Notes under the pieces: generated by a model
Seen by the model: only the letters and a program-made list of their open reading frames with translations
What the model was told of the DNA's origin: nothing
Database searches by the model: none
Source of the DNA: Candidatus Latescibacterota bacterium
GTDB taxonomy: Bacteria; Latescibacterota; UBA2968; GCA-2709665
Length of the DNA: 64,000 nucleotides
Direction: 5' to 3'
Assembly (NCBI GenBank): GCA_965219455.1
Contig: OZ244744.1
Location: 2,400,001 to 2,464,000 of the forward strand
Position numbers and translations under genes: made by a program
Shown here: one piece after another, positions 1 through 64,000 of the stretch
Numbering within the stretch: position 1 is the stretch's first letter
Layout of the letters: the number at the start of each line of letters is the position of its first letter

Positions 1-722
1 CCGGCCGTGGCCGCGATGGCGATGGTTGCCACGATGGATCCCACGTATGACTCGAAGATATCGGCACCCATTCCGGCCACGTCGCCCACGTTGTCGCCCA
101 CGAAATCGGCCAGCGCCGCGGGGTTGCGCGGGTCGTCCTCGGGAATGCCGGCCTCCACCTTGCCGACCAGGTCGGCGCCCACGTCGGCCGTTTTGGTATA
201 GATACCGCCACCCACGCGCGCGAACAGGGCGATTGAACTGGCGCCCATGGCGAAACCGTTGATGATTACCGCCTGGTCCGCGTTGCCGAACAGGAGGAAC
301 AGCACGCCCACCCCCAGCAGGCCCAGGCTGGCCACCGAGAGGCCCATCACCGTTCCGCCGGAGAAAGCCACGCTCAGGGCCGTTGTCTGTCCCTCGCGGT
401 TGGCGGCATACGCGGTGCGCACGTTGGCCTTGGTGGCCGCTTTCATCCCGAAAAAACCGGCGCCTATCGAACAGATTGCGCCGGCCAGAAAGGCGAAGGC
501 CGTGCTGAACGGCCTGATCCCGATCGAAAGCAAGATGAATACCGCCACGATAAAAATCGCCAGAACCACGTATTCGCGTTTCAAAAACGCCATGGCGCCA
601 TCGTGGATGGCGTCCGAAATCTCCTGCATCCGATCCGTACCGGCCGGCTTACGGGTCATCCGGATGTAAACCAACCCGGCGACCAGCAACCCGGCGACCC
701 CAAAAATTGGCGTCCAGAACAT
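1..722 (-). CDS. hppA: Membrane-bound H+/Na+-translocating pyrophosphatase, 5' part (runs off window start)
   Basis: Not in the ORF track; hand translation of the minus strand gives [16 protein letters not shown]...[24 protein letters not shown]...[51 protein letters not shown], the mPPase signature; GGAGGA RBS upstream of the ATG at 722. Confidence 0.93.
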
Positions 723-835
723 ACAGAGTCCTCCAATAAAAGCAGCAGTCAGCTTGAAGCAAAAGGCGAAAACCAATAACCATAAAGCAGCAAAATCGAC
801 AATCGGCTCACACGAAGGCACAAAGGGAAAAAGCG

Positions 836-920
836 ATCAGCGATCAGCCGTCAGCTTGAAGCAAAAGGCGAAAACAAAATTCAACATCCACTTCTCCCCA
901 TATTCCCTGCCTTCGGCGAG
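836..920 (+). repeat. Composite intergenic repeat: TCAGCNN heptamers + TTGAAGCAAAAGGCGAAAAC + TCCCTGCCTTCGGCG
   Basis: Closely similar blocks at 744-773, 3777-3876 and 9908-10040; partial copy at 35437-35470. Confidence 0.8.
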
Positions 921-1004
921 TCGAGCTCGGCAGGCAGGCACCGTAATCAGAAAAAAACAGCGATAAGCCAGAACCAACGACGTCAATAGCAAATAACCGC
1001 GCCG

Positions 1005-1565
1005 TTACGTGGAATTGTACCTATTCATGGCGGCGTCCATTCCGGATTCCATCCAGCACCTCACGCCGCTGGCCGCCTCGCGAATCGCCGCCTCGACCGT
1101 GTCGCGTTCGTCGGCTTCGAACGGGCTCAACACGTGCGCGATCCGGTCCGTATCCTCCGGCGGCGCCCCAACGCCCAATCTCAGCCTGGGAAACGACGTG
1201 GAGCCGATGCATTCGATTATCGACCCCAACCCGTTGTGCCCACCGTCGCTGCCCCCGCGCCGCAGCCGGATCCGGCCCAGGTCGAGGTGGACGTCGTCCA
1301 CCACTGCCAGGACGTCCTCGACGCCGGCCTCAAATCGATCCAGAATGTCAGCAACTGCAACGCCGCTGCGGTTCATGAAGGTGGTCGGTTTCACCAGCAG
1401 CAGCGCCTCGGAACCCTTCACGATCCGGCAAAAAAAATACCAGGCGCTTTCCGACCAGGTTCCCTTCAGCCTTTCCGCCAGCAGATCCGCCACCCGAAAA
1501 CCCAGGTTGTGGCGAGTATGAGCGTATTCGTTCCCCGGGTTGCCCAGACCCACGACAACTTTCAC
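1005..1565 (-). CDS. pth: Peptidyl-tRNA hydrolase
   Basis: VVGLGNPG..Y..TRHNLGF, KPTTFMNRSG, GGHNGL, RLRLGVG motifs; GTG start at 1565 chosen; next to rplY. Confidence 0.96.
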   Translation of the reverse strand: MKVVVGLGNPGNEYAHTRHNLGFRVADLLAERLKGTWSESAWYFFCRIVKGSEALLLVKPTTFMNRSGVAVADILDRFEAGVEDVLAVVDDVHLDLGRIRLRRGGSDGGHNGLGSIIECIGSTSFPRLRLGVGAPPEDTDRIAHVLSPFEADERDTVEAAIREAASGVRCWMESGMDAAMNRYNST

Positions 1566-1661
1566 GAGGGCCTCCGAAAAGCAGCGATCAGCAGTCATCT
1601 TTCAGCTGAAACCGGTTACCGATATGGCCAAACGATGTCATTTCGCGGATGCCTGGTTTTG

Positions 1662-1689
1662 GTAGGGGCGAACGGCCGGTCGCCCCTAC
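1662..1689. repeat. GTAG-type REP palindrome (GTAGGGGCG..CGCCCCTAC)
   Basis: gtaggggcgaacggccggtcgcccctac; related copies at 4106-4129, 10097-10121, 11893-11920, 35721-35746, 37331-37358, 37553-37579, degenerate at 20996-21020. Confidence 0.8.
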
Positions 1690-1797
1690 GGATACCGTGC
1701 GTCGGTCAGCTGACGTCGACCATCCATATCTGCGGCGCCGCGCGGGAGAAACGCCCGCGCTTCCGGGTGTCGCAAATTGCGACACTTTGGAGCGACG

Positions 1798-2478
1798 TTA
1801 TTCTTCTTCTTCTTCTTCCCGTTTCCCGCGTTCGATCAACTCGGGTTCCTGCATTTCTTCCTCTTCCTCCAGCACCTCTTCCTCTTCCTCTTCGACCTGC
1901 GAGACGGTTGGCGGAACCACCACGAACACGGACCGGTCGCCCTCTGCAACGATGTCCACGTTGGCCATCACGCTCAGATCGGAAACATGCACCGAGTCTC
2001 CGATATCCAGATCCGTAACGTCGAACCCGATGCGTTCCGGAATCTCGGCGGGCAGGCAGGACACCTCCACGTGGTGGAGCAACTGCTCCAGAATACCGCT
2101 CTCCGAGCGGACGCCGGCCGGAATGCCTTCGGGCTCGATGCGCACTTCCACAACGATTTTCTGGGTGAGCGAGATCCGGTAGAAATCCACGTGGAGGAGG
2201 TGGCCGTCGACCGGGTGGTGTTGAAGATCCTTGACAATGGCGGTGTCTTCGGATTTGCCCTCGCCGTTGCACAGAACCAGTGCCAGAAGCGTATTCCGCC
2301 CGTGTTCGTGCAAGACCGTCGATAGCGCCTTCGCTTCGACCGTACAGGCGACGGACGCGCTCCGGTCGCCGTAGACCACCGCAGGAATTCGTCCGGTACG
2401 GCGGATGCGCTTGGCCTCGCCCTTTCCGGTTCCCGTGCGTACTTCGGCCTGCAAACTCACGTCGTTATTGTCAGCCAT
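1798..2478 (-). CDS. rplY: 50S ribosomal protein L25 / general stress protein Ctc
   Basis: C-terminal 226 aa of ORF 1798..3036: GKGEAKRIRRTGRIPAVVYG, LQHHPVDGHLLHVDFYRI, acidic tail ending PELIERGKREEEEEE; ATG 2478 chosen because the upstream extension overlaps the tRNA. Confidence 0.95.
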   Translation of the reverse strand: MADNNDVSLQAEVRTGTGKGEAKRIRRTGRIPAVVYGDRSASVACTVEAKALSTVLHEHGRNTLLALVLCNGEGKSEDTAIVKDLQHHPVDGHLLHVDFYRISLTQKIVVEVRIEPEGIPAGVRSESGILEQLLHHVEVSCLPAEIPERIGFDVTDLDIGDSVHVSDLSVMANVDIVAEGDRSVFVVVPPTVSQVEEEEEEVLEEEEEMQEPELIERGKREEEEEE

Positions 2479-2532
2479 TGACAGATCCTCCATCCTGGTG
2501 TTTTTTCCAGGAAATATGTCACCATTCTTCCG

Positions 2533-2565
2533 CCTGTCTGCGTGCAGGGCTTCCGCACAGGCAGG
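2533..2565. repeat. CCTGTCTGC...CAGGCAGG micro-palindrome (33 bp)
   Basis: cctgtctgcgtgcagggcttccgcacaggcagg; family members at 2735-2754, 6414-6482, 15816-15846, 26997-27029, 29240-29266, 36003-36032. Confidence 0.75.
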
Positions 2566-2640
2566 CCGGTTCATCCCGTCCCGGCGGCCGAATTTCGGCA
2601 ATCTATTTCCGGGACGGAACACCAGCTGTGCGACTTTATA

Positions 2641-2711
2641 CTGCCGGGCAGGGATTCGAACCCCGATAAACGGCTCCAAAGGCCGCTGTCTTGCCTTTAG
2701 ACGACCCGGCA
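2641..2711 (-). tRNA. tRNA-Gln (anticodon TTG), CCA not encoded
   Basis: Minus strand TGCCGGGTCGTCTAAAGGCAAGACAGCGGCCTTTGGAGCCGTTTATCGGGGTTCGAATCCCTGCCCGGCAG: 7-bp acceptor stem, anticodon loop CTTTGGA, GTTCGAATC T-loop; usual position downstream of ispE. Confidence 0.95.
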
Positions 2712-2872
2712 TCGAAAACAGTAACCGGGATACGCCTGTCTGCCAACAGGCAGGCGCTGCGATCGATCGGGCAGCCTCCATTGAGACGGCAATCGACCGG
2801 GATCGTTCGTTATATATAATGTATAGCAACGGCAGACGATCCGGTTCCAACGTGGCAGGACGTTCGGAGCGC

Positions 2873-3745
2873 CTACGGTACGCGCGGCCGGTACCGACAC
2901 AGATAGACCCGACGCCCACGGCCCTGCACAAGGGCAGTTGCGGCCGAAGCTTGCCGGGCCTCACGAAAAACGCCGAAGAGTGTGGATCCGCTGCCAGAAA
3001 GCGAACATGCAACCGCACCCTCGCCAGCCAGCGCATCGAGGATCCGCGCCAGGTCGCCGCCGCCGGCTTCCACGAGAGGCAGAAAGTCGTTTTCCAGGCA
3101 CGCGAACAATCGGCCAGCGCAGATCCGGCCGGATTTTACCGTAAAATCCAGAAATCTACCATACACCGCCGTATCTGTCAAGCCAATTCTCACGTTTCGA
3201 TAGGCCCACGCAGTGGATACGGGAAACCCGGGATACACCAGCACGTACCAGAAATCGCCCTCCCAATCCACGGGCCGGATCCGCTCCCCGCGACCCGTTA
3301 CCACGGCGGTGCCGCCGGTGAGGAAGAACGGAACGTCGGACCCGAGTTCCGCCGCGAGCGCGGCCAATCGCTCCTGACGCAGATCCAATCCCCAGAGCCG
3401 ATCCAGCGCACGCAGGGCCGTGGCCGCGTTGGAACTTCCGCCGCCCAGGCCCGCGCCCGTGGGAATGCGTTTGTTCAGATCCACGCGCACCCCGTGGCCG
3501 GCGCCCGTTGCGCGGCGCAGAATCTCAACGGCGCGATAGACGAGATTTTCCGGCCCGTCGGGCACGTCCGGATTGTCGCAAAAAACCAGGGTTTCCCCGG
3601 GCGGCGCGGGCGTAAACACCATCCGGTCGCACAGATCCACCGTCTGAAGCACGGAAACGATATCGTGATAGCCATCCGGTCGGCGACCCTGGATTCTGAG
3701 ACCCAGGTTGAGCTTGGCCGGCGCGACTTCAACCACGTGATCCAT
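2873..3745 (-). CDS. ispE: 4-(cytidine 5'-diphospho)-2-C-methyl-D-erythritol kinase
   Basis: APAKLNLGL, RPDGYHDI, KRIPTGAGLGGGSSNAA, LGSDVPFF, LSGSGST motifs. Confidence 0.96.
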   Translation of the reverse strand: MDHVVEVAPAKLNLGLRIQGRRPDGYHDIVSVLQTVDLCDRMVFTPAPPGETLVFCDNPDVPDGPENLVYRAVEILRRATGAGHGVRVDLNKRIPTGAGLGGGSSNAATALRALDRLWGLDLRQERLAALAAELGSDVPFFLTGGTAVVTGRGERIRPVDWEGDFWYVLVYPGFPVSTAWAYRNVRIGLTDTAVYGRFLDFTVKSGRICAGRLFACLENDFLPLVEAGGGDLARILDALAGEGAVACSLSGSGSTLFGVFREARQASAATALVQGRGRRVYLCRYRPRVP

Positions 3746-4150
3746 TGGAGAAACTCCAAAGGCGGTGAGAAAACACAGCTATTAGCTGTCAGCGGTCAGC
3801 AGTCAGCAGTCAGCCAAAAACGAAAATCCAAGATCAAAAAAAACCACTTCTCCCCAATTTCCCTGCCTTCGGCGAGTTCCTTTTGACGCGACCAAAAGGA
3901 ACCAAAAGTCGCCGCTAGGCGCGGGGCCGTTCATATGCATAGCGCGAATCTCGACGGCGGACGCAACAAAGCCGGTGCCCTGCCAACCACGGAAGAAATT
4001 GGGTACTCCGTGCGAGACGGAACCGCGCGCTCTGCTCTGGTTATCCTCTCGAAAGGCATCCGGAGCGTATCTGCATTGGTTTTTCGTTAGCAAAAATCAC
4101 CAACCGGGCGACCCATGGGTCGCCCCTACAAATACGAGGTTGGCGTGTCC

Positions 4151-4232
4151 GGTGGCGGAGGAGGGGGGTTTTTCCGCGCTGATCCGTCCAGCACCGTTGT
4201 ATTGGTAAATCTGGGAGGCTCGCAGGGCGCCC
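4151..4232 (+). repeat. ~80-bp dispersed intergenic module
   Basis: ggtggcggaggagggggtttttccgcg..tccgtccagcaccg..gtattggtaaatctg..gcagggcgccc aligns with 35875-35955. Confidence 0.65.
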
Positions 4233-4473
4233 ATGATAACCCCCGGCGCGGTTCTGTCAAGCGCCAATCGGCGAAGCCCACGCGGCCGGGGTCCCGTCGC
4301 TCGCGGGCCCCGTGGACGTCCACGCCCGCCGATTTTCCACGGCGACGATCCGCCAGGGCGCGGTACCGTCTGCCAAACTTGCAGTCCGCACGGACGCCGG
4401 ACAGACCCCCGAGATACCCGATCGAAGACACCATTGGAAGGCGTGCGCGCACCCACGAAACCGAAGTTTGGGA

Positions 4474-4502
4474 TTGACGCCCCCGCGCAAATGTGATAAA
4501 TT
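4474..4502 (+). promoter_or_regulatory. Putative sigma-70 promoter for the TPR gene
   Basis: TTGACG-N17-TAAATT with extended TGn, 50 bp upstream of the ATG at 4552. Confidence 0.5.
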
Positions 4503-4551
4503 GAAATACCTCGTACGGATGCATCGTAAACATCCATAACCTCTATAAATT

Positions 4552-7500
4552 ATGGCTATTTTATCCATTTTTCGCAAGCCGGTTGCATGGCCGCGTTTCC
4601 TTGCGTGCGCGGCCCTCGGTCTTTGTCTACTGCTGGCCGCCTCCACGCCCGTTCCGGGCCAGGAAGTCGAGGAGGAACGCGAAAGCTTCGAACTCGCGCA
4701 ACGCCTTTTCGATAACCGGGATTATGCCAATGCGGCGCAGGAGTTCCGACGCTTCAGCGCCACGTATCCCACAAGCGCGCGGCTTCCCTCGGCGCTCTAC
4801 CAACTGGGAGAAGCGCATTTCCTGGGCGAACATTACAAAAAAGCGGTCGACGCGTACGAGGACTTTCTCGTGCGCTATTCCGGACGCCTCGAAGCGGCGC
4901 CGGCCATGCGGCGCAAGGCCGAAGCCCTCGAGCGCCTCTCCGAGTATGCAAAGGCCGGAGCGGCCTTCCGGGAAGCACACGACCGGTTCGCAGGGGGGAA
5001 ACACGCCGCCCGGAACCTCCTCGCGGCGGGAATCAACTTTCACAAAGGAAGGGACCTGGACGCCGCCGGGAAGGCGTTCGGCGCGCTCGTGGCGAAATAC
5101 CCGCAATCCGACCTCGCTACCGAAGCCAACTACAAATGGGGGCTCGTACTGCTCGACGCCGGACGCGCCGAAGAGGCACTGGACCGGTTCAAATCGATAT
5201 CCGAACCCGGGGGAGATTCCAAGCGGACGCCGGACGCCCTGCTCGAGATCGGCAAGATCGCCCTTGGCATGATAAACGTGAAGGAAGCGGAAGCAGTCTT
5301 CGGCAGGCTGCGCAGGGCCTATCCGCGCAGTTCCGCGGCCGGCGACTCGTACCTGGAACAGGCCGCCTGGTTCGAAGGCAGGGGGAACCGGGCCAGGGCG
5401 GCCGAAGTCTACGGACTCGCCCGGGGAAGCCTTCCGAAAGGCGAGGATCGCCAGAGGGCGGTTCTGGGCCTGGGCAATGCCTATCTCGAACTCGGACGCG
5501 AACAGGAGGCGCTCGCGCTTTTCACCGAATTCATCAACGTAGTTGCCTCCAGCCCCTACCTGGATCGCGCATGGCTGGGCCTGGGGCGCGCCCACGCCGG
5601 GCTGAAACATTACCGCGAAGCCCAGAACGCGTTCCGCCGACTCCGGGAACTCTACCCCGAAACGGAGGCCGGCATTCAGGCGCACGCGGAGATGGGCGAC
5701 GCCTGGCGGGCCGCCGGCGCCCCGCGCCGGGCGCTGAGGGCCTACCGGTCCTATATCGAACGGACAGAGACGCCCGGGGCCGTGGCGGCGCAGTTGCGCA
5801 TCGCGCGCACGTACGAACAGGATCTGGGCTGGCACGACCTTGCCCTGCAGGTCTACCGGAGTCTGGTCGATACGGCCCCGGCCGCCGTTGCCGGCGAAGC
5901 GCAGTTCGGAATCGCCCGTGTTATGGATCAAACCGGGCGGCCGGACCTGGCCATCCGCGAATACCGTTCCTACCTGCAGAGATTCCATAAACGCGCAGTC
6001 GAGGCCGAAAACCGGATCCGGTACCTGCGGGAGTTCGGACCCGAAACTCCCGGGGTCCCGCCGGCCGAGCTGGCCGCGCTGCTTTCGAGTTTCCCGGCAA
6101 TCGCCGCCGATCCGCAGGCCCAGTTCGTACTCGGAAAGTTCCTCCACGGCCGCCGGTACTACGAAGAGGCCACCGAGAAACTGACGTTGGCGCTGTCCGT
6201 GGATCCGCTGCCGCCGTTCGCGCCCGAGGCCGCCTATCTTCTGGGCGAGAGCGCCCTGAAAATGGCGCGGAAAGCGGAACTGGAAGGCCGGCCGGAAAAG
6301 GCATCCTCCTGGCGGCAGAAAGGCCAGGCGGCGCTTCGGGACGTTGAAACCGGGCATCCCGAAAGCGGTTTCCGGGACGACGCCGCCCTTTTGCGGATCG
6401 AAACGGAAACCCGCCTGCCTGCCGCGCCGGACACCTGTCTGCGTGCGGGCGACAGCACGCACAGGCAGGCGGCGCAGGCAGCCGAGGCGGCCACCGATAG
6501 CGCGCTCGCGCGGATGCGGCTCGCGGCATACGAAGAATTCAAAGAGACCTACCCCAACTCCAACCGGCTGGACCACGCACTTCTGGGCATGGCCGACGCG
6601 ATGTACACGCTAAGCCGGTTTGAACCCGCGCGGATCGACACCGCCGTGGCGACCTACCGCGGCATCCGGAAAGCGTATCCGCAAAGCCCGGCCGCGGAAC
6701 GGGCAACCTACGGCATCGGGTTGTGCCAGGCCATGAAGAAAGACTACGTTGCGGCCGAGGAAACGCTGCGCGATTTCCTCTTCGAATTTCCACGGAGCGA
6801 CCTGGAGAGCCACGCCAGGTACCAACTCGGCCGCATCCTCCTGGAGCGCGGGTTCGCGCGGAGCGCGGCGGACGACCTGGCCGAGCTTCTCGCGGGGCCC
6901 GCGTCGCCCGAACTGGCGCGCGCCGCGCGCGCGCTGCTGGCCGAAAGCTCCTTCCGTGCAGGGGACTACCGTCGCGCCATCGATATTGACACCGGACTGC
7001 TGTCCCTCGGGCCAGACGGCTCCGTTCTACGCCGTCTGGCGCGGTCCTACCAGGCAAACGGGCAGGCAGTGGAAGCCATCGAGACCTGCGAGACCCTGCT
7101 GAGCGCTTTTCCCAACGCCGCGAATGCCGATAGCTTCGCATACGACAGGGCGCGGCTCCTGGCGGACCTCGATCGGCAGTCCGAAGCCGTCGCGGCCTTC
7201 AAGGCGTTCCCCAAACAGTATCCCGAAAGCCCGCTCAATGCGGATGCGGGCAAGACCCTCGCCGCCCTCCTGTTTGAAGCCGAGGACTACCAGAACGCGC
7301 TCGCCGCTCTTGTAAGTATCCCGGCGGACGCGAGGGACGCGTCGGTTGCCGGGCGCGAAGTCCTCAGCCTGTTCCGTCTCAAACGCATAAAGGAGGCGAA
7401 AAAAGCCGCGGGCCGATTCAAGAAAACCTTTCCGAACCGCCGTGACTGGCTGGCCCGGTTCAAGAACGAGGAGGGAAGGTATTTTCTTACCGCCGGCAAT

Positions 7501-8310
7501 TTCAAAAAAGCCCGTCAGGTTTTCGAGGGCGTCATCAGAAATCATCCCGGCGGCGAAGCCGCGGCTGAAGCCGCCTACTATCGCGCCCGGACCCTGAAAA
7601 GAGAAGGTGAGAAGGAAGCGTACCGGGAAGCCCTCGCCGGCTTGGTGAAAACCCGTTCAGGCAGTCGCCACTGGTCAGCAGCAGCCCTCGAATTGGCCGA
7701 TATACTTTACGACGACGGGGACTTTGAGAGGGCGTCCAGAGCCTATCGGAACGTGCTTGAAGCCGGCCCGTCGCCCGATGAAACGCCGAAGGTTCTGTCC
7801 AGGCTGATGAAGGTTCACAGACGCCTGAAGCTGTTCGATACGGCGATCGCCTATGCCAACCGGCTCATCCGCGAGTTTCCCCGGCACCGCCTCGCGGCGG
7901 ACGTCCCCATCGACATTGGAACGATGCTTCACGACAACAAGAATTACCGGGCCGCGATCGCACACCTGACGCCCCTGCTGAAAACGGCCGAGGAAAACGA
8001 TTGGTCAGGCATCCAGCACACGATTGCGGAGAGCCACTTCAAACTCGGAGACTTCGAAAGCGCGATCCGGGAATATCTGAAACTCCAGTACCAATTTCAA
8101 GGCAACCCGCGTTGGCGGGCCAACGCGCACTACGGTCTCGCCAACTGCTACGAAGCCCAGGGGAACTTTCAGGAGGCGATCCGGGAACTCGAGGCCATCC
8201 AGCGCCGGGAAGGGGCCGCCAGCGACCTGGGCCTCCAGGCCGGAAAACGCATCGAGATGCTGCAGGCCCTGATGCAACGCAGCCGGGAACCCGCGCCACC
8301 CGCGCAATAA
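4552..8310 (+). CDS. Large secreted tetratricopeptide-repeat protein (BamD/YbgF-like repeats)
   Basis: 1252 aa; N-terminal signal peptide; many TPR units ending YP.S/FP.S followed by A.Y.LG. Confidence 0.85.
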   Translation: MAILSIFRKPVAWPRFLACAALGLCLLLAASTPVPGQEVEEERESFELAQRLFDNRDYANAAQEFRRFSATYPTSARLPSALYQLGEAHFLGEHYKKAVDAYEDFLVRYSGRLEAAPAMRRKAEALERLSEYAKAGAAFREAHDRFAGGKHAARNLLAAGINFHKGRDLDAAGKAFGALVAKYPQSDLATEANYKWGLVLLDAGRAEEALDRFKSISEPGGDSKRTPDALLEIGKIALGMINVKEAEAVFGRLRRAYPRSSAAGDSYLEQAAWFEGRGNRARAAEVYGLARGSLPKGEDRQRAVLGLGNAYLELGREQEALALFTEFINVVASSPYLDRAWLGLGRAHAGLKHYREAQNAFRRLRELYPETEAGIQAHAEMGDAWRAAGAPRRALRAYRSYIERTETPGAVAAQLRIARTYEQDLGWHDLALQVYRSLVDTAPAAVAGEAQFGIARVMDQTGRPDLAIREYRSYLQRFHKRAVEAENRIRYLREFGPETPGVPPAELAALLSSFPAIAADPQAQFVLGKFLHGRRYYEEATEKLTLALSVDPLPPFAPEAAYLLGESALKMARKAELEGRPEKASSWRQKGQAALRDVETGHPESGFRDDAALLRIETETRLPAAPDTCLRAGDSTHRQAAQAAEAATDSALARMRLAAYEEFKETYPNSNRLDHALLGMADAMYTLSRFEPARIDTAVATYRGIRKAYPQSPAAERATYGIGLCQAMKKDYVAAEETLRDFLFEFPRSDLESHARYQLGRILLERGFARSAADDLAELLAGPASPELARAARALLAESSFRAGDYRRAIDIDTGLLSLGPDGSVLRRLARSYQANGQAVEAIETCETLLSAFPNAANADSFAYDRARLLADLDRQSEAVAAFKAFPKQYPESPLNADAGKTLAALLFEAEDYQNALAALVSIPADARDASVAGREVLSLFRLKRIKEAKKAAGRFKKTFPNRRDWLARFKNEEGRYFLTAGNFKKARQVFEGVIRNHPGGEAAAEAAYYRARTLKREGEKEAYREALAGLVKTRSGSRHWSAAALELADILYDDGDFERASRAYRNVLEAGPSPDETPKVLSRLMKVHRRLKLFDTAIAYANRLIREFPRHRLAADVPIDIGTMLHDNKNYRAAIAHLTPLLKTAEENDWSGIQHTIAESHFKLGDFESAIREYLKLQYQFQGNPRWRANAHYGLANCYEAQGNFQEAIRELEAIQRREGAASDLGLQAGKRIEMLQALMQRSREPAPPAQ

Positions 8311-8355
8311 CAGTCCGTTTTCAGAAATCGAATCCGAATTACCCGATCATTCGCT

Positions 8356-9903
8356 ATGGCCGCACCATCTAAAAAAGACGCGCTGATTGTGTCCGCCGAT
8401 CCGGATATGGGCCAGGCCCTGCGCTCGGAACTGGAGGCGCAGGGATGGAAGACCATTCTGACCAATAGCGTGGGACCCGTGCCGAAGCTGCTCAGGCGGG
8501 GAGCCGTCGACCTGCTCCTCGTGGACGAGGCAAACCTGTCGCGCGCGGTCTCGGACCCGGACCGCACCCTGCTGGCGGGCGCCGGCGGCGTTTCCCTCCT
8601 GGTCTTCCTGACGCCGGAGCGACGCCAGGACCGCACGCTGCTCCAGGGGCTGGAGCCCCGGGCCATCCTGGACCTGCCGATGGACGCCGAGCAGGTCAGG
8701 CAGGCGCTGCAACTGGTCAGCGAACAATCTCTGTCGACCATCGGCACGGATCTGCTGGGCAATTCCACAGCCATCAACCGGATCCGCGAAACCATCCGCC
8801 AGGTGGGTCCGGTTCCCGTCAGCGTGCTCGTCACCGGCGAAAGCGGTTCGGGAAAAAACATGGTGATCCAGGCGTTGCACCGGCACAGCGCCCGGGCGAA
8901 CGCGCGGCTCATCACCGTAAACTGCGGGGCCATTCCCGAGACCCTGCTGGAGAGCGAACTCTTCGGCCACGAGAAGGGTGCGTTCACAGATGCGCGAACC
9001 CGGCGACAGGGCATCTTCGAGGCCGCGGACGGCGGTACCGTCTTGCTGGATGAAATTGGTGAAATGACCCTCACCGCCCAGGTCCGCCTGCTACGGGTAC
9101 TCGATACCCGGGAGATCACGCGCCTGGGCAGCACGCAGCCCATCAAAGTGGACGTGCGGGTGCTCGCCGCAACCAACCAGGACCTCTATCAGGCCGTTGA
9201 CCAGGGTCGCTTCAGGAGCGACCTCTATCACCGCCTCAGGGTGGTTGAACTCCGGGTGCCGCCCCTTCGGAGCCATCCGGAGGACATACCGATGCTGGTG
9301 GACCACTTCATCCAGCTGTACCGGAAGGAACATGGCGTGCCGCCCGTCGAACTGGACGCCGGGGCGATGGATATCCTTTTCAACTACCGCTGGCCCGGCA
9401 ATATCCGCGAACTCCGGAATCTGATCGAGCGTCTGATGGTCCTTTCCGTCAACCGCAGGATCGGGTCGGCCGATATCACCCAACACCTTGAAGGCATGGA
9501 CCCTTCGCAGGTTGCAAAACGCGCAACTTCCAACCTGCCGGTCCACGTGGGCAGAACCCCCGAAGAATCCCAGCGGGACCTGCTGTACTGGGCGGTTCTC
9601 GAAGTTGCAAGAGACATCAAGGAACTCAAAGCCTACCTGATGGAGAACACCGCCAACATGCCCTCCCTGCCCGCCTATACTCAGGGCGCCTCTCCGGTTG
9701 CCGACCGCGTCGAGGAAGTCGAATACACGGAAGCCGACGCCGGGCCGCCGCCAGGCGACGAGATCAAGTCCCTCCGCGAAGTGGAGCGCGAAACCATCGC
9801 CCGGGCGCTCCGGGCCACCGGCGGCCACCGCAAACGCGCGGCCGTGCTGTTGGACATGCCCGAGCGCACGCTCTACCGGAAAATTCAGCAATACAAGCTG
9901 TAG
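8356..9903 (+). CDS. Sigma-54-dependent transcriptional activator (receiver-like + AAA+ + Fis-type HTH)
   Basis: GESGSGK Walker A, ESELFGHEKGAFTDA, LLDEIGEM, WPGNIREL, ERTLYRKI. Confidence 0.93.
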   Translation: MAAPSKKDALIVSADPDMGQALRSELEAQGWKTILTNSVGPVPKLLRRGAVDLLLVDEANLSRAVSDPDRTLLAGAGGVSLLVFLTPERRQDRTLLQGLEPRAILDLPMDAEQVRQALQLVSEQSLSTIGTDLLGNSTAINRIRETIRQVGPVPVSVLVTGESGSGKNMVIQALHRHSARANARLITVNCGAIPETLLESELFGHEKGAFTDARTRRQGIFEAADGGTVLLDEIGEMTLTAQVRLLRVLDTREITRLGSTQPIKVDVRVLAATNQDLYQAVDQGRFRSDLYHRLRVVELRVPPLRSHPEDIPMLVDHFIQLYRKEHGVPPVELDAGAMDILFNYRWPGNIRELRNLIERLMVLSVNRRIGSADITQHLEGMDPSQVAKRATSNLPVHVGRTPEESQRDLLYWAVLEVARDIKELKAYLMENTANMPSLPAYTQGASPVADRVEEVEYTEADAGPPPGDEIKSLREVERETIARALRATGGHRKRAAVLLDMPERTLYRKIQQYKL

Positions 9904-10242
9904 AAAATCAGCGGTCAGCTATCAGCCGTCAGCATTCAGCTTGAAGCAAAAGGCGAAAACCAGACTCCAAATCCACATCTCCCCAAATTCCCTGCCTTCG
10001 GCGGGAATAGCGGTCAGCTATCAGCCGTCAGCGGTTAGCTGGAGGCGGTTGGCGATATGGACACGCGACGTCAATCAACGATATCCGCACCATTATGTGG
10101 GCAACCGCCGGTTGCCCCTACGAATGCAACGGCGGCGCGGAATAGCCCGCGGATTGATGGGTTCTCCTGTCGTGCGACCGGTGGCGGCGATGGGGGTTTT
10201 TTTTCCTCTCCCCTCTACCTTCTTACGTCTCGCCGATTTTCC

Positions 10243-10271
10243 GGAACCTTTCCCCTGCCTTCAGGGTCTAA
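10243..10271 (+). promoter_or_regulatory. Putative sigma-E/ECF promoter upstream of degP
   Basis: GGAACCT-N16-GTCTAA, matching the RpoE/AlgU-type consensus, 72 bp before the degP start. Confidence 0.6.
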
Positions 10272-10343
10272 CACCCGTAAACCCGGGTAATCCATCTTCG
10301 AGTTGTCGAGCCAACCAGAAAACAAGAGAAAGGGCTTTTCCCG

Positions 10344-11795
<1,452 letters not shown>

Positions 11796-11849
11796 AAACG
11801 CATCCGGCGGCGACGCGGCTCACGTCACCACGTCGATATCTTACGAATG

Positions 11850-11879
11850 AAGCCCGGCGGACATTCCCGCCGGGCTTTC
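11850..11879 (+). terminator. Rho-independent terminator after degP
   Basis: aagcccggcgg-acattc-ccgccgggctt hairpin with short T tail, between convergent genes. Confidence 0.7.
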
Positions 11880-11935
11880 TGTCAATTTTAGCGTAGGGGC
11901 GACTGGCCGGTCGCCCCTACAGGAGCGGTCCCGGT

Positions 11936-13684
11936 TTACGGGACCGCTTTTTTTATTTCGATGACGTAGGTTTTGGGAGATTTCGTGGTGTGAATCAACT
12001 TGAAGTTCTTGGGATAGGCTTTCAGAACCGGAGCGATATACTTCAATTTTTCTTTAAAATACGGAATGTTGTCCAGCAGAATGTAGTCGTATTTCTTCAG
12101 GGCCGGCAGGGCTTTTGCAGGATCCTCGATGCGGGGATAGCCATCGGTTTCACGACCCGACCAGAACCACACGAGTGTCGGCTTCCGCGTGGTGACGCGG
12201 CTCTGGTGAGGCGTGTTGTACTTCATCCAGACACTGGCCACGTGGTACGACTTCCAGTATCCATGATAGCCCGGCGTCATCCGCTGGCTCCTCATTGTTG
12301 CAAAATTCACGAACATGGACGGCAGCAGGAATACACAGGCCAAGAACACGGGGCTGCGCCTGGCCAGGACCGGTCGTTGAAAGAGGGCCGCCATTTTTCC
12401 CAGTGGCAGGTAGCGTGGAAAACGTCTCGTCGGGGAAACGGATTCGGGAAAGCGGTTGCAGATCTTATCGATGCCCTTGAAAATATAGAAGACGATGAAC
12501 GGCAGGATGGGGAGGAGGTAGCGATGGGGAGAACCGGGCAGGGTGAAGAGGGTCGTAACATATCCCATAACGTACCAGTCGTGGACCTCCAGGCTTCGCA
12601 GGAGCGAGAGCGGCTTTCTGTTCGCGGGTTTTCTTCCGAACACAAACCCGATGGCGATCGTAATCAGAATCAACCACCCGATGGGGCGCCATTTCGCGGA
12701 AATCGGCAGTTTCGCCATATATCTTCCAGGCAGCAGGAGGTATTCCAGGCTTTCCAGATAGCCGACCGGGTTCTTGCGGAAGAAGTAGTAAGAGAAATTC
12801 TGCCAGAAGGAACCCACCTCGCTATCCGGGATGTTGAATCCCGTGGTAATCTGGTTGATCATTCCGAAGTAGCCCTGTGATTCGGGAAAGTTGACCCTTA
12901 GGTAGAACACCCACGGCAGCACCCATACGGAGGTGAATGCGACAAGAAGCAGAGATTTTTTTGTCTCCTTGCGAAGCAAGAGGTAGATGGTTGCCGCGAT
13001 CACCAGGTATATGGATGGCGATTTCACGTGGTAGGCCCACCCCACGGCGCAGGCGGCGGCAATCAGCCATTTCCAGGAAATACCTGGACACCGAATGTAT
13101 TGGAGGATTGCCCACAGAGCGAGCATCGAAAACGCCGGAAAGGGGATGTCCGCGGTGACGACATTGGAGTATTCCACGGCAAGCCAAAATGCCCCTGAAA
13201 CCAGCGCGATCAGAAGCGCCCGGTTGTTGTCGATGAATTCCCGGAGGACCAGGAACGTGGAGAGCGGGAATAAAAAACCCGATACGGCGATCGTGGCCTT
13301 GAGTGCGGGCACACTGTCCGGAAACAGAACGACAGCAGGCATCAGCATGGTTTTCACGCCCAGACCGTACTGGCTGTCGAGAACGCCCTTTCCCTGGACC
13401 AGCCGCCTGGCATCCCTGATGTACACGACATTGTCCCCGATAATGTGTACCCATTCGTTGCATGTGAGTAGGTACATGCCGACAATGGCGACGGTGCCCA
13501 CGACTGCCGCGCTCAGAAACCGGTGTTCGGGAATCTGTCTGAACGCGGCCAGGGCTGCGACGCAGAGAATCACCGTCATGCAGACCATTACCGGCACGAC
13601 CGTCGCCATGTTCAGATCGAAATAACTCTGGAAGGCCAGCAGAATAACCAGACAAAACGCTAAGATAAGCCTGAGACCAGGCAT
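11936..13684 (-). CDS. Polytopic membrane glycosyltransferase-like protein (GT-C/ArnT-like)
   Basis: Many TM segments; GDNVVYI loop, ADIPF, RYLLPILPF, C-terminal periplasmic domain; ATG 13684 follows the GT2 stop directly. Confidence 0.7.
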   Translation of the reverse strand: MPGLRLILAFCLVILLAFQSYFDLNMATVVPVMVCMTVILCVAALAAFRQIPEHRFLSAAVVGTVAIVGMYLLTCNEWVHIIGDNVVYIRDARRLVQGKGVLDSQYGLGVKTMLMPAVVLFPDSVPALKATIAVSGFLFPLSTFLVLREFIDNNRALLIALVSGAFWLAVEYSNVVTADIPFPAFSMLALWAILQYIRCPGISWKWLIAAACAVGWAYHVKSPSIYLVIAATIYLLLRKETKKSLLLVAFTSVWVLPWVFYLRVNFPESQGYFGMINQITTGFNIPDSEVGSFWQNFSYYFFRKNPVGYLESLEYLLLPGRYMAKLPISAKWRPIGWLILITIAIGFVFGRKPANRKPLSLLRSLEVHDWYVMGYVTTLFTLPGSPHRYLLPILPFIVFYIFKGIDKICNRFPESVSPTRRFPRYLPLGKMAALFQRPVLARRSPVFLACVFLLPSMFVNFATMRSQRMTPGYHGYWKSYHVASVWMKYNTPHQSRVTTRKPTLVWFWSGRETDGYPRIEDPAKALPALKKYDYILLDNIPYFKEKLKYIAPVLKAYPKNFKLIHTTKSPKTYVIEIKKAVP

Positions 13685-13686
13685 GT

Positions 13687-14415
13687 CTACACTCCGGAGA
13701 AACGGTATCTTAGAAGGGTCTTGATATTGATGAAGAAGTCGATCCACCGCACCTTCTTGCCGGCGCTCACGTCCCGGCCCCGGTACGTAATCGGGACGTC
13801 CACGATCCGGCATCCTTTTTTCAGGAGCTTGGCCGTGAGTTCGTGTTCCAGGTCGAAGCCGTCTCGCACCAATGGTATTTGACGTAGAGTATCGGTCCGG
13901 TAGAGTTTGTACCCCGTGCAGAGGTCGGTGATACGGGAGAAGAACAGAAAGTTCGTTAACCACGTAAGGAGCTTGTTCGCGATGAAGTTCGGCAACTTCA
14001 TGCCTTCGATATCGCCCAGGAAACGCGAACCGAACACCGCGACGATTGATGGATCACGCAGAAAGGGCGCGATCAGTTCGGGGACATCTTCCGGCGCGTA
14101 TTCCAGGTCGGCATCCTGGATGAGCGCCCAGTCTCCGGTTGCGTGTTCCAGCGCCGTGCGAACCGCCGCGCCCTTTCCCCTGTTCCGAGGATGGCGAACG
14201 ACCCTGATTCCGGCATCGTCCAGGTTCCTCAATATATTTTCGGAGCCGTCGGTGGAGCCGTCATCCACGATGATGATTTCTTTGCGCACGCCTTCCTGAA
14301 CGGGCACGGCCCCGACGCGGTCGATCACGGCGCACAGCGTGTCTGACTCGTTATACACGGGAATCATGATGGATAGCAGGTAATCCCGAGAGGATGCGTT
14401 GACGTTTTCCTCCAT
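13687..14415 (-). CDS. GT2 glycosyltransferase (polyprenol-phosphate sugar synthase-like)
   Basis: IPVYNE, VDDGSTDGS, NRGKGAAVR, IQDADLEY, GSRF, GKKVRWID. Confidence 0.92.
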   Translation of the reverse strand: MEENVNASSRDYLLSIMIPVYNESDTLCAVIDRVGAVPVQEGVRKEIIIVDDGSTDGSENILRNLDDAGIRVVRHPRNRGKGAAVRTALEHATGDWALIQDADLEYAPEDVPELIAPFLRDPSIVAVFGSRFLGDIEGMKLPNFIANKLLTWLTNFLFFSRITDLCTGYKLYRTDTLRQIPLVRDGFDLEHELTAKLLKKGCRIVDVPITYRGRDVSAGKKVRWIDFFINIKTLLRYRFSGV

Positions 14416-14559
14416 TCTGCCCTTCTTATTGTCCTTCTGCCGGAATGCAGACAAAGGTGATCCAATAGATAGCGCCGTCCACCTTCCAGTGCGGGAGACG
14501 GCGGCGAGTCGTGGCGTGTCCGGACACAGGATTCCGAGTTCAGGGTTCGATGTACGTGT

Positions 14560-15648
14560 TCAGGCGGCACATCCCGGCGCAACCTGTTTGACCTCGAGGC
14601 CAGCGGGATCAACCGTTGCGGGGAGGATTCGCGCCGTGGGGACGGCGGAAAGGACCTCCCGCCACGCGGCGGACAATTCCGGAACCGCCCGGGGGTGCGG
14701 CGCAAGCGCCCAGACGCACCCGCCGTTTCCGCTGCCAGCGGTAGCAAAGCCCGCACCGAATGAGTTGCACACACCCTGAAGTTTTTCTCCGAGCACGGTT
14801 ATTCGGGCAGGTACAATCGCACAGCGAATACCGGTTTCTTCGTCCATCAGCCCGGCGGCGACCTTCCAATCGGCCCGTTTCAGCGCCTCAGCGAACTCCG
14901 CGGCGATTTCATTGACCCGGAACCACCGGCTTCGGTGTCGACCCGCCAGGAAGTCATCGACCTGCCGGCTGTTGACGTCGTTGGAGTCGTGCGGTTTGCC
15001 AATATAGGCGATGAGCAAACGGTCACTGAGGGCGCTGTACTGATCCCGGGCGAGAATCGCCTCCTTGCGGAACTTTCCACCCGGGTCGCCGTAGGTCCAA
15101 TGCCAGGTGTTGACGCCACCGTACGTGGCGGCGCACTGGTCCTGAAGGCCGGTATAGGAGTATCTGAGACCGTCTTCAATATTGTAGACGATCTCGATGA
15201 TTTCCTCCGGCGAAAGGCAGCCGCCGCCGACCAACTCACGCGCGCAGGCAAGGGCTCCCGCCAGGGCGACGGAGAGCGTGCCGGAACCGCCCACGCCGCT
15301 GCGGGGCGGACAGCCGTACGCGATCTCGATTTCGACGCCGGCAAGGGCGAAATGTGCGGCAATGGCGAAAAACAGCCCGAAATGCCCCGTCAGGTCGAGC
15401 GCATCGGCGGGAAACGCTTCGTGGTGAAATTCGTCCACAATGCGCACCCAGCCAGGCCTGTACGCTTTAAGGCGAATGCCTGTGCGCGCGGAGATGGCGA
15501 TGTTGGTCGTGGCGGGATTCAGGCTGGCATAGGGCAGCGCGAAACACTTGAGGTCCCACGTGCCGCCGACGTCCAGGCGGGACGGCGCCGAAGACAGGAT
15601 TTCAACCGTCTTAAGGTGCGCGCTGAGATCGGAGTATGCTTCTTGCAT
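14560..15648 (-). CDS. GHMP-family sugar kinase (HddA/heptose-7-phosphate kinase-like)
   Basis: APSRLDVGGTWD, PPRSGVGGSG, GLQDQCAATYGG, GSGNGGC. Confidence 0.8.
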   Translation of the reverse strand: MQEAYSDLSAHLKTVEILSSAPSRLDVGGTWDLKCFALPYASLNPATTNIAISARTGIRLKAYRPGWVRIVDEFHHEAFPADALDLTGHFGLFFAIAAHFALAGVEIEIAYGCPPRSGVGGSGTLSVALAGALACARELVGGGCLSPEEIIEIVYNIEDGLRYSYTGLQDQCAATYGGVNTWHWTYGDPGGKFRKEAILARDQYSALSDRLLIAYIGKPHDSNDVNSRQVDDFLAGRHRSRWFRVNEIAAEFAEALKRADWKVAAGLMDEETGIRCAIVPARITVLGEKLQGVCNSFGAGFATAGSGNGGCVWALAPHPRAVPELSAAWREVLSAVPTARILPATVDPAGLEVKQVAPGCAA

Positions 15649-15729
15649 AGGCGAAATCGTTTCAATGGTCGCAATGAGAGTGTTCCGTGAGCCGTTCCTT
15701 GAGCACGCTTTGGTAGGCGGTCTTCAATT

Positions 15730-15861
15730 CCGCTCAGAATGACATGCTTTGCAACGACCCTTGGCGAAATGTCTCGGTCATACCCTCGCCAATCCTGTCA
15801 TCCTGAGGAAGCCGCCCTGTCTGCCAGAGATTCATCGGCAGGCGGGCTGACGAAGGATCTA
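15730..15861. repeat. REPIN-like hairpin unit downstream of the GIY-YIG gene
   Basis: ctcagaatgaca...ttggcga..tcgccaa..tgtcatcctgag inverted arrangement followed by gacgaaggatcta; homologous to 16379-16458. Confidence 0.75.
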
Positions 15862-15994
15862 CTGCGGCATCGCCTGATGTCCCAGCTGCTGGCTTTCGAT
15901 CCGACCCTAAAGGCGGCACGTCTACACCCGCTTCAGGTGCCCTCAGAATGACAGATCAGCCCATCATCATCCGCGAAACGCCGCGTCGAATAGA

Positions 15995-16276
15995 CTACCA
16001 GTCCTTGGACAGATCACGCAACGCTGGATTGGTGTAACCTATTAGTTCGAGCTTTTTCTGGCGCGCCCAACCCTGCAGTTGCTTTTCCCTCGATATCGCT
16101 CCGCGAATGTCGGATGTCGTTTCAAAGTATATCAACCTATTCAACATATACTTGCTTGTGAAACCTGGAATGAGCTTGTGTTTGTGCTCATAGACACGCC
16201 GTTTGAGATCGTTGGTAACGCCAATATAGAGTGCGCCGCTTCGATTTGTCAAGATGTAGACGAAGTATTGGTTCAT
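15995..16276 (-). CDS. Small stand-alone GIY-YIG nuclease
   Basis: 93 aa; YFVYIL..LYIGVTNDLKRRVYEHK..FTSKY..LIYFE..AISREKQLQGWARQKK..NP...DL. Confidence 0.92.
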   Translation of the reverse strand: MNQYFVYILTNRSGALYIGVTNDLKRRVYEHKHKLIPGFTSKYMLNRLIYFETTSDIRGAISREKQLQGWARQKKLELIGYTNPALRDLSKDW

Positions 16277-16362
16277 CGAAAGTCTGGATTACGCGTTATG
16301 GCGACGAAGTGTCCGCCTGGATTTATCCCTGAAGGGTTCGTCCCCACACACAACACAAACCG

Positions 16363-16584
16363 CGGGAGATTCTTCGCTCCGCTCAGAATGACATGCTTTG
16401 CAATAACCATTGGCGACCTGTTCCGGTCACACGTTTGCCAAACCTGTCATCCTGAGGATGCCACCAGGGAAACCAAGCCTCCGCGCATATGAGCTGGTGA
16501 AGGCTTCCACTGCTCGTAAAGCCGAGTAGACGGGAGATTCTTCGCTCCGCTCAGAATGACATGCTTTACAATAACCATTGGCGA
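16363..16584. repeat. Two 54-bp direct repeats (one mismatch) of the GIY-YIG-associated repeat
   Basis: cgggagattcttcgctccgctcagaatgacatgcttt(g/a)caataaccattggcga at 16363-16416 and 16531-16584. Confidence 0.85.
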
Positions 16585-16627
16585 GATGTTTCGACATGCT
16601 TGCTTCGACAGGTCTGTTTCTGTGAGC

Positions 16628-17554
16628 TCACGCACGTGGATGAAACGTGCGGTGGACTTCCTTCAGGTATTCCCGGTCCACGTGGGTGTAGATCTGCGTT
16701 GTCGAAATATCCACGTGCCCCAGCATTTCCTGGACGGCCCTCAGGTCGGCGCCGCCCTCCAGCAGATGGGTTGCGAACGAATGGCGCATGGTGTGCGGAC
16801 TGACCGCCTTTTCAATGCCGGAACTCCGGACGTATCCGCGCAATATCTTCCATACGCCCATCCGGGACATGCCGCCGCCGCGAAAGTTCAAAAACACCGT
16901 ATTACCGGACGAGGGCCCGCAAAGTTCGTCGCGGGCGTGCGTCACATAGCGATTGACCCACTCCACGGCTTCCGATCCGATGGGCACGATCCGCTCCCGG
17001 CTGCCCTTGCCGATCACGCGCACCACCTCCAGGTCGAACAACAGGTGAACCCGTTCCAGCCCGATCAATTCCGACACCCGGAGACCCGCTCCGTACAACA
17101 TTTCCAGCAGCGCGCGGTCCCGCAAACCCAGGGGCGTCTCCGCGTCCGGCTCCATCATCAGGCGTTCCACCTCGTAGACGTTCAGGACAGAGGGCAGTTT
17201 CCGGCCCATTTTAGGCGACTTCATATGTTCGGTGGGGTCGTTTTCGATGACGCCCTCCGCCTGCAGAAACCGATGAAACATCCGGACCGCGGTCAGATTG
17301 CGCGCCACACTGGACGCTTCCAGGCCGAGGTCTCCCAGCAACTGTAACAACGCAGACACGTCCGCCTGCGACACGTCGACGGGCGTCCTTACGCCCCGCG
17401 CCTCCAGCACGGTGGCGTACCTGTCCAGGTCCCGGGCATAGGCTGAAACGGTGTTTTCGGCCAACCCCTGCTCCAGGTGCACGTAATCCATGAACCCACG
17501 CAGCGCATCCCGCCATTCCGCTGTGAGGCGCTGCTCGCCCGCTTCTATATCCAT
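16628..17554 (-). CDS. xerD: Tyrosine recombinase XerD
   Basis: GLAENTVSAYARDL, RDRALLEMLYGAGLRVSEL, GKGSRERIVP, SPHTMRHSFATHLLEGGADLRAVQEMLGHVDISTTQIYTH; start at TAATG overlap with ogt. Confidence 0.93.
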   Translation of the reverse strand: MDIEAGEQRLTAEWRDALRGFMDYVHLEQGLAENTVSAYARDLDRYATVLEARGVRTPVDVSQADVSALLQLLGDLGLEASSVARNLTAVRMFHRFLQAEGVIENDPTEHMKSPKMGRKLPSVLNVYEVERLMMEPDAETPLGLRDRALLEMLYGAGLRVSELIGLERVHLLFDLEVVRVIGKGSRERIVPIGSEAVEWVNRYVTHARDELCGPSSGNTVFLNFRGGGMSRMGVWKILRGYVRSSGIEKAVSPHTMRHSFATHLLEGGADLRAVQEMLGHVDISTTQIYTHVDREYLKEVHRTFHPRA

Positions 17555-18096
17555 TATGTCCGCCATTCCTGCGAGCTCCCGGATCCGCCATTTCCCTCCA
17601 GCGCCAGCAGGGCCGCCTTCCATTCCCCGCCATAAGCGAAGCCCGTCAGGGCCCCGGAAGCCCCGACAACCCGATGACATGGCACCACAATCACGTAGGG
17701 ATTCTTCCCGAGCGCGGCGCCCACCGCACGGGCGGCCTTAGGGCGGCCTATGGCATTTGCCACGTCGCCGTAGGAACGCCGCCTGCCATACGGAATCTCC
17801 CGGGTCGCCCGCCAGACCATCCCCTGAAAAACCGTATAGCCGGAGAGATCGGGCAGGTCCTGAAACCGCACGGGCTCGCCTGAAAAATAGCCGTCCAGCG
17901 CGTCGATAAGGCGCCCTCCCGCCGGATCCGGGGGTTCGCCCTCCACCAGGGCGGGCCGGGCAACGTCGACCCGCTCGAAACGCCCCAGTTGGATGGACGC
18001 CAGCCTGCCTTTATCCCATGTCATCTTCACCCGCCCCAGCCCCGTCTGCAGGACCGCGGATTGCATCGCCGACGCCGCACTCTTTCCGTTCTTCAT
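17554..18096 (-). CDS. ogt: Methylated-DNA--protein-cysteine methyltransferase
   Basis: IPYG..SYGDVA..ARAVGAALGKNP..VVPCHRVV. Confidence 0.93.
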   Translation of the reverse strand: MKNGKSAASAMQSAVLQTGLGRVKMTWDKGRLASIQLGRFERVDVARPALVEGEPPDPAGGRLIDALDGYFSGEPVRFQDLPDLSGYTVFQGMVWRATREIPYGRRRSYGDVANAIGRPKAARAVGAALGKNPYVIVVPCHRVVGASGALTGFAYGGEWKAALLALEGNGGSGSSQEWRT

Positions 18097-18129
18097 TGCC
18101 CGCTCCCCGTATTACAAACGTCCGATAAT

Positions 18130-20016
18130 CTATTTCCGGGTAAGAAGACTCGTTTTAAGTTGCTCCGCTATCTGTTCCCCCAGCTTCGATCCGATACCCT
18201 CCACCGCCGCGAGTTCGGATGCATCCGCCTCCCATATCTTCTTCATCGACCCGAAGTGGGTCAACAGCGCCTTCCGCCGGTCCGGACCCACCCCGTCGAT
18301 CTCATCCAGTTGGGAAGCCAGCGTTCGTTTCTGCCGCAGCTTTCGGTGATAGGCGATTGCAAACCGGTGCGATTCATCCCGAACGGCCTGCAACAGCTTG
18401 AGCGCCGCCGAGGCCTTGGGGATATTCTGAGGGTCCGAATGATCGGGCAGGAATACTTCCTCCAGGCGCTTGGCGAGGCCGATCACGGGCTGTTTCCGAA
18501 CGCCCAGCGCATGCAACGCCGCCACCGCGCTGGAAAGCTGCCCCTTACCGCCGTCGATCAACAGCAGATCGGGAAACGCCCGACCCTCCTCCATCAGGCG
18601 TTTGAAGCGCCGCGTCACCACCTGCCGCATCATGGCGAAATCGTCCGGCCCCTCGATACCCGTAATCCTGAAGTGCCTGTACTCGGACTTCCGGGGCCGG
18701 CCATCCACAAAACAGACCAGCGACGCCACGGGATCCGTCCCCTGGAAATTGGAAATATCCATGGCCTCGATACGCTTCGGGGGGCCCTCCAGGCGCAGGT
18801 CGCGCTGCAGCGCCACAACGGCGGCCGGCGCCTGTGACCTCCGGTTTTCGCGTCGCAACCGGCGCTCGCTGAGCAACAGCGCGGCGTTGTTCTCCGCCAT
18901 CTTCACCAGCCGCGCCTTATCGCCACGCTGGGGCACGCGGATTTCCACAAGGCCGCCGGCCCGCCCCCGCAACCAATCCAGCACGGCTTCGCGCGATTCG
19001 ATATCGCACGGAAGGCAGATCTCCTCCGGCACAAACGAGGCGGTCAGATAGAGCAATTGCACAAAGGAGCCGACTACCTCGGCCATTGGCGCGTCCAGCA
19101 CGCCGCCCAGGAAATAGTGTTGCCTCCCGATCAGCCTCCCCTCCCGGACCTCCATCACCACGCAGCAGGCTTCGTCGTCTTCCCTGGCAACGGCAATCGT
19201 ATCCCAGTCCTTCTGTTCCGCGGACACCACCTTCTGGCGGTTGGTCGTCTGCGCCAGGTCTCTCAGGCGATCCCGGTAGACCGCGGCTTCTTCGAAACGC
19301 TGCCCGGCCGCCGCATTCCTCATACGTTCCTTCAGCGCGGCCACCACCTGGGTATGACGCCCCGTCAGAAACAGTACGGCCTCGCGCACGATCTTGCGGT
19401 ACTCCGCCGCCGAAATCAGCCCCTCGCAGGGGCCGTCGCACCGTTTAATCTCATAATCCAGGCAGAGCCGGACGTTGCCCGCGGGCAGCGCGTAGTCGCA
19501 ACTGCGGATCCGAAACAGCCGGTGCATCGTTTCCAGGGTCCGGCGCATGGCCTTCACGTCCGTATAGGGGCCCAGGTAACGCGAACCGTCCTTGACCACG
19601 TCGCGCGTAAACACAATCCGGGGAAACGGTTCATCGGTAATTCTGATAAAGGGGTACTTCTTGTCGTCCTTCAGATTGATATTGTACCGGGGCTTGTGCT
19701 CCTTGATCAGGTTGGCCTCCAGAATCAGGGCCTCCACCTCGGTATCCGCCACGATATATTCCAGATCCCTCGCGTTGCGCACGAGCGCCCGGAACTGACG
19801 ACGGCCGTCGTCCGCATTGGACCGGATGTAGGATTGCGCACGGCTTCGCAGACACTTGGCCTTTCCGATGTAAATGATCCGTCCCTGTTCGTCCTTCAAC
19901 ATATATACACCGGGTTCCCTGGGCATATGGGCCACAATCTCATTGAGGCGCCTGCGCACGGCTTTACGGCTCATTCCCGCCGGTGCGGAAATCCGGTCCG
20001 TGGATCCCGAATCCAT
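18130..20016 (-). CDS. uvrC: Excinuclease ABC subunit C
   Basis: PGVYML..IYIGKAK, ALILEANLIK..PRYN, DISNFQG, DLLLIDGGKGQL, RDESHRFA, C-terminal HhH. Confidence 0.97.
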   Translation of the reverse strand: MDSGSTDRISAPAGMSRKAVRRRLNEIVAHMPREPGVYMLKDEQGRIIYIGKAKCLRSRAQSYIRSNADDGRRQFRALVRNARDLEYIVADTEVEALILEANLIKEHKPRYNINLKDDKKYPFIRITDEPFPRIVFTRDVVKDGSRYLGPYTDVKAMRRTLETMHRLFRIRSCDYALPAGNVRLCLDYEIKRCDGPCEGLISAAEYRKIVREAVLFLTGRHTQVVAALKERMRNAAAGQRFEEAAVYRDRLRDLAQTTNRQKVVSAEQKDWDTIAVAREDDEACCVVMEVREGRLIGRQHYFLGGVLDAPMAEVVGSFVQLLYLTASFVPEEICLPCDIESREAVLDWLRGRAGGLVEIRVPQRGDKARLVKMAENNAALLLSERRLRRENRRSQAPAAVVALQRDLRLEGPPKRIEAMDISNFQGTDPVASLVCFVDGRPRKSEYRHFRITGIEGPDDFAMMRQVVTRRFKRLMEEGRAFPDLLLIDGGKGQLSSAVAALHALGVRKQPVIGLAKRLEEVFLPDHSDPQNIPKASAALKLLQAVRDESHRFAIAYHRKLRQKRTLASQLDEIDGVGPDRRKALLTHFGSMKKIWEADASELAAVEGIGSKLGEQIAEQLKTSLLTRK

Positions 20017-20063
20017 TTTTTCCGCCTTTTTTCAGGGGGCGCATTGCCGCCCGATTCCCGCGG

Positions 20064-20558
20064 TCAAATGTCCACAATCTCGACCTGCAAGCGCTGCAGA
20101 TCCAGCATCCCGACCGTGGACCGGCCGGTCACCCAGCCACCCGCCTCTCCCGGATTGACGACCAGAGTCCCGCCGGTTCGGACGTCTATCTCGTGGGTAT
20201 GGCCGTAGACGATCACGTCGTAGGCGCCGCTTTCCGCCAGCGCGTCCACTACATCGGGCTCGTGCAGAACCAGCAGCCGCCTGCCCTCGTAGTGGAAGGC
20301 ATGGGGCGCCCGGTGAATGGGGCCCAACGCCTCGAACTGGGCGCGAAGTCCGAAGCGCTCGCCGTCATTGTTACCGAATACCCCGACCATGGGCGCGTTC
20401 AGGTCCGCCATCCATTTGGCATTGAAGGGCGCGATGTAGTCTCCCGCGTGAACCACCAGCCCAACCTCACGCTCGTTGAACAGCGCCACCGACTTCTCCA
20501 CCGAAGTCCTGTTGTCGTGCGTGTCGGCAATCAGCCCCACCAGATGCGCGTATGCCAT
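20064..20558 (-). CDS. YfcE/MJ0936-type metallophosphoesterase
   Basis: DTHDN, HAGD, GNND, YGHTH, NPGE motifs. Confidence 0.9.
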   Translation of the reverse strand: MAYAHLVGLIADTHDNRTSVEKSVALFNEREVGLVVHAGDYIAPFNAKWMADLNAPMVGVFGNNDGERFGLRAQFEALGPIHRAPHAFHYEGRRLLVLHEPDVVDALAESGAYDVIVYGHTHEIDVRTGGTLVVNPGEAGGWVTGRSTVGMLDLQRLQVEIVDI

Positions 20559-20644
20559 GGAAACCATCCGTTCGTTTGCGTGTTTCAATCAACGGTTCGA
20601 CGTCTGCGAGGACGCGGGGCACGGGAGCATCAAAATCCCAGACA

Positions 20645-20673
20645 AACTTACGTCTCTCCCGTGGTTTTGTCAA
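20645..20673 (-). promoter_or_regulatory. Putative sigma-70 promoter for the phosphoesterase-uvrC-ogt-xerD unit
   Basis: Minus strand TTGACA-N17-TAAGTT. Confidence 0.5.
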
Positions 20674-20835
20674 CCGAAGGGTAAGTCAGTTGAAAGACCG
20701 CGGGCGTTTGGGCGGACCGGGGCCGAGACCTACCCCCTATCCCCCTTCCTGAAGGAAGGGGGAACTGTCATCGGTTGATCACGTCTCAATCGACGATAAA
20801 ATCCATCTGACATATTGAGACAAACCAACGGTTGT

Positions 20836-20876
20836 CTCCCCCTTTCCTTTAGGAGAGGGGGCCGGGGGGAGAGGTT
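20836..20876. repeat. CCCCTCTCC-N3-GGAGAGGGG palindrome family
   Basis: Reverse-oriented copy of aacctctcccccggccccctctcc..ggagaggggg; other copies at 20731-20764, 25791-25828, 35553-35592, 35767-35809, 37415-37460. Confidence 0.75.
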
Positions 20877-21043
20877 ACGGCGCTGAGGTCGGCCAAAATC
20901 TGGCAACCTGTTTCCGCGAATCAACGCTAAGTTTATGTTGACAAGTATGATAGATTGTGTGAATTTTGAGACCGTCCATCACACGGGCGCGGGTCGTGGG
21001 CGAGGCGTGAGTCGCCCAAACCTCCGCCACAGAGGAAACTTCA

Positions 21044-21973
21044 ATGGCAGTTTTGAAAATCGCGCTTCCGTCGGGCAGCCTCCGGGAATCCACCCTCAAT
21101 CTTTTCGCAAACGCCGGCTATCGCATTCTCGCCAACCACAGGTCCTACATCCCGTCGATCGACGATCCGGACCTGGAAGGCCTGTTCCTGCGCGCGCAGG
21201 AAATCGCCCATTACGTGGAGCGGGGCGTGCTCGACGTTGGCCTGACCGGCAAAGACTGGATCCTGGAAAACGGCGCCGACGTTGTCGAGGTCGCGGAACT
21301 TCCTTACAGCAAATCCACCGCGCAGCCGGCGCGCTGGGTTATCGCCGTGCCGGAAGAATCGCCGGTTCGCACCGTGGACGATCTCCAGGGCAAACGTATT
21401 GCGACGGAACTGGTCAACGTCACTCGAAAATACCTTGACGCGCGGGGCATACGGGCGGAGGTGGAATTCTCCTGGGGGTCCACCGAAGCCAAGGTCCGGA
21501 CTGCAGGAACGCCGCGCGGAAACGCGCAGGAAGGGGACGGCCCGGTCTACGAGCCTGGCCTGGTGGACGCCATTGTGGAACTCACGGAAACCGGTTCCTC
21601 CATCCGGGCCAACAAACTTCGGATCGTGGAGAGTCTGCTTGAAACCACCCCCCGCCTGATTGCCAACAAAAACGCGTGGGACGACCCGTGGAAACGGGAG
21701 AAGACGCAGAACATCGCCACGCTGCTTGTCGGCGCCTTCCAGGCCGAAGACAAGGTGGGCCTCAAGATGAACGTCCGCCGGAGAGACCTGGATGCGGTCG
21801 TCGGGCTGCTTCCGGCGCTGAACAACCCCACCATTTCGAATCTGCTCGACGGCGACTGGGTGGCCGTCGAGGTTGTCGTTGACGAACGCGTCGTGCGCGA
21901 CACCGTGCCCCTGCTGAAGAACAAAGGCGCTGAAGGCATTATCGAATACCCATTGAACAAAGTGATCTACTGA
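21044..21973 (+). CDS. hisG: ATP phosphoribosyltransferase (long form)
   Basis: [55 protein letters not shown]-terminal regulatory domain. Confidence 0.95.
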
Positions 21974-23268
21974 TGATCGACGTTTTCGCCCACGATCCGC
22001 AGAATCCGCACCGAAAACTCCAGGCCATTCTTTCACGGACCACCGATTTCGAGCCCGAATTGCTGGCCTCCGTGCAGGAGATTGTCCGGGCCGTGCGGGC
22101 GCGCGGGGACGACGCGGTCCTGGAATACACCCGGCAATTCGACGGCGTGGACCTTACGGCGGACCGGATGCGGGTACCCGGGTCGGACATCGAAGCCGCC
22201 TACAGGGGCGCGGATCCAGACCTGATCAAGACCATCACGGCCGCGGCGGACAACATCCGGCGGTTTCACGGCGCGCAGAAGCAGACGTCATGGTTCATCG
22301 AAGACGGCGACGGCGTGGTGCTCGGCAGACGGGTGCTTCCCATCGAACGGGTTGGCATTCTCATTCCCGGCGCCAGCGCACCGCTTTTCTCCACGCTCCT
22401 GATGGCCGCCATTCCCGCCCGCATCGCGGGCGTGGCGCGAATCTGCATGGCCACGCCCGCGCGGCCGGACGGCTCCGTCCATCCGGCCGTGCTGGCGGCC
22501 GCCCATATCGTCGGCGTGAATGAAATCTACCGGGTTTTCGGCGCCCAGGCCGTTGCCGCCATGGCCTACGGTACCGCCTCCATCCCCTGGGTGGACAAAC
22601 TCGTGGGCCCCGGCCACCCCTCCGTCCAGATCGCGAAAAAGCTGGTCTTCGGAACCGTCGACATCGACATGGTCGCCGGCCCCAGCGAAATCGTCGTTCT
22701 GGCCGACGAAACCGCCAACCCCAGACACGTCGCCGCCGACCTGCTATCCCAGGCCGAACACGGCAGCGGCTTCGAAGTCGCCGTCTGTATCACGCCTTGC
22801 GTCGACCTCGCCAGGCGGGTCGCGGACGAAATCGAACGGCAGGCCGCCCGCCTGGACCGCCGCGACGCCATCCGAAAAGCCCTGCGAAACTTTGGCGCGG
22901 TTGTGGTGGTGCAGGACCTGGACGAAGGCATCCGGTTGGCCAATCGTATCGCCCCGGAACACATGGAACTCCTGGTGCGGGACCCATGGGCCTGCCTGAG
23001 CGACGTCAGACACGCGGGCGCCGTGTTTCTGGGCGCGGCCTCGTCCGAACCGGTCGGCGACTACTACGCCGGCGTGAACCACATCCTGCCGACCGCCGGC
23101 GCCGCGCGCTTCGCCTCGCCGGTGGGCGTGGATACCTTTCTGAAAAGCACGAATATCGTCTCCTACACGGACCGCCGGCTGGAAAAAACCGCCGGCGACG
23201 TTATTGCCCTGGCCGAAGCCGAGGGACTGGACGCCCACGCCAACGCCATCCGCGTCCGGCAGGAATAA
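21973..23268 (+). CDS. hisD: Histidinol dehydrogenase
   Basis: GAQAVAAMAYG, DMVAGPSE, DLLSQAEH, APEH, GDYYAGVNHILPT. Confidence 0.96.
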   Translation: MIDVFAHDPQNPHRKLQAILSRTTDFEPELLASVQEIVRAVRARGDDAVLEYTRQFDGVDLTADRMRVPGSDIEAAYRGADPDLIKTITAAADNIRRFHGAQKQTSWFIEDGDGVVLGRRVLPIERVGILIPGASAPLFSTLLMAAIPARIAGVARICMATPARPDGSVHPAVLAAAHIVGVNEIYRVFGAQAVAAMAYGTASIPWVDKLVGPGHPSVQIAKKLVFGTVDIDMVAGPSEIVVLADETANPRHVAADLLSQAEHGSGFEVAVCITPCVDLARRVADEIERQAARLDRRDAIRKALRNFGAVVVVQDLDEGIRLANRIAPEHMELLVRDPWACLSDVRHAGAVFLGAASSEPVGDYYAGVNHILPTAGAARFASPVGVDTFLKSTNIVSYTDRRLEKTAGDVIALAEAEGLDAHANAIRVRQE

Positions 23269-23347
23269 ATCGCAACCGCCCGCCCGGGCAACCTCCACGT
23301 ACCAGCGGGGACCAAGGGCGAGGCGTTCTCATTTTTAATGGCTCCCG

Positions 23348-24427
23348 ATGATCAAACCGCCCCTGCAACGCATCAGGCCGGAAGTCCGTTCGGTGGACGG
23401 GTACCACCTGACGCACTACAACTGTCCGGTGAAGCTGAACCAGAACGAAAGCCCGTTCGACCTACCGGACGATCTGAAAAACGAGATCCTGGAAGCCGTC
23501 CGGAAGCGACCCTGGTTCCGCTACCCTCAACCGATGCAGATGGACCTGGTGGACGCCCTGGCGGCATACGCCGGCTGGCGTCCGGACGCGCTGATCGTGT
23601 GCAACGGCTCCAACACCCTCGTACAGCTTGTCCTGGCCGTCAGTACCTCTCCGGGCGCGCCGGTGGTCATACCCTCGCCCAGTTTCTCGCTGTACGGGCT
23701 TTACGCCGGCTTCTTCGGGGGGCGCGTGATTCCGGTGGACCTCCGGGCGGACTATACCTTCGACCTGCCCGCAATCGGGGAAGCGGTCCGGCGCGAATCG
23801 GCAAACATGGTCATCTTCTGTTCGCCCAACAACCCCACGGGCTGCATCGTTTCCAACCCCGACCTGGAAGACCTGCTCCGGGAAACCGACGCGCTGGTGA
23901 TGGTGGACGAAGCCTATGCGGAGTTCACGGACGACACCGCCCGAGACCTGATTTCCCGGTACCCGAACCTCATTGTATTGAAAACCTTCTCCAAGGCCCT
24001 CGGCGCCGCGGGCATCCGCATCGGCTACCTGATGGCCCACCCCGAGATCGCACGGGAGATCCTGAAAGCCAAAGTGCCGTTCGACGTCAATGTGTTCTCT
24101 CATACAGCCGCGCTGCACATTCTGAAACACGATCACCTGATCCGGGAGCGCGTCGGGCTGATCCGGGACGAACGTGAGCGTGTATTCGGCGCTTTGCGAA
24201 AAATCGACGGCGTGGGCCCCTATCCATCGCATGCCAACTTCATCCTTTTTGAAGTGGACAACCCGGGCCGGGTCTTCCACGGGCTGATCGAAAGGGGCAT
24301 CCTCATCCGAAACGTGACCGGCTATCCTCTGCTCGAGAACGCCCTGCGCGTCAGTATCGGGACGGCCGAGGACAACACCCGGTTTTTGAACGTGCTCGAA
24401 CAAACACTCAAGGACTCGTGTGTATAA
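23348..24427 (+). CDS. hisC: Histidinol-phosphate aminotransferase
   Basis: KLNQNESP, CSPNNPTG, VDEAY, KTFSKALGAAGIRIGY; operon context. Confidence 0.95.
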   Translation: MIKPPLQRIRPEVRSVDGYHLTHYNCPVKLNQNESPFDLPDDLKNEILEAVRKRPWFRYPQPMQMDLVDALAAYAGWRPDALIVCNGSNTLVQLVLAVSTSPGAPVVIPSPSFSLYGLYAGFFGGRVIPVDLRADYTFDLPAIGEAVRRESANMVIFCSPNNPTGCIVSNPDLEDLLRETDALVMVDEAYAEFTDDTARDLISRYPNLIVLKTFSKALGAAGIRIGYLMAHPEIAREILKAKVPFDVNVFSHTAALHILKHDHLIRERVGLIRDERERVFGALRKIDGVGPYPSHANFILFEVDNPGRVFHGLIERGILIRNVTGYPLLENALRVSIGTAEDNTRFLNVLEQTLKDSCV

Positions 24428-24483
24428 TACACACCCGGCGTCCTGTCCCGGAAAGTTGCAGTCATTCAGGAAAGGTAAACCCC

Positions 24484-25077
24484 ATGCCGGCCCTGCGCAC
24501 CGCCCGCATACAACGCAAGACATCCGAAACCGATATTGACCTCACGCTCAACCTGGACGGTTCGGGCGATTGCAGGCTGGAAACCGGCATCGGTTTTTTC
24601 GACCACATGCTCAACGCGTTTGCAAGGCACGGAGGTTTCGACCTGGACGTGGCCTGCCGGGGCGACCTGGACGTGGACGCGCACCATACGGTGGAAGACG
24701 TGGGCATCTGTCTAGGCCGGGCGTTCTCGGAAGCGCTGGGCGACAAGACCGGCATTACGCGCTTCGGACACAGTTTCGTGCCCATGGACGAAGCCCTGGC
24801 GCGCGCGGCGGTCGACCTGTCGGGCCGGCCGTTCCTGGTCTACAACGCCGATCTGCCCGATGAGATGGTCGGCGCGTACCCGACAGCGATGAGCCCGGAA
24901 TTCTTCCGGTCCCTCGCGGACCACGGGCGTCTCAACGCACACATCGACCTGATTCGCGGGACGAACGCCCACCACGCCACCGAAGCGATTTTCAAGGCCG
25001 TGGGCCGGGCGCTCAGGCAGGCGTACGGACGGGATCCCGGCGTCGTGGGGATTCCTTCGACCAAGGGCGTGTTGTAA
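24484..25077 (+). CDS. hisB: Imidazoleglycerol-phosphate dehydratase
   Basis: RKTSETDI, GFFDHML, DAHHTVEDVG, PMDEAL, NAHHATEAIFKA, PSTKGVL. Confidence 0.96.
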   Translation: MPALRTARIQRKTSETDIDLTLNLDGSGDCRLETGIGFFDHMLNAFARHGGFDLDVACRGDLDVDAHHTVEDVGICLGRAFSEALGDKTGITRFGHSFVPMDEALARAAVDLSGRPFLVYNADLPDEMVGAYPTAMSPEFFRSLADHGRLNAHIDLIRGTNAHHATEAIFKAVGRALRQAYGRDPGVVGIPSTKGVL

Positions 25078-25132
25078 GGCCCACCCGCCCATCCGCATTG
25101 GTTACGGCACGACTCTTGACAAGGCGCACCCC

Positions 25133-25663
25133 TTGACCCCACCATTCGATCCCGATGCCGCGGGCCGAAAGGTCCTTAGCCTGGCCCAGGTCCGCCGGGT
25201 CCGGCGGCGTCTGACACGAACCCGCGCCAGGCTGGTTTTCACGAATGGCTGCTTCGATCTGATCCATCCGGGCCACGTCGCTTTTCTGCAGCGGGCCCGC
25301 TCCCTGGGCGACACGCTCCTCCTGGGCCTCAACAGCGACGACTCCGTCCGCCGCATCAAGGGCAGGGGCCGCCCGATTCTCTCCGTTGAGGAACGGATCG
25401 CCGTGCTGGCGGGCCTGGAAGCCGTCGACTATATCTGCGTGTTCGATGAGGACACCCCGCACAACATACTTCGCGAGCTGTTGCCCGATATCCTCGTAAA
25501 GGGCGGGGACTATGCGGCGGGCCAGATCGTCGGCAGAGAGGTGGTCGAAAACGCCGGAGGCCGCGCGGCCACCGTGTCCACCGCGTTCGAAACCTCCACC
25601 TCGTCCATAATCAGACGCGTCGTGGAGGCCGTGGGGACCTTTTCTCCCCGGGCCAGACAATAA
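25133..25663 (+). CDS. rfaE2: D-glycero-beta-D-manno-heptose 1-phosphate adenylyltransferase (RfaE/HldE domain II)
   Basis: FTNGCFDLIHPGH, GLNSDDSVRRIKG, LVKGGDY, STSSII. Confidence 0.88.
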   Translation: MTPPFDPDAAGRKVLSLAQVRRVRRRLTRTRARLVFTNGCFDLIHPGHVAFLQRARSLGDTLLLGLNSDDSVRRIKGRGRPILSVEERIAVLAGLEAVDYICVFDEDTPHNILRELLPDILVKGGDYAAGQIVGREVVENAGGRAATVSTAFETSTSSIIRRVVEAVGTFSPRARQ

Positions 25664-25670
25664 TCATCTC

Positions 25671-25695
25671 ACACAAAGACACGAAGACACAAAGG
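25671..25695 (+). repeat. CAC(G/A)AAGACAC periodic repeat
   Basis: acacaaagacacgaagacacaaagg; similar at 809-827 and 35614-35649. Confidence 0.55.
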
Positions 25696-25864
25696 AAACC
25701 GGGAAACAACCGAAGGGAGGGCAACTTCAAGGATTGCCCCTGCAAATCCAATTTAGACGCTACGAGGGCAGGATGCCCTCGCTCCCAGGGAACCTCTTCC
25801 CCCGGCCCCTCTCTCCCGCAGGGTGGGTAGATTCTTCCTCGACGTTGGCCAAAACAGGTGCGCC

Positions 25865-26965
25865 ATGAGAATCCTCCACACCCTCTACGACGACGTGGAC
25901 AATCCCTGGTGCGGAGGAGGGGGCGCGGTCCGCGCCATGGAAATCAACCGCCGCCTCGCCCGGAAACACGACATCACCCTGTTGACGGGCAACTTTCCCG
26001 GCGCCGGCCCGGAAGAAAGTCGTTACGGCATCCGCATCCGACGGGTGGGGACGAGTCGAAGCTATGCACTCAGCCGTGTGAGCTTCACGGCGCAGGCGTC
26101 CCGGGCGCTGGCGGGATGGCCGTTCGACCTCTGGGTGTACGACTTTTCCGCCTTCTCGCCCGTCTACGCCCTTCCATCCCGGCAGGCGCGGTCGGTGATG
26201 GTCTTCCACCATTCCATTGCCGCGCACGCCACACGAAAATATCCAGGGATCGGCCTGCTGGCCGCCGCCGCTGAATGCCTCCACACCAGGCTCCACCGCC
26301 GCATCATCGCCGTTTCCCCGAGTACGGCCCTGCATCTCGAGAGGCGCACGCGTCCGAACACACCCGTCCACACGATATGCAACGGCGTGAATCATCCGGA
26401 GGTCGCGGAACCCCGGGAAGGGGATTATATTCTCTTCTTCGGTCGCCTGGATACCTATAACAAGGGCATCGACGTCCTGCTCACGGCATTCGCCAGGCTG
26501 AGACCGGCGCATCCGGACGTCCGCCTGGTCGTGGCGGGGCGGGGCGCCGAGACGCGCCTGAGAGAACTGAAAGCCATCGCCCGGACACTGGGGATTTCGG
26601 ATCGCGTGGAACTCACCGGGCCCGTCCCGGAAACGGAAAAATGGGACCTGTACGCCGGCGCGTTGTTTACCTGCCAGCCTTCCCGATACGAAGGGTGGGG
26701 CATCGCCGCCATCGAATCCGGCGCCGCCGGAAAAGCGGTGATCGGCACGGAGATCCCCGGTCTTGTCGACGCGATCCAACGCGACCGGACCGGCCTGCTG
26801 GTGCCCCCGGAGAACACGGAAGCCCTCGCGGGCGCCATGAAACACCTCCTCGAAAACCCCCGGCGCCGCGCCGACCTCGGCCGTAACGGGCGAGAATGGG
26901 CCGCCAACTTTTCCTGGGACCGAATTGCCCGCGAACAGGAGCGGGTATACGTCGGTTCCCTCTAA
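25865..26965 (+). CDS. GT4 glycosyltransferase
   Basis: GGGA N-terminal loop, FGRL..KGID, PSRYEGWGIAAIES, TGLLVPP, FSWD. Confidence 0.92.
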   Translation: MRILHTLYDDVDNPWCGGGGAVRAMEINRRLARKHDITLLTGNFPGAGPEESRYGIRIRRVGTSRSYALSRVSFTAQASRALAGWPFDLWVYDFSAFSPVYALPSRQARSVMVFHHSIAAHATRKYPGIGLLAAAAECLHTRLHRRIIAVSPSTALHLERRTRPNTPVHTICNGVNHPEVAEPREGDYILFFGRLDTYNKGIDVLLTAFARLRPAHPDVRLVVAGRGAETRLRELKAIARTLGISDRVELTGPVPETEKWDLYAGALFTCQPSRYEGWGIAAIESGAAGKAVIGTEIPGLVDAIQRDRTGLLVPPENTEALAGAMKHLLENPRRRADLGRNGREWAANFSWDRIAREQERVYVGSL

Positions 26966-27069
26966 GGACAATGAGAAGGGCAGACAGGAATGTCTTGCTG
27001 CCTGCGCAGCGTACTGCGCTGCAGGCAGGCCCCACCTTAACACACGCCTGAAAACGAAGTCGACCGCAC

Positions 27070-28266
27070 ATGACCACCGCATACTCCAGTGACGTCTGCA
27101 TCGTCGGCGGGGCCGGGCGCGTGGGCCTGCCCCTGGCGCTGACCTTTGCCGGCAAGGGTTTTCGCGTTGTCGTCTGCGACATCAACGAAGCGTCCCTCGA
27201 AATGATCCGCGGCGGGCGGATGCCGTTCGCCGAACAGGGCGCCGAGGGTCTGCTCCATCGGGCGATCGAGGAACGCCGGCTGAGTGTTTCGTCCGATCCA
27301 TCGTCCGTGGCCGACGCCGCCGCCGTGATCGTGACCATAGGCACGCCCGCGGACGAACTGACAAAACCGATTCTCTCTACTTTCAAGAGGCTCGCGGACG
27401 ACGTGCTGCCGCATCTGTCCGACGATCAGCTTGTCGTACTTCGGTCCACGGTCTCCCCGGGTACCACGGACTGGCTGTACGACTACCTGCGGGCGAACGG
27501 CAGAAACCCCAAGGTCTCTTTTTGCCCCGAACGCATCGTCCAGGGCCAGGCCATCGAAGAAATTCAGCTGCTCACCCAGATCGTCAGCGGCACCACGCCG
27601 GAAGCGGAACAGGAGGCCGCCGCCCTCTTCAGGCAGATCTCACCACGGATCGTTCGCCTGACGCCCATCGAAGCCGAATTCTCGAAACTGTTCAGCAACG
27701 CGTACCGGTATATACAATTTGCAACTGCAAACCAGTTCTATATGATCGCGAACGCCGCGGGCGTGGACTACAGCCGGGTGCTCGAAGGCATGAAGAAAGA
27801 CTATCCCCGCGCGCGGGACATCCCCTCCGCCGGATTCGCGGCGGGGCCCTGTCTGTTGAAGGACACCATGCAACTGGCCGCCTTCGCCAGCGACGGGTTC
27901 ACCCTGGGACAGGCGGCCTTGAACGTCAACCAGGGCCTGGTGAACTACCTGGTGGAGGAGATGCGGAACCGGTACGGCGACCTGCGCCGTCTCCGCGTCG
28001 GCCTGCTTGGCATGGCTTTCAAGGCGGACAGCGACGACACCCGGTTTTCGCTGAGCTACAAACTGAAGGACATCCTGGCCTTCCGGGCAAGGGAGGTATT
28101 GACCACGGACCCGTACGTGACCACGGATCCCAACCTGGCGCCGATCGAGGAGGTAATGGAAAGAAGCGACCTGCTGGTCCTGTGCGTGCCGCATACCGCG
28201 TACCGGCGGCTGGACCTCAAGAACAAATCGGTCCTGGATATCTGGGGGTTTCTGAACCGTGAGTAA
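27070..28266 (+). CDS. UDP-glucose/GDP-mannose family nucleotide-sugar dehydrogenase
   Basis: GGAGRVGLP, LRSTVSPG, FCPERI, EAEFSKL, GPCLLKD, LGMAFKADSDD.R. Confidence 0.92.
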   Translation: MTTAYSSDVCIVGGAGRVGLPLALTFAGKGFRVVVCDINEASLEMIRGGRMPFAEQGAEGLLHRAIEERRLSVSSDPSSVADAAAVIVTIGTPADELTKPILSTFKRLADDVLPHLSDDQLVVLRSTVSPGTTDWLYDYLRANGRNPKVSFCPERIVQGQAIEEIQLLTQIVSGTTPEAEQEAAALFRQISPRIVRLTPIEAEFSKLFSNAYRYIQFATANQFYMIANAAGVDYSRVLEGMKKDYPRARDIPSAGFAAGPCLLKDTMQLAAFASDGFTLGQAALNVNQGLVNYLVEEMRNRYGDLRRLRVGLLGMAFKADSDDTRFSLSYKLKDILAFRAREVLTTDPYVTTDPNLAPIEEVMERSDLLVLCVPHTAYRRLDLKNKSVLDIWGFLNRE

Positions 28267-29221
28267 GCTCTATCTGGTCACGGGCGGCGCGGGATTCATC
28301 GGTTCCTCCCTGGTACGGCGCCTGCTTCAAGACGGCCACGGCGTCAGGGTATTCGACAACCAATCCAGGGGAAGGGCCGCCCGCCTGGCGGACGTCCGGG
28401 CTCACGTCGAATTCATCGAAGCGGACGTCCGGGATGCCGATGCCGTCCGGAGAGCCGCCCGGGGCGTCGACAGCCTGTGTCACCTGGCCGCCGTCAATGG
28501 CACCGAATGGTTCTACAGCAAGCCCGAAACCGTACTCGACGTGGGTGTGAAGGGCATCGTGAACACCATCGACGCCTGCCTGAAACACGGCGTTCCCGAA
28601 TTCGTGCTGGCCTCCAGTTCCGAGGTGTACCAGACGTCGGCGGCCATCCCCACGGACGAAACCGCGCCCCTTTCCGTTCCCGACCCCCTGAACCCCCGCT
28701 TTTCCTACGGCGGCGGCAAAATCATCAGCGAACTCATGGCCCTGAACTACGGCCGGAGCCACCTGGAGCGCGTGCTGGTCTTTCGCCCGCACAACGTGTA
28801 CGGACCCGACATGGGCGGGGAGCATGTCATCCCTCAGTTCATTCTCCGGGCAGACGCGCTTGCAGCGGAACATCGCGACGACGTGATCCCGTTTCCGATA
28901 CAGGGCGACGGTACGCAGACCCGGGCTTTCGTACACATCGACGATTTCACCGACGGACTCGCTACCGTCCTGGAGAAAGGCGCGCATCTCAATATCTACC
29001 ACGTCGGTAACGACGTCGAAGTCACCGTCCGGCGTCTCGTGGAACTGATTTTCGATCACATCGGCCGGAAATTCGAAATCGTCCCGGGAACGTTGACAGC
29101 GGGCAGCCCCGGTAGAAGGTGCCCCGACATCGACAAACTCAGGGCCCTCGGCTACCGCCCCCGCGTTACACTCCGCGACGGGCTGGCCGGCACCATCGAC
29201 TGGTACCTGGCGGGCCGTTAA
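28259..29221 (+). CDS. NAD-dependent nucleotide-sugar epimerase/dehydratase
   Basis: TGGAGFIGS, ASSSEVY, YGGGK, NVYGP, GDGTQTRAF. Confidence 0.92.
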   Translation: MSKLYLVTGGAGFIGSSLVRRLLQDGHGVRVFDNQSRGRAARLADVRAHVEFIEADVRDADAVRRAARGVDSLCHLAAVNGTEWFYSKPETVLDVGVKGIVNTIDACLKHGVPEFVLASSSEVYQTSAAIPTDETAPLSVPDPLNPRFSYGGGKIISELMALNYGRSHLERVLVFRPHNVYGPDMGGEHVIPQFILRADALAAEHRDDVIPFPIQGDGTQTRAFVHIDDFTDGLATVLEKGAHLNIYHVGNDVEVTVRRLVELIFDHIGRKFEIVPGTLTAGSPGRRCPDIDKLRALGYRPRVTLRDGLAGTIDWYLAGR

Positions 29222-29419
29222 AAAAGCCCATCCGGGCTGCCTGCCTGTGCGTTGCACGCAGACAGGCGACCGGCTCTCGTGGCCGAATTACTGCGTTGCG
29301 CTCCCTCCTCGAATCCCCCGATTCGACTCGGTCGCGCGCCTTGTCTTCGGGCACGCCGACAGAGCGACTTTATCAACGACCCGCTGACGAACCGGCGTCT
29401 CTGACCACAAGGAGCATGC

Positions 29420-30670
29420 GTGCCGCCTGCAACCTCCCGAAGCATCACCCGCTGCCAGATCAGCGGCTCCACGAATTTGCAATCCGTTCTCTTTCTGGGT
29501 TTCGTGCCCCCGGTGAACGACCTGCAACCGGTTGGCGGAAGGGCCGTCGAACGGTCGATGTACCCCCTCGAACTGCTCTATTGTCCGGATTCGCACCTGG
29601 TGCAGATCGGCTGCCAGGTGGATCCAAAAATCCTGTTTCCGCCGGAGTATCCCTACACGAGCGGCACCACGCGCATTCTCCGTGACAACTTCGCGGACTT
29701 ATTCGAGCAGTGCAGGGACCGGCAATGCGTCGACGCCTCATCTTTTGTGATCGACGTCGGCTCCAACGACGGTACGCTGCTGGCGAATTTCAAGGCCGGC
29801 GGTTGCAGGGTCCTGGGCATCGACCCCACGGACAGGGCCAGGCTTGCAAACGAACGAGGTATCCACAGCCTCCAGGCTTTTTTCTCGCGGGAATCCGCGC
29901 GGGCGGTCGCAGCGGAGTACGGCGCGGCCAGCCTCGTCACCGCAACCAACGTATTCGCGCACATGCCCGACATCGACGAGGTCGTGGCCGGCATTCTGGA
30001 CATCCTGGACGAAACCGGCGTCTTCATCTCCGAATCCCACTATCTGCCGGACCTGATTAGCACCCTGCAATACGATACCGTCTACCACGAGCACCTCAGG
30101 TACTACTCCCTTCACAGCCTGAAATTCCTCCTGGAAAAACACGGGCTGGAGATTTTCCACGTCAAACGCATCCCCACGCACGGAGGCTCCATCCGTGTCT
30201 TCGCCGCGCGGAAGGGACGATACCGGCCGGACCCGTCCGTCTCGAAACAGTTGGGAGTGGAACGACGGGCCGGCCTGCTCGACCTTGAAACCTACCGCCG
30301 CTTCGCCGCGGACGTCAGGCAGAGCAAACTCGACCTCCTGAGCCTGCTGCGAGACGTCAAAGCCCGCGGCGGCCGCATCTACGGTATCGGCGCTCCCTCC
30401 CGTGCCAGCACCCTCATCGCCTATACCGGCCTGGATCATGAAATGATCGACTGCGTCCTGGAAATCCGGGGTTCGTACAAAATCGGCAAATACATACCGG
30501 GCACCCGGATCCCGGTACTCGAAGAGTCCGAATTATTCAGAGATCAGCCCGAATACGCGCTGCTCTTCTCCTGGCATATCGCCGGGGAACTCATGCCCAA
30601 ACTCACCGGCAGGGGCTACAAGGGGAAATACATCGTGCCGCTTCCGTCCCCCGAAATTGTGGCGGGATGA
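29420..30670 (+). CDS. NDP-hexose C-methyltransferase (NovU/TylCIII/EryBIII-like)
   Basis: DVGSNDGTLL, TNVFAH, YDTVYHEH.RYYSL, THGGS, GIGAPSRA, GKYIPGTRIP, YIVPLP. Confidence 0.88.
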   Translation: MPPATSRSITRCQISGSTNLQSVLFLGFVPPVNDLQPVGGRAVERSMYPLELLYCPDSHLVQIGCQVDPKILFPPEYPYTSGTTRILRDNFADLFEQCRDRQCVDASSFVIDVGSNDGTLLANFKAGGCRVLGIDPTDRARLANERGIHSLQAFFSRESARAVAAEYGAASLVTATNVFAHMPDIDEVVAGILDILDETGVFISESHYLPDLISTLQYDTVYHEHLRYYSLHSLKFLLEKHGLEIFHVKRIPTHGGSIRVFAARKGRYRPDPSVSKQLGVERRAGLLDLETYRRFAADVRQSKLDLLSLLRDVKARGGRIYGIGAPSRASTLIAYTGLDHEMIDCVLEIRGSYKIGKYIPGTRIPVLEESELFRDQPEYALLFSWHIAGELMPKLTGRGYKGKYIVPLPSPEIVAG

Positions 30671-30739
30671 TTCGCGCGCCGCACCTAAAGTGTCCCGTCC
30701 CGGAAATAGATTGCCGATCCGCGAGAGTGAAACCGGACC

Positions 30740-31489
30740 ATGCCCGACCTCGACATCGTCATCCCCGTGTACAACGAGGGCGCCAACATCCTGAACGTCC
30801 TCAACGCGCTATGTAATGCGACAAAAACGCCCTTCCGGGTGCTGATCTGTTACGACGATGAAGCCGATAACACCCTGGAAGCCCTGAAGGATTTCGAAGA
30901 CGCCCGTTGCGAAGTCGTTAAAATCAGGAACCGCGGGCGGGGCGCGCACGGGGCCGTTGTCACGGGTTTCAACGAAGGCGACGCTCCCGCGGCGATCATG
31001 TGGCCGGCCGACGACACCTTCAACGCCGGTATAATCGATGCGATGTATCGAAAATACCGGAACGGTCACCACGTCGTCTCCGCCAGCCGGTTCATCGCGG
31101 GCGGCTGCATGGTGGGCGCACCCTGGCTGAAATCTCTGCTTGTCAGAAGTTCCGCCTTCACCCTTTATTATCTCGCACGGCTTCCCGCCCGCGACGCCAG
31201 CAATGGGCTGCGCCTGTTCTCACGGCGCCTGCTTGACCGCGCAAAGATTGAATCCTCGGTCGGTTTTGCGTACGGCATCGAACTGCTGGTCAAATGCCAC
31301 CGGCTCGGCTGGAAAATCGCCGAGATTCCCGCGGTGTGGTACGAAAGGACCTCAGGCCGAAGCCGCTTCAAAGTCATCCGCTGGCTTCCGGAATATCTGC
31401 GTTGGTATTTCTACGCTTTTGCAACCACGTACCTGCGCCGGGGCGCCGAAACCGTCCGAAAAAACGAGACGCCCGGACGTCGATCTTGA
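30740..31489 (+). CDS. GT2 glycosyltransferase (DPM1-like)
   Basis: IVIPVYNEG, PADD, SASRF..GG, ERTSGRSRF. Confidence 0.88.
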   Translation: MPDLDIVIPVYNEGANILNVLNALCNATKTPFRVLICYDDEADNTLEALKDFEDARCEVVKIRNRGRGAHGAVVTGFNEGDAPAAIMWPADDTFNAGIIDAMYRKYRNGHHVVSASRFIAGGCMVGAPWLKSLLVRSSAFTLYYLARLPARDASNGLRLFSRRLLDRAKIESSVGFAYGIELLVKCHRLGWKIAEIPAVWYERTSGRSRFKVIRWLPEYLRWYFYAFATTYLRRGAETVRKNETPGRRS

Positions 31490-31550
31490 ACCCCCCTTGC
31501 CCACCACGCGCCCTGCCCCGGCACGGCCGTCCAACCCGTGGAGCCGTAAC

Positions 31551-33995
31551 GTGAGCAAACGCAAGAAAAGAGTCCCGGGACGATCCGGAACGCCTCGGCC
31601 GGAACCCTCGAAAACCCTCCGGGAACGCATCGCACCTTGCCTCGACTCTCCGTGGGCCCCGGTCGTGTTCTTTCTGCTCCTGAGCGTGGTCTACTTCGCC
31701 GGATTCGTCTTCACCGACCACGTCATCCTCGGACAGGACACGGGAAGAGAATTTCACAAGGGACGGGAGCCTTTCATGGAAAAACTGGCCAACCTGTCCC
31801 CCGCCAACTGGATGCGGTATCTCGGCGGCACCCCCGTGACCGGACAACGGACAACGGATTATTTCCCGCTCGAGATCATCGCCCTGTTTACAACCCGGCA
31901 CCGCCTTCTCGGCTGGCGGTATTTCTTCGCCATGTTCATGGCCGGCTATTTTATGTACCTCTGTATCCGCGGCCTCGGTCTGAAACCTCTCACCTCCTGG
32001 CTCACGGGTATCGCTTACGCCTCGACGCCCACCCTGCTCACCTTCATCTACGCCGGCCATGAAGCCAAAATGCTGGTCATCGGCCTTTTTCCATTGATGG
32101 TCTGGGGGTTGTACCGCGGCATGGAAACCGGCCGCCTCATCTACTACCTCGTTGTGGCCTTTGCCATCGGCGCGGGCATCTTCACGGGCCACCTCCAGAT
32201 GCTCTATTATGCCCTTTGCGGACTGGGCATCATTTTCGCCGCGAGGCTCGTCCATCTCTACTATAGCGAAAGAGACATCGCAGTCGCCCTCCGCCGAAGC
32301 CTCCTCAGCGCAGGGGCGATCTGCTTAGGCCTTGGAATCGGCGCTATGGGCGTGTTCCCCCAATACTGGTACACCCGAACGGAATCCAGGCGGGCGTTAG
32401 GTGACGGCGAGGGCAAAGGCCTCGAATACGCGCAAACGTGGTCGCTACACCCCGAGGAAATCGCATCGCTGGTTATCCCGGAATTCGCGCACTTCGACGA
32501 TCCGGACCGGAGACAACGAAACTACTGGGGCCGCAATCCCTTTAAGCTCAACTCGGAATATTTCGGCATCGCCGTACTCTTCTTCGCCGCCTTCGCTCTG
32601 CGCCGCGTCCGCCGCGACCCCCGAATCCGGATCTTTCTCCTGCTCTTTATCTTCGCCCTCGCATTCGCTCTGGGACCCCATACCTTTCTGCATGGATTCG
32701 CTTACCGCTATATTCCCGGAATGAAAGTGCTCCGAGCACCGGGCATGATCGCGTTTCTGTTCGCCTTCCCCGCCTGCGTTCTGGCCGCCATCGGTTTGCA
32801 GCGCGTTCTTTACCCGACCGACGTTTCTTCTCGATGGCGGCGCAATCTCGCCATCGGCGGCGGCGCGGCCGTGATCCTCCTGCTGGGCGTTGCCCTGGCG
32901 CCCCAGGCCGCCGTAAACGCATGGACCGGCCTTTTCTGGAGCGATATTCCGGATTCAGCCGTCCGGGTCGCGCAGGCGAACGCCCCGAACCTCAGCCGGG
33001 GCGCCATGCTTGCCGCCATGCTCGTGGCGGTCCTGACCTTCCTCACGTGGAAACGCCTGGGCGGCGCTGTATCCCCCGGCGTCTACGGATGCCTTCTGAT
33101 ACCCCTCATGCTCTTCGACACCTGGCGGATCGACCGGCAATTCCTCCGGTATTTCGACACGGGACTACAGCCGCCGCCCGAACGCGTCTACGGCGACGCC
33201 CTGCGTTACTTCAATCAGGACCCGGACCTGTACCGCGTGCTATTCGTATCGCAACACGCGGTGCCCCCGCCGCATATGGGCGCCGGTAAACGGACGATTA
33301 TCGACCGAGTCCGCGTGGACTATCACGAACCCTTTGCCATGCTGCGTTACGACCGGATCACCGAACCCCAACACCTCCGGCACTTCCCCATCCTGAATCT
33401 GCTGAACACCCGTTACGTCGTGACCCGGGAGCCCTTCCCGGGCTCGCCGGCATCCCTGGTCGCCAACGGCCTGCATATCTACAGGAACGACTTCGCGCTT
33501 CCGTGGTTCTACCTGGCGCCGCGTTACCGAATCGAAACCGACGAGGCCCGCATCCTCGAACTGCTGTCGGGGCCCGGGTTCAAGCCCGAAGACACCGTTA
33601 TCCTCGAGACCGAGCCGGACGGTTTTTCGGCCGACGGTGCGGACACGCGATCACAGGACCACATCGAAACGGTGGCGTACGACGAACGCATGGGACATAT
33701 CGAACTCAACGTAACGGCCGGCGGACCCCGCCTGCTGGTGGTCTCCGAGAATTACCACCCCTTCTGGCACGCCTACGTGGACGGCAAGGAGCGGCCGCTG
33801 TTCAGAGCAAACTACACCTGGAAGGCGGTTGCCGTGCCCGCGGGCGAACACCGGGTCGAACTCCGCTTCCACGATCCCATCGCCACGGCATGCCGCTGGA
33901 TCACCCTCCTTTCCACCCTCTTCACCATCGCCTTCGCCGCCGGCTGGTACTGGCGGCAACGTTCCCGGAACCCGGCCACCGCCACTGCGGAGTAA
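31551..33995 (+). CDS. YfhO-like polytopic membrane protein (putative GT-C glycosyltransferase)
   Basis: GTG start 31551; many TMs; AGHEAK, HLQMLYY, WSLHPEE; C-terminal LVVSENYHPFWHAYVDG..ANY...AVAVPAGEHRVELRF. Confidence 0.82.
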   Translation: MSKRKKRVPGRSGTPRPEPSKTLRERIAPCLDSPWAPVVFFLLLSVVYFAGFVFTDHVILGQDTGREFHKGREPFMEKLANLSPANWMRYLGGTPVTGQRTTDYFPLEIIALFTTRHRLLGWRYFFAMFMAGYFMYLCIRGLGLKPLTSWLTGIAYASTPTLLTFIYAGHEAKMLVIGLFPLMVWGLYRGMETGRLIYYLVVAFAIGAGIFTGHLQMLYYALCGLGIIFAARLVHLYYSERDIAVALRRSLLSAGAICLGLGIGAMGVFPQYWYTRTESRRALGDGEGKGLEYAQTWSLHPEEIASLVIPEFAHFDDPDRRQRNYWGRNPFKLNSEYFGIAVLFFAAFALRRVRRDPRIRIFLLLFIFALAFALGPHTFLHGFAYRYIPGMKVLRAPGMIAFLFAFPACVLAAIGLQRVLYPTDVSSRWRRNLAIGGGAAVILLLGVALAPQAAVNAWTGLFWSDIPDSAVRVAQANAPNLSRGAMLAAMLVAVLTFLTWKRLGGAVSPGVYGCLLIPLMLFDTWRIDRQFLRYFDTGLQPPPERVYGDALRYFNQDPDLYRVLFVSQHAVPPPHMGAGKRTIIDRVRVDYHEPFAMLRYDRITEPQHLRHFPILNLLNTRYVVTREPFPGSPASLVANGLHIYRNDFALPWFYLAPRYRIETDEARILELLSGPGFKPEDTVILETEPDGFSADGADTRSQDHIETVAYDERMGHIELNVTAGGPRLLVVSENYHPFWHAYVDGKERPLFRANYTWKAVAVPAGEHRVELRFHDPIATACRWITLLSTLFTIAFAAGWYWRQRSRNPATATAE

Positions 33996-33998
33996 TCC

Positions 33999-35438
33999 AT
34001 GGGCGGCAAGTCACCGGTCAGACGGATCGCCGGCAACACCGCGGTCCAGGTATTCGGACGAACCATCGAGTTCGGGATCTTTCTGTTCCTCGTCCATTAT
34101 CTCGACCTGAAGGCGTTCGGCGCGTACTCGTTCATCCTGACCAACCTCATGCTGTGGAGTGTGCTGGCGGACGCAGGCACCTTTAACGTCCTGGTACGAG
34201 AGACCGCGAGCCGCGAGAATGCCGACCGGCTTCTGGGGAATGCCTTATCGATCGGGCTGATCGGTTCCGTGGCCGCCGTTCTGACTTCAAACGCATATCT
34301 CTATTTTACAGGCCAGGGCGTGGAAATCCTCATGCCCGCGTTCATCGCCTCGCTCACTTTGTTCGTATCGCCGCGGCTGAACGCCTTCCGCAGGATGTTC
34401 CAGGTGCGGTTTCAGGCCGAACTCAAAATGGGATACGTGGTGGCGTGGAACACCGCCTCCCACCTTCTCATGGCCGGCCTGCTTGTCGTTGTTGTTCTCA
34501 ACAACGGCTTTCTTACCGCCATCTTCTGCGCGCTGATCGCCGCTGAGATCCTCTCATTTGCCGGTCTGTGCGTTACGCACCGGCGTCTATTCAAACTTCC
34601 CCGGTTCCGGTTCGATCCACAAGTCGTCAAAACTCTGCTGCGGCAGAGCATCCCGCTGATGCTGGCCTCGATCTGCGCCACCGTCCACGACAAAATCGGC
34701 ATCATGATGCTCGAGTCCTTCAAGGACAAGGAGGCCGTGGGGCTCTACAACATGGCGGCGCGAATTCCGGACAGCCTGCCCTTTATCGCCTCGATATTCA
34801 TCGCCTCCGTCTTCCCCGTGATGGTGAGGCATCGGGAGACCGATCCCGTTGCGTTCGACAGAATCTACCGCCGCAGCGCGCGGTATCTGCTGCTTTTTAT
34901 CGTCCCCGTCGCCGGCTTTTGCACCCTCACCTCCCCTGACATCCTGAACCTGCTCTTTCCCGGCCGGATTCCGGAAGCCATGTTCGGCCACGCCAGCGGA
35001 ACGCTCGTCCTGCTTGTCTGGGCAATGGTTTTCAAATACGTGGGCACGGCCTTCAGTTTCCTGATCATAGCCGTCGGCCAGGAAAAACGCCGGCTCATCT
35101 GCCTCGGCGCGGCCGCGCTGCTTGGCATTCTTCTGAACATCATCCTCATCCCCGCCCACCACATCCTCGGATCGGCTACGGCCGTCCTGATCGGGTCCAT
35201 CGCGTATCCGGTTGCGGGGCTCTTCTTCCCGCCATTGCGAAAATATGCGGTTACGCTGGGCGCCGCCGCCGCCAAACCGCTGCTGGCAACCCTGCTGACG
35301 GCACTTTGCGTCGTTGCCATCAGGGAACACTTCTTCGTCGCCGGCGTGGTGGGCTTAGTCGTCTACGGCGCGCTGATCTTCCTGTTAAAGGGCGTCACCC
35401 GGGACGACCTCGCCCTGCTGAAGGAGCTGCGTAAATAG
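33999..35438 (+). CDS. Wzx-type oligosaccharide flippase
   Basis: ~14 TMs; RIAGNT, FGAYS, ADAG, AVGLYNMA, LNIILIP..ILGSATA. Confidence 0.88.
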   Translation: MGGKSPVRRIAGNTAVQVFGRTIEFGIFLFLVHYLDLKAFGAYSFILTNLMLWSVLADAGTFNVLVRETASRENADRLLGNALSIGLIGSVAAVLTSNAYLYFTGQGVEILMPAFIASLTLFVSPRLNAFRRMFQVRFQAELKMGYVVAWNTASHLLMAGLLVVVVLNNGFLTAIFCALIAAEILSFAGLCVTHRRLFKLPRFRFDPQVVKTLLRQSIPLMLASICATVHDKIGIMMLESFKDKEAVGLYNMAARIPDSLPFIASIFIASVFPVMVRHRETDPVAFDRIYRRSARYLLLFIVPVAGFCTLTSPDILNLLFPGRIPEAMFGHASGTLVLLVWAMVFKYVGTAFSFLIIAVGQEKRRLICLGAAALLGILLNIILIPAHHILGSATAVLIGSIAYPVAGLFFPPLRKYAVTLGAAAAKPLLATLLTALCVVAIREHFFVAGVVGLVVYGALIFLLKGVTRDDLALLKELRK

Positions 35439-36314
35439 CGGTCAGCTATCAGCCGTTAGCCGTCAGCTTGATTCAAAAACCCAATGCGTTGACGTCAGCG
35501 TTATTGTGTGGACCGCCGCGACGGGCGCAGACCTCTCCCCCCAAGCCCAAGTCCCTCACCCCCCAACCCCCTCTCCCACAGGGAGAGGGGGAAAAACCGG
35601 GAAAACCGGCCCCACACGGAGACACGAAGACACAAGAAGACACAAAGGGAAAGGCGGAGAGAGGGGGAGGGTTAGCGATATGGGCCTGGCGATGCCAATC
35701 AGAGATGTGCACGCCACAACGTGGGCGACCGGCCGGTCGCCCCTACAAATGCAACGACGCCGCGGGACCTCTCCCCCGGCCCCCTCTCCTGCAGGAGAGG
35801 GGGAGAAGGCGACATGGCCTGGCGATGTCAATCGGCCAATTCCGCGGCTTCATAGATCATCCTGTCGCCCGCACGGTGGTGGAGCGGGGGGTTTTGCCGC
35901 GTAATTCCGTCCAGCACCGCAGTACTGGTACACCTGAAGGGTTTGCAGGGCACCCAATTTCCGTTCCTGCCCCTGAGGCAATTCGCGGAAAAACCGGCTC
36001 CGCCTGCCTGTGCGTGTCCGCACGCAGACAGGTGCCAAACGGCGCCGTTCTTTTTGGTCCTTTTTCGCGAGAAAGAAAAAGGACGAAGAGAAAAAAAAGT
36101 GAAGGGAGCGGAAGAGCCTGTGTCCGCCCGGAACGCAGTTCCAAAAAAACGAAAGAGGTAAGAAGGGAGAAGTGAGAGGACCACACCCCACCACACTGGA
36201 AATACGGCACAACGAGGGCTGGAAGCCGTCGGTCCCGGGGACCTCTACCACCATCCCCGCGGCGTCCGAGCAGGGCCAAGTGCACGCAACGGCCGATGAG
36301 TTCCTTTGCGCCGG

Positions 36315-37097
36315 TCAGTCGTTTCCGGCGTCGATCTCCGCATCGGGCTTCCGCAGCAGCGCCCCCTTTCCGCCGGCGCGAACGAACGGGAGACCGTGCC
36401 GGTCGATGAACTCGCGGCAGGCCTGCAAAGCGCCGTCGAACCAGGCGGGCTCAACGCAGTCGTCCAGAACGACGCCTCCGCCGGGAACGATCAGGGGCCA
36501 GAGGGCTTCCAACGTCGCCGCCGTGGGCAGGTAGAGGTCTACGTCGAGGAAGACCGCGCCAATAGGGCCAATTTCTTTCCAGTCCACCTCCGAGCAGTCG
36601 CCCTCGATGATGCGGTAGTTGGTATAGCCGAGACGAGCAAGGCTGTGATTGAAGACCCTGGCGCTGCCATAGGAGTAGTCAGAGATCTCGGCGGCGCGCT
36701 TCCGCCGGTTCGTCACCTCGTAGTCAATGCTCTCCGGGGTGAAGCCGTTGAAGGTATCAACGAACACCAGAGTGCGCGGATCGCCGGTGGTCCTCAGGTG
36801 CTCCAGAAGAAAAACTGACGTGTCTCCCCGCGCGACGCCGATCTCCACGATGGCTCCACCGGTTCCGCGGGTGGCGTCGATCAGCCCGACCATGGCGGAT
36901 AGTTCGCCCGGATCGACCCAATAGCGGTATTCGGGGAGCATCACGTTGCGGAGCACCGGCAACCGGTAGACGATGCGCTTGATCAAGGTCATGACCCTGC
37001 GGGCCCGACGGTTCAGGAAGTAAACCAACGACCTCGATGCACCGACACCGGTGAACCGTGGTATGCGTGGCGAAGACGGGGTTGGGGACGACGGCAT
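36315..37097 (-). CDS. TylF/MycF/NovP-family sugar O-methyltransferase
   Basis: VEIGVARG, DTFNGF, FLDVDLY, GGGVVLDD; AAGGA RBS before ATG 37097. Confidence 0.85.
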   Translation of the reverse strand: MPSSPTPSSPRIPRFTGVGASRSLVYFLNRRARRVMTLIKRIVYRLPVLRNVMLPEYRYWVDPGELSAMVGLIDATRGTGGAIVEIGVARGDTSVFLLEHLRTTGDPRTLVFVDTFNGFTPESIDYEVTNRRKRAAEISDYSYGSARVFNHSLARLGYTNYRIIEGDCSEVDWKEIGPIGAVFLDVDLYLPTAATLEALWPLIVPGGGVVLDDCVEPAWFDGALQACREFIDRHGLPFVRAGGKGALLRKPDAEIDAGND

Positions 37098-37141
37098 GGG
37101 TATAATCCTTAATTCAGATGGAAGATTTCAAACGATTTCTG

Positions 37142-37170
37142 AATTTAAACCACCTTCCGCGTTGTGTCAA
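37142..37170 (-). promoter_or_regulatory. Putative sigma-70 promoter of the O-methyltransferase
   Basis: Minus strand TTGACA-N17-TAAATT, 45 bp upstream of the ATG. Confidence 0.55.
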
Positions 37171-37713
37171 CGGTTTCAGTCCGCTGCCAGCGCAAGCCTA
37201 TATCTGTAAAGGTGTCGCTTTCGTAATCAGCGTGGCTTCCTCTGAGCGAGGAGCGATCAGCCATCAGCAGTCAACTGAAACCGGTTAGCGATATGGCTTG
37301 GTGGGGTCAATCTGCCAATGCCTGGATTTTGCAGGGGCGGTTCGCGAACCGCCCCTGCGTTTTGTTGGATGCTGATCGGATTTGGTTTATCATATCCATG
37401 ACGTGACGTGGGGGAACCTCTCCCCCCGGCCCCCTCTCCTGCGAGGAGAGGGGGAGAAGGCGAAAAAACGGGGAGACGGGAGAGGGACACCGCGCGCCCA
37501 ACGGATATCGATACCGCAAGGCGAAGTCGACCGGCTAGTTGCGCGACGCGAAGAGGGCAACCCAGTGGGTTGCCCCTACAAATGCGACGACGGCGTTCCA
37601 CCGCATTGGATTGTCCCTGTCGCATTTTGCGCCAGCCTCAACAAGGTGGTGTCGAGGGGGCATGGCTCAAACCAGGGTATCAATTGCTATCATCCAAAAT
37701 TGGGAGACGCGGT

Positions 37714-38442
37714 ATGGTATCCAATAAATTGGTTCCGGATTATGTAGAAGACGCCGCAGAGGTGTTCAATCGCGACGGTTTCCTGATCGCGAAGGGCCTT
37801 TATGCTCCGGAACAGATGCTGGACTGGAAGACGCGTATTGTCGGCATCCTGGAGGCGGGCGGTCATATCAGCACGGACCCGGCGTCTACCGGCGTCCACG
37901 TATTCATGCCGGAGACGCTGAACCCCTTCTTCCGGGACCGGATGAAAGACGACTGCGTGGCTTCCATCCTGAACCGGATTATCGGCCCGAACGTGGAGTT
38001 TCTGAGCGTTAAGTCGGTTTACAAGAACAAATTCACTCGGTTCAGTTCGCCCTGGCACCAGGACTGGTACTACTGGAAAGGCGCCAACAAGATTTCGGTG
38101 TGGATCGCCCTGGACGACGCCACGCCGGAAAACGGCTGCCTGAAGATGATCTCAGGCAGCCATTTCAAGCGGTTCAAGGTGAAACAGGTCAAGGCACAAA
38201 ACGGATTCGGGTGGCGTATCGGAAATGAAGAGATCGTCGGACTTCCTGAGACCACGCTTGCGGTTAGCCGTGGCGACGCTGTTTTCTTTCACGATCAGAC
38301 CCTGCACAGTTCCTATCCGAATACCACGGGCGCTGACCGCTGGAGCTTTATTTCCACCTATCGCGATGCATCCGTGCAGGACGAATCGACCGTGTGGAAG
38401 CATCCGATGGTTGTCTCGGGCGAAAGTGTAAACGACGGTTGA
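37714..38442 (+). CDS. Phytanoyl-CoA dioxygenase (PhyH) family Fe(II)/2-oxoglutarate dioxygenase
   Basis: FNRDGFL, PWHQD, WIALDDATPENGCL..ISGSH, FFH..TLHSSYPN...DR; ATG 37714 chosen because the upstream ORF part is repeat DNA. Confidence 0.9.
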   Translation: MVSNKLVPDYVEDAAEVFNRDGFLIAKGLYAPEQMLDWKTRIVGILEAGGHISTDPASTGVHVFMPETLNPFFRDRMKDDCVASILNRIIGPNVEFLSVKSVYKNKFTRFSSPWHQDWYYWKGANKISVWIALDDATPENGCLKMISGSHFKRFKVKQVKAQNGFGWRIGNEEIVGLPETTLAVSRGDAVFFHDQTLHSSYPNTTGADRWSFISTYRDASVQDESTVWKHPMVVSGESVNDG

Positions 38443-38730
38443 CAGGCCGGCGAACGTGCCGCAAACTGCCAGTTTGCGGCACAGACAGGAATGTCTGCCC
38501 CACCCTCACATCGGCTTCTTGCACGTTGTAGGCGCAAGTGAGACGGGAACATTGCGCGAGTGGTGATTAGCTCAACTGTCATTCTCAGGGAACCTGAAGT
38601 GTGCGGACGTGCCGCCTGCCAGGTATCGACACGTACAAGCCGCGCTGTGATGATTCGATGCCGCAGTAGATCCTTCGTCGGCCTGGCGGCCTCCTCTGGA
38701 TGACAGGTTTGGCGATCGGGGGAAAGCGAC

Positions 38731-38760
38731 GTGGGCAGACAGGAATGTCTGCCCCACCTT
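38731..38760. repeat. GTGGG(G)CAGACAGGAATGTCTGCCCCAC palindromic REP
   Basis: Other copies at 38482-38504 and, interrupted by an insert, 26978-27038. Confidence 0.7.
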
Positions 38761-38865
38761 CAAACCGGCTTCCGCCACGCCCCTTCAAGGGGGGAGTGAT
38801 GCCGATATGCTGGCGATTGTCCCATCAAGTTGATATCCGGAAGTACGCGTGCGACAGATAAGTCG

Positions 38866-38895
38866 TTGACAAGAAAGCATGCGTCGGGGTATTTT
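38866..38895 (+). promoter_or_regulatory. Putative sigma-70 promoter of the addAB-like pair
   Basis: TTGACA-N18-TATTTT upstream of ATG 38942. Confidence 0.4.
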
Positions 38896-38941
38896 CTGAC
38901 GACGGAACATGCAAACGGGACGCGTAGGCGTCGGAGCAGCT

Positions 38942-41650
38942 ATGCCAGAAACAAAACATGACCTGAAATTGAATTCGCAATGGCGCAGGACGGTGGTGGT
39001 GGAAGGCCGGTACGCGCGGCGGTGGCATCAGACGCAAGCAGCCATTGAAGGCGAACAGGGACTGCTGGTTGTATCAATGGAGGAGTTGGCCGCACGGCTT
39101 GCCGGAGGATTCCTCCGATCCATCCGTACCGATATTCTCAAGGCACGGTTGGAGGACGCTGCCGCCGCCGGATCACTCGAGGAACTGGATACAATCAAGC
39201 GCCTTCCCGGGTTTCGACGAGCAGCCGCGGCCACCCTGTCAAAGGCCTGGCGGGCGGGCCTGGTGATGGACCGGAACGATTCAACCCGCACCGGGTCCCT
39301 GGCGACCCTGGAACGGGAGGTGCGTTCCAGACTGCCGAAAAATCAACTCACGCAGGTTGAGCTGGCGAAGGCCGCGCTCAAGCGATTACACTTTGCCCCC
39401 GCCCTCTTTGGCCGCATAGAGATTCACGGCCGTACCGAGTTATCGCCGGTGTGGCGAAATCTGTTGTTGCGGCTCGCGAGAGAAACGGACGTGGCCTGGG
39501 TGGCCGGAGCCAGGCCGTTTCCGGACTGGATATCCGGATCGGACATCTCGATAGAAAAGACGACGCCCTCGAAACCCGAGATCCGCGCGGTGTCGTGCGC
39601 CACTCCCCGTCACGAAATACTGGAAGCCCTCCGTTGGGCGCGGCAACATCTGACGAAAGGAATACCCGCCCAACAGATCGCGATCGCGGCGGCATCACCT
39701 TCGGCGTGGGACGACCCTATGCTGGCCCTGGCGGGCGCCGCGAAGCTGTCGGTCCACTTCATTCACGGCAGGCCGGCCCTCGCGACCCGGGACGGGCAGC
39801 TCGCCGCGGCGCTTGCCGAAGTCCTCCTGCGCGGACTGTCCCGCTCTCGCATGGTCCGCTTCGTGAGTCTGCTTCGGTCTTGTGTCGGGCCTTTCCAATC
39901 TTTGCCGGAAGACTGGTGGGAAATCCTGCCGGACGACGCCCCGCTGCTCACCGCGGACCGATGGGACCAACTCCTGAACGAATTGACGCCGGAGGTCTTT
40001 TCCGACGGCAAAGATCACCGACCGCTGCTGCAGTATATCGTCAAGGCACTCCGCCTGGGCCTGGCCGAGGCGGAAGAAATAGGCGAGGCGCTCTTCAAAG
40101 ATTCCGAGGCGCTGGGGATCTGGAAAAGGGCCCTGTTGGAGGGGCCGCCTGCCGCTCTGGACGTGAGCCTTGCCATGCTCCGCATACAGGACGAGATAGA
40201 ACCGGGCGCTGCCGTCGTCTGGGGGCCGGCGTCGGCCATCGCGGCGTTTCCCCGGCCTTTCTGCCGGCTGGTCGGCCTCACCTCGCGCTCCTGGCCCCGG
40301 CGCGCCGGCGAGGACCCGCTGCTTCCCACTCACGTCATGCCGCAGGAGCGCCTGGATCCCCTGCCCATTCACGAATCGGATCGCCGTGATTTCGGAACGA
40401 TCTGCAGGATGGCGGACCACGAGGTCGTCTGTTCACGGGCGCGGAAGGACAGCGAGGGACGACTGAACGGCGTCTCGCCCCTCTTTCCGCAAGAAAAAGA
40501 AGAAGGATTCCTTGCCCAGAGCCGGGCGCCGGAGCATGCCGCAAGCCAGGGCGACCGGTTGGCGGCCAGACCCCGCGAATTCACCATGCTTCCATTGGCC
40601 CGGTCCGCCACCCGGACCTGGATTGACTGGCGAAGCGAGAAGCTGACGGCCCACGACGGTCTGATCAGGCAGGGCCATCCTATGCTGCTTCGGGCTCTGG
40701 AACGCACGCAATCCGCCAGTTCGCTGGTCAGACTGCTTCGAGATCCGCTGGGCTATCTGTGGACATACGGTTTCGGCTGGAAGGCGCCCGAGGAAACGGA
40801 AGAGCCGCTGACACTCGACGCACTCGCGTTCGGGGGGCTTCTGCACGAAATCCTCCAGCAGGCCGTAACCCGAATGGAGAACGCCGAAACGGGCGGATTC
40901 GCCGGCGCTTCCCGCGGCGACATCGAACGCGCGGCGTCATTGGCGGCAACCGAGGTTGCGGAACGATGGGCGTCCGGGCGGCCGGTACCGCCGCCCGTCA
41001 TCTGGGATCGGAAATGTGAAGAAGCGAGGTTGCTGGCAGTGGCCGCGCTGACCCGTGAGGAATCCGCTCTCCCGGGGCAGCGCACCTGGGCGGAAGTCCC
41101 GTTCGGAAACGTCTGGCGCGCCGAAACGCTCAGCCCGGAAACCCGCGCCGGGCTACCATGGGACCCCGCGGCGCCGGTCCACGTTGACGGCACGCAGATT
41201 CGAATCGGCGGTTACATCGACCGGCTGGACCTTGCGGTCGACCGGCGCCAGGCCCGCGTTACAGATTACAAATCGGGCAGGGTACCTGGCAAATCGCCTC
41301 AGATCCACGGAGGCGCGGAATTGCAGCGGTGCCTCTATAGCTTCGCCGTCAGGTCGCTCATCCCGACGCGGCCCGAGGTCGAGGCGCGCCTGGTCTATCC
41401 GCGCGGCGAGGATCAGTCCCTGGTCCTGGACGACACCGAGGAAACACTCGCAGACCTGGCGCAATATCTCGAAGCGGCCAGGACCCTCTTCGTGGGCGGC
41501 AAGGCGTTAAGCGGTCCTGACGCGGAGGAGAGGTGGTACGATCTTTCCCTGGCGCTTCCCGCGGGCGCGAAGAACGGCTATCTGAGAGCCAAGGGACCCC
41601 TGGTTAGAAGGGCACTCGCCCCGCTTCCGATCCTGTGGGAGACCCCCTGA
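38942..41650 (+). CDS. AddB-like protein: degenerate helicase region + C-terminal PD-(D/E)XK nuclease
   Basis: SASSL..LLRDP, FGGLLHEIL, AEVPFG, GYIDRLD, VTDYKSG, LQRCLY; immediately upstream of a UvrD-nuclease gene. Confidence 0.82.
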   Translation: MPETKHDLKLNSQWRRTVVVEGRYARRWHQTQAAIEGEQGLLVVSMEELAARLAGGFLRSIRTDILKARLEDAAAAGSLEELDTIKRLPGFRRAAAATLSKAWRAGLVMDRNDSTRTGSLATLEREVRSRLPKNQLTQVELAKAALKRLHFAPALFGRIEIHGRTELSPVWRNLLLRLARETDVAWVAGARPFPDWISGSDISIEKTTPSKPEIRAVSCATPRHEILEALRWARQHLTKGIPAQQIAIAAASPSAWDDPMLALAGAAKLSVHFIHGRPALATRDGQLAAALAEVLLRGLSRSRMVRFVSLLRSCVGPFQSLPEDWWEILPDDAPLLTADRWDQLLNELTPEVFSDGKDHRPLLQYIVKALRLGLAEAEEIGEALFKDSEALGIWKRALLEGPPAALDVSLAMLRIQDEIEPGAAVVWGPASAIAAFPRPFCRLVGLTSRSWPRRAGEDPLLPTHVMPQERLDPLPIHESDRRDFGTICRMADHEVVCSRARKDSEGRLNGVSPLFPQEKEEGFLAQSRAPEHAASQGDRLAARPREFTMLPLARSATRTWIDWRSEKLTAHDGLIRQGHPMLLRALERTQSASSLVRLLRDPLGYLWTYGFGWKAPEETEEPLTLDALAFGGLLHEILQQAVTRMENAETGGFAGASRGDIERAASLAATEVAERWASGRPVPPPVIWDRKCEEARLLAVAALTREESALPGQRTWAEVPFGNVWRAETLSPETRAGLPWDPAAPVHVDGTQIRIGGYIDRLDLAVDRRQARVTDYKSGRVPGKSPQIHGGAELQRCLYSFAVRSLIPTRPEVEARLVYPRGEDQSLVLDDTEETLADLAQYLEAARTLFVGGKALSGPDAEERWYDLSLALPAGAKNGYLRAKGPLVRRALAPLPILWETP

Positions 41651-41651
41651 G

Positions 41652-44600
41652 ATGCCATGCGGTCAACAACAGGCGCCACTTTCCGACATAAAGGCGCGCA
41701 TCGAGGCGCTAACCCAACACCGTCGCTCCTTTCTTGTGGAGGCGGGCGCGGGGAGTGGAAAGACAGCGCTCATGGCCGGCCGGGCGGCGCTCCTCATCGC
41801 CTCCGGTGTCGAGCCGAAGCACATCGCCGCAATCACCTTTACCGAAGCGGCCGCCGCCGAGCTTCTGGAACGTATCGAAGGCATAGTGAGTACACTGCAA
41901 TCCGGCAAGATTCCTGCCGAACTCGCTCCGGCCCTGCCGTGCGGTCTAAGCGACGAGCAGCGCGCCAATCTCAAGGAAGGCGCTGGCGAAATCGACGAGC
42001 TGACCTGCACCACCATCCACGGCTTTTGCCAGAAACTGATCACGCCGTATCCGGTGGAGTCCGGCCAGGACCCCGGCGCATCCATCATTGACCCGGCCGT
42101 AGTGAAACTCGTCTTTGACGACCTGCTGGAAGGCTGGCTCTCCGCACGGTTCGGGCGGAACCCCGGCGAAGACGGCCTGGGGCGTATGCCTCGGATTGAG
42201 CATTCCGACGCGGAGGGGGAGGATCTTTTCGCATCCCTGATGCAGAAGGCGCCAGATCACACGCTAAACCTGATCAGGAGCACGGCGCATTTTTTGAGAA
42301 TACACCGGACGGCCCGCGCCGCGGTTTCCGAAGTCGATCGGGAGGCCTATGCAAAGTTTGTCGACGCCGCGCGCGTTTTCGCGGCCTGGTATGATGACAC
42401 GGGTATTGAAGAACCCGGCACCGCCGCCATTGCCGATAGTTTCCTTGAAACGGTGGAAAAAATGGGTGAGCCCTGGGCCGGTCGGATTCCAGCGGAACGC
42501 CTCGCCCGAATGCTCCATCACCGCCCGCCGGACGCCTGCAAGAAAAATGGCAGAGCGTTCAAAAAATGGCAAGCCAAGGGAAAGTGGGAGGAAGCCGCTA
42601 AAGCCTCAGGGGGTAGCAAGGCGCAGGGCGCTGGCTTATACGCTGATGGCGTGGGGCTGTATGAAGCGTGCGGCAATGCTTATACCGCATTTTGCAACAC
42701 CCTCGGCGGCATGGCGTTCCAGCGCTTCGTTGCCGAGTTCGACGCGAACCGGAAAATCTACCGGGAATACAAGCGCGATGCAGCCCTGCTCGATTTCGAC
42801 GACCTGCTGTACCAGGCCAGGGATCTCCTGCGGAAACACGAACCGATCCGCAGATCCCTGTCCAGGCGCTACACACGCATCCTCGTGGATGAATTCCAGG
42901 ACACCGATCCACTGCAGGCCGAAATCATCTGGAGGCTGGCCGGCGAGGGGAATCCGAAGATACCGTGGCAGGAACGCGTCATTCGTCCGGGGGCGCTCTT
43001 TCTGGTGGGCGACCCCAAGCAGGCGATCTACAGGTTCCGCGGCGCGGACGTGCAAACGTACCTTGTTGCCAGACAAGCACTTGCCAAGCGCGATCCCTCC
43101 GCAATCCTGAGCGTCACGGCCAACTTCAGGTCAAGGGCGCCCATACTGGATTACGTCAACGGCCACTTCAAGAGCCTGTTGGATGCATCCCGGGGGCAAC
43201 CGGGATTTACGCCACTTACGACAACACGCGACGCGGGCGATGAAACGACCGGCGCGAGCGTCGCGGCCTTCGATATCAAACTGGGCGACGCGCACAGAAA
43301 CAAGAAGGGTAAGCTCATTGTCGAAAGAATCCGCGAGGAAGAAGCCAGGGTTGTCGCGGATACCCTGGACAGGCTGATCGGATCCTATCCCGTCTACGAC
43401 AAGGACGAGGGAAAATCAAGGCCGGCGCGGGCCGCCGACGTCGCCCTGCTCGCCCCCACCGGTACCAGCCTCTGGATTTACGAGCGGGCGCTCGAGGAAA
43501 AAGACATACCCATCGCCACACAGGCGGGGAAGGGTTTCTTCCGGCGGCAGGAGGTCCAGGACCTGATCGCGGTTTCCAGAACCGTTGCTGACGCCCGCGA
43601 CACGCTGGCTTTCGGCGCATTGATCCGCGGTCCGCTGGTTGGCCTTTCCGATGAGCAGATCGCCAACGAGATCCTGGCGTTGCCTGTCTGCGCGGAACGT
43701 ACCGTCCGCCTCGACGTCAATACCGATCCATCGCTGGTCGTGAGCCCGGTTCTGCGACAGACGCTGGAAGTCCTGCAAGACCTGCGCCGAAAACGCCATA
43801 GCACTGCGCCATACCAGATACTCGCGGAGGCGGTTGAGGCGCTTCACGTTCGTCCGATTCTGATTGCGCGCCACCGGGGGGGCGCCGAACGCGCTATGGC
43901 CAACGTTGAATTGTTATTGGAAATGGCGCGGCCCTATGCGGCGCGGGGCATTGAAGACTTCGCGCGAGCGCTCCGGCAGAGGTGGGAAGACGGGGACGCC
44001 CAGGTGGAAGGCCGTCACGACGCCGCGACAGCTGCGGTTTCGATTGTCACCATGCATTCGGCCAAGGGCCTGGAATGGCCCATTGTGATCCCCATCAATT
44101 CTACGACCAGTCCTGCGCATCAGGACACGTTCCTTTATCGGCGGCGGGATGACAGCGTCCATTTCAAGATACTGGGCTACGCAGGCACTGAATATGAAGA
44201 GGCCATGCTGGAGGAGATCGAGGAACTCAACCGGGAGCGGTTGCGGCTTTGGTACGTGGCGCTGACCCGCGCGCGGGACCTGCTGCTGCTGCCCAGGCAG
44301 AGCGAGCGCGTGAACAGGGACTGGATGAGCCTGATCGACGTCGACGTTGAATCGCTTCCCGTCTTCGATACCGGGCGGTTCGGGGGAATGCCGACTTTGC
44401 CAGACGAACCCGCCCGCAACCGACAGGACGCGACAACCTGGCTTCGGGAGGAAGAGGCCATCGCCGCAGGCCGACGACGGATCACCTGGCGCCGGCCAAG
44501 CAGGCACGCCGACGCGGAGCAGATAGAAGACGAATTACCGCCGGCCGTGTTCGCCGGCGAGGAGGAGGCCAGGGAAGCCGCTGACGAGGAAACCGGCGGG

Positions 44601-45104
44601 AGCCCCGTCCATCCGGCTTTGAAACGAGGCCTGATCCTGCACAAGCTGATGGAGGAAGTGCTCACGGGAGAAACGCGGGATGATGCAGCTCACCTACAGG
44701 CGCGCGCGGCGGAACTCATTGAACAGCAGGAACTCGAGGACTCCCCGATTGCGGCGTCACGGATATCCAGCGCCGGAATGGCGGAGATGGTTATCCGTAC
44801 GGTTCGACGTCCTGAGATTGCGGCCCTGCGACCGCGACTGGTTCCCGAGTACTGGGTCTATGGCAGCGACGCCGATGGCCCGGAGATGTCCATTACAGCG
44901 GGCATCGCGGACGCTGTCGCCTTCGATGACGACGGCCGCATCGAAGTGGTCGTGGACTGGAAGAGCGACGTGAACCTCAGGGAGAGGCAAATCAGGATGT
45001 ACCGCGAACAGGTTCGATTGTACCTTAAGGCGACCGGGGCGAGAATCGGACTCATCGTGTTCCTCGGTTCGGGTCACATCGAAACCGTCTTGTCGGGAGA
45101 CTGA
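41652..45104 (+). CDS. AddA-like UvrD/SF1 helicase with C-terminal RecB-type nuclease
   Basis: VEAGAGSGKT, AITFT, TIHGFC, LDFDDL, VDEFQDTD, VGDPKQAIYRFRGAD, NFRS, TMHSAKGLEW, YVALTRAR; GIAD..VVDWKSD..QVRLY. Confidence 0.92.
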   Translation: MPCGQQQAPLSDIKARIEALTQHRRSFLVEAGAGSGKTALMAGRAALLIASGVEPKHIAAITFTEAAAAELLERIEGIVSTLQSGKIPAELAPALPCGLSDEQRANLKEGAGEIDELTCTTIHGFCQKLITPYPVESGQDPGASIIDPAVVKLVFDDLLEGWLSARFGRNPGEDGLGRMPRIEHSDAEGEDLFASLMQKAPDHTLNLIRSTAHFLRIHRTARAAVSEVDREAYAKFVDAARVFAAWYDDTGIEEPGTAAIADSFLETVEKMGEPWAGRIPAERLARMLHHRPPDACKKNGRAFKKWQAKGKWEEAAKASGGSKAQGAGLYADGVGLYEACGNAYTAFCNTLGGMAFQRFVAEFDANRKIYREYKRDAALLDFDDLLYQARDLLRKHEPIRRSLSRRYTRILVDEFQDTDPLQAEIIWRLAGEGNPKIPWQERVIRPGALFLVGDPKQAIYRFRGADVQTYLVARQALAKRDPSAILSVTANFRSRAPILDYVNGHFKSLLDASRGQPGFTPLTTTRDAGDETTGASVAAFDIKLGDAHRNKKGKLIVERIREEEARVVADTLDRLIGSYPVYDKDEGKSRPARAADVALLAPTGTSLWIYERALEEKDIPIATQAGKGFFRRQEVQDLIAVSRTVADARDTLAFGALIRGPLVGLSDEQIANEILALPVCAERTVRLDVNTDPSLVVSPVLRQTLEVLQDLRRKRHSTAPYQILAEAVEALHVRPILIARHRGGAERAMANVELLLEMARPYAARGIEDFARALRQRWEDGDAQVEGRHDAATAAVSIVTMHSAKGLEWPIVIPINSTTSPAHQDTFLYRRRDDSVHFKILGYAGTEYEEAMLEEIEELNRERLRLWYVALTRARDLLLLPRQSERVNRDWMSLIDVDVESLPVFDTGRFGGMPTLPDEPARNRQDATTWLREEEAIAAGRRRITWRRPSRHADAEQIEDELPPAVFAGEEEAREAADEETGGSPVHPALKRGLILHKLMEEVLTGETRDDAAHLQARAAELIEQQELEDSPIAASRISSAGMAEMVIRTVRRPEIAALRPRLVPEYWVYGSDADGPEMSITAGIADAVAFDDDGRIEVVVDWKSDVNLRERQIRMYREQVRLYLKATGARIGLIVFLGSGHIETVLSGD

Positions 45105-45217
45105 AAACACGAGCACGTCGTTTACGGAGGAGTTGAACAACACCCGATCACCGTGCCAAACGCGGGAATATCGATTCGGTCGCCTGCAGGATCGGAGCCG
45201 AATACGGAAGTATCTGA

Positions 45218-47359
45218 ATGTCTACTGCTCGAAACCTCATGGCGACCCTGCAACGCCACGTCACCCCGCCAGCCTCCCGACCATTTCCGGTCGACCTGGG
45301 CCTAGCGGCCGGATTTTTCTGCGCATGGCTGGCGCTTTGCGGCTTCGATCCCCTCGTCGCGGCAGCGACGGACGAGCTGCGCCTGGCAATCAGCACCGGC
45401 CCATACCACATGCGATGGCCGCCTTTAGGGCCAGCCGCCATCGGCTTTGCGGGGCTGGTCCTGGCGTGGATTCGCCATCGCACTCCCTCTGTTCTACCGC
45501 AACTCCAGGAGCGCCTCCAGCGCGCCACACTTCTTGCGGCCTCCCTGCTTGCCCTTCGCCTTCTCGCACTCTTCGATCCGCTCGTCTACATCTTTCCCTT
45601 CCTTACGATCCTCTGGTCGCCCCATGCGCTGTGGGCCCTGGCCCTCGTCTATCTCGGATATATACACCTGCCCTCCATCTTTGGAGCCAAAGCGCCCCGA
45701 ACCGCCTATATCGCCAGCGCATTGCTGGCCGTGTGCCTGCCGATGTATGTACTCTACGCGCTCTACTTCTGCCAGGTGACCATGCTGCACAGCGACGAGG
45801 GCCAGTACCTGCGCGTGACCCAGAGCTTGCTGCACGACGGAGACATGGACCTGGCCAACAATTTAAGTGCTGAACAGGTCCGCGAGTTCCACGTCATCGA
45901 TTTTCCTCTCGTCAAGACGCCGGCCGCGCCCGAGGGCAAAGTCCACTCGACGCACCCGATCGGGCTGTCCATTACCCTGGTACCTGCCTACTGGTTTGGC
46001 CTGGAAGCGTGGAAGAACCCTCGCCTGGCCACGGCGCTGTTTATCGCTTTTCTAGCAAGTCTGTGCGTTCCCTTGCTTTATGTATACCTGACCCGGCTGG
46101 GCGCCGACCGTTTGGGGGCGGTGGCAGCCACCGGTATAATGGCCGTTACCGGGCCCTATTTTTATTATACCAATCAGGTCTACCCTGAGTTCCCAGCCAT
46201 TGCCATTGTGTTGGTCGTGCTGCTGGCCCTGGTACACTGGCAGATCCCCGGCGGCAGGTACCGTTGCATGGGACGCGGAGAGCCACTGATACTCGGACTC
46301 CTGGCCCTGCTGCTCTGTTGCCTGCCGCTTCTCCACCCTCGGTACGTTCCGTTGGGATTCCTCTGCGGTGCAGTGCTGCTGCTGCAGGCATGGTACAGCC
46401 CGAGACGGAGGCTCGCTCTCTTCCTGATCGGCCTAGTCGTCGCCGGCGGGCTCTATGCCGTCATCGCCTACCACCATGCGTTCAGCGACGACTGGCTGGG
46501 ACCGCTTCGCCCCGGAATTGGTCCGCGGGGCGAGGAACCTTTCGACATCGGAACGACGGCCATTTCCATCCCCGGTCAATGGTTACACGCCCGAAGGGGC
46601 ATTCTCAACACCTCGCCCAGCTACTTCTTTGCTCTGTTCGGACTGCTCACCCTTGCCAAGTTGCACGATCGTCGCGTACTCATAGCAATCGTCCTTTACG
46701 TCGCCACCGCCGGCATCTGGAGTCTTCACACGGTTTGGGTCGGTGGCCATGACCTTCCCGGACGCTTTATGATGGCAGCGCTTCCGGTGCTGGCCATCGG
46801 GCTGGCCTGGGGCCTGGCGCCGCTTCTGCGACGGCCAACAACCAGTTTTCTGGTGGCAATTGCCCTGGCGATCGGCCTTGAAAGCGTTCTTCATACCCTG
46901 ATGCTGCCCGAAACGGGATATAAGGGCAATAACCTGCTTGGCCGTTCCATCGCCCGCTTCTATCCGTTTCAAATGCACTTTTTCGGAAGAGAACAGCAGG
47001 ACCTTCCGCTGCTGGATCTCACTTTCTGGGGGGTCTTGGCGGCCGCTCTGTTCTTCCGCCCTCGGCATGCCGGCCTGCGTGCAGCTTTCATCGCTGTGGC
47101 TGCCGTTGTTCCTTTCTTATGGGGTCAATCCGACACGTTGGCCGCACGGCTGCAGCACAGCAGATCACCCTATATGCCCGCCCTCTCACACAAGATCGAA
47201 CCAATGCGATTCGAATTCAAAATCCCGCTGGATCCGGTTAACAAGAACGCCGCGACTTCCGATGGAAGTGTCCACGCCCGACCCGGGCAGACACGCCCGG
47301 GGAACGTGGGTTATTCACGGATGTTCATTCCGTTGATGGGCGTCCCTCAACGCGGGTGA
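45218..47359 (+). CDS. Polytopic GT-C-like membrane protein, N-terminal part of a split gene
   Basis: SDEGQYL..TQSLLHDGDMDLANN loop, YPE, HPRY, GRF motifs, many TMs; ends inside a 23-bp tandem duplication. Confidence 0.7.
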   Translation: MSTARNLMATLQRHVTPPASRPFPVDLGLAAGFFCAWLALCGFDPLVAAATDELRLAISTGPYHMRWPPLGPAAIGFAGLVLAWIRHRTPSVLPQLQERLQRATLLAASLLALRLLALFDPLVYIFPFLTILWSPHALWALALVYLGYIHLPSIFGAKAPRTAYIASALLAVCLPMYVLYALYFCQVTMLHSDEGQYLRVTQSLLHDGDMDLANNLSAEQVREFHVIDFPLVKTPAAPEGKVHSTHPIGLSITLVPAYWFGLEAWKNPRLATALFIAFLASLCVPLLYVYLTRLGADRLGAVAATGIMAVTGPYFYYTNQVYPEFPAIAIVLVVLLALVHWQIPGGRYRCMGRGEPLILGLLALLLCCLPLLHPRYVPLGFLCGAVLLLQAWYSPRRRLALFLIGLVVAGGLYAVIAYHHAFSDDWLGPLRPGIGPRGEEPFDIGTTAISIPGQWLHARRGILNTSPSYFFALFGLLTLAKLHDRRVLIAIVLYVATAGIWSLHTVWVGGHDLPGRFMMAALPVLAIGLAWGLAPLLRRPTTSFLVAIALAIGLESVLHTLMLPETGYKGNNLLGRSIARFYPFQMHFFGREQQDLPLLDLTFWGVLAAALFFRPRHAGLRAAFIAVAAVVPFLWGQSDTLAARLQHSRSPYMPALSHKIEPMRFEFKIPLDPVNKNAATSDGSVHARPGQTRPGNVGYSRMFIPLMGVPQRG

Positions 47360-48045
47360 TGGGCGTCCCTCAACGCGGCAACTATCTGCTGAACTTTCAA
47401 GGGCTGCAGGTCGAAGCGCCAGAAGGGGAGATTTCCGGCTATCTGACACTTTCGCGCCGGTATACGGTTCCGGCCGTATCAAGATGGAGCACCAGGTCCA
47501 ACTATCCACTCATCGGCGGCAAGGTCGATGGAGACCAATCCCTCATATTCGACATCGACCGGCCACGCTTGTGCTACGTCCACACCTTCTACACGGGAAC
47601 CGACGAACTGGCGCTGGATGGGATCCGCGCCAGGTTGATACCGGTACGTACTTTGCCCGAGCCGCAACTCACTGAAATCGACCGCGTAGTGCATGAGACG
47701 AATGAGCGGCCCATCCGCGCCGTCCACCGTTTCCGCGATCTACCCGAAGGCCACTACCGCGTCCGCTTTAATCTCAGGGGATCGACGTTTAAATACTTTT
47801 TCGAGCGCCACCCCGCGCCTATCAAAACCGCCGTCTTTACACTCCCGCCACCGGCGCGTCCCCTGGTGCAGGGCGCGCACCCGCCCTGGTGGCTGTCCAT
47901 CCCCTTCGCCGGCGACGATGTCCGCCAGTTGCGCTTCATCCTGGACCGGACCCGGGACGTTCACGTGCTGCTGCAATACGACGGTGGCGGCGACCTGGAC
48001 CTGACCGAGATCGTCCTCTACCGGGAGACCTTCGGCCACCGCTGA
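47359..48045 (+). CDS. C-terminal soluble part of the preceding split gene
   Basis: Begins MGVPQRG, identical to the last residues of the upstream ORF; TGATG overlap. Confidence 0.6.
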   Translation: MGVPQRGNYLLNFQGLQVEAPEGEISGYLTLSRRYTVPAVSRWSTRSNYPLIGGKVDGDQSLIFDIDRPRLCYVHTFYTGTDELALDGIRARLIPVRTLPEPQLTEIDRVVHETNERPIRAVHRFRDLPEGHYRVRFNLRGSTFKYFFERHPAPIKTAVFTLPPPARPLVQGAHPPWWLSIPFAGDDVRQLRFILDRTRDVHVLLQYDGGGDLDLTEIVLYRETFGHR

Positions 48046-48275
48046 GGTGGACGCGGGACCGATCCCCCTGGCAGCGTGGTTGAACCGGTCGCGACAAATC
48101 GGTCTAAAGTGTCCGAGTTTTGTGCGTACCGGGAGCGTGTCCAACCGGGCTTTTGGAACACATAAATCGTTGACAGGAGCGGTCTCTCCGGCGTATCATT
48201 CAGAAAACAGCGGACGGCATGGGCGCGTGTCGGCCCTGAAGAATTCAATTGAGGCGTTCTTTCGGAGTGTATTGT

Positions 48276-49940
48276 ATGGGTCAAGCATTGAGTCGTCAGC
48301 TTCGTTTTAGCGACGGGGATGTAGCAGAGCGGGATATGCTCGTTGCCTTGAAGAATACTACGGATGTAAGCCTGGAATCCGAGGAACTGATGGGCAAGGT
48401 GAAGGATATAGCCTCGTACTATCACCTGGGAATAGGCAGGTCAGCCGTATTGAGGTCTCTGGATCTTCCCTTAGAGAGCAGGGTGCTGGAACTTGGGGCC
48501 GGGTGCGGGGCCATCACCAGATACCTGGGAGAAACTTTCGCAAGAGTAGACGCTATAGAGGCAAGTACTATTCGCGCAGAGATTGCGCGCGAGCGTTGCA
48601 GGGATCTTAAAAACGTCTTGATCAAATGTAAGGATTTGAAGCACAAGACGTTTGCTCCCAATTATGATATCGCCGTAATTATCGGCGTCCTGGAACACGC
48701 TCCAGTCTACATTTACCCGGGAGTAGCGCCACGAGATGCCTGTTTAAGGTTATTGAAACTGACCCGTAGTGCTTTGGACGTCAATGGAAAGCTGGTACTG
48801 GCTATCGAAAACAGGATTGGTCTGGACTACTGGGCGGGCGCACCGGAGAACCACACCGGAAGGCCCTACGATGGGCTCCACGGGTATCCAAATGCCGGAT
48901 CCCAAATCACGTTCACAAGGAGAGAATTGCGGAAGCTACTAGCAGATGCGGGGTTTTCACACACGGCCTTCTATTACTGTTTTCCCGATTACTCCTTTAC
49001 TAGGACCATATTTAGCTCAACAGGAGACGAACGTGAATATTTCCTCCATAACTGGGTGGATTTTCCACGTGATGCTCTCTCGAATCCACGAAAACCGACT
49101 TTCAATAAACCACTTGCTGCAAAGGTACTTTGTGAGTCGGGGATGCTTAGAGAGTTCGCCAACGCCTTTCTGGTTGTCGCAGGCACCCAATCGGTCCAAA
49201 CTCCGGATTGGATTTCCAAAAAATTCAACCTGAGACGCAAGGAGCCTTTTAGAAACGTCACAACACTATACGTAAACCCCAAACCAGTTGTTCGGAAAAC
49301 CCCTCTCCATTCGGTGGCGAAGGGCATCAACGAAGCATCAATAAACACCGTAAGACAGCAGATGGGCGATGCTGTCTGGCGACCAGGCGATTTGTTAACC
49401 TTCGAGATCGAACATGCGGAGCTTGGACGGAATACGTATGAATACGCAAAAGGGCTGATTGAACGTTACCACGGTGAACTCAAGAATCAATTTGGCACGG
49501 ATGGACAAGATGCTGAAGGTTATCCTCTACTGAGACCCGAGTCCTTGGATGGCATTTTTTCGAATATCATTCAGAACAACGAGGGAGAGTGGCACTTTAT
49601 TGATGAGGAAATACATACAGATTCGAAAATTCCTATCGATTTTATGCTATATAAATGCATTCGGTTCTGTCTACATCGCCACGGAATCCGCGATAGCCAC
49701 GGGAGAAAATTGATTAAATCCCTGTATCCATCGTACAACCGCAGTAGACATATGAATAATCGTGCGCTGGCAGATACATTCCAACACGAAATGTTCCTGA
49801 ATCTGGTTAATCCGAGGCTGCTAAAAAGGAGCCTGCTGGGACGCATCGCAAGGAACGATGTTGTCAGATCTCATTTGGAGAAGGTTTGGTTTAGGACACC
49901 GCATAGTATCCGATCCATAATACGGAAGCGTCTCTTGTAG
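48276..49940 (+). CDS. Class I SAM-dependent methyltransferase (glycan-locus type)
   Basis: VLELGAGCGAITRYLGE, IGVLEH, AIENRIGL.YWAGAPE.H, FPDY; TTGACA-N18-TATCAT at 48170-48199; visibly lower GC than the left half. Confidence 0.85.
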   Translation: MGQALSRQLRFSDGDVAERDMLVALKNTTDVSLESEELMGKVKDIASYYHLGIGRSAVLRSLDLPLESRVLELGAGCGAITRYLGETFARVDAIEASTIRAEIARERCRDLKNVLIKCKDLKHKTFAPNYDIAVIIGVLEHAPVYIYPGVAPRDACLRLLKLTRSALDVNGKLVLAIENRIGLDYWAGAPENHTGRPYDGLHGYPNAGSQITFTRRELRKLLADAGFSHTAFYYCFPDYSFTRTIFSSTGDEREYFLHNWVDFPRDALSNPRKPTFNKPLAAKVLCESGMLREFANAFLVVAGTQSVQTPDWISKKFNLRRKEPFRNVTTLYVNPKPVVRKTPLHSVAKGINEASINTVRQQMGDAVWRPGDLLTFEIEHAELGRNTYEYAKGLIERYHGELKNQFGTDGQDAEGYPLLRPESLDGIFSNIIQNNEGEWHFIDEEIHTDSKIPIDFMLYKCIRFCLHRHGIRDSHGRKLIKSLYPSYNRSRHMNNRALADTFQHEMFLNLVNPRLLKRSLLGRIARNDVVRSHLEKVWFRTPHSIRSIIRKRLL

Positions 49941-50036
49941 CTTCTCAGTACGGTCTGAAGTTCGGTATTGAATTAGAGTCTTACAGTGTGACTTCTCGGA
50001 ATGTGTCAAGTAAAATGAGACACGTATCCCCGAAAA

Positions 50037-51059
50037 TTAAGGAAGTTTTTCGTGAGATGCGTCGTGTGTCGTGGGCTTGTTAATCCAGACGGCGTCGGGC
50101 AAGGCCGGCGGTGTGGGCCGCCCCCGCACAAAGCGTTCCGGGTGAGTTGCGTAAGCGTTGAGTAAGGTTTGCTGACGAGCATCTTGAACAAGGGGTGCCT
50201 GGCCATAATGCACCTGTGCAGGCGTCATCAAGGCCAGCCCCGTGTGATGATGCTGGAAATTATACCAGGAAAAGAAGGGTCGTGTCCAGGTTCTGGCATC
50301 CTCCAATGCGCCAAAGCGATCCGGATAATCCGGTCGATACTTCATTGTTTTGTATTGCGCCTCTGAATAGGGATTGTCATTGGGCACGTGCGGTCTGGCG
50401 TGGGATTTGGTGACGCCCAGATCCGACAGCAACAGGGCGAGACTTTTGGCGATCATCGGACCGCCGCGGTCTGAATGAATGGTCAACTGCTGCGGATCCA
50501 CCTCCTGATTTCGGCAACTTTGCTGGATCAATTCTTTAGCCAGGGCAGCCGACTCTCGCCTGGTCACCATCCAGCCCACGACAAATCGGCTGAAGATGTC
50601 CAGCAGCACATATAGATAGAAGTAGGTCCATTTGACCGGTCCTCTCAACTTGGTGATATCCCAACTCCACAGTTGGTTGGGACCTTGCGCCAGCAGTTCC
50701 GGCTTCTTGTAGGTGGGGTGGGAAAGCTGGTTGCGTCGTTCACGCACCTGGTCGTTTGCCTCGAGGATACGATACATCGAGCGCCAGGAGCACAGATACG
50801 TGCCTTCATCAAGCAATTGTGCCCATACTTGGCGGGGTGCGGCATCCTGGAACCGTCCGCTGTTGAGTACATCCAGGACGTGTGCGCGTTCGTCCTGCTT
50901 CAGCGCGCGCGCCGGTAACTGCCTGTCGCTCAACCCCTGGCGCTGCGGCTTGTGCGCCCTGGCCCGGTGTCGGTAAACACTGGCTCTGGGCACACCCAAG
51001 ATCTGACACGCACGTTGGACGCCCACCTTTGTCGCCAACTGGTCCGCAGCCTGTCTCAT
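50037..51059 (-). CDS. IS3-family transposase OrfB (DDE integrase core)
   Basis: PNQLWSWDIT, LDIFSRFVVGW, IHSDRG, NDNPYSEA.YKT.K, YNFQHHH. Confidence 0.93.
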   Translation of the reverse strand: MRQAADQLATKVGVQRACQILGVPRASVYRHRARAHKPQRQGLSDRQLPARALKQDERAHVLDVLNSGRFQDAAPRQVWAQLLDEGTYLCSWRSMYRILEANDQVRERRNQLSHPTYKKPELLAQGPNQLWSWDITKLRGPVKWTYFYLYVLLDIFSRFVVGWMVTRRESAALAKELIQQSCRNQEVDPQQLTIHSDRGGPMIAKSLALLLSDLGVTKSHARPHVPNDNPYSEAQYKTMKYRPDYPDRFGALEDARTWTRPFFSWYNFQHHHTGLALMTPAQVHYGQAPLVQDARQQTLLNAYATHPERFVRGRPTPPALPDAVWINKPTTHDASHEKLP

Positions 51060-51514
51060 TTGCCCTCGGCCTTGTCGGTGTTGTCGTTGTTCAGCCCAAG
51101 CAGATCCGAAAGTTTTTTTTGCACCTCAATGATCGCTTCGGCCTGCCCCAACTTTCTGGACAGGCGCGCATTCTCACCTCGCAATCGCGCCAGCTCCTTC
51201 ACTGATGGATCTGCCGCGGGACGACCTCGCTTCTTGGGGTCCAGCTGTCCCTCGTCGCGCTGCGTACGCCACTTGGTCAGATAGGACGAATACAACCCCT
51301 CGCGACGCAAGACCGCTCCGATCTGACCGGGCCTTGTGCACGCATCCACCTGCTTGAGGATACGCAGCTTATACTGCTTCGTGAAACGCCGGCGCTTGCC
51401 CTTCACCAACACCTCTGCATCGGGAACCTGTTTGGACAGGTCGGCAACATGCGCCTTGACCTTCGATGCCTTCATCCCGTTCTGTCCAGACGGCGCTACA
51501 GATGCATCCATCAT
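51056..51514 (-). CDS. IS3-family OrfA (HTH)
   Basis: RRRFTKQYKLRIL..LRREGLYSS.LTKWR, coiled coil; ATGA overlap with orfB. Confidence 0.88.
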   Translation of the reverse strand: MMDASVAPSGQNGMKASKVKAHVADLSKQVPDAEVLVKGKRRRFTKQYKLRILKQVDACTRPGQIGAVLRREGLYSSYLTKWRTQRDEGQLDPKKRGRPAADPSVKELARLRGENARLSRKLGQAEAIIEVQKKLSDLLGLNNDNTDKAEGK

Positions 51515-51592
51515 CGTTCAGCGCTCCTTCGCCCTCTACATTGCTCTCTAATTCTTATGGGGAAATTGTCTCATTAATATAGGCACAGAGGG

Positions 51593-53282
51593 TCTACGCA
51601 AAATGCGTAGATAATTATTCATGCTGCTTGTTTAGTTGTAGGGTGTTGATGGTAAAGGGTCAAAGACAAGGCGAGTATTTTGTGCCCTTCGGGTGTGACG
51701 CGCCACCGTCTGGACCGTGGGATTTTTGCAATAAGGCCGCGGACGTGTAGGCGTTTGAGGCGGCGGCTGGTGGCATTGGCGTGCCGAGTGCGTTGCAGCA
51801 GGGATGCTGGATGTTGGAAGAGGTGTGTTCGGATGTCCTGGTTGCGGAAGCCCATCAGGGCGTGTTCGCCTTTCAACACAGCGGTAAACAGGGCGAGGTC
51901 GGCAGGGTCGGCGGGGTTGAAGCCCCGATAGGTACGTCCCTTGTGCCTGCGTGGCCGCGCCAGTGTGGTGAGGCTTTGATGTCCGGTAGCGGCGTCAGGG
52001 GCTGCGGACAGCGCCTGAAAGTAGCGTTGGTTGGCCGTCAACGAGATTTCCCGATAGCGGTAGAGGTTGGCCACGCCTTTGGCCATGGGATACCAGCCCA
52101 TCACGCGTTGTCCTCGCCGTATGCCCCAGCGGCGGACCTTGAACTGCCTTGGATGGTTGATCACTGTTTCGACGCGTAGTACGCACCCGTGTTTGTCGTA
52201 CATTTTAATCCAGTTCTCGCACATCCGGTGTTTGACTCTTGCGCCTTTGTGGCGTTTGTTTTTGAAGTCCGTGAGGACTTCGCCCTGAAAATTGCCGTGG
52301 AGTTTGCGGCCCAGGAAGGTCAAGATGTCCTGGGGAGAGAAGCACAGCACCGTGTGTCTGAGCAGGTTTTCATACAGCACCTTCAGGGCGTGGGGGCTTT
52401 GGAACATCACGTCGGTGGCGAACTCGGCCTGGTCAACGACCCAGTAGTAGTCCTTGCCCGAAAGCAGGTCGTTGAGCAGGGGGTTGACCTTGCGGGCGAA
52501 CGCCGAGAGAATGCGCGGCCAATTCTTGCCCACAAAACGATCGGCAAAGCGTTGCGCCCGGTCCACATCGGCAATCCATAGAAAAGCGTTGTCTGATTTT
52601 TCATAGGCGATGCCGTGTTGCTCGAGCTTGCGCGCCAAGAACTCGTGGCCATTGAGACAGATCTGCACCACCAGCGGGAACCAGGACTGGATGCGGATAT
52701 GCATCAACCCGAACTCCCGGTCAATCCAGTAAAAGTAGTAGCATAGGCATTTCCGTTGTGCGTTGATCAGGCGAGGCCTTCCTTCCCCTGGAACCAGCTT
52801 GAAACTCTGGCAGCCTTCCAGGGCCCGAAACACACAGACCAGGCCTTGCGTGATCCCATCGTGTTTTGCCAACCGTCGCGCTTCGTCCTCTTTCCTGATG
52901 GTGTTGCGTTGCAGATAGATGAACGGGCGCTCGTGCTTGTTTGCCATCGCCTCCGCGTGGGCTTTGATCGTATCGGAATGCGTCATCACAAAACGCTTGA
53001 AGTCCTTCAACAATAAACCCTGATTGCTGATGAACCGCTCCATCGCAGTTCCAAATCCCAGCGGCAGGTACCCTTTGAACAGAACCCGATCAAAACAGGA
53101 TACCACTCCGGTGATTTTTTCACTACATTGGTCCACGAAGTCTTTCACGGCGTTCCTCCTTCCATTGATGGCGGTGGGTACCACCATCATAGGGGATGAA
53201 CGCCGTTTTGCATACCCTAAAACTATCTGCTCTTGACTACCACCTATTTGGTTGCGGCTGAGCAAAGCGAAGCCGCGTTAGG
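51593..53282 (-). mobile_element. Putative hairpin-bounded, TIR-less mobile element
   Basis: One large ORF; hairpin tctacgca-aaa-tgcgtaga just past the stop; two hairpins upstream (53166-53189, 53254-53276); interrupts a same-strand glycan gene run in the opposite orientation. Ends are inferred. Confidence 0.5.
51619..53148 (-). CDS. Uncharacterised basic ~509-aa protein, putative transposase/replication-initiator-like, with C-terminal winged-HTH-like region
   Basis: GGAGG RBS before GTG 53148; motifs FDRV.FKG, YYFYWIDREFG, LNGHE, QAEFATD, IKMYDK...LRVET, RRLKRLHVRGLI.K.PRSRRWRVT. Confidence 0.7.
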   Translation of the reverse strand: MKDFVDQCSEKITGVVSCFDRVLFKGYLPLGFGTAMERFISNQGLLLKDFKRFVMTHSDTIKAHAEAMANKHERPFIYLQRNTIRKEDEARRLAKHDGITQGLVCVFRALEGCQSFKLVPGEGRPRLINAQRKCLCYYFYWIDREFGLMHIRIQSWFPLVVQICLNGHEFLARKLEQHGIAYEKSDNAFLWIADVDRAQRFADRFVGKNWPRILSAFARKVNPLLNDLLSGKDYYWVVDQAEFATDVMFQSPHALKVLYENLLRHTVLCFSPQDILTFLGRKLHGNFQGEVLTDFKNKRHKGARVKHRMCENWIKMYDKHGCVLRVETVINHPRQFKVRRWGIRRGQRVMGWYPMAKGVANLYRYREISLTANQRYFQALSAAPDAATGHQSLTTLARPRRHKGRTYRGFNPADPADLALFTAVLKGEHALMGFRNQDIRTHLFQHPASLLQRTRHANATSRRLKRLHVRGLIAKIPRSRRWRVTPEGHKILALSLTLYHQHPTTKQAA

Positions 53283-53711
53283 TAACTTGGCCCCAGAAAA
53301 ATCCGATTAGCTGCGAGAAACCACCTAACCGTGCGGGAACTTGCATGGGGGGTCCGGTGATTTCTGATGTTGCCACATACAATTCGGTTGGCAAAGCTAT
53401 CCGAAGCGAATAGTGTTTTGGCCGATTTTCTCGGCAACGTCGACGTTTTTACCAGATTCGCCTTTCTGCGCTTAACAGTTTCGGGCAGGCCGACTCATAT
53501 TGTTGGTGGACGGATACCTCCTAAACGCTATTGACGGCTCCACAGGGCGTACTCACGTTCTGGACTGCAATGTTGCGACTTCAATTGTGTATCGACTTCG
53601 TCGGTTAGCAAGGGGAAACAAATCCACCGCTTGGCATCTGCGTCGTCTCGACGTCCACTTCAGCAAACCTCGGACTGTCGACCCGTGGTGAGATATACAG
53701 GAAAGAAGAGT

Positions 53712-54566
53712 ATGGTTGTCCAACCAGAAATTGTAATCCGATCCGTTGCTAGGCCCAAGATTTCCGTCATAGTTGTAAATGTCAACGTTAGAAATTGGCT
53801 AGAACGGTGTCTGAGATCACTGGTCGAACAGGACATTTTCCATTGTATAGAGGTCGTAGTTGTAGACAATGGCTCTTCTGATGGTTCTTGCGATATGGTG
53901 AAACGGATGTTTCCGTGTTGCAAGCTTGTTCAACTGGAAGAAACCGTCGCCTTCGGTGTGGCAAACAATATCGGCGCGCGATATTGTACGGCGCCCATCC
54001 TGCTCTTCCTTAATCCGGACACCCTAGTCTGCGCGGGCAGCCTAAACGCAATGCTACACCATCTTGAAGAGCACCCCAAATGTGGGGCGGCCGGGGGGAC
54101 GATATTTGACGGCGAGGGTAACATGGAACGTTCCATTGGGTCGTTTCCATCCTTGTTAAGCATGGGATTAGATCGCCTGCTCAGGTACGGGGCTCCAGCC
54201 AGGAAGATACTCGGACAACATTCAAACCAGCACTGGGTGGGTTACGACAAGCCACATACCGTCGACTGGGTTACGGGTGCTTATCTATGGACTCGCAAGG
54301 AATTATTCGAGCGGGTCGGCGGATTTGACAAACACATTTTTATGTATTGTGAGGACGTGGAGCTCTGTTATCGGATCCACCAGCTTGGATTCGAGATTTG
54401 GTTTTTTCCCAAAGCGCCAATCATCCATTACCGAGGGAAGTCCCTCGTTCCGCGCTCTCGAAAAAAAATGTTATTTGAAAGCCTACACTATTTCGCCAAC
54501 AAGCACTACAAGTCTCCAAGATTCTGGCTGACCAGATCTGTGTTTTGGATCGTGTCAAGACTGTAA
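53712..54566 (+). CDS. GT2 glycosyltransferase (WbbL-like)
   Basis: VVDNGSSDGS, FGVANN, LFLNPDT, DWVTGA, GGFD..FMYCEDVELC. Confidence 0.92.
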   Translation: MVVQPEIVIRSVARPKISVIVVNVNVRNWLERCLRSLVEQDIFHCIEVVVVDNGSSDGSCDMVKRMFPCCKLVQLEETVAFGVANNIGARYCTAPILLFLNPDTLVCAGSLNAMLHHLEEHPKCGAAGGTIFDGEGNMERSIGSFPSLLSMGLDRLLRYGAPARKILGQHSNQHWVGYDKPHTVDWVTGAYLWTRKELFERVGGFDKHIFMYCEDVELCYRIHQLGFEIWFFPKAPIIHYRGKSLVPRSRKKMLFESLHYFANKHYKSPRFWLTRSVFWIVSRL

Positions 54567-55196
54567 TGTCCAAAATACGCGAAACGGGGTGCGGGATCAC
54601 CGCCGCACCTGCGGGATTGATCGGATTATTTCGGTATTGTCCCGCACTGGACAATATCTGATACCGCTTGTCTTTCAAGTCCGTAACCCAGTAAATGGAT
54701 ACTTCGTCCAAAGGAGTTCATTCGAAATGTCGGGTGATTAGCGACATTTCGAATGCCGGGAGCAATTACCTGCACACGTTCATAGGTGCGCTGGTTAGAC
54801 GGATGATTGAAAACCGAGACATAAAGAGACGTTGGAACCGATCTATGCACGTGTTGGAAAGGCTGCAAAGACGATAGTCTCTTCGGCGAGATCGATGTCG
54901 TCTCATATTTAACGTAGTGCAAACTAACCCTGAAACACGGAGACTGGTTACAATATTAATCGATCATAGGGACTCACAACGTCATGCGTGCACGTTTCGA
55001 AATCTGCTGTCAAATTCAGTGTTGACAGTACCTGCGGTTTCAGTTTTTTGGTGGGATGCGGCAACCAATGGGATTAGCCTTGATTCGTCAAAAATGGCCA
55101 ATCGACAAGGCAGTCAAACGCTGGAGAAATGGGCATTTCCTCCGTTCACAGCGCTTGAGCTCTGCTTTGAATTTCGCAGGTAAGGAAGACGGTCCA

Positions 55197-57683
55197 TTGA
55201 GGAAGCAACGAGCCCAAAAAACAATCCATCCGCCCCAACGTGCATTTCCACTTCCCGCCGCCATCGCCGCAGTGTTTCTGGGTCTCCACATTCTGCCGCT
55301 CTTCTGGCGGCCCAACCCCATGTGGGGCGTCGACTTCCTCTTCTATATGCCCATGCCGGTTCAGGGCCTTTCTATTCTTCTTTTTGTCCTGCTGTTCATC
55401 CCCGTGTTTCGCCAACGAATCCGCTCGTGTGTGCGCAAACTTCCGATTACACTCTGGGATGGTGACCGACGCGTTTGGGTCTCTCGGACCGTGGTAGTGC
55501 TCGTCGCCCTTGCCGCCTTTGTCGCGCTTTCCTCCGCGCGCCATTTCCTCGGCGATGGTTATCTCCTGCTTCGAAAACTGGAAGCGGATACCTTGCAGGA
55601 TCAGTCCCGGGCGCCGCTCAGCTTCGCCTTGATCCGTGCCATGCATCATGCAGGTCGGGCCTTCTGGGAGACCGCCGAGAACACGTACCGAATCTACAGC
55701 TATGCGTCCGGCGTACTCTATGTCCTGTTCAGCTTTCCGGTCGCCGCCGCCCTCGGAAAAAACAAGCAGGAGAAGTCCGTCGTCCTGGCCGTCCTGCTCA
55801 CGACGGGATACATACAACAATTCTTCGGTTACGTGGAGAATTACGCCCTGTACATTCCGGGCCTTTTACTCTACCTCCTCATGGGCCTGTACACCCTGAG
55901 GAACCGGTTGTCCCTGTACGCCCCCGCGCTCGTCTTGGGCATGCTGCTCGCCCTTCACCAGGCGTTCGCCGTCTTTGGACCGTCCCTTCTCTTCCTCGCG
56001 CACCACGCGTGGCGCCACCGGCAGGATGCCAGCCCATCCTGGAAAAACACCGCCGCCACCGTCGCGGCCCTTTGCTGCGTCCTAGTGAGCACCGCCGTCT
56101 TGCTCGAATTGAGCGGCGTCGGCTTCGAGGAGTACCTGGGTCGGATGGGCGGTAGAAATTTCCTGCCACTATTTGCGGAACCGGGCCTTCAGTCGCAATA
56201 CCGGATATTTTCGCTCGCGCATTTCCTCGACTTTCTGAACCAACAATTGCTTACGGCCCCCGTTGCTTGTATGGCCTGCGTCCTGCTTCGGAAAAGAGAC
56301 CTCCGTCATCAACCCTTCCTCCTCATCGCCGCCGTATTCCCTCTCTTCTTCACGTTCCTCGCGAGACCGGAAATCGGCGTCTTTAGAGACTGGGACATTT
56401 TCTCGCTGCCGGCACTGCCCCTAACGCTGTGGGTAGCCACAGCGCTCATGGCACGCAACCGCGCTCGTGAGGCGCTCTTCCATAGTGCCTTCCTCTTGTG
56501 TGGGGCGGCGGCGTTCCATACACTTTTTTGGATCGGCCTCAACGCCAGTGCCGGGCCGGCCGAAGCCCGATTCGTGCACCTGGTGAACCGGCTCACCGGC
56601 ATTTCCGCCGTAAACGGCTGGCTCACCCTGGGCAAATTCCATCGCAAGCAAAACAACACTGATGCGGCGCTCCACGCTTACAAGCGATCGATCGAAGCCG
56701 ACTCGACAAATGCCAACCGATGGATACTCGTAGGCGCCGTCCACAGGGAAATGGGTCATTCCACCGATGCAATTGAATACTTTAAGGAAGCTGTCAACCT
56801 CCGCCCGGACCTCGCCCTTCCATATATGAACCTTGGCGCCGTATTTAGCGATATCGGCCAGTTCGACAAAGCCATCGAATACACCTCAAGAGCCATCGCG
56901 CTACAACCCGACCTCGTCGCAGCCCATGTGAACCTCGGCACAATCTATCGAAAAACCGGGCAACTCGAGAAAGCCATTAAACAACTGGAAAAAGCCGCCA
57001 TGCTTCGACCGAAAGACGCCACCATCCAGGGACATCTCGGCTCCACCTACCGTGATGCGGGACAGAATGCAAAAGCTATCCACTACCTTGAAAAAGCCAT
57101 TTCATTGCGACCCCGTCACATACACACATTGGTGAACCTCGCCATCGCCTGCAGCGACGCGGGGCAGAACGGCCGCGCTATCGAACTCCTGAAGAAAGCG
57201 GTTGCGCTGGAACCCGGAGTCGCGGCCGTCCACATGAACCTCGGCGCGGTGTACAGCAGAATCGGCCAGCACGACACTGGCATCCAATACCTTTCGAGAG
57301 CCCTTCAACTCCAGCCAGACGATCCAATGACTTATCAGAACCTCGGTTTGATTTACAGAGCGCAGGTCCAGTACTCGCTGGCAATACAAAATTTCGAAAA
57401 AGCACTCGACCTTCAGAAGGGCCGTGCAGACGCTGAGCTCTACCTTCACATCGGCGACACGTACTACAAGATGGGAGTGCGTGAAAAAGCGATCTCATAT
57501 TTTCAAAAAGCCATTCAATTCGATCCCAATCATGCAAACGCACATCTGCTCCTGGGCATGACCTATCGAGCCTTGAATCATGTGGAAGAGGCCAGGCCAC
57601 ATTTCGAAAAAGTGTTGAAACTCGAGTCCAACCATCCTCATGCGGCCCAGATCAGACAATGGCTGGAGCGAAACCGCAGATAG
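55197..57683 (+). CDS. Polytopic membrane protein with C-terminal TPR array (GT-C/TMTC-like architecture)
   Basis: TTG start after AAGGAAG; HFLGDGY, FFGYVENY, RDWDIFS conserved in both paralogs; ~10 TPRs. Confidence 0.8.
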   Translation: MRKQRAQKTIHPPQRAFPLPAAIAAVFLGLHILPLFWRPNPMWGVDFLFYMPMPVQGLSILLFVLLFIPVFRQRIRSCVRKLPITLWDGDRRVWVSRTVVVLVALAAFVALSSARHFLGDGYLLLRKLEADTLQDQSRAPLSFALIRAMHHAGRAFWETAENTYRIYSYASGVLYVLFSFPVAAALGKNKQEKSVVLAVLLTTGYIQQFFGYVENYALYIPGLLLYLLMGLYTLRNRLSLYAPALVLGMLLALHQAFAVFGPSLLFLAHHAWRHRQDASPSWKNTAATVAALCCVLVSTAVLLELSGVGFEEYLGRMGGRNFLPLFAEPGLQSQYRIFSLAHFLDFLNQQLLTAPVACMACVLLRKRDLRHQPFLLIAAVFPLFFTFLARPEIGVFRDWDIFSLPALPLTLWVATALMARNRAREALFHSAFLLCGAAAFHTLFWIGLNASAGPAEARFVHLVNRLTGISAVNGWLTLGKFHRKQNNTDAALHAYKRSIEADSTNANRWILVGAVHREMGHSTDAIEYFKEAVNLRPDLALPYMNLGAVFSDIGQFDKAIEYTSRAIALQPDLVAAHVNLGTIYRKTGQLEKAIKQLEKAAMLRPKDATIQGHLGSTYRDAGQNAKAIHYLEKAISLRPRHIHTLVNLAIACSDAGQNGRAIELLKKAVALEPGVAAVHMNLGAVYSRIGQHDTGIQYLSRALQLQPDDPMTYQNLGLIYRAQVQYSLAIQNFEKALDLQKGRADAELYLHIGDTYYKMGVREKAISYFQKAIQFDPNHANAHLLLGMTYRALNHVEEARPHFEKVLKLESNHPHAAQIRQWLERNRR

Positions 57684-57771
57684 CAACCCGCACATCTACG
57701 TCCTCGGCAGGATGGCCGGCAGACGAGACGACAACATGTACACCTAAGCTCTGTTCACCGTCGATGACATT

Positions 57772-57972
57772 GCTTGAGCTCTGCTTTGAATTTCGCAGGT
57801 AAGGAAGACGGTCCATTGAGGAAGCAACGAGCCCAAAAAACAATCCATCCGCCCCAACGTGCATTTCCACTTCCCGCCGCCATCGCCGCAGTGTTTCTGG
57901 GTCTCCACATTCTGCCGCTCTTCTGGCGGCCCAACCCCATGTGGGGCGTCGACTTCCTCTTCTATATGCCCA
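57772..57972 (+). repeat. 201-bp exact duplication of 55153-55353 (RBS and 5' coding end)
   Basis: gcttgagctctgctttgaatttcgcagg...ttctatatgccca identical in both places by eye. Confidence 0.85.
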
Positions 57973-60094
57973 CGCCGATCCAGTTCTACTTGCCGTCCTG
58001 TTGTTCCTCCCCGGGCTCCGCCGCCAAATCCGCGCCTGGATCGCCGCCCTTCCCTTCGCGCTGTGGGGCCGGGGCCGTCGCGTCTGGGTTTCTCGGACCG
58101 TGGTGGTACTCGTCGCCCTTTCCGCTTTTGTCGCGCTGTCCTCCGCCCGCCATTTCCTCGGCGATGGTTACTATCTCCTGAATGAACTAGCCTCACACAC
58201 CTGGCAGAAATCTAACCGGGCACCGCTCAGCTTTGACCTCATCCGCATATTGCATTACGTAGGCCAGACCTTCTGGGTGAGCCCTGAAGTTTCGTACCGA
58301 ATCTACAGCTACGCCTCAGGCGTGCTTTACGTCCTGCTCGCCTTTCCGGTTGCAGACGCCCTCGGGCGGAACAAACTGGAGAAATCCATCTTCCTGGCAT
58401 TTCTGCTCACGGAGGGATACATTCAGCTATTTTTCGGGTACGTGGAGAATTACCCGCTGTATATGCCGGGTCTCCTTCTCTACATCATTCTCGGCTTGCG
58501 GACCCAGAAAGACAAGCTTCCACTCTTCGTACCGGCGCTCCTGCTAGGCATGTTGTTCGCCCTGCATCGAGCCTTCCTCGTCTTTGGACCGTCTTTTCTC
58601 GTCCTTGCCAATTGCGCTTTTCGCCATCGGCATGGTCGCGTATCAATTTGGAAAAACGCAACGACTACCGCCGTGGCACTGTGCTGCGCTCCTGCAAGTG
58701 CTGCCCTCTTTCTCAGTTTCAGCGGCGTCGGCTTCGAGGCCTACCTGGGCCGGACGGGTGATAACGAATTCCTCCCCTTGTTCGCCGAACCTGGCTTTTG
58801 TGAGCAATACCGCGTCTTCTCGCTCTCACACTTTCTGGACTACTTCAACCAGCAACTGCTCGCCGCTCCTTCGGCGTGCATGGTATTGTTCCTGCTGCGA
58901 GGGAAAGTCCTTCGTCATCAGCCGTTCCTGGCCGTGTGCACTGTTGTCCCGCTTTTCTTCACGTTTTTCGCAAACCCGAAAATTGGCGCATTTCGAGACT
59001 GGGACATTTTCTCCCTGCCGGCGCTACCTCTCACGCTCTGGGTAGCGTCCGCGTTCTTGGAAGGAATACGCAACCGAGAGCATCTGTTTCGCGGCGCCTT
59101 TGTGATATGTGGAGCGGCGGCGATGCACACCTTCCTTTGGATCGGGCTCAATGCCAGTGGGGGCGCATCAGAAGCACGGTACATAAACCATATAGACCGG
59201 TTTAAAGGGAACGCTGGGCGCTCCGGATGGGAAAATCTCGGCGTGAGTTATCGGCTGCAGAACAAGACCAATCTTGCGCTAAAAGCCTACGAGCGCGCAC
59301 TCAATGCCAGTCCGGAAGACGCCAGGCTCTGGACGTTGGTGGGCACTGTTCATCGCGACCTCGGCCAGGTACAACGGGGGATAGATCACCTCAAAAAGGC
59401 GCTGGAGATCCAACCCAATTTCGCCGCAGCCCATAACAATCTGGCCACGGCGTACATCGAGTCCGGCAATTATCGATTAGCCATCATGCACCTCAATAGA
59501 GCCCTTGAAATCCGACCCGAACACGCCACCACGTATGTAAACCTCGGAGTCGCATACATTGACGTCGGACAGACCGCCAACGCCATTGAGGCCCTCGAAA
59601 AAGCTGTCTCGCTCCAACCCGACGACGCCACCGCTTATGGCAATCTCGGGGCCGCATACTGCGACATCCGGCAATTCGACAACGCCATGGATTGCCTGAA
59701 AAAAGCCCTTGAAATCCGACCGGATTTCGCATTAGCTCATGCAAACCTCGGGTACGTCTACAGAGTCCGGGGTCAGTACCCGCAGGCGATTGCACATCTC
59801 ATGAGAGCCCTTGGGCTACATGGACAACGGGCAGACGTTGAGATTTACCTTAACATCGGCGACACGTACTACAAGATGGGAGAGCGCGAAAAAGCGATCT
59901 CATATTTTCAAAAAGCCATTCAATTCGATCCCAATCATGCAAACGCACATCTGCTCCTGGGCATGACCTATCGAGCCTTGAATCGCGGCGACCAAGCCAG
60001 GGTTCATTTCGAGAAAACATTGGAACTCGAACCCAAACATCCACAGGCGGCCCAGATCAGACAATGGCTCGTGAGAGCCGGCGAAGGAAAGTAA
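57816..60094 (+). pseudogene. Frameshifted paralog of the membrane-TPR protein
   Basis: N-terminus in ORF 57774 frame (to MPTPIQ), remainder in ORF 57941 frame (VLLAVLLFLP...); ~10 nt missing near 57983 relative to the paralog's cag ggc ctt tct att. Confidence 0.72.
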
Positions 60095-60097
60095 CTG

Positions 60098-62608
60098 ATG
60101 CGTGATAAATCTGGCTTACTCAGATGGCCGCGTGACATCATTGCCATCTTGTCGGCGCTTTCCGCGTTACTAATCTACTCCCAGTACACCACACTCTTAA
60201 AGTTCGCCGTACTTAGACCAGCCCACAGGTACGCTAGCCTGGCCATATTTATTCCGGTCTTAAAACGGCATGTGCAGCTTGAGATGGCAGATGCGATTGT
60301 GGTAAGCCTGATCTTTGCCGCATTAGTGACCATCATCGTCCTGGAGCTTTGGAAAAAGCGTCTTTCTACATTTCTAAGCAAGGTATTTGAGACCGAGAAG
60401 CGGACACTTTTCGTGTTAGTCCTCGCCTGCCTGTTTTGCGCACGCTTTTATTTTGCGCGGGGAGGATTAGCCTGGGCTGGTGATGCGAACTTTCATATCG
60501 GCTACGCCTGGATTGCCTCCCAGTCCTTCTCCCAAGGAGAGATCCCCATATGGACAAATTACTTTGGCACAGGCGGTCCCTACTGCCAGTTCTATGGGTT
60601 TCTCTTCTTCTACCTGACCGGAGTGGTCAATCTGCTTTTTTCCGATCTGGAGTTCTCACTAAAGTTTGTGATGGGCGTCAGCCATGTGTTTTCGGGGATC
60701 GGGATGTACCTGTTCGTAAGGACGCTCTTCAACAGACAAGCAGGCTTTATGGCAGCACTGGCCTACGTAATGGTTGTCTGGCACACCCAGCAGGTCCTTA
60801 TAATGGGGCGTTTCCCGCTTTCGGTGTTTTATGCTCTGCTCCCCTTTCCGTTCTACTTCTTCGAGCGTCTCAGGGTGCGTACGCCTAGATTGGCGTGTGC
60901 GATGGGAGGTGGGCTTACCCTGGGCATGCTGGCCTTTACACATCCGGGATACGCTTTTTGGGCTACGGCGCTGCTCGGGCTTTACGTGTGTATCCGGCTT
61001 TGGAGCGACACAGACCGCCGCGGGATCCGCGCCGTCTGCTGGCACAGTCTCTTACTGCTAATGGGAGGCCTGGCCTTTGGCGCCTATCTTACACTTCCGA
61101 TGTGGATGGAGCGGGAAAACGCCGGACTGAAGTTTGGGGTCAACCTTTCGGGCCTGCCGGATCCGACCTGGAGCCAGCTTCTCATCTGGTCCAACTATCG
61201 CTTCCGCCTTTTTTTCATAGAAGCCAACCACTGGTACGGAGGATATTTGGGGCTGTCACTGATCGCGCTGTCTCTGGTGGGGCTAACCAGCTCGCTGCTG
61301 TTTTGGAGGCGCCTGACGCCCCCGCACCGCCATGCCTCCACGGAACGGACGGGCACGAAAGTGACATTGGCTGCAGACCTGCCAGCGAAATCGTGGCCAG
61401 CAACGGCCTGCTTGATTGTTTCCCTCTTGTTGGTTTTTGGCTATCGGTGGCCGCTGTTAGGGTCCCTTAGCGTCGTTCAGGCATTCAACGCGGGGCGATA
61501 CCTGCTTTTTGTTGTATTCTTTTTATCCGTAACGGTCGGGGTGGGTACCGTCGCCCTCGTCCGCTTTTGTCGCAGTCGGGGAACGGGAATCGATATTTTC
61601 GCGATTCTGCTGTTAATCGTGGTCGTAGATTTGGGACCGACAACCTTCCAACAGCCCTATATCCGCTACAGTGCTCTAAAACGACCCCAGCTCATAGACA
61701 CCAAAACAACCCAATTTTTGCGGAGCGAGGCTGCCCAATTCCCGAATGGTGAAATTCCCAATTACCGGAGTTTTTATGCAACAGACACTGACTATCGTCC
61801 ATTTTCCATCTCGTACTTGTCTATCAAGACGGGCTTAGTGACTTTTCTGGGCTTATTTAACGAGGCGCCAATGGCCACGAATATCTTCTGCCATCCCCTG
61901 GAGAAATCGCTGAATCCTGCAATCAGAAAGGCGGAGAAGCTGGAATCCCCCGTCTCTCAGAAATTCGGACCCCTAAGAGACGGGCTCTACCTGCTGAACA
62001 CAAAGCGCTTTCTGGCCCGCCACTCCAGAAAAAAAAATACATTAATGAACTGGACGATACCTGATGTTTCCCCAGTTGTCATCTCTTCAAAGGTCGCCGG
62101 CTGGGATCTTCCGGCGAGGAACCATGTAGACACTCAAGCTCAGTTGGCATTCTTACAACTCGTGAAGGCGATGGGCGTAAACCAGGCGGCAAACACCTGT
62201 GACCAGATTTTACTAACAGGGCATACGTCCAGTGAAGATCTGGGAACCTCACCCTCTGTGAAGGTACTGGAGCACCGGGCGTGGAATCAGCGCGTGGAGA
62301 TGCTCATCCGCACCTCCAGCCCCTGCTTTGCCCGCTTGGCCTATGCATATTATCCCTATCTGAGCGTCACCGTGAACGACAAGAAGGTGGTGCCGTACCA
62401 GACGGCTGGACGGTTCATCGCCCTTCGGCTAGGCGAGGGAGAGCAGCATATTGTGCTGGAACCCGTGCTGTCTCCACTGAGACGTGGATTGCTTATCCTC
62501 AACCTGGCGATGGTCGGTGCCTGCCTCGCCTACTTCGGATGGAGGGTTCGCCACAGTTGGCCGATGAGGTATTTCCTTAAGAACAAAGGCAAAAACCACG
62601 AAAGTTGA
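60098..62608 (+). CDS. YfhO/PTPS-related polytopic membrane protein (putative GT-C)
   Basis: GDANFH..YAW, PIWTNYFGTGGPYCQFYG, many TMs; C-terminal LAYAYYPYL.VTVN...FIALRL..GEQHIVL. Confidence 0.78.
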   Translation: MRDKSGLLRWPRDIIAILSALSALLIYSQYTTLLKFAVLRPAHRYASLAIFIPVLKRHVQLEMADAIVVSLIFAALVTIIVLELWKKRLSTFLSKVFETEKRTLFVLVLACLFCARFYFARGGLAWAGDANFHIGYAWIASQSFSQGEIPIWTNYFGTGGPYCQFYGFLFFYLTGVVNLLFSDLEFSLKFVMGVSHVFSGIGMYLFVRTLFNRQAGFMAALAYVMVVWHTQQVLIMGRFPLSVFYALLPFPFYFFERLRVRTPRLACAMGGGLTLGMLAFTHPGYAFWATALLGLYVCIRLWSDTDRRGIRAVCWHSLLLLMGGLAFGAYLTLPMWMERENAGLKFGVNLSGLPDPTWSQLLIWSNYRFRLFFIEANHWYGGYLGLSLIALSLVGLTSSLLFWRRLTPPHRHASTERTGTKVTLAADLPAKSWPATACLIVSLLLVFGYRWPLLGSLSVVQAFNAGRYLLFVVFFLSVTVGVGTVALVRFCRSRGTGIDIFAILLLIVVVDLGPTTFQQPYIRYSALKRPQLIDTKTTQFLRSEAAQFPNGEIPNYRSFYATDTDYRPFSISYLSIKTGLVTFLGLFNEAPMATNIFCHPLEKSLNPAIRKAEKLESPVSQKFGPLRDGLYLLNTKRFLARHSRKKNTLMNWTIPDVSPVVISSKVAGWDLPARNHVDTQAQLAFLQLVKAMGVNQAANTCDQILLTGHTSSEDLGTSPSVKVLEHRAWNQRVEMLIRTSSPCFARLAYAYYPYLSVTVNDKKVVPYQTAGRFIALRLGEGEQHIVLEPVLSPLRRGLLILNLAMVGACLAYFGWRVRHSWPMRYFLKNKGKNHES

Positions 62609-62618
62609 AGCGTACGAG

Positions 62619-62858
62619 GTGGACATCGGCGAGACGTACTACGATATGGGGGAACACGAAAAGGCGATCCCATATTTTCAAAAGGCCGTTCAACTGAGCC
62701 CCAATCACGCAAACGCCCACCTGTTACTGGGCCTGTCCTATCGAGCCTTGAATCATGTGGAAGAGGCCAGGCCACATTTCGAAAAAGTGTTGAAACTCGA
62801 GTCCAACCATCCTCATGCGGCCCAGATCAGACAATGGCTGGTGGGAACCCTCGAATAG
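62619..62858 (+). pseudogene. Orphan C-terminal TPR module
   Basis: 79 aa homologous to the last two TPRs of both membrane-TPR genes; 3' half identical in DNA to ~57562-57665. Confidence 0.7.
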
Positions 62859-63068
62859 CGTCTTCGTTATAACCGCCGATGCCTGGAGGAGTTCCAGGTC
62901 GAATACCTCTGAATCCGGTGAAGTAGATCTCTGAAAAGCAGAGGGAGTGTCATATTCTTTTCCAAGTGGAGTTTAAGAATCAGCGAAAAGGCAACCGTGA
63001 TGCAAGATGGCGACTGAATACATTTATTCACATACCGACGGACGATGGCCGAAATGGGGGTAAACTCA

Positions 63069-64000
63069 ATGCGACCGATATTGATCATCCTGCTTTCAGT
63101 AGTTGTCGTGCAGACGTCTGCGAATCTAATCAACAGGACAGAGGCAACGTCAGCACCGGCGGAGACTAACTCCGCCAGCGCCTGCAATCCGGGGGATTTC
63201 GATGGCGACTATGACGTAGATTTCGCGGATTTTGTAGCCTTTGCTGGTGTTTTTGGGACAACATACCCAAAACCGCCACAGTCGGCGGATCGTGATGTGC
63301 TGGTGTCGTTGTATAATGTGACAGATGGGCCAAACTGGAGAATCGGGACAAATTGGCTGACCGAAAATAACCTTTCGACCTGGCATGGCGTTACTGTTGC
63401 GAACGATCGGGTCTCGGGCATAAACCTCGATGGGAATAATTTAACCGGTACGATTCCGCCCGAACTCGGCAACCTGTCGCACCTTACGCATCTGTATCTT
63501 GCTTCTAATCGATTGAGTGGACCAATACCGCCGGAATTGGGTGACCTGTCAAACCTTTCGAACCTGGTTTTAGCTTACAATCAATTGAGCGGTCCTATCC
63601 CATCAGAATTGGGCAATCTGTACAACCTGCGGCAGATCCATTTTGCAGGAAACCAGTTGCGCGGGCGCATCCCTGTTGCTTTAGCCAACCTGCGTTTTCT
63701 TGAATCGCTTTACCTACATCTCAACCAATTGAGTGGTCCAATCCCGCCCGAACTGGGTGATCTGCCCAACCTCGAAGTTCTGTTGCTTTCAGAAAACCAG
63801 TTGAGTGGTCCAATCCCACCCGAACTGGGTAGCATTGCCAGCCTCAGGCACCTGTGGATTGGCGGAAACCCCTTGAGTGGGCCTATCCCATTAGAATTGA
63901 CCTACCTTCCTGACCTGTCTCGTTTGTTCGTTGGCCAGTCTCACGTGAGCGGGCCCGTGCCACCCGAACTGGGCGACGTCTCTACCCTGACGCATCTGAA
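63069..64000 (+). CDS. Secreted leucine-rich-repeat protein with N-terminal dockerin/EF-hand-like motif (runs off window end)
   Basis: Not in the ORF track; hand translation MRPILIILLSVVVVQTSA...GDFDGDYDVDFADFVAFAGVFG...DRDVLVSLYNVTDGPNW...WHGVT, then 24-aa repeats NxLSGPIPPELGxLxxL. Confidence 0.9.
   Translation, partial: MRPILIILLSVVVVQTSANLINRTEATSAPAETNSASACNPGDFDGDYDVDFADFVAFAGVFGTTYPKPPQSADRDVLVSLYNVTDGPNWRIGTNWLTENNLSTWHGVTVANDRVSGINLDGNNLTGTIPPELGNLSHLTHLYLASNRLSGPIPPELGDLSNLSNLVLAYNQLSGPIPSELGNLYNLRQIHFAGNQLRGRIPVALANLRFLESLYLHLNQLSGPIPPELGDLPNLEVLLLSENQLSGPIPPELGSIASLRHLWIGGNPLSGPIPLELTYLPDLSRLFVGQSHVSGPVPPELGDVSTLTHL

Follow-up and report, generated by a model that had tools for sequence, protein, structure and literature searches.

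Elements of the IS200/IS605 group move by single-strand 'peel and paste', in which insertion is seamless, no target duplication is made, and hairpin ends are recognized as single-stranded DNA. On a smaller scale, SDR4-6 of Nostocaceae, reportedly described by Elhai et al. in 2008, are said to be mobile hairpins of about 21-27 nt that nest in one another and use specific small targets. According to the section of PMC5861425 that deals with these repeats, no SDR was found outside Nostocaceae. REPs are characterized, in the relevant parts of Di Nocera et al. 2013 (PMC3733652) and Bertels & Rainey 2011 (PMC3116915), as GC-rich imperfect palindromes of 20-40 nt with G-T pairs. As so described, a genome has several REP subfamilies, and copies run to tens or hundreds, mostly intergenic; there are copies contained entirely in ORFs and translated, some families lie inside other palindromes, and carrier genomes have RAYT genes. 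Intragenic REPs of 20-40 bp are already reported in the corresponding part of Di Nocera et al. 2013 (PMC3733652). The RPEs of Rickettsia (Ogata et al. 2000, as cited in PMC3733652 and PMC3184786) are, in these citing accounts, palindromic inserts that lie in frame, leave genes functional and add a surface peptide.

Here we describe an in-frame hairpin within a hairpin in a TPR-repeat gene, and the family with ends CCTGYCTG...CAGRCAGG to which both belong, which resembles REPs in all of the respects listed above. The phenomenon is already published; what this locus offers is an unusually complete allelic series, and an unusually clean natural one (empty site, one element, element within element) with a unit of only 27-36 nt. 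Together with insertion points that are base-exact in four different genes, the series makes it possible to test hairpin movement, seamless excision, and the amount of new protein loop sequence that such elements supply.

Results and Discussion

Nested hairpins in a TPR-repeat gene

Positions 6414-6482 of the window, a 64,000-nt stretch of a Candidatus Latescibacterota genome, contain an imperfect 33-nt hairpin interrupted after base 20 by a 36-nt hairpin (Table 1), which confirmed the nesting that had been noted from the sequence alone, letters and coordinates included. The 36-mer sits in the outer loop, at its 3' edge (GGACA^CGGCG). A repeat search paired outer arms at 6412-6428 and 6468-6484 (17 nt, 82% complementary), and the predicted fold of a 91-nt stretch was a stem nested in a stem (-55.1 kcal/mol, z = -3.29). 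Given the high GC content of the gene and an equally good fold in 2 of 200 shuffles, chance palindromes, or local inverted duplication or slippage, have to be considered as an origin; this origin is refuted by the dozens of unrelated loci, and the other genomes, that carry identical or near-identical copies and by the empty site of orthologs (see below), and its probability is practically nil.

Table 1. Coordinates of the TPR gene, the nested hairpins and other hairpin family members in the window
Feature	Position	Strand	Description
Host gene, 1252-aa TPR-repeat protein with N-terminal YfiO/BamD-like match	4552..8310	+	ORF, Pfam, orthologs
Outer 33-nt hairpin, left arm and loop	6414..6433	+	20 nt, CCTGCCTGCCGCGCCGGACA
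Inner 36-nt hairpin	6434..6469	+	CCTGTCTGCGTGCGGGCGACAGCACGCACAGGCAGG
Outer 33-nt hairpin, right arm	6470..6482	+	13 nt, CGGCGCAGGCAGC
Peptide LPAAPDTCLRAGDSTHRQAAQA	Insert region of TPR protein		Predicted translation
Family 33-mer	2533..2565	+	Standard slot of MITE copy; intergenic, between tRNA gene and L25/Ctc-like gene
Minimal family member, 20 nt	2735..2754	+	Intergenic
Family 27-mer	29240..29266	-	Intergenic by crude gene calls; same 27-mer in viral contigs and other phyla
Family 30-mer	36003..36032	-	Intergenic by crude gene calls

The 36-mer of the TPR gene is a stop-free loop variant in which GGCG replaces TGAG; among 19 copies of the 36-mer compared, 18 have TGAG, which in the TPR gene would give an in-frame TGA, and the TPR-gene copy alone has GGCG. 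The same variant was found, letter-identical, at G001:C14:261108 and G009:C1:2837473, and the match to other copies of the inner element on metagenome contigs breaks off at 6432-6434 and 6469-6471. As noted from the sequence, the insert is in frame (33 + 36 = 69 nt, read through as 23 aa), and the translation across it reads ETETRLPAAPDTCLRAGDSTHRQAAQAAEA. The host ORF matches many TPR Pfam families (TPR_6, TPR_16 and TPR_14, also YfiO and others), and orthologs in relatives are full-length, at 1200-1264 aa. In the AlphaFold2 model (mean pLDDT 88.6), the insert forms a coil at residues 126-140, flanked by helices at 113-125 and 141-172, and pLDDT drops below 50 at 132-138; the peptide is thus predicted to occupy a disordered inter-helix loop, a tolerated position. 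One RNA-library run, the library of which may contain DNA, gave contigs on 6132-6330 and 6569-6777 and none across the insert.

Orthologs at the insertion site

Nineteen orthologous loci were aligned to the window's gene. The original prediction had expected a 23-aa gap in orthologs, with an empty-site allele as its critical element, and an intermediate allele of about 12 aa, and both were found: the site is empty in 15 of the 19 orthologs (seven from the same genus and eight from other genera), while G013 carries the intact 33-mer alone (11 aa) and G012 the 33-mer with three extra loop bases (12 aa). The remaining two orthologs have the left arm of the 33-mer with other fillings, and loop content is unlike in each filled genome. 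In the window, the outer arms agree with their G013 and G012 counterparts at 20/20 and 12/13 nt; the outer right arm ends in C, where G013 and G012 have G, and taking out the inner 36-mer yields the 33-mer of G013 save for this last base. The exact 20-mer of left arm and loop was found at no other place in the G012 and G013 genomes. Two successive insertions, as originally proposed, are therefore favored, since the outer arms match the 33-mer resident at this site in G013 and G012 and the inner 36-mer is identical to copies at other loci (G001 and G009).

Alternatively, a 69-nt composite could have entered the TPR gene whole, G013 and G012 having then lost the 36-mer by seamless excision. Composites with an identical inner element do exist, one read in frame within a G001 gene, at a site that the 12 other same-genus genomes searched have empty, and one in an intergenic slot in G009, so the 69-mer may also be able to move as one unit, and the gene tree already demands one loss or parallel gains. 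Yet the arms of these composites differ from those of the window at 3/20 and 2/13 positions, unlike the G013 and G012 33-mer, and two independent precise excisions would be required as G013 and G012 stand apart on the tree; we regard a single event as distinctly unlikely.

The history is more than a simple gain. Filled genomes are paraphyletic on the gene tree, with G013, G000 and (G012, G009, G001) splitting off before a clade of seven empty genomes (support 100/100), which calls for an additional loss or for parallel gains. The 33-mer of G000 matches that of either G013 or G012 at 32/33 positions across the deepest split in the genus, amid third codon positions of the TPR gene that are only 76% and 68% identical, respectively, which points to constraint or renewal of the 33-mer beyond what pure neutral decay would leave. 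Contigs of four public runs over 6000-6900 included none that lacks either element, a result that is mute on mobility because contigs drop rare variants; one 542-nt contig from another study spans all 69 nt with three differences.

From these comparisons, we consider it likely that the 69 nt consist of two mobile elements of one REP-like family, whose members are imperfect hairpins of 19-36 nt with the foot CCTGYCTG...CAGRCAGG. The 33-mer inserted between G and C of ...ACCCG^CG..., in the inter-helix loop of the TPR protein, in an ancestor within the genus, and on the favored history the 36-mer entered the 3' edge of the 33-mer's own loop later, in the window's lineage, both base-exactly and without target-site duplication. 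Both survive because their lengths are multiples of three, their frames are stop-free and the peptide falls in a disordered loop; the element would bring the protein no benefit and be merely tolerated.

The hairpin family within the genome

Depending on how copies are counted, the genome holds about 83-95 members of the family. The expression CCTG[CT]CTG.{0,60}CAG[GA]CAGG matched 95 times in the 5.84-Mb genome, compared with 10 and 6 matches when the same ends were arranged in direct and everted order, respectively, and an IUPAC pattern matched 82 times versus 0 for its reversed control. The non-overlapping copies (83, about 0.05% of this genome's DNA) measure 19-38 nt, with 33, 36, 28, 27 and 30 nt as common lengths, and have a conserved foot in which a G-T wobble is fixed and one strand bulges by 2 nt. 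By our own, crude gene calls, 69 of 92 strict matches (75%) are intergenic, where 20,000 random placements predict 15%. Five of the 92 lie in genes; 16 further 'inside gene' calls are mostly within about 180 nt of over-long predicted starts, and the two of these that fall in the window proved intergenic on inspection. The claim that the family is otherwise intergenic thus holds in the window, where the four other strict members lie outside genes by the crude calls and on inspection, and fails genome-wide, where three more copies are in coding sequence.

No enrichment between convergent genes was detected (7 of 71, against 14% of intergenic length), nor any other positional preference, and a terminator or 3'-UTR role was rejected for lack of convergent-gene enrichment. 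Asymmetric copies show no replichore orientation bias (23 versus 20 and 7 versus 11). The base at -1 is G in 53 of 83 copies and that at +1 is C in 69 of 83, which amounts to G^C only and no strong target word. Most copies are single, just 7 of 82 gaps between neighbors being shorter than 200 nt, and four elements in this genome lie inside another family member.

Exact insertion in other genes and repeats

Some of the CCTGYCTG hairpins are hosted by a true MITE family, distinct from theirs, with about 130 copies. Its copies provide filled and empty pairs within the genome, ATCCG^CCGATTC against ATCCG[hairpin]CCGATTC, and a second pair at ATCCCG^TCTCG with the same pattern; one MITE slot is used by at least four different hairpin subtypes. 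In-frame members also occur in two further genes that are intact in this genome, and in one gene of a relative. In a WD40/protease-like gene, deleting 27 nt gives back the FC|AV of 3/3 homologs; in an HsdS gene, a 10-aa insert is absent from 8 of 10 homologs; and in a heparinase II/III-like gene of G001, a 23-aa insert is absent from the 12 other same-genus genomes searched. This last insert has the 69-mer architecture with the same inner element, which outside the TPR gene lies in frame in this one G001 gene only. An HsdR-like copy (G000:3279580) sits in a 155-aa gene remnant, where frame is uninformative. No target-site duplication was seen at any filled/empty pair (TPR site, MITE slots and WD40/protease-like gene).

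All four insertions in intact genes share the register xC CTG YCT ... CAG GCA GG and encode Ala/Pro/Gly-rich peptides. Such a shared register, the open reading frame that was kept, and the location in a gene of the sole TGA-free 36-mer among the 19 compared could be taken as signs of an adaptive peptide that was selected, as a new surface loop, for the protein's function. The same register is to be expected, however, if purifying selection does no more than remove stops and cysteines, and the stop-free variant also occurs between genes in G009; with a loop that most orthologs lack, that differs in content among all filled genomes and that is modeled as disordered, adaptation is a very unlikely explanation. 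The earlier idea that the element writes peptide into proteins is borne out by the in-frame inserts, but in-gene copies are rare survivors (5/92) and writing peptide is not the family's normal habit.

Occurrence across relatives, phyla and predicted viral contigs

Among 41 relatives, copy number ranges from 0 to 204 per genome (0 for the reversed control), and the dominant subtype varies from genome to genome. The hairpin family is not lineage-specific: the same hairpins of 26-36 nt turn up in MAGs whose labels span many phyla, as well as in contigs predicted to be viral, and nesting also occurs in other phyla (L062, L077, L083 and L107). By titles and abstracts in the searchable literature, a scope that leaves subscription journals aside, the 12-13-nt core strings returned only unrelated primers or genes. 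Presence in MAGs labelled as many phyla and in viral contigs with no literature match for the core strings suggests a widespread repeat that annotation pipelines ignore, and repeats of this kind can inflate ORFs, split alignments and mimic indels between orthologs.

The same distribution bears on whether the hairpins are instead kept as working DNA or RNA structures, such as a protein binding site or an mRNA stabilizer, as proposed for REPs, with in-gene copies as by-products; mobility would be compatible with this role. The near-identity of the 33-mer in a gene whose synonymous sites differ by 24-32%, the conserved foot with its wobble and bulge, and the persistence of the same sequences across phyla fit such a role. 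Against it stand the lack of positional preference described above, the lack of any Rfam match at E<=1 over 6250-6650, sites in protein loops and in other repeats that look indiscriminate, and a copy number among congeners that is hard to reconcile with a host function. Overall, we judge this explanation unlikely.

A broader proposal, which we advance only tentatively, is that CCTGYCTG...CAGRCAGG hairpins are pan-bacterial, horizontally spreading micro-transposons of 19-36 nt that enter hairpin loops, their own included, seamlessly, are kept against decay and occasionally write Ala/Pro/Gly-rich protein loops of 9-23 residues. If so, few self-nesting mobile DNAs known would be as small, and the lineages persisting in genes would be those without a stop, the GGCG form of the 36-mer being one example. 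Spread across phyla and into viral contigs would then imply that the machinery either is shared very widely, as RAYT-like HUH enzymes that act in trans on hairpins not cognate to them, or belongs to the core functions of the host.

Relation to described repeats

Several features set the family apart from REPs. The REP super-families outlined in Di Nocera et al. 2013 carry GTAG or CGTC as a conserved tetranucleotide at one of their ends, whereas here GTAG or CTAC within 8 nt of an end is found in 0 of 83 copies, and CGTC or GACG in 11 of 83; there is no preference for the 3' side of genes; and, unlike in REPs, the whole 27-30-nt sequence is common to many phyla. REPINs are inverted doublets at fixed spacing, whereas these copies mostly stand alone. 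From RPEs, the family is set apart by description, not by sequence: RPE-1, in the accounts cited above, measures about 100-150 nt, against 19-36 nt here, and the assertion that RPEs are several times longer is right for RPE-1 only and not for other RPEs. The same accounts place RPEs in Rickettsia with in-gene copies being common; here such copies are the exception, and the relatives are labelled Latescibacterota or Gemmatimonadota MAGs. SDR4-6, by description, resemble the family as small nesting hairpins; they come from another lineage and probably differ in sequence. BIMEs of E. coli, as presented in the pertinent part of PMC2884548, combine hairpin units and short conserved motifs in mosaics; the CCTGYCTG units occupy fixed MITE slots and other repeated contexts, and, unlike BIMEs so described, also stand alone, in genes and inside each other. 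Typical MITEs have a target duplication and, between terminal inverted repeats of 15-30 nt, a core of 70-300 nt that is non-coding, whereas the whole element here is one 19-36-nt hairpin without duplication. Seamless insertion without target duplication is shared with IS200/IS605 elements, from which the family differs in carrying no transposase gene and in lacking a strong target word (only G^C) and replichore bias.

Candidate mobilizing enzymes

We infer that the hairpins move as single-stranded DNA handled in trans by a RAYT-type HUH/Y1 enzyme, a chemistry that would provide seamless insertion and excision, and that the preferred targets may be hairpin loops, among them the loops of other family members. 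The lack of replichore bias counts against a strictly lagging-strand IS608-like mechanism, because such a mechanism would give one. Two ORFs of this genome, with 97.7 and 89.2 bits, exceed the 80-bit NCBIfam threshold of NF047646, the model for REP-associated tyrosine transposase; these RAYT ORFs lie at G000:1922867-1923436 and, embedded, at 1912809-1913363. One of these RAYTs has close orthologs (79% identity or more) in G000, G001, G009, G011, G013 and G016, all six of which carry 63-204 copies of the family. Of the 13 genomes that hold at least 15 copies, 12 have a RAYT-like match (E<=1e-8), versus 5 of 28 with fewer, a link that kinship overstates. High-copy genomes without a close RAYT ortholog are G007 (132 copies), G015 (204) and G024 (80), and G024 has no RAYT-like match at E<=1e-8. 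Around 35 viral-contig copies (loci up to 3 kb), tblastn detected no RAYT homolog within 1.5 kb. In a REPtron, a RAYT is flanked by its cognate REPs; the RAYTs of this genome are flanked by another hairpin family, the two NF047646 ORFs having CGAGGGCAGGATGCCCTCG or GCGGGCGGGACGCCCGC hairpins and not the CCTGYCTG family beside them, and, for the RAYT that has close orthologs, arrays of the CGAGGGCAGGATGCCCTCG hairpin make up the flanks in 4/4 genomes examined. One member of the CCTGYCTG family adjoins this RAYT, in G009 only.

A nested hairpin read in frame within a TPR gene

The nested element consists of an outer hairpin, whose two pieces (20 and 13 nt) were found to be mutually base-paired by a repeat search and a fold of the window region, and of a separate, imperfect inner hairpin that includes one G-T pair and a 2-nt bulge. 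The folded 91-nt region reached -55.1 kcal/mol (z = -3.29), equalled by 2 of 200 shuffles, and the nested-hairpin region of the window had no Rfam match. The element is read in frame with the gene for a TPR-repeat protein and contributes the peptide RLPAAPDTCLRAGDSTHRQAAQA; sequence, pairing, and reading frame thus confirmed the original observation of a nested in-frame hairpin in this coding sequence. In an AlphaFold2 model of residues 496-751 of the protein (20 aligned orthologs, mean pLDDT 88.6), the insert is placed between helices 113-125 and 141-172 (segment numbering), with coil at 126-140 and pLDDT <50 at 132-138; its final nine residues prolong the next helix.

Coordinates of features in the window and in its own genome (G000)
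Feature	Position	Strand	Description
Nested element	6414-6482	+	CCTGCCTGCCGCGCCGGACA (outer, 20 nt) + CCTGTCTGCGTGCGGGCGACAGCACGCACAGGCAGG (inner, 36 nt) + CGGCGCAGGCAGC (outer, 13 nt)
Host ORF	4552..8310	+	1252 aa, many TPR matches (profile search)
MITE copy	2494-2640		between tRNA gene and L25/Ctc-like gene
Other small hairpin	26975-27030		GCAGACAGGAATGTCTGC
L031	G000:C1:3278000-3281500		type I restriction R subunit (HsdR) reduced to fragments (ORFs 155 and 120 aa)
L021	G000:C1:1911363-1914593		RAYT domain NF047646 (89.2 bits) in frame within DUF1156 anti-phage-associated methylase-like ORF
L022	G000:C1:1921448-1924669		free-standing RAYT gene, its own hairpin CGAGGGCAGGATGCCCTCG on both sides in alternating copies

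Allelic series at the TPR site

Searching 40 relatives with a 400-aa query spanning the insert site yielded 19 orthologous loci for alignment with the window's gene; of the 14 same-genus genomes, three (G003, G005, and G011) gave weak matches only and were left out. The site is empty (...ETETR-x-AEDPDS...) in seven same-genus genomes (G002, G004, G006, G007, G008, G010, and G014) and in all eight aligned genomes of other genera, which provides the 23-aa gap expected in orthologs. The expected intermediate allele was found as well: same-genus relative G013 carries an undivided 33-mer, exactly CCTGCCTGCCGCGCCGGACACGGCGCAGGCAGG, and G012 this 33-mer with an extra GCG in the loop. G009 and G001 retain the left arm, with other sequence in the interior and a right arm that has decayed. 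Because G000, G012, and G013 each have a single exact copy of the 20 nt that form the window's left arm and loop, always at the TPR locus, the 33-mers there are orthologous; two 1-mismatch copies of this 20-mer lie elsewhere in G001.

A maximum-likelihood tree of the TPR protein, with insert columns removed, places the branching of G013, then G000, then the group of G012, G009, and G001 before the clade of seven empty genomes (support 100/100), and all outgroups have the empty site. This history is most simply read as a single ancestral gain with one later loss that preserved the frame; parallel gains of a variant specific to this locus are less probable. The 33-mer of G000 is identical to that of G013 or G012 at 32 of 33 positions, while identity is 86% and 81%, respectively, over the whole gene and 76% and 68% at third codon positions; the hairpin therefore appears to be under some constraint or renewal. 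In this comparison (6414-6482 against loci L002 and L003), the hairpin is thus better conserved than its surrounding coding sequence. The value of the locus lies in this complete allelic series, together with the breadth of the CCTGYCTG family to which both elements belong.

Inner element and order of insertion

With one mismatch allowed, the inner loop variant GCGTGCGGGCGACAGCACGC was found at three places in 41 genomes, namely the window's TPR gene, a heparinase II/III-like ORF of G001, and an intergenic slot of G009, always at one and the same point within a related 33-mer (GGACA^CGGCG in the window; GGGCG^CGGCA and GGGCA^CGGCA at the others). All three copies have the loop GGCG; the usual 36-mer loop is TGAG (18 of 19 copies), a stop codon if placed in the TPR frame. 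The G001 composite, of 69 nt, contributes HLSAAPGACLRAGDSTHRQAAQA to its ORF, and searches of 12 other same-genus genomes with this ORF gave two-piece matches lacking approximately 22-23 query residues; this composite may have arrived as one piece. For the window, sequence comparison favours insertion of the 36-mer into a resident 33-mer, because the window's outer arms are those of G013, last base apart, and unlike those of the G001 and G009 composites, which differ at 3 of 20 and 2 of 13 positions. In four metagenome runs, contigs accumulate on 6434-6469 and their matches end at 6432-6434 and 6469-6471, which independently marks the ends of the inner element. The proposal that a very small mobile element inserted twice in succession is thus supported by the arm match to G013 and by the empty and one-element alleles.

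The CCTGYCTG family and its insertion sites

In the 5.84-Mb genome of the window, the ends CCTG[CT]CTG and CAG[GA]CAGG gave 95 matches in hairpin arrangement, versus 10 in direct and 6 in everted arrangement; 83 copies were left after removal of matches containing another match. Common lengths are 33 (26 copies), 36 (16), 28 (15), 27 (11), and 30 nt (7), with 60 of the 83 divisible by three. By a crude custom gene caller (4265 genes, 83% coding), 69 of 92 strict matches are intergenic, compared to 15% expected. G precedes the element in 53 of 83 copies and C follows in 69, and the G000 copies show neither replichore bias nor preference for any intergenic-region type. Four G000 elements are located within another family member.

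Many copies occupy fixed slots of larger repeats, chiefly a MITE family of approximately 130 copies, with ends GTGTCCCGTCCCAGAAATATGTCACCATTC ... GGCAATCTATTTCCGGGACAGAACAC and a modular interior of approximately 60 to >200 nt. Most MITE copies are uninterrupted (ATCCG^CCGATTC or ATCCCG^TCTCG), in a minority, one of at least four hairpin subtypes lies exactly at ^, and a single copy has both slots occupied; these filled and empty pairs show exact insertion, with no target duplication. Among genes, SLPADAAAQA is inserted in the central linker of an HsdS subunit (absent from 8 of 10 homologs, common to 2), and a WD40/protease-like protein carries LSVRGTQAG after the signal peptide (absent from 3/3 homologs), removal of 27 nt restoring FC|AV. 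The register xC CTG YCT ... CAG GCA GG is used in all four intact-gene insertions (the TPR outer element, HsdS, the WD40-like protein, and the G001 gene). One fragment of the HsdR remnant L031 carries a 30-nt member.

Small repeats are unusually abundant in this genome, whose top 14-mers include GGGGCAACCACAAGGGTTGCCCC-like and GGCCGGGGGGAGAGG-like words (approximately 30-60 copies). The other small hairpin of the window, present at approximately 38-40 places genome-wide (16 + 22 copies), has the word CAGACAGG in common with the CCTGYCTG family and is often its neighbour. Cumulative GC skew is lowest near 3.52 Mb and highest at 0; provided that skew marks origin and terminus, the replichores are unequal, at approximately 3.5 and 2.3 Mb.

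Distribution across genomes, phyla, and viruses

A pattern scan of 41 genomes gave 0 to 204 copies per genome (0 in G008, 1 in G014, 82 in G000, and 204 in both G009 and G015) with differing dominant subtypes; the reversed-pattern control gave 0 in all 41. A cross-phylum scan with CCTGTCTGCGTGC-N(2-14)-GCACAGGCAGG, using one genome per species, identified at least 120 loci. Among the matches listed, 9 of 80 were titled Latescibacterota and the rest were labelled with many phyla, including Planctomycetota (with a complete Candidatus Brocadia genome), Verrucomicrobiota, Thermodesulfobacteriota, Nitrospirota, Firmicutes, Zetaproteobacteria, Campylobacterota, and Bipolaricaulota; flanks were unrelated, and several of these loci were nested likewise. 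Predicted viral contigs contained 35 matching stretches, some contigs with several family members.

Comparison with known repeats

By description, the small dispersed repeats of cyanobacteria are nearest in size to the CCTGYCTG family. A literature text search, covering texts outside subscription journals, found no paper containing the family's core strings. The family differs from repetitive extragenic palindromes (REPs) in lacking the GTAG/CGTC tag (GTAG at 0 of 83 copies; CGTC or GACG near 11 of 83) and REPIN organisation. According to Di Nocera et al. (2013, PMC3733652), REPs are 20-40-bp palindromes that lie entirely within ORFs in several species, as single, paired, or clustered inserts encoding up to 82 residues, and that can be inserted inside other palindromes; Rickettsia palindromic elements are the classic in-frame case, as cited there and in PMC3184786. 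In-frame and nested small palindromes are therefore already known, and the CCTGYCTG hairpins are a further family of such elements.

A candidate mobilising enzyme

We infer that a REP-associated tyrosine transposase (RAYT) would move the family. Two G000 ORFs exceed the NCBIfam cut-off for this enzyme, and close orthologs of one occur in exactly 6 of 41 genomes, all with 63-204 copies, including G016 of another genus (82% identity); G020, a congener of G016 without a close ortholog, has 2 copies. Any RAYT-like match was found in 12 of 13 genomes with at least 15 copies versus 5 of 28 with fewer, although these relatives are not independent. Against this link, the RAYT with close orthologs is flanked by arrays of a different hairpin in four genomes, G007, G015, and G024 are copy-rich without a close ortholog, and no RAYT was found near the 35 viral stretches.

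Two RAYT loci of G000 have unusual architectures. The predicted N-terminus encoded by the L022 gene includes three CGAGGGCAGGATGCCCTCG copies in frame (RGQDALD motifs); the L022 architecture is also present in G009, G013, and G016. At L021, small GC hairpins GCGGGCGGGACGCCCGC lie on both sides of the RAYT domain, an arrangement also present in G009, G011, and G016, in open frames of 1203-1441 aa.
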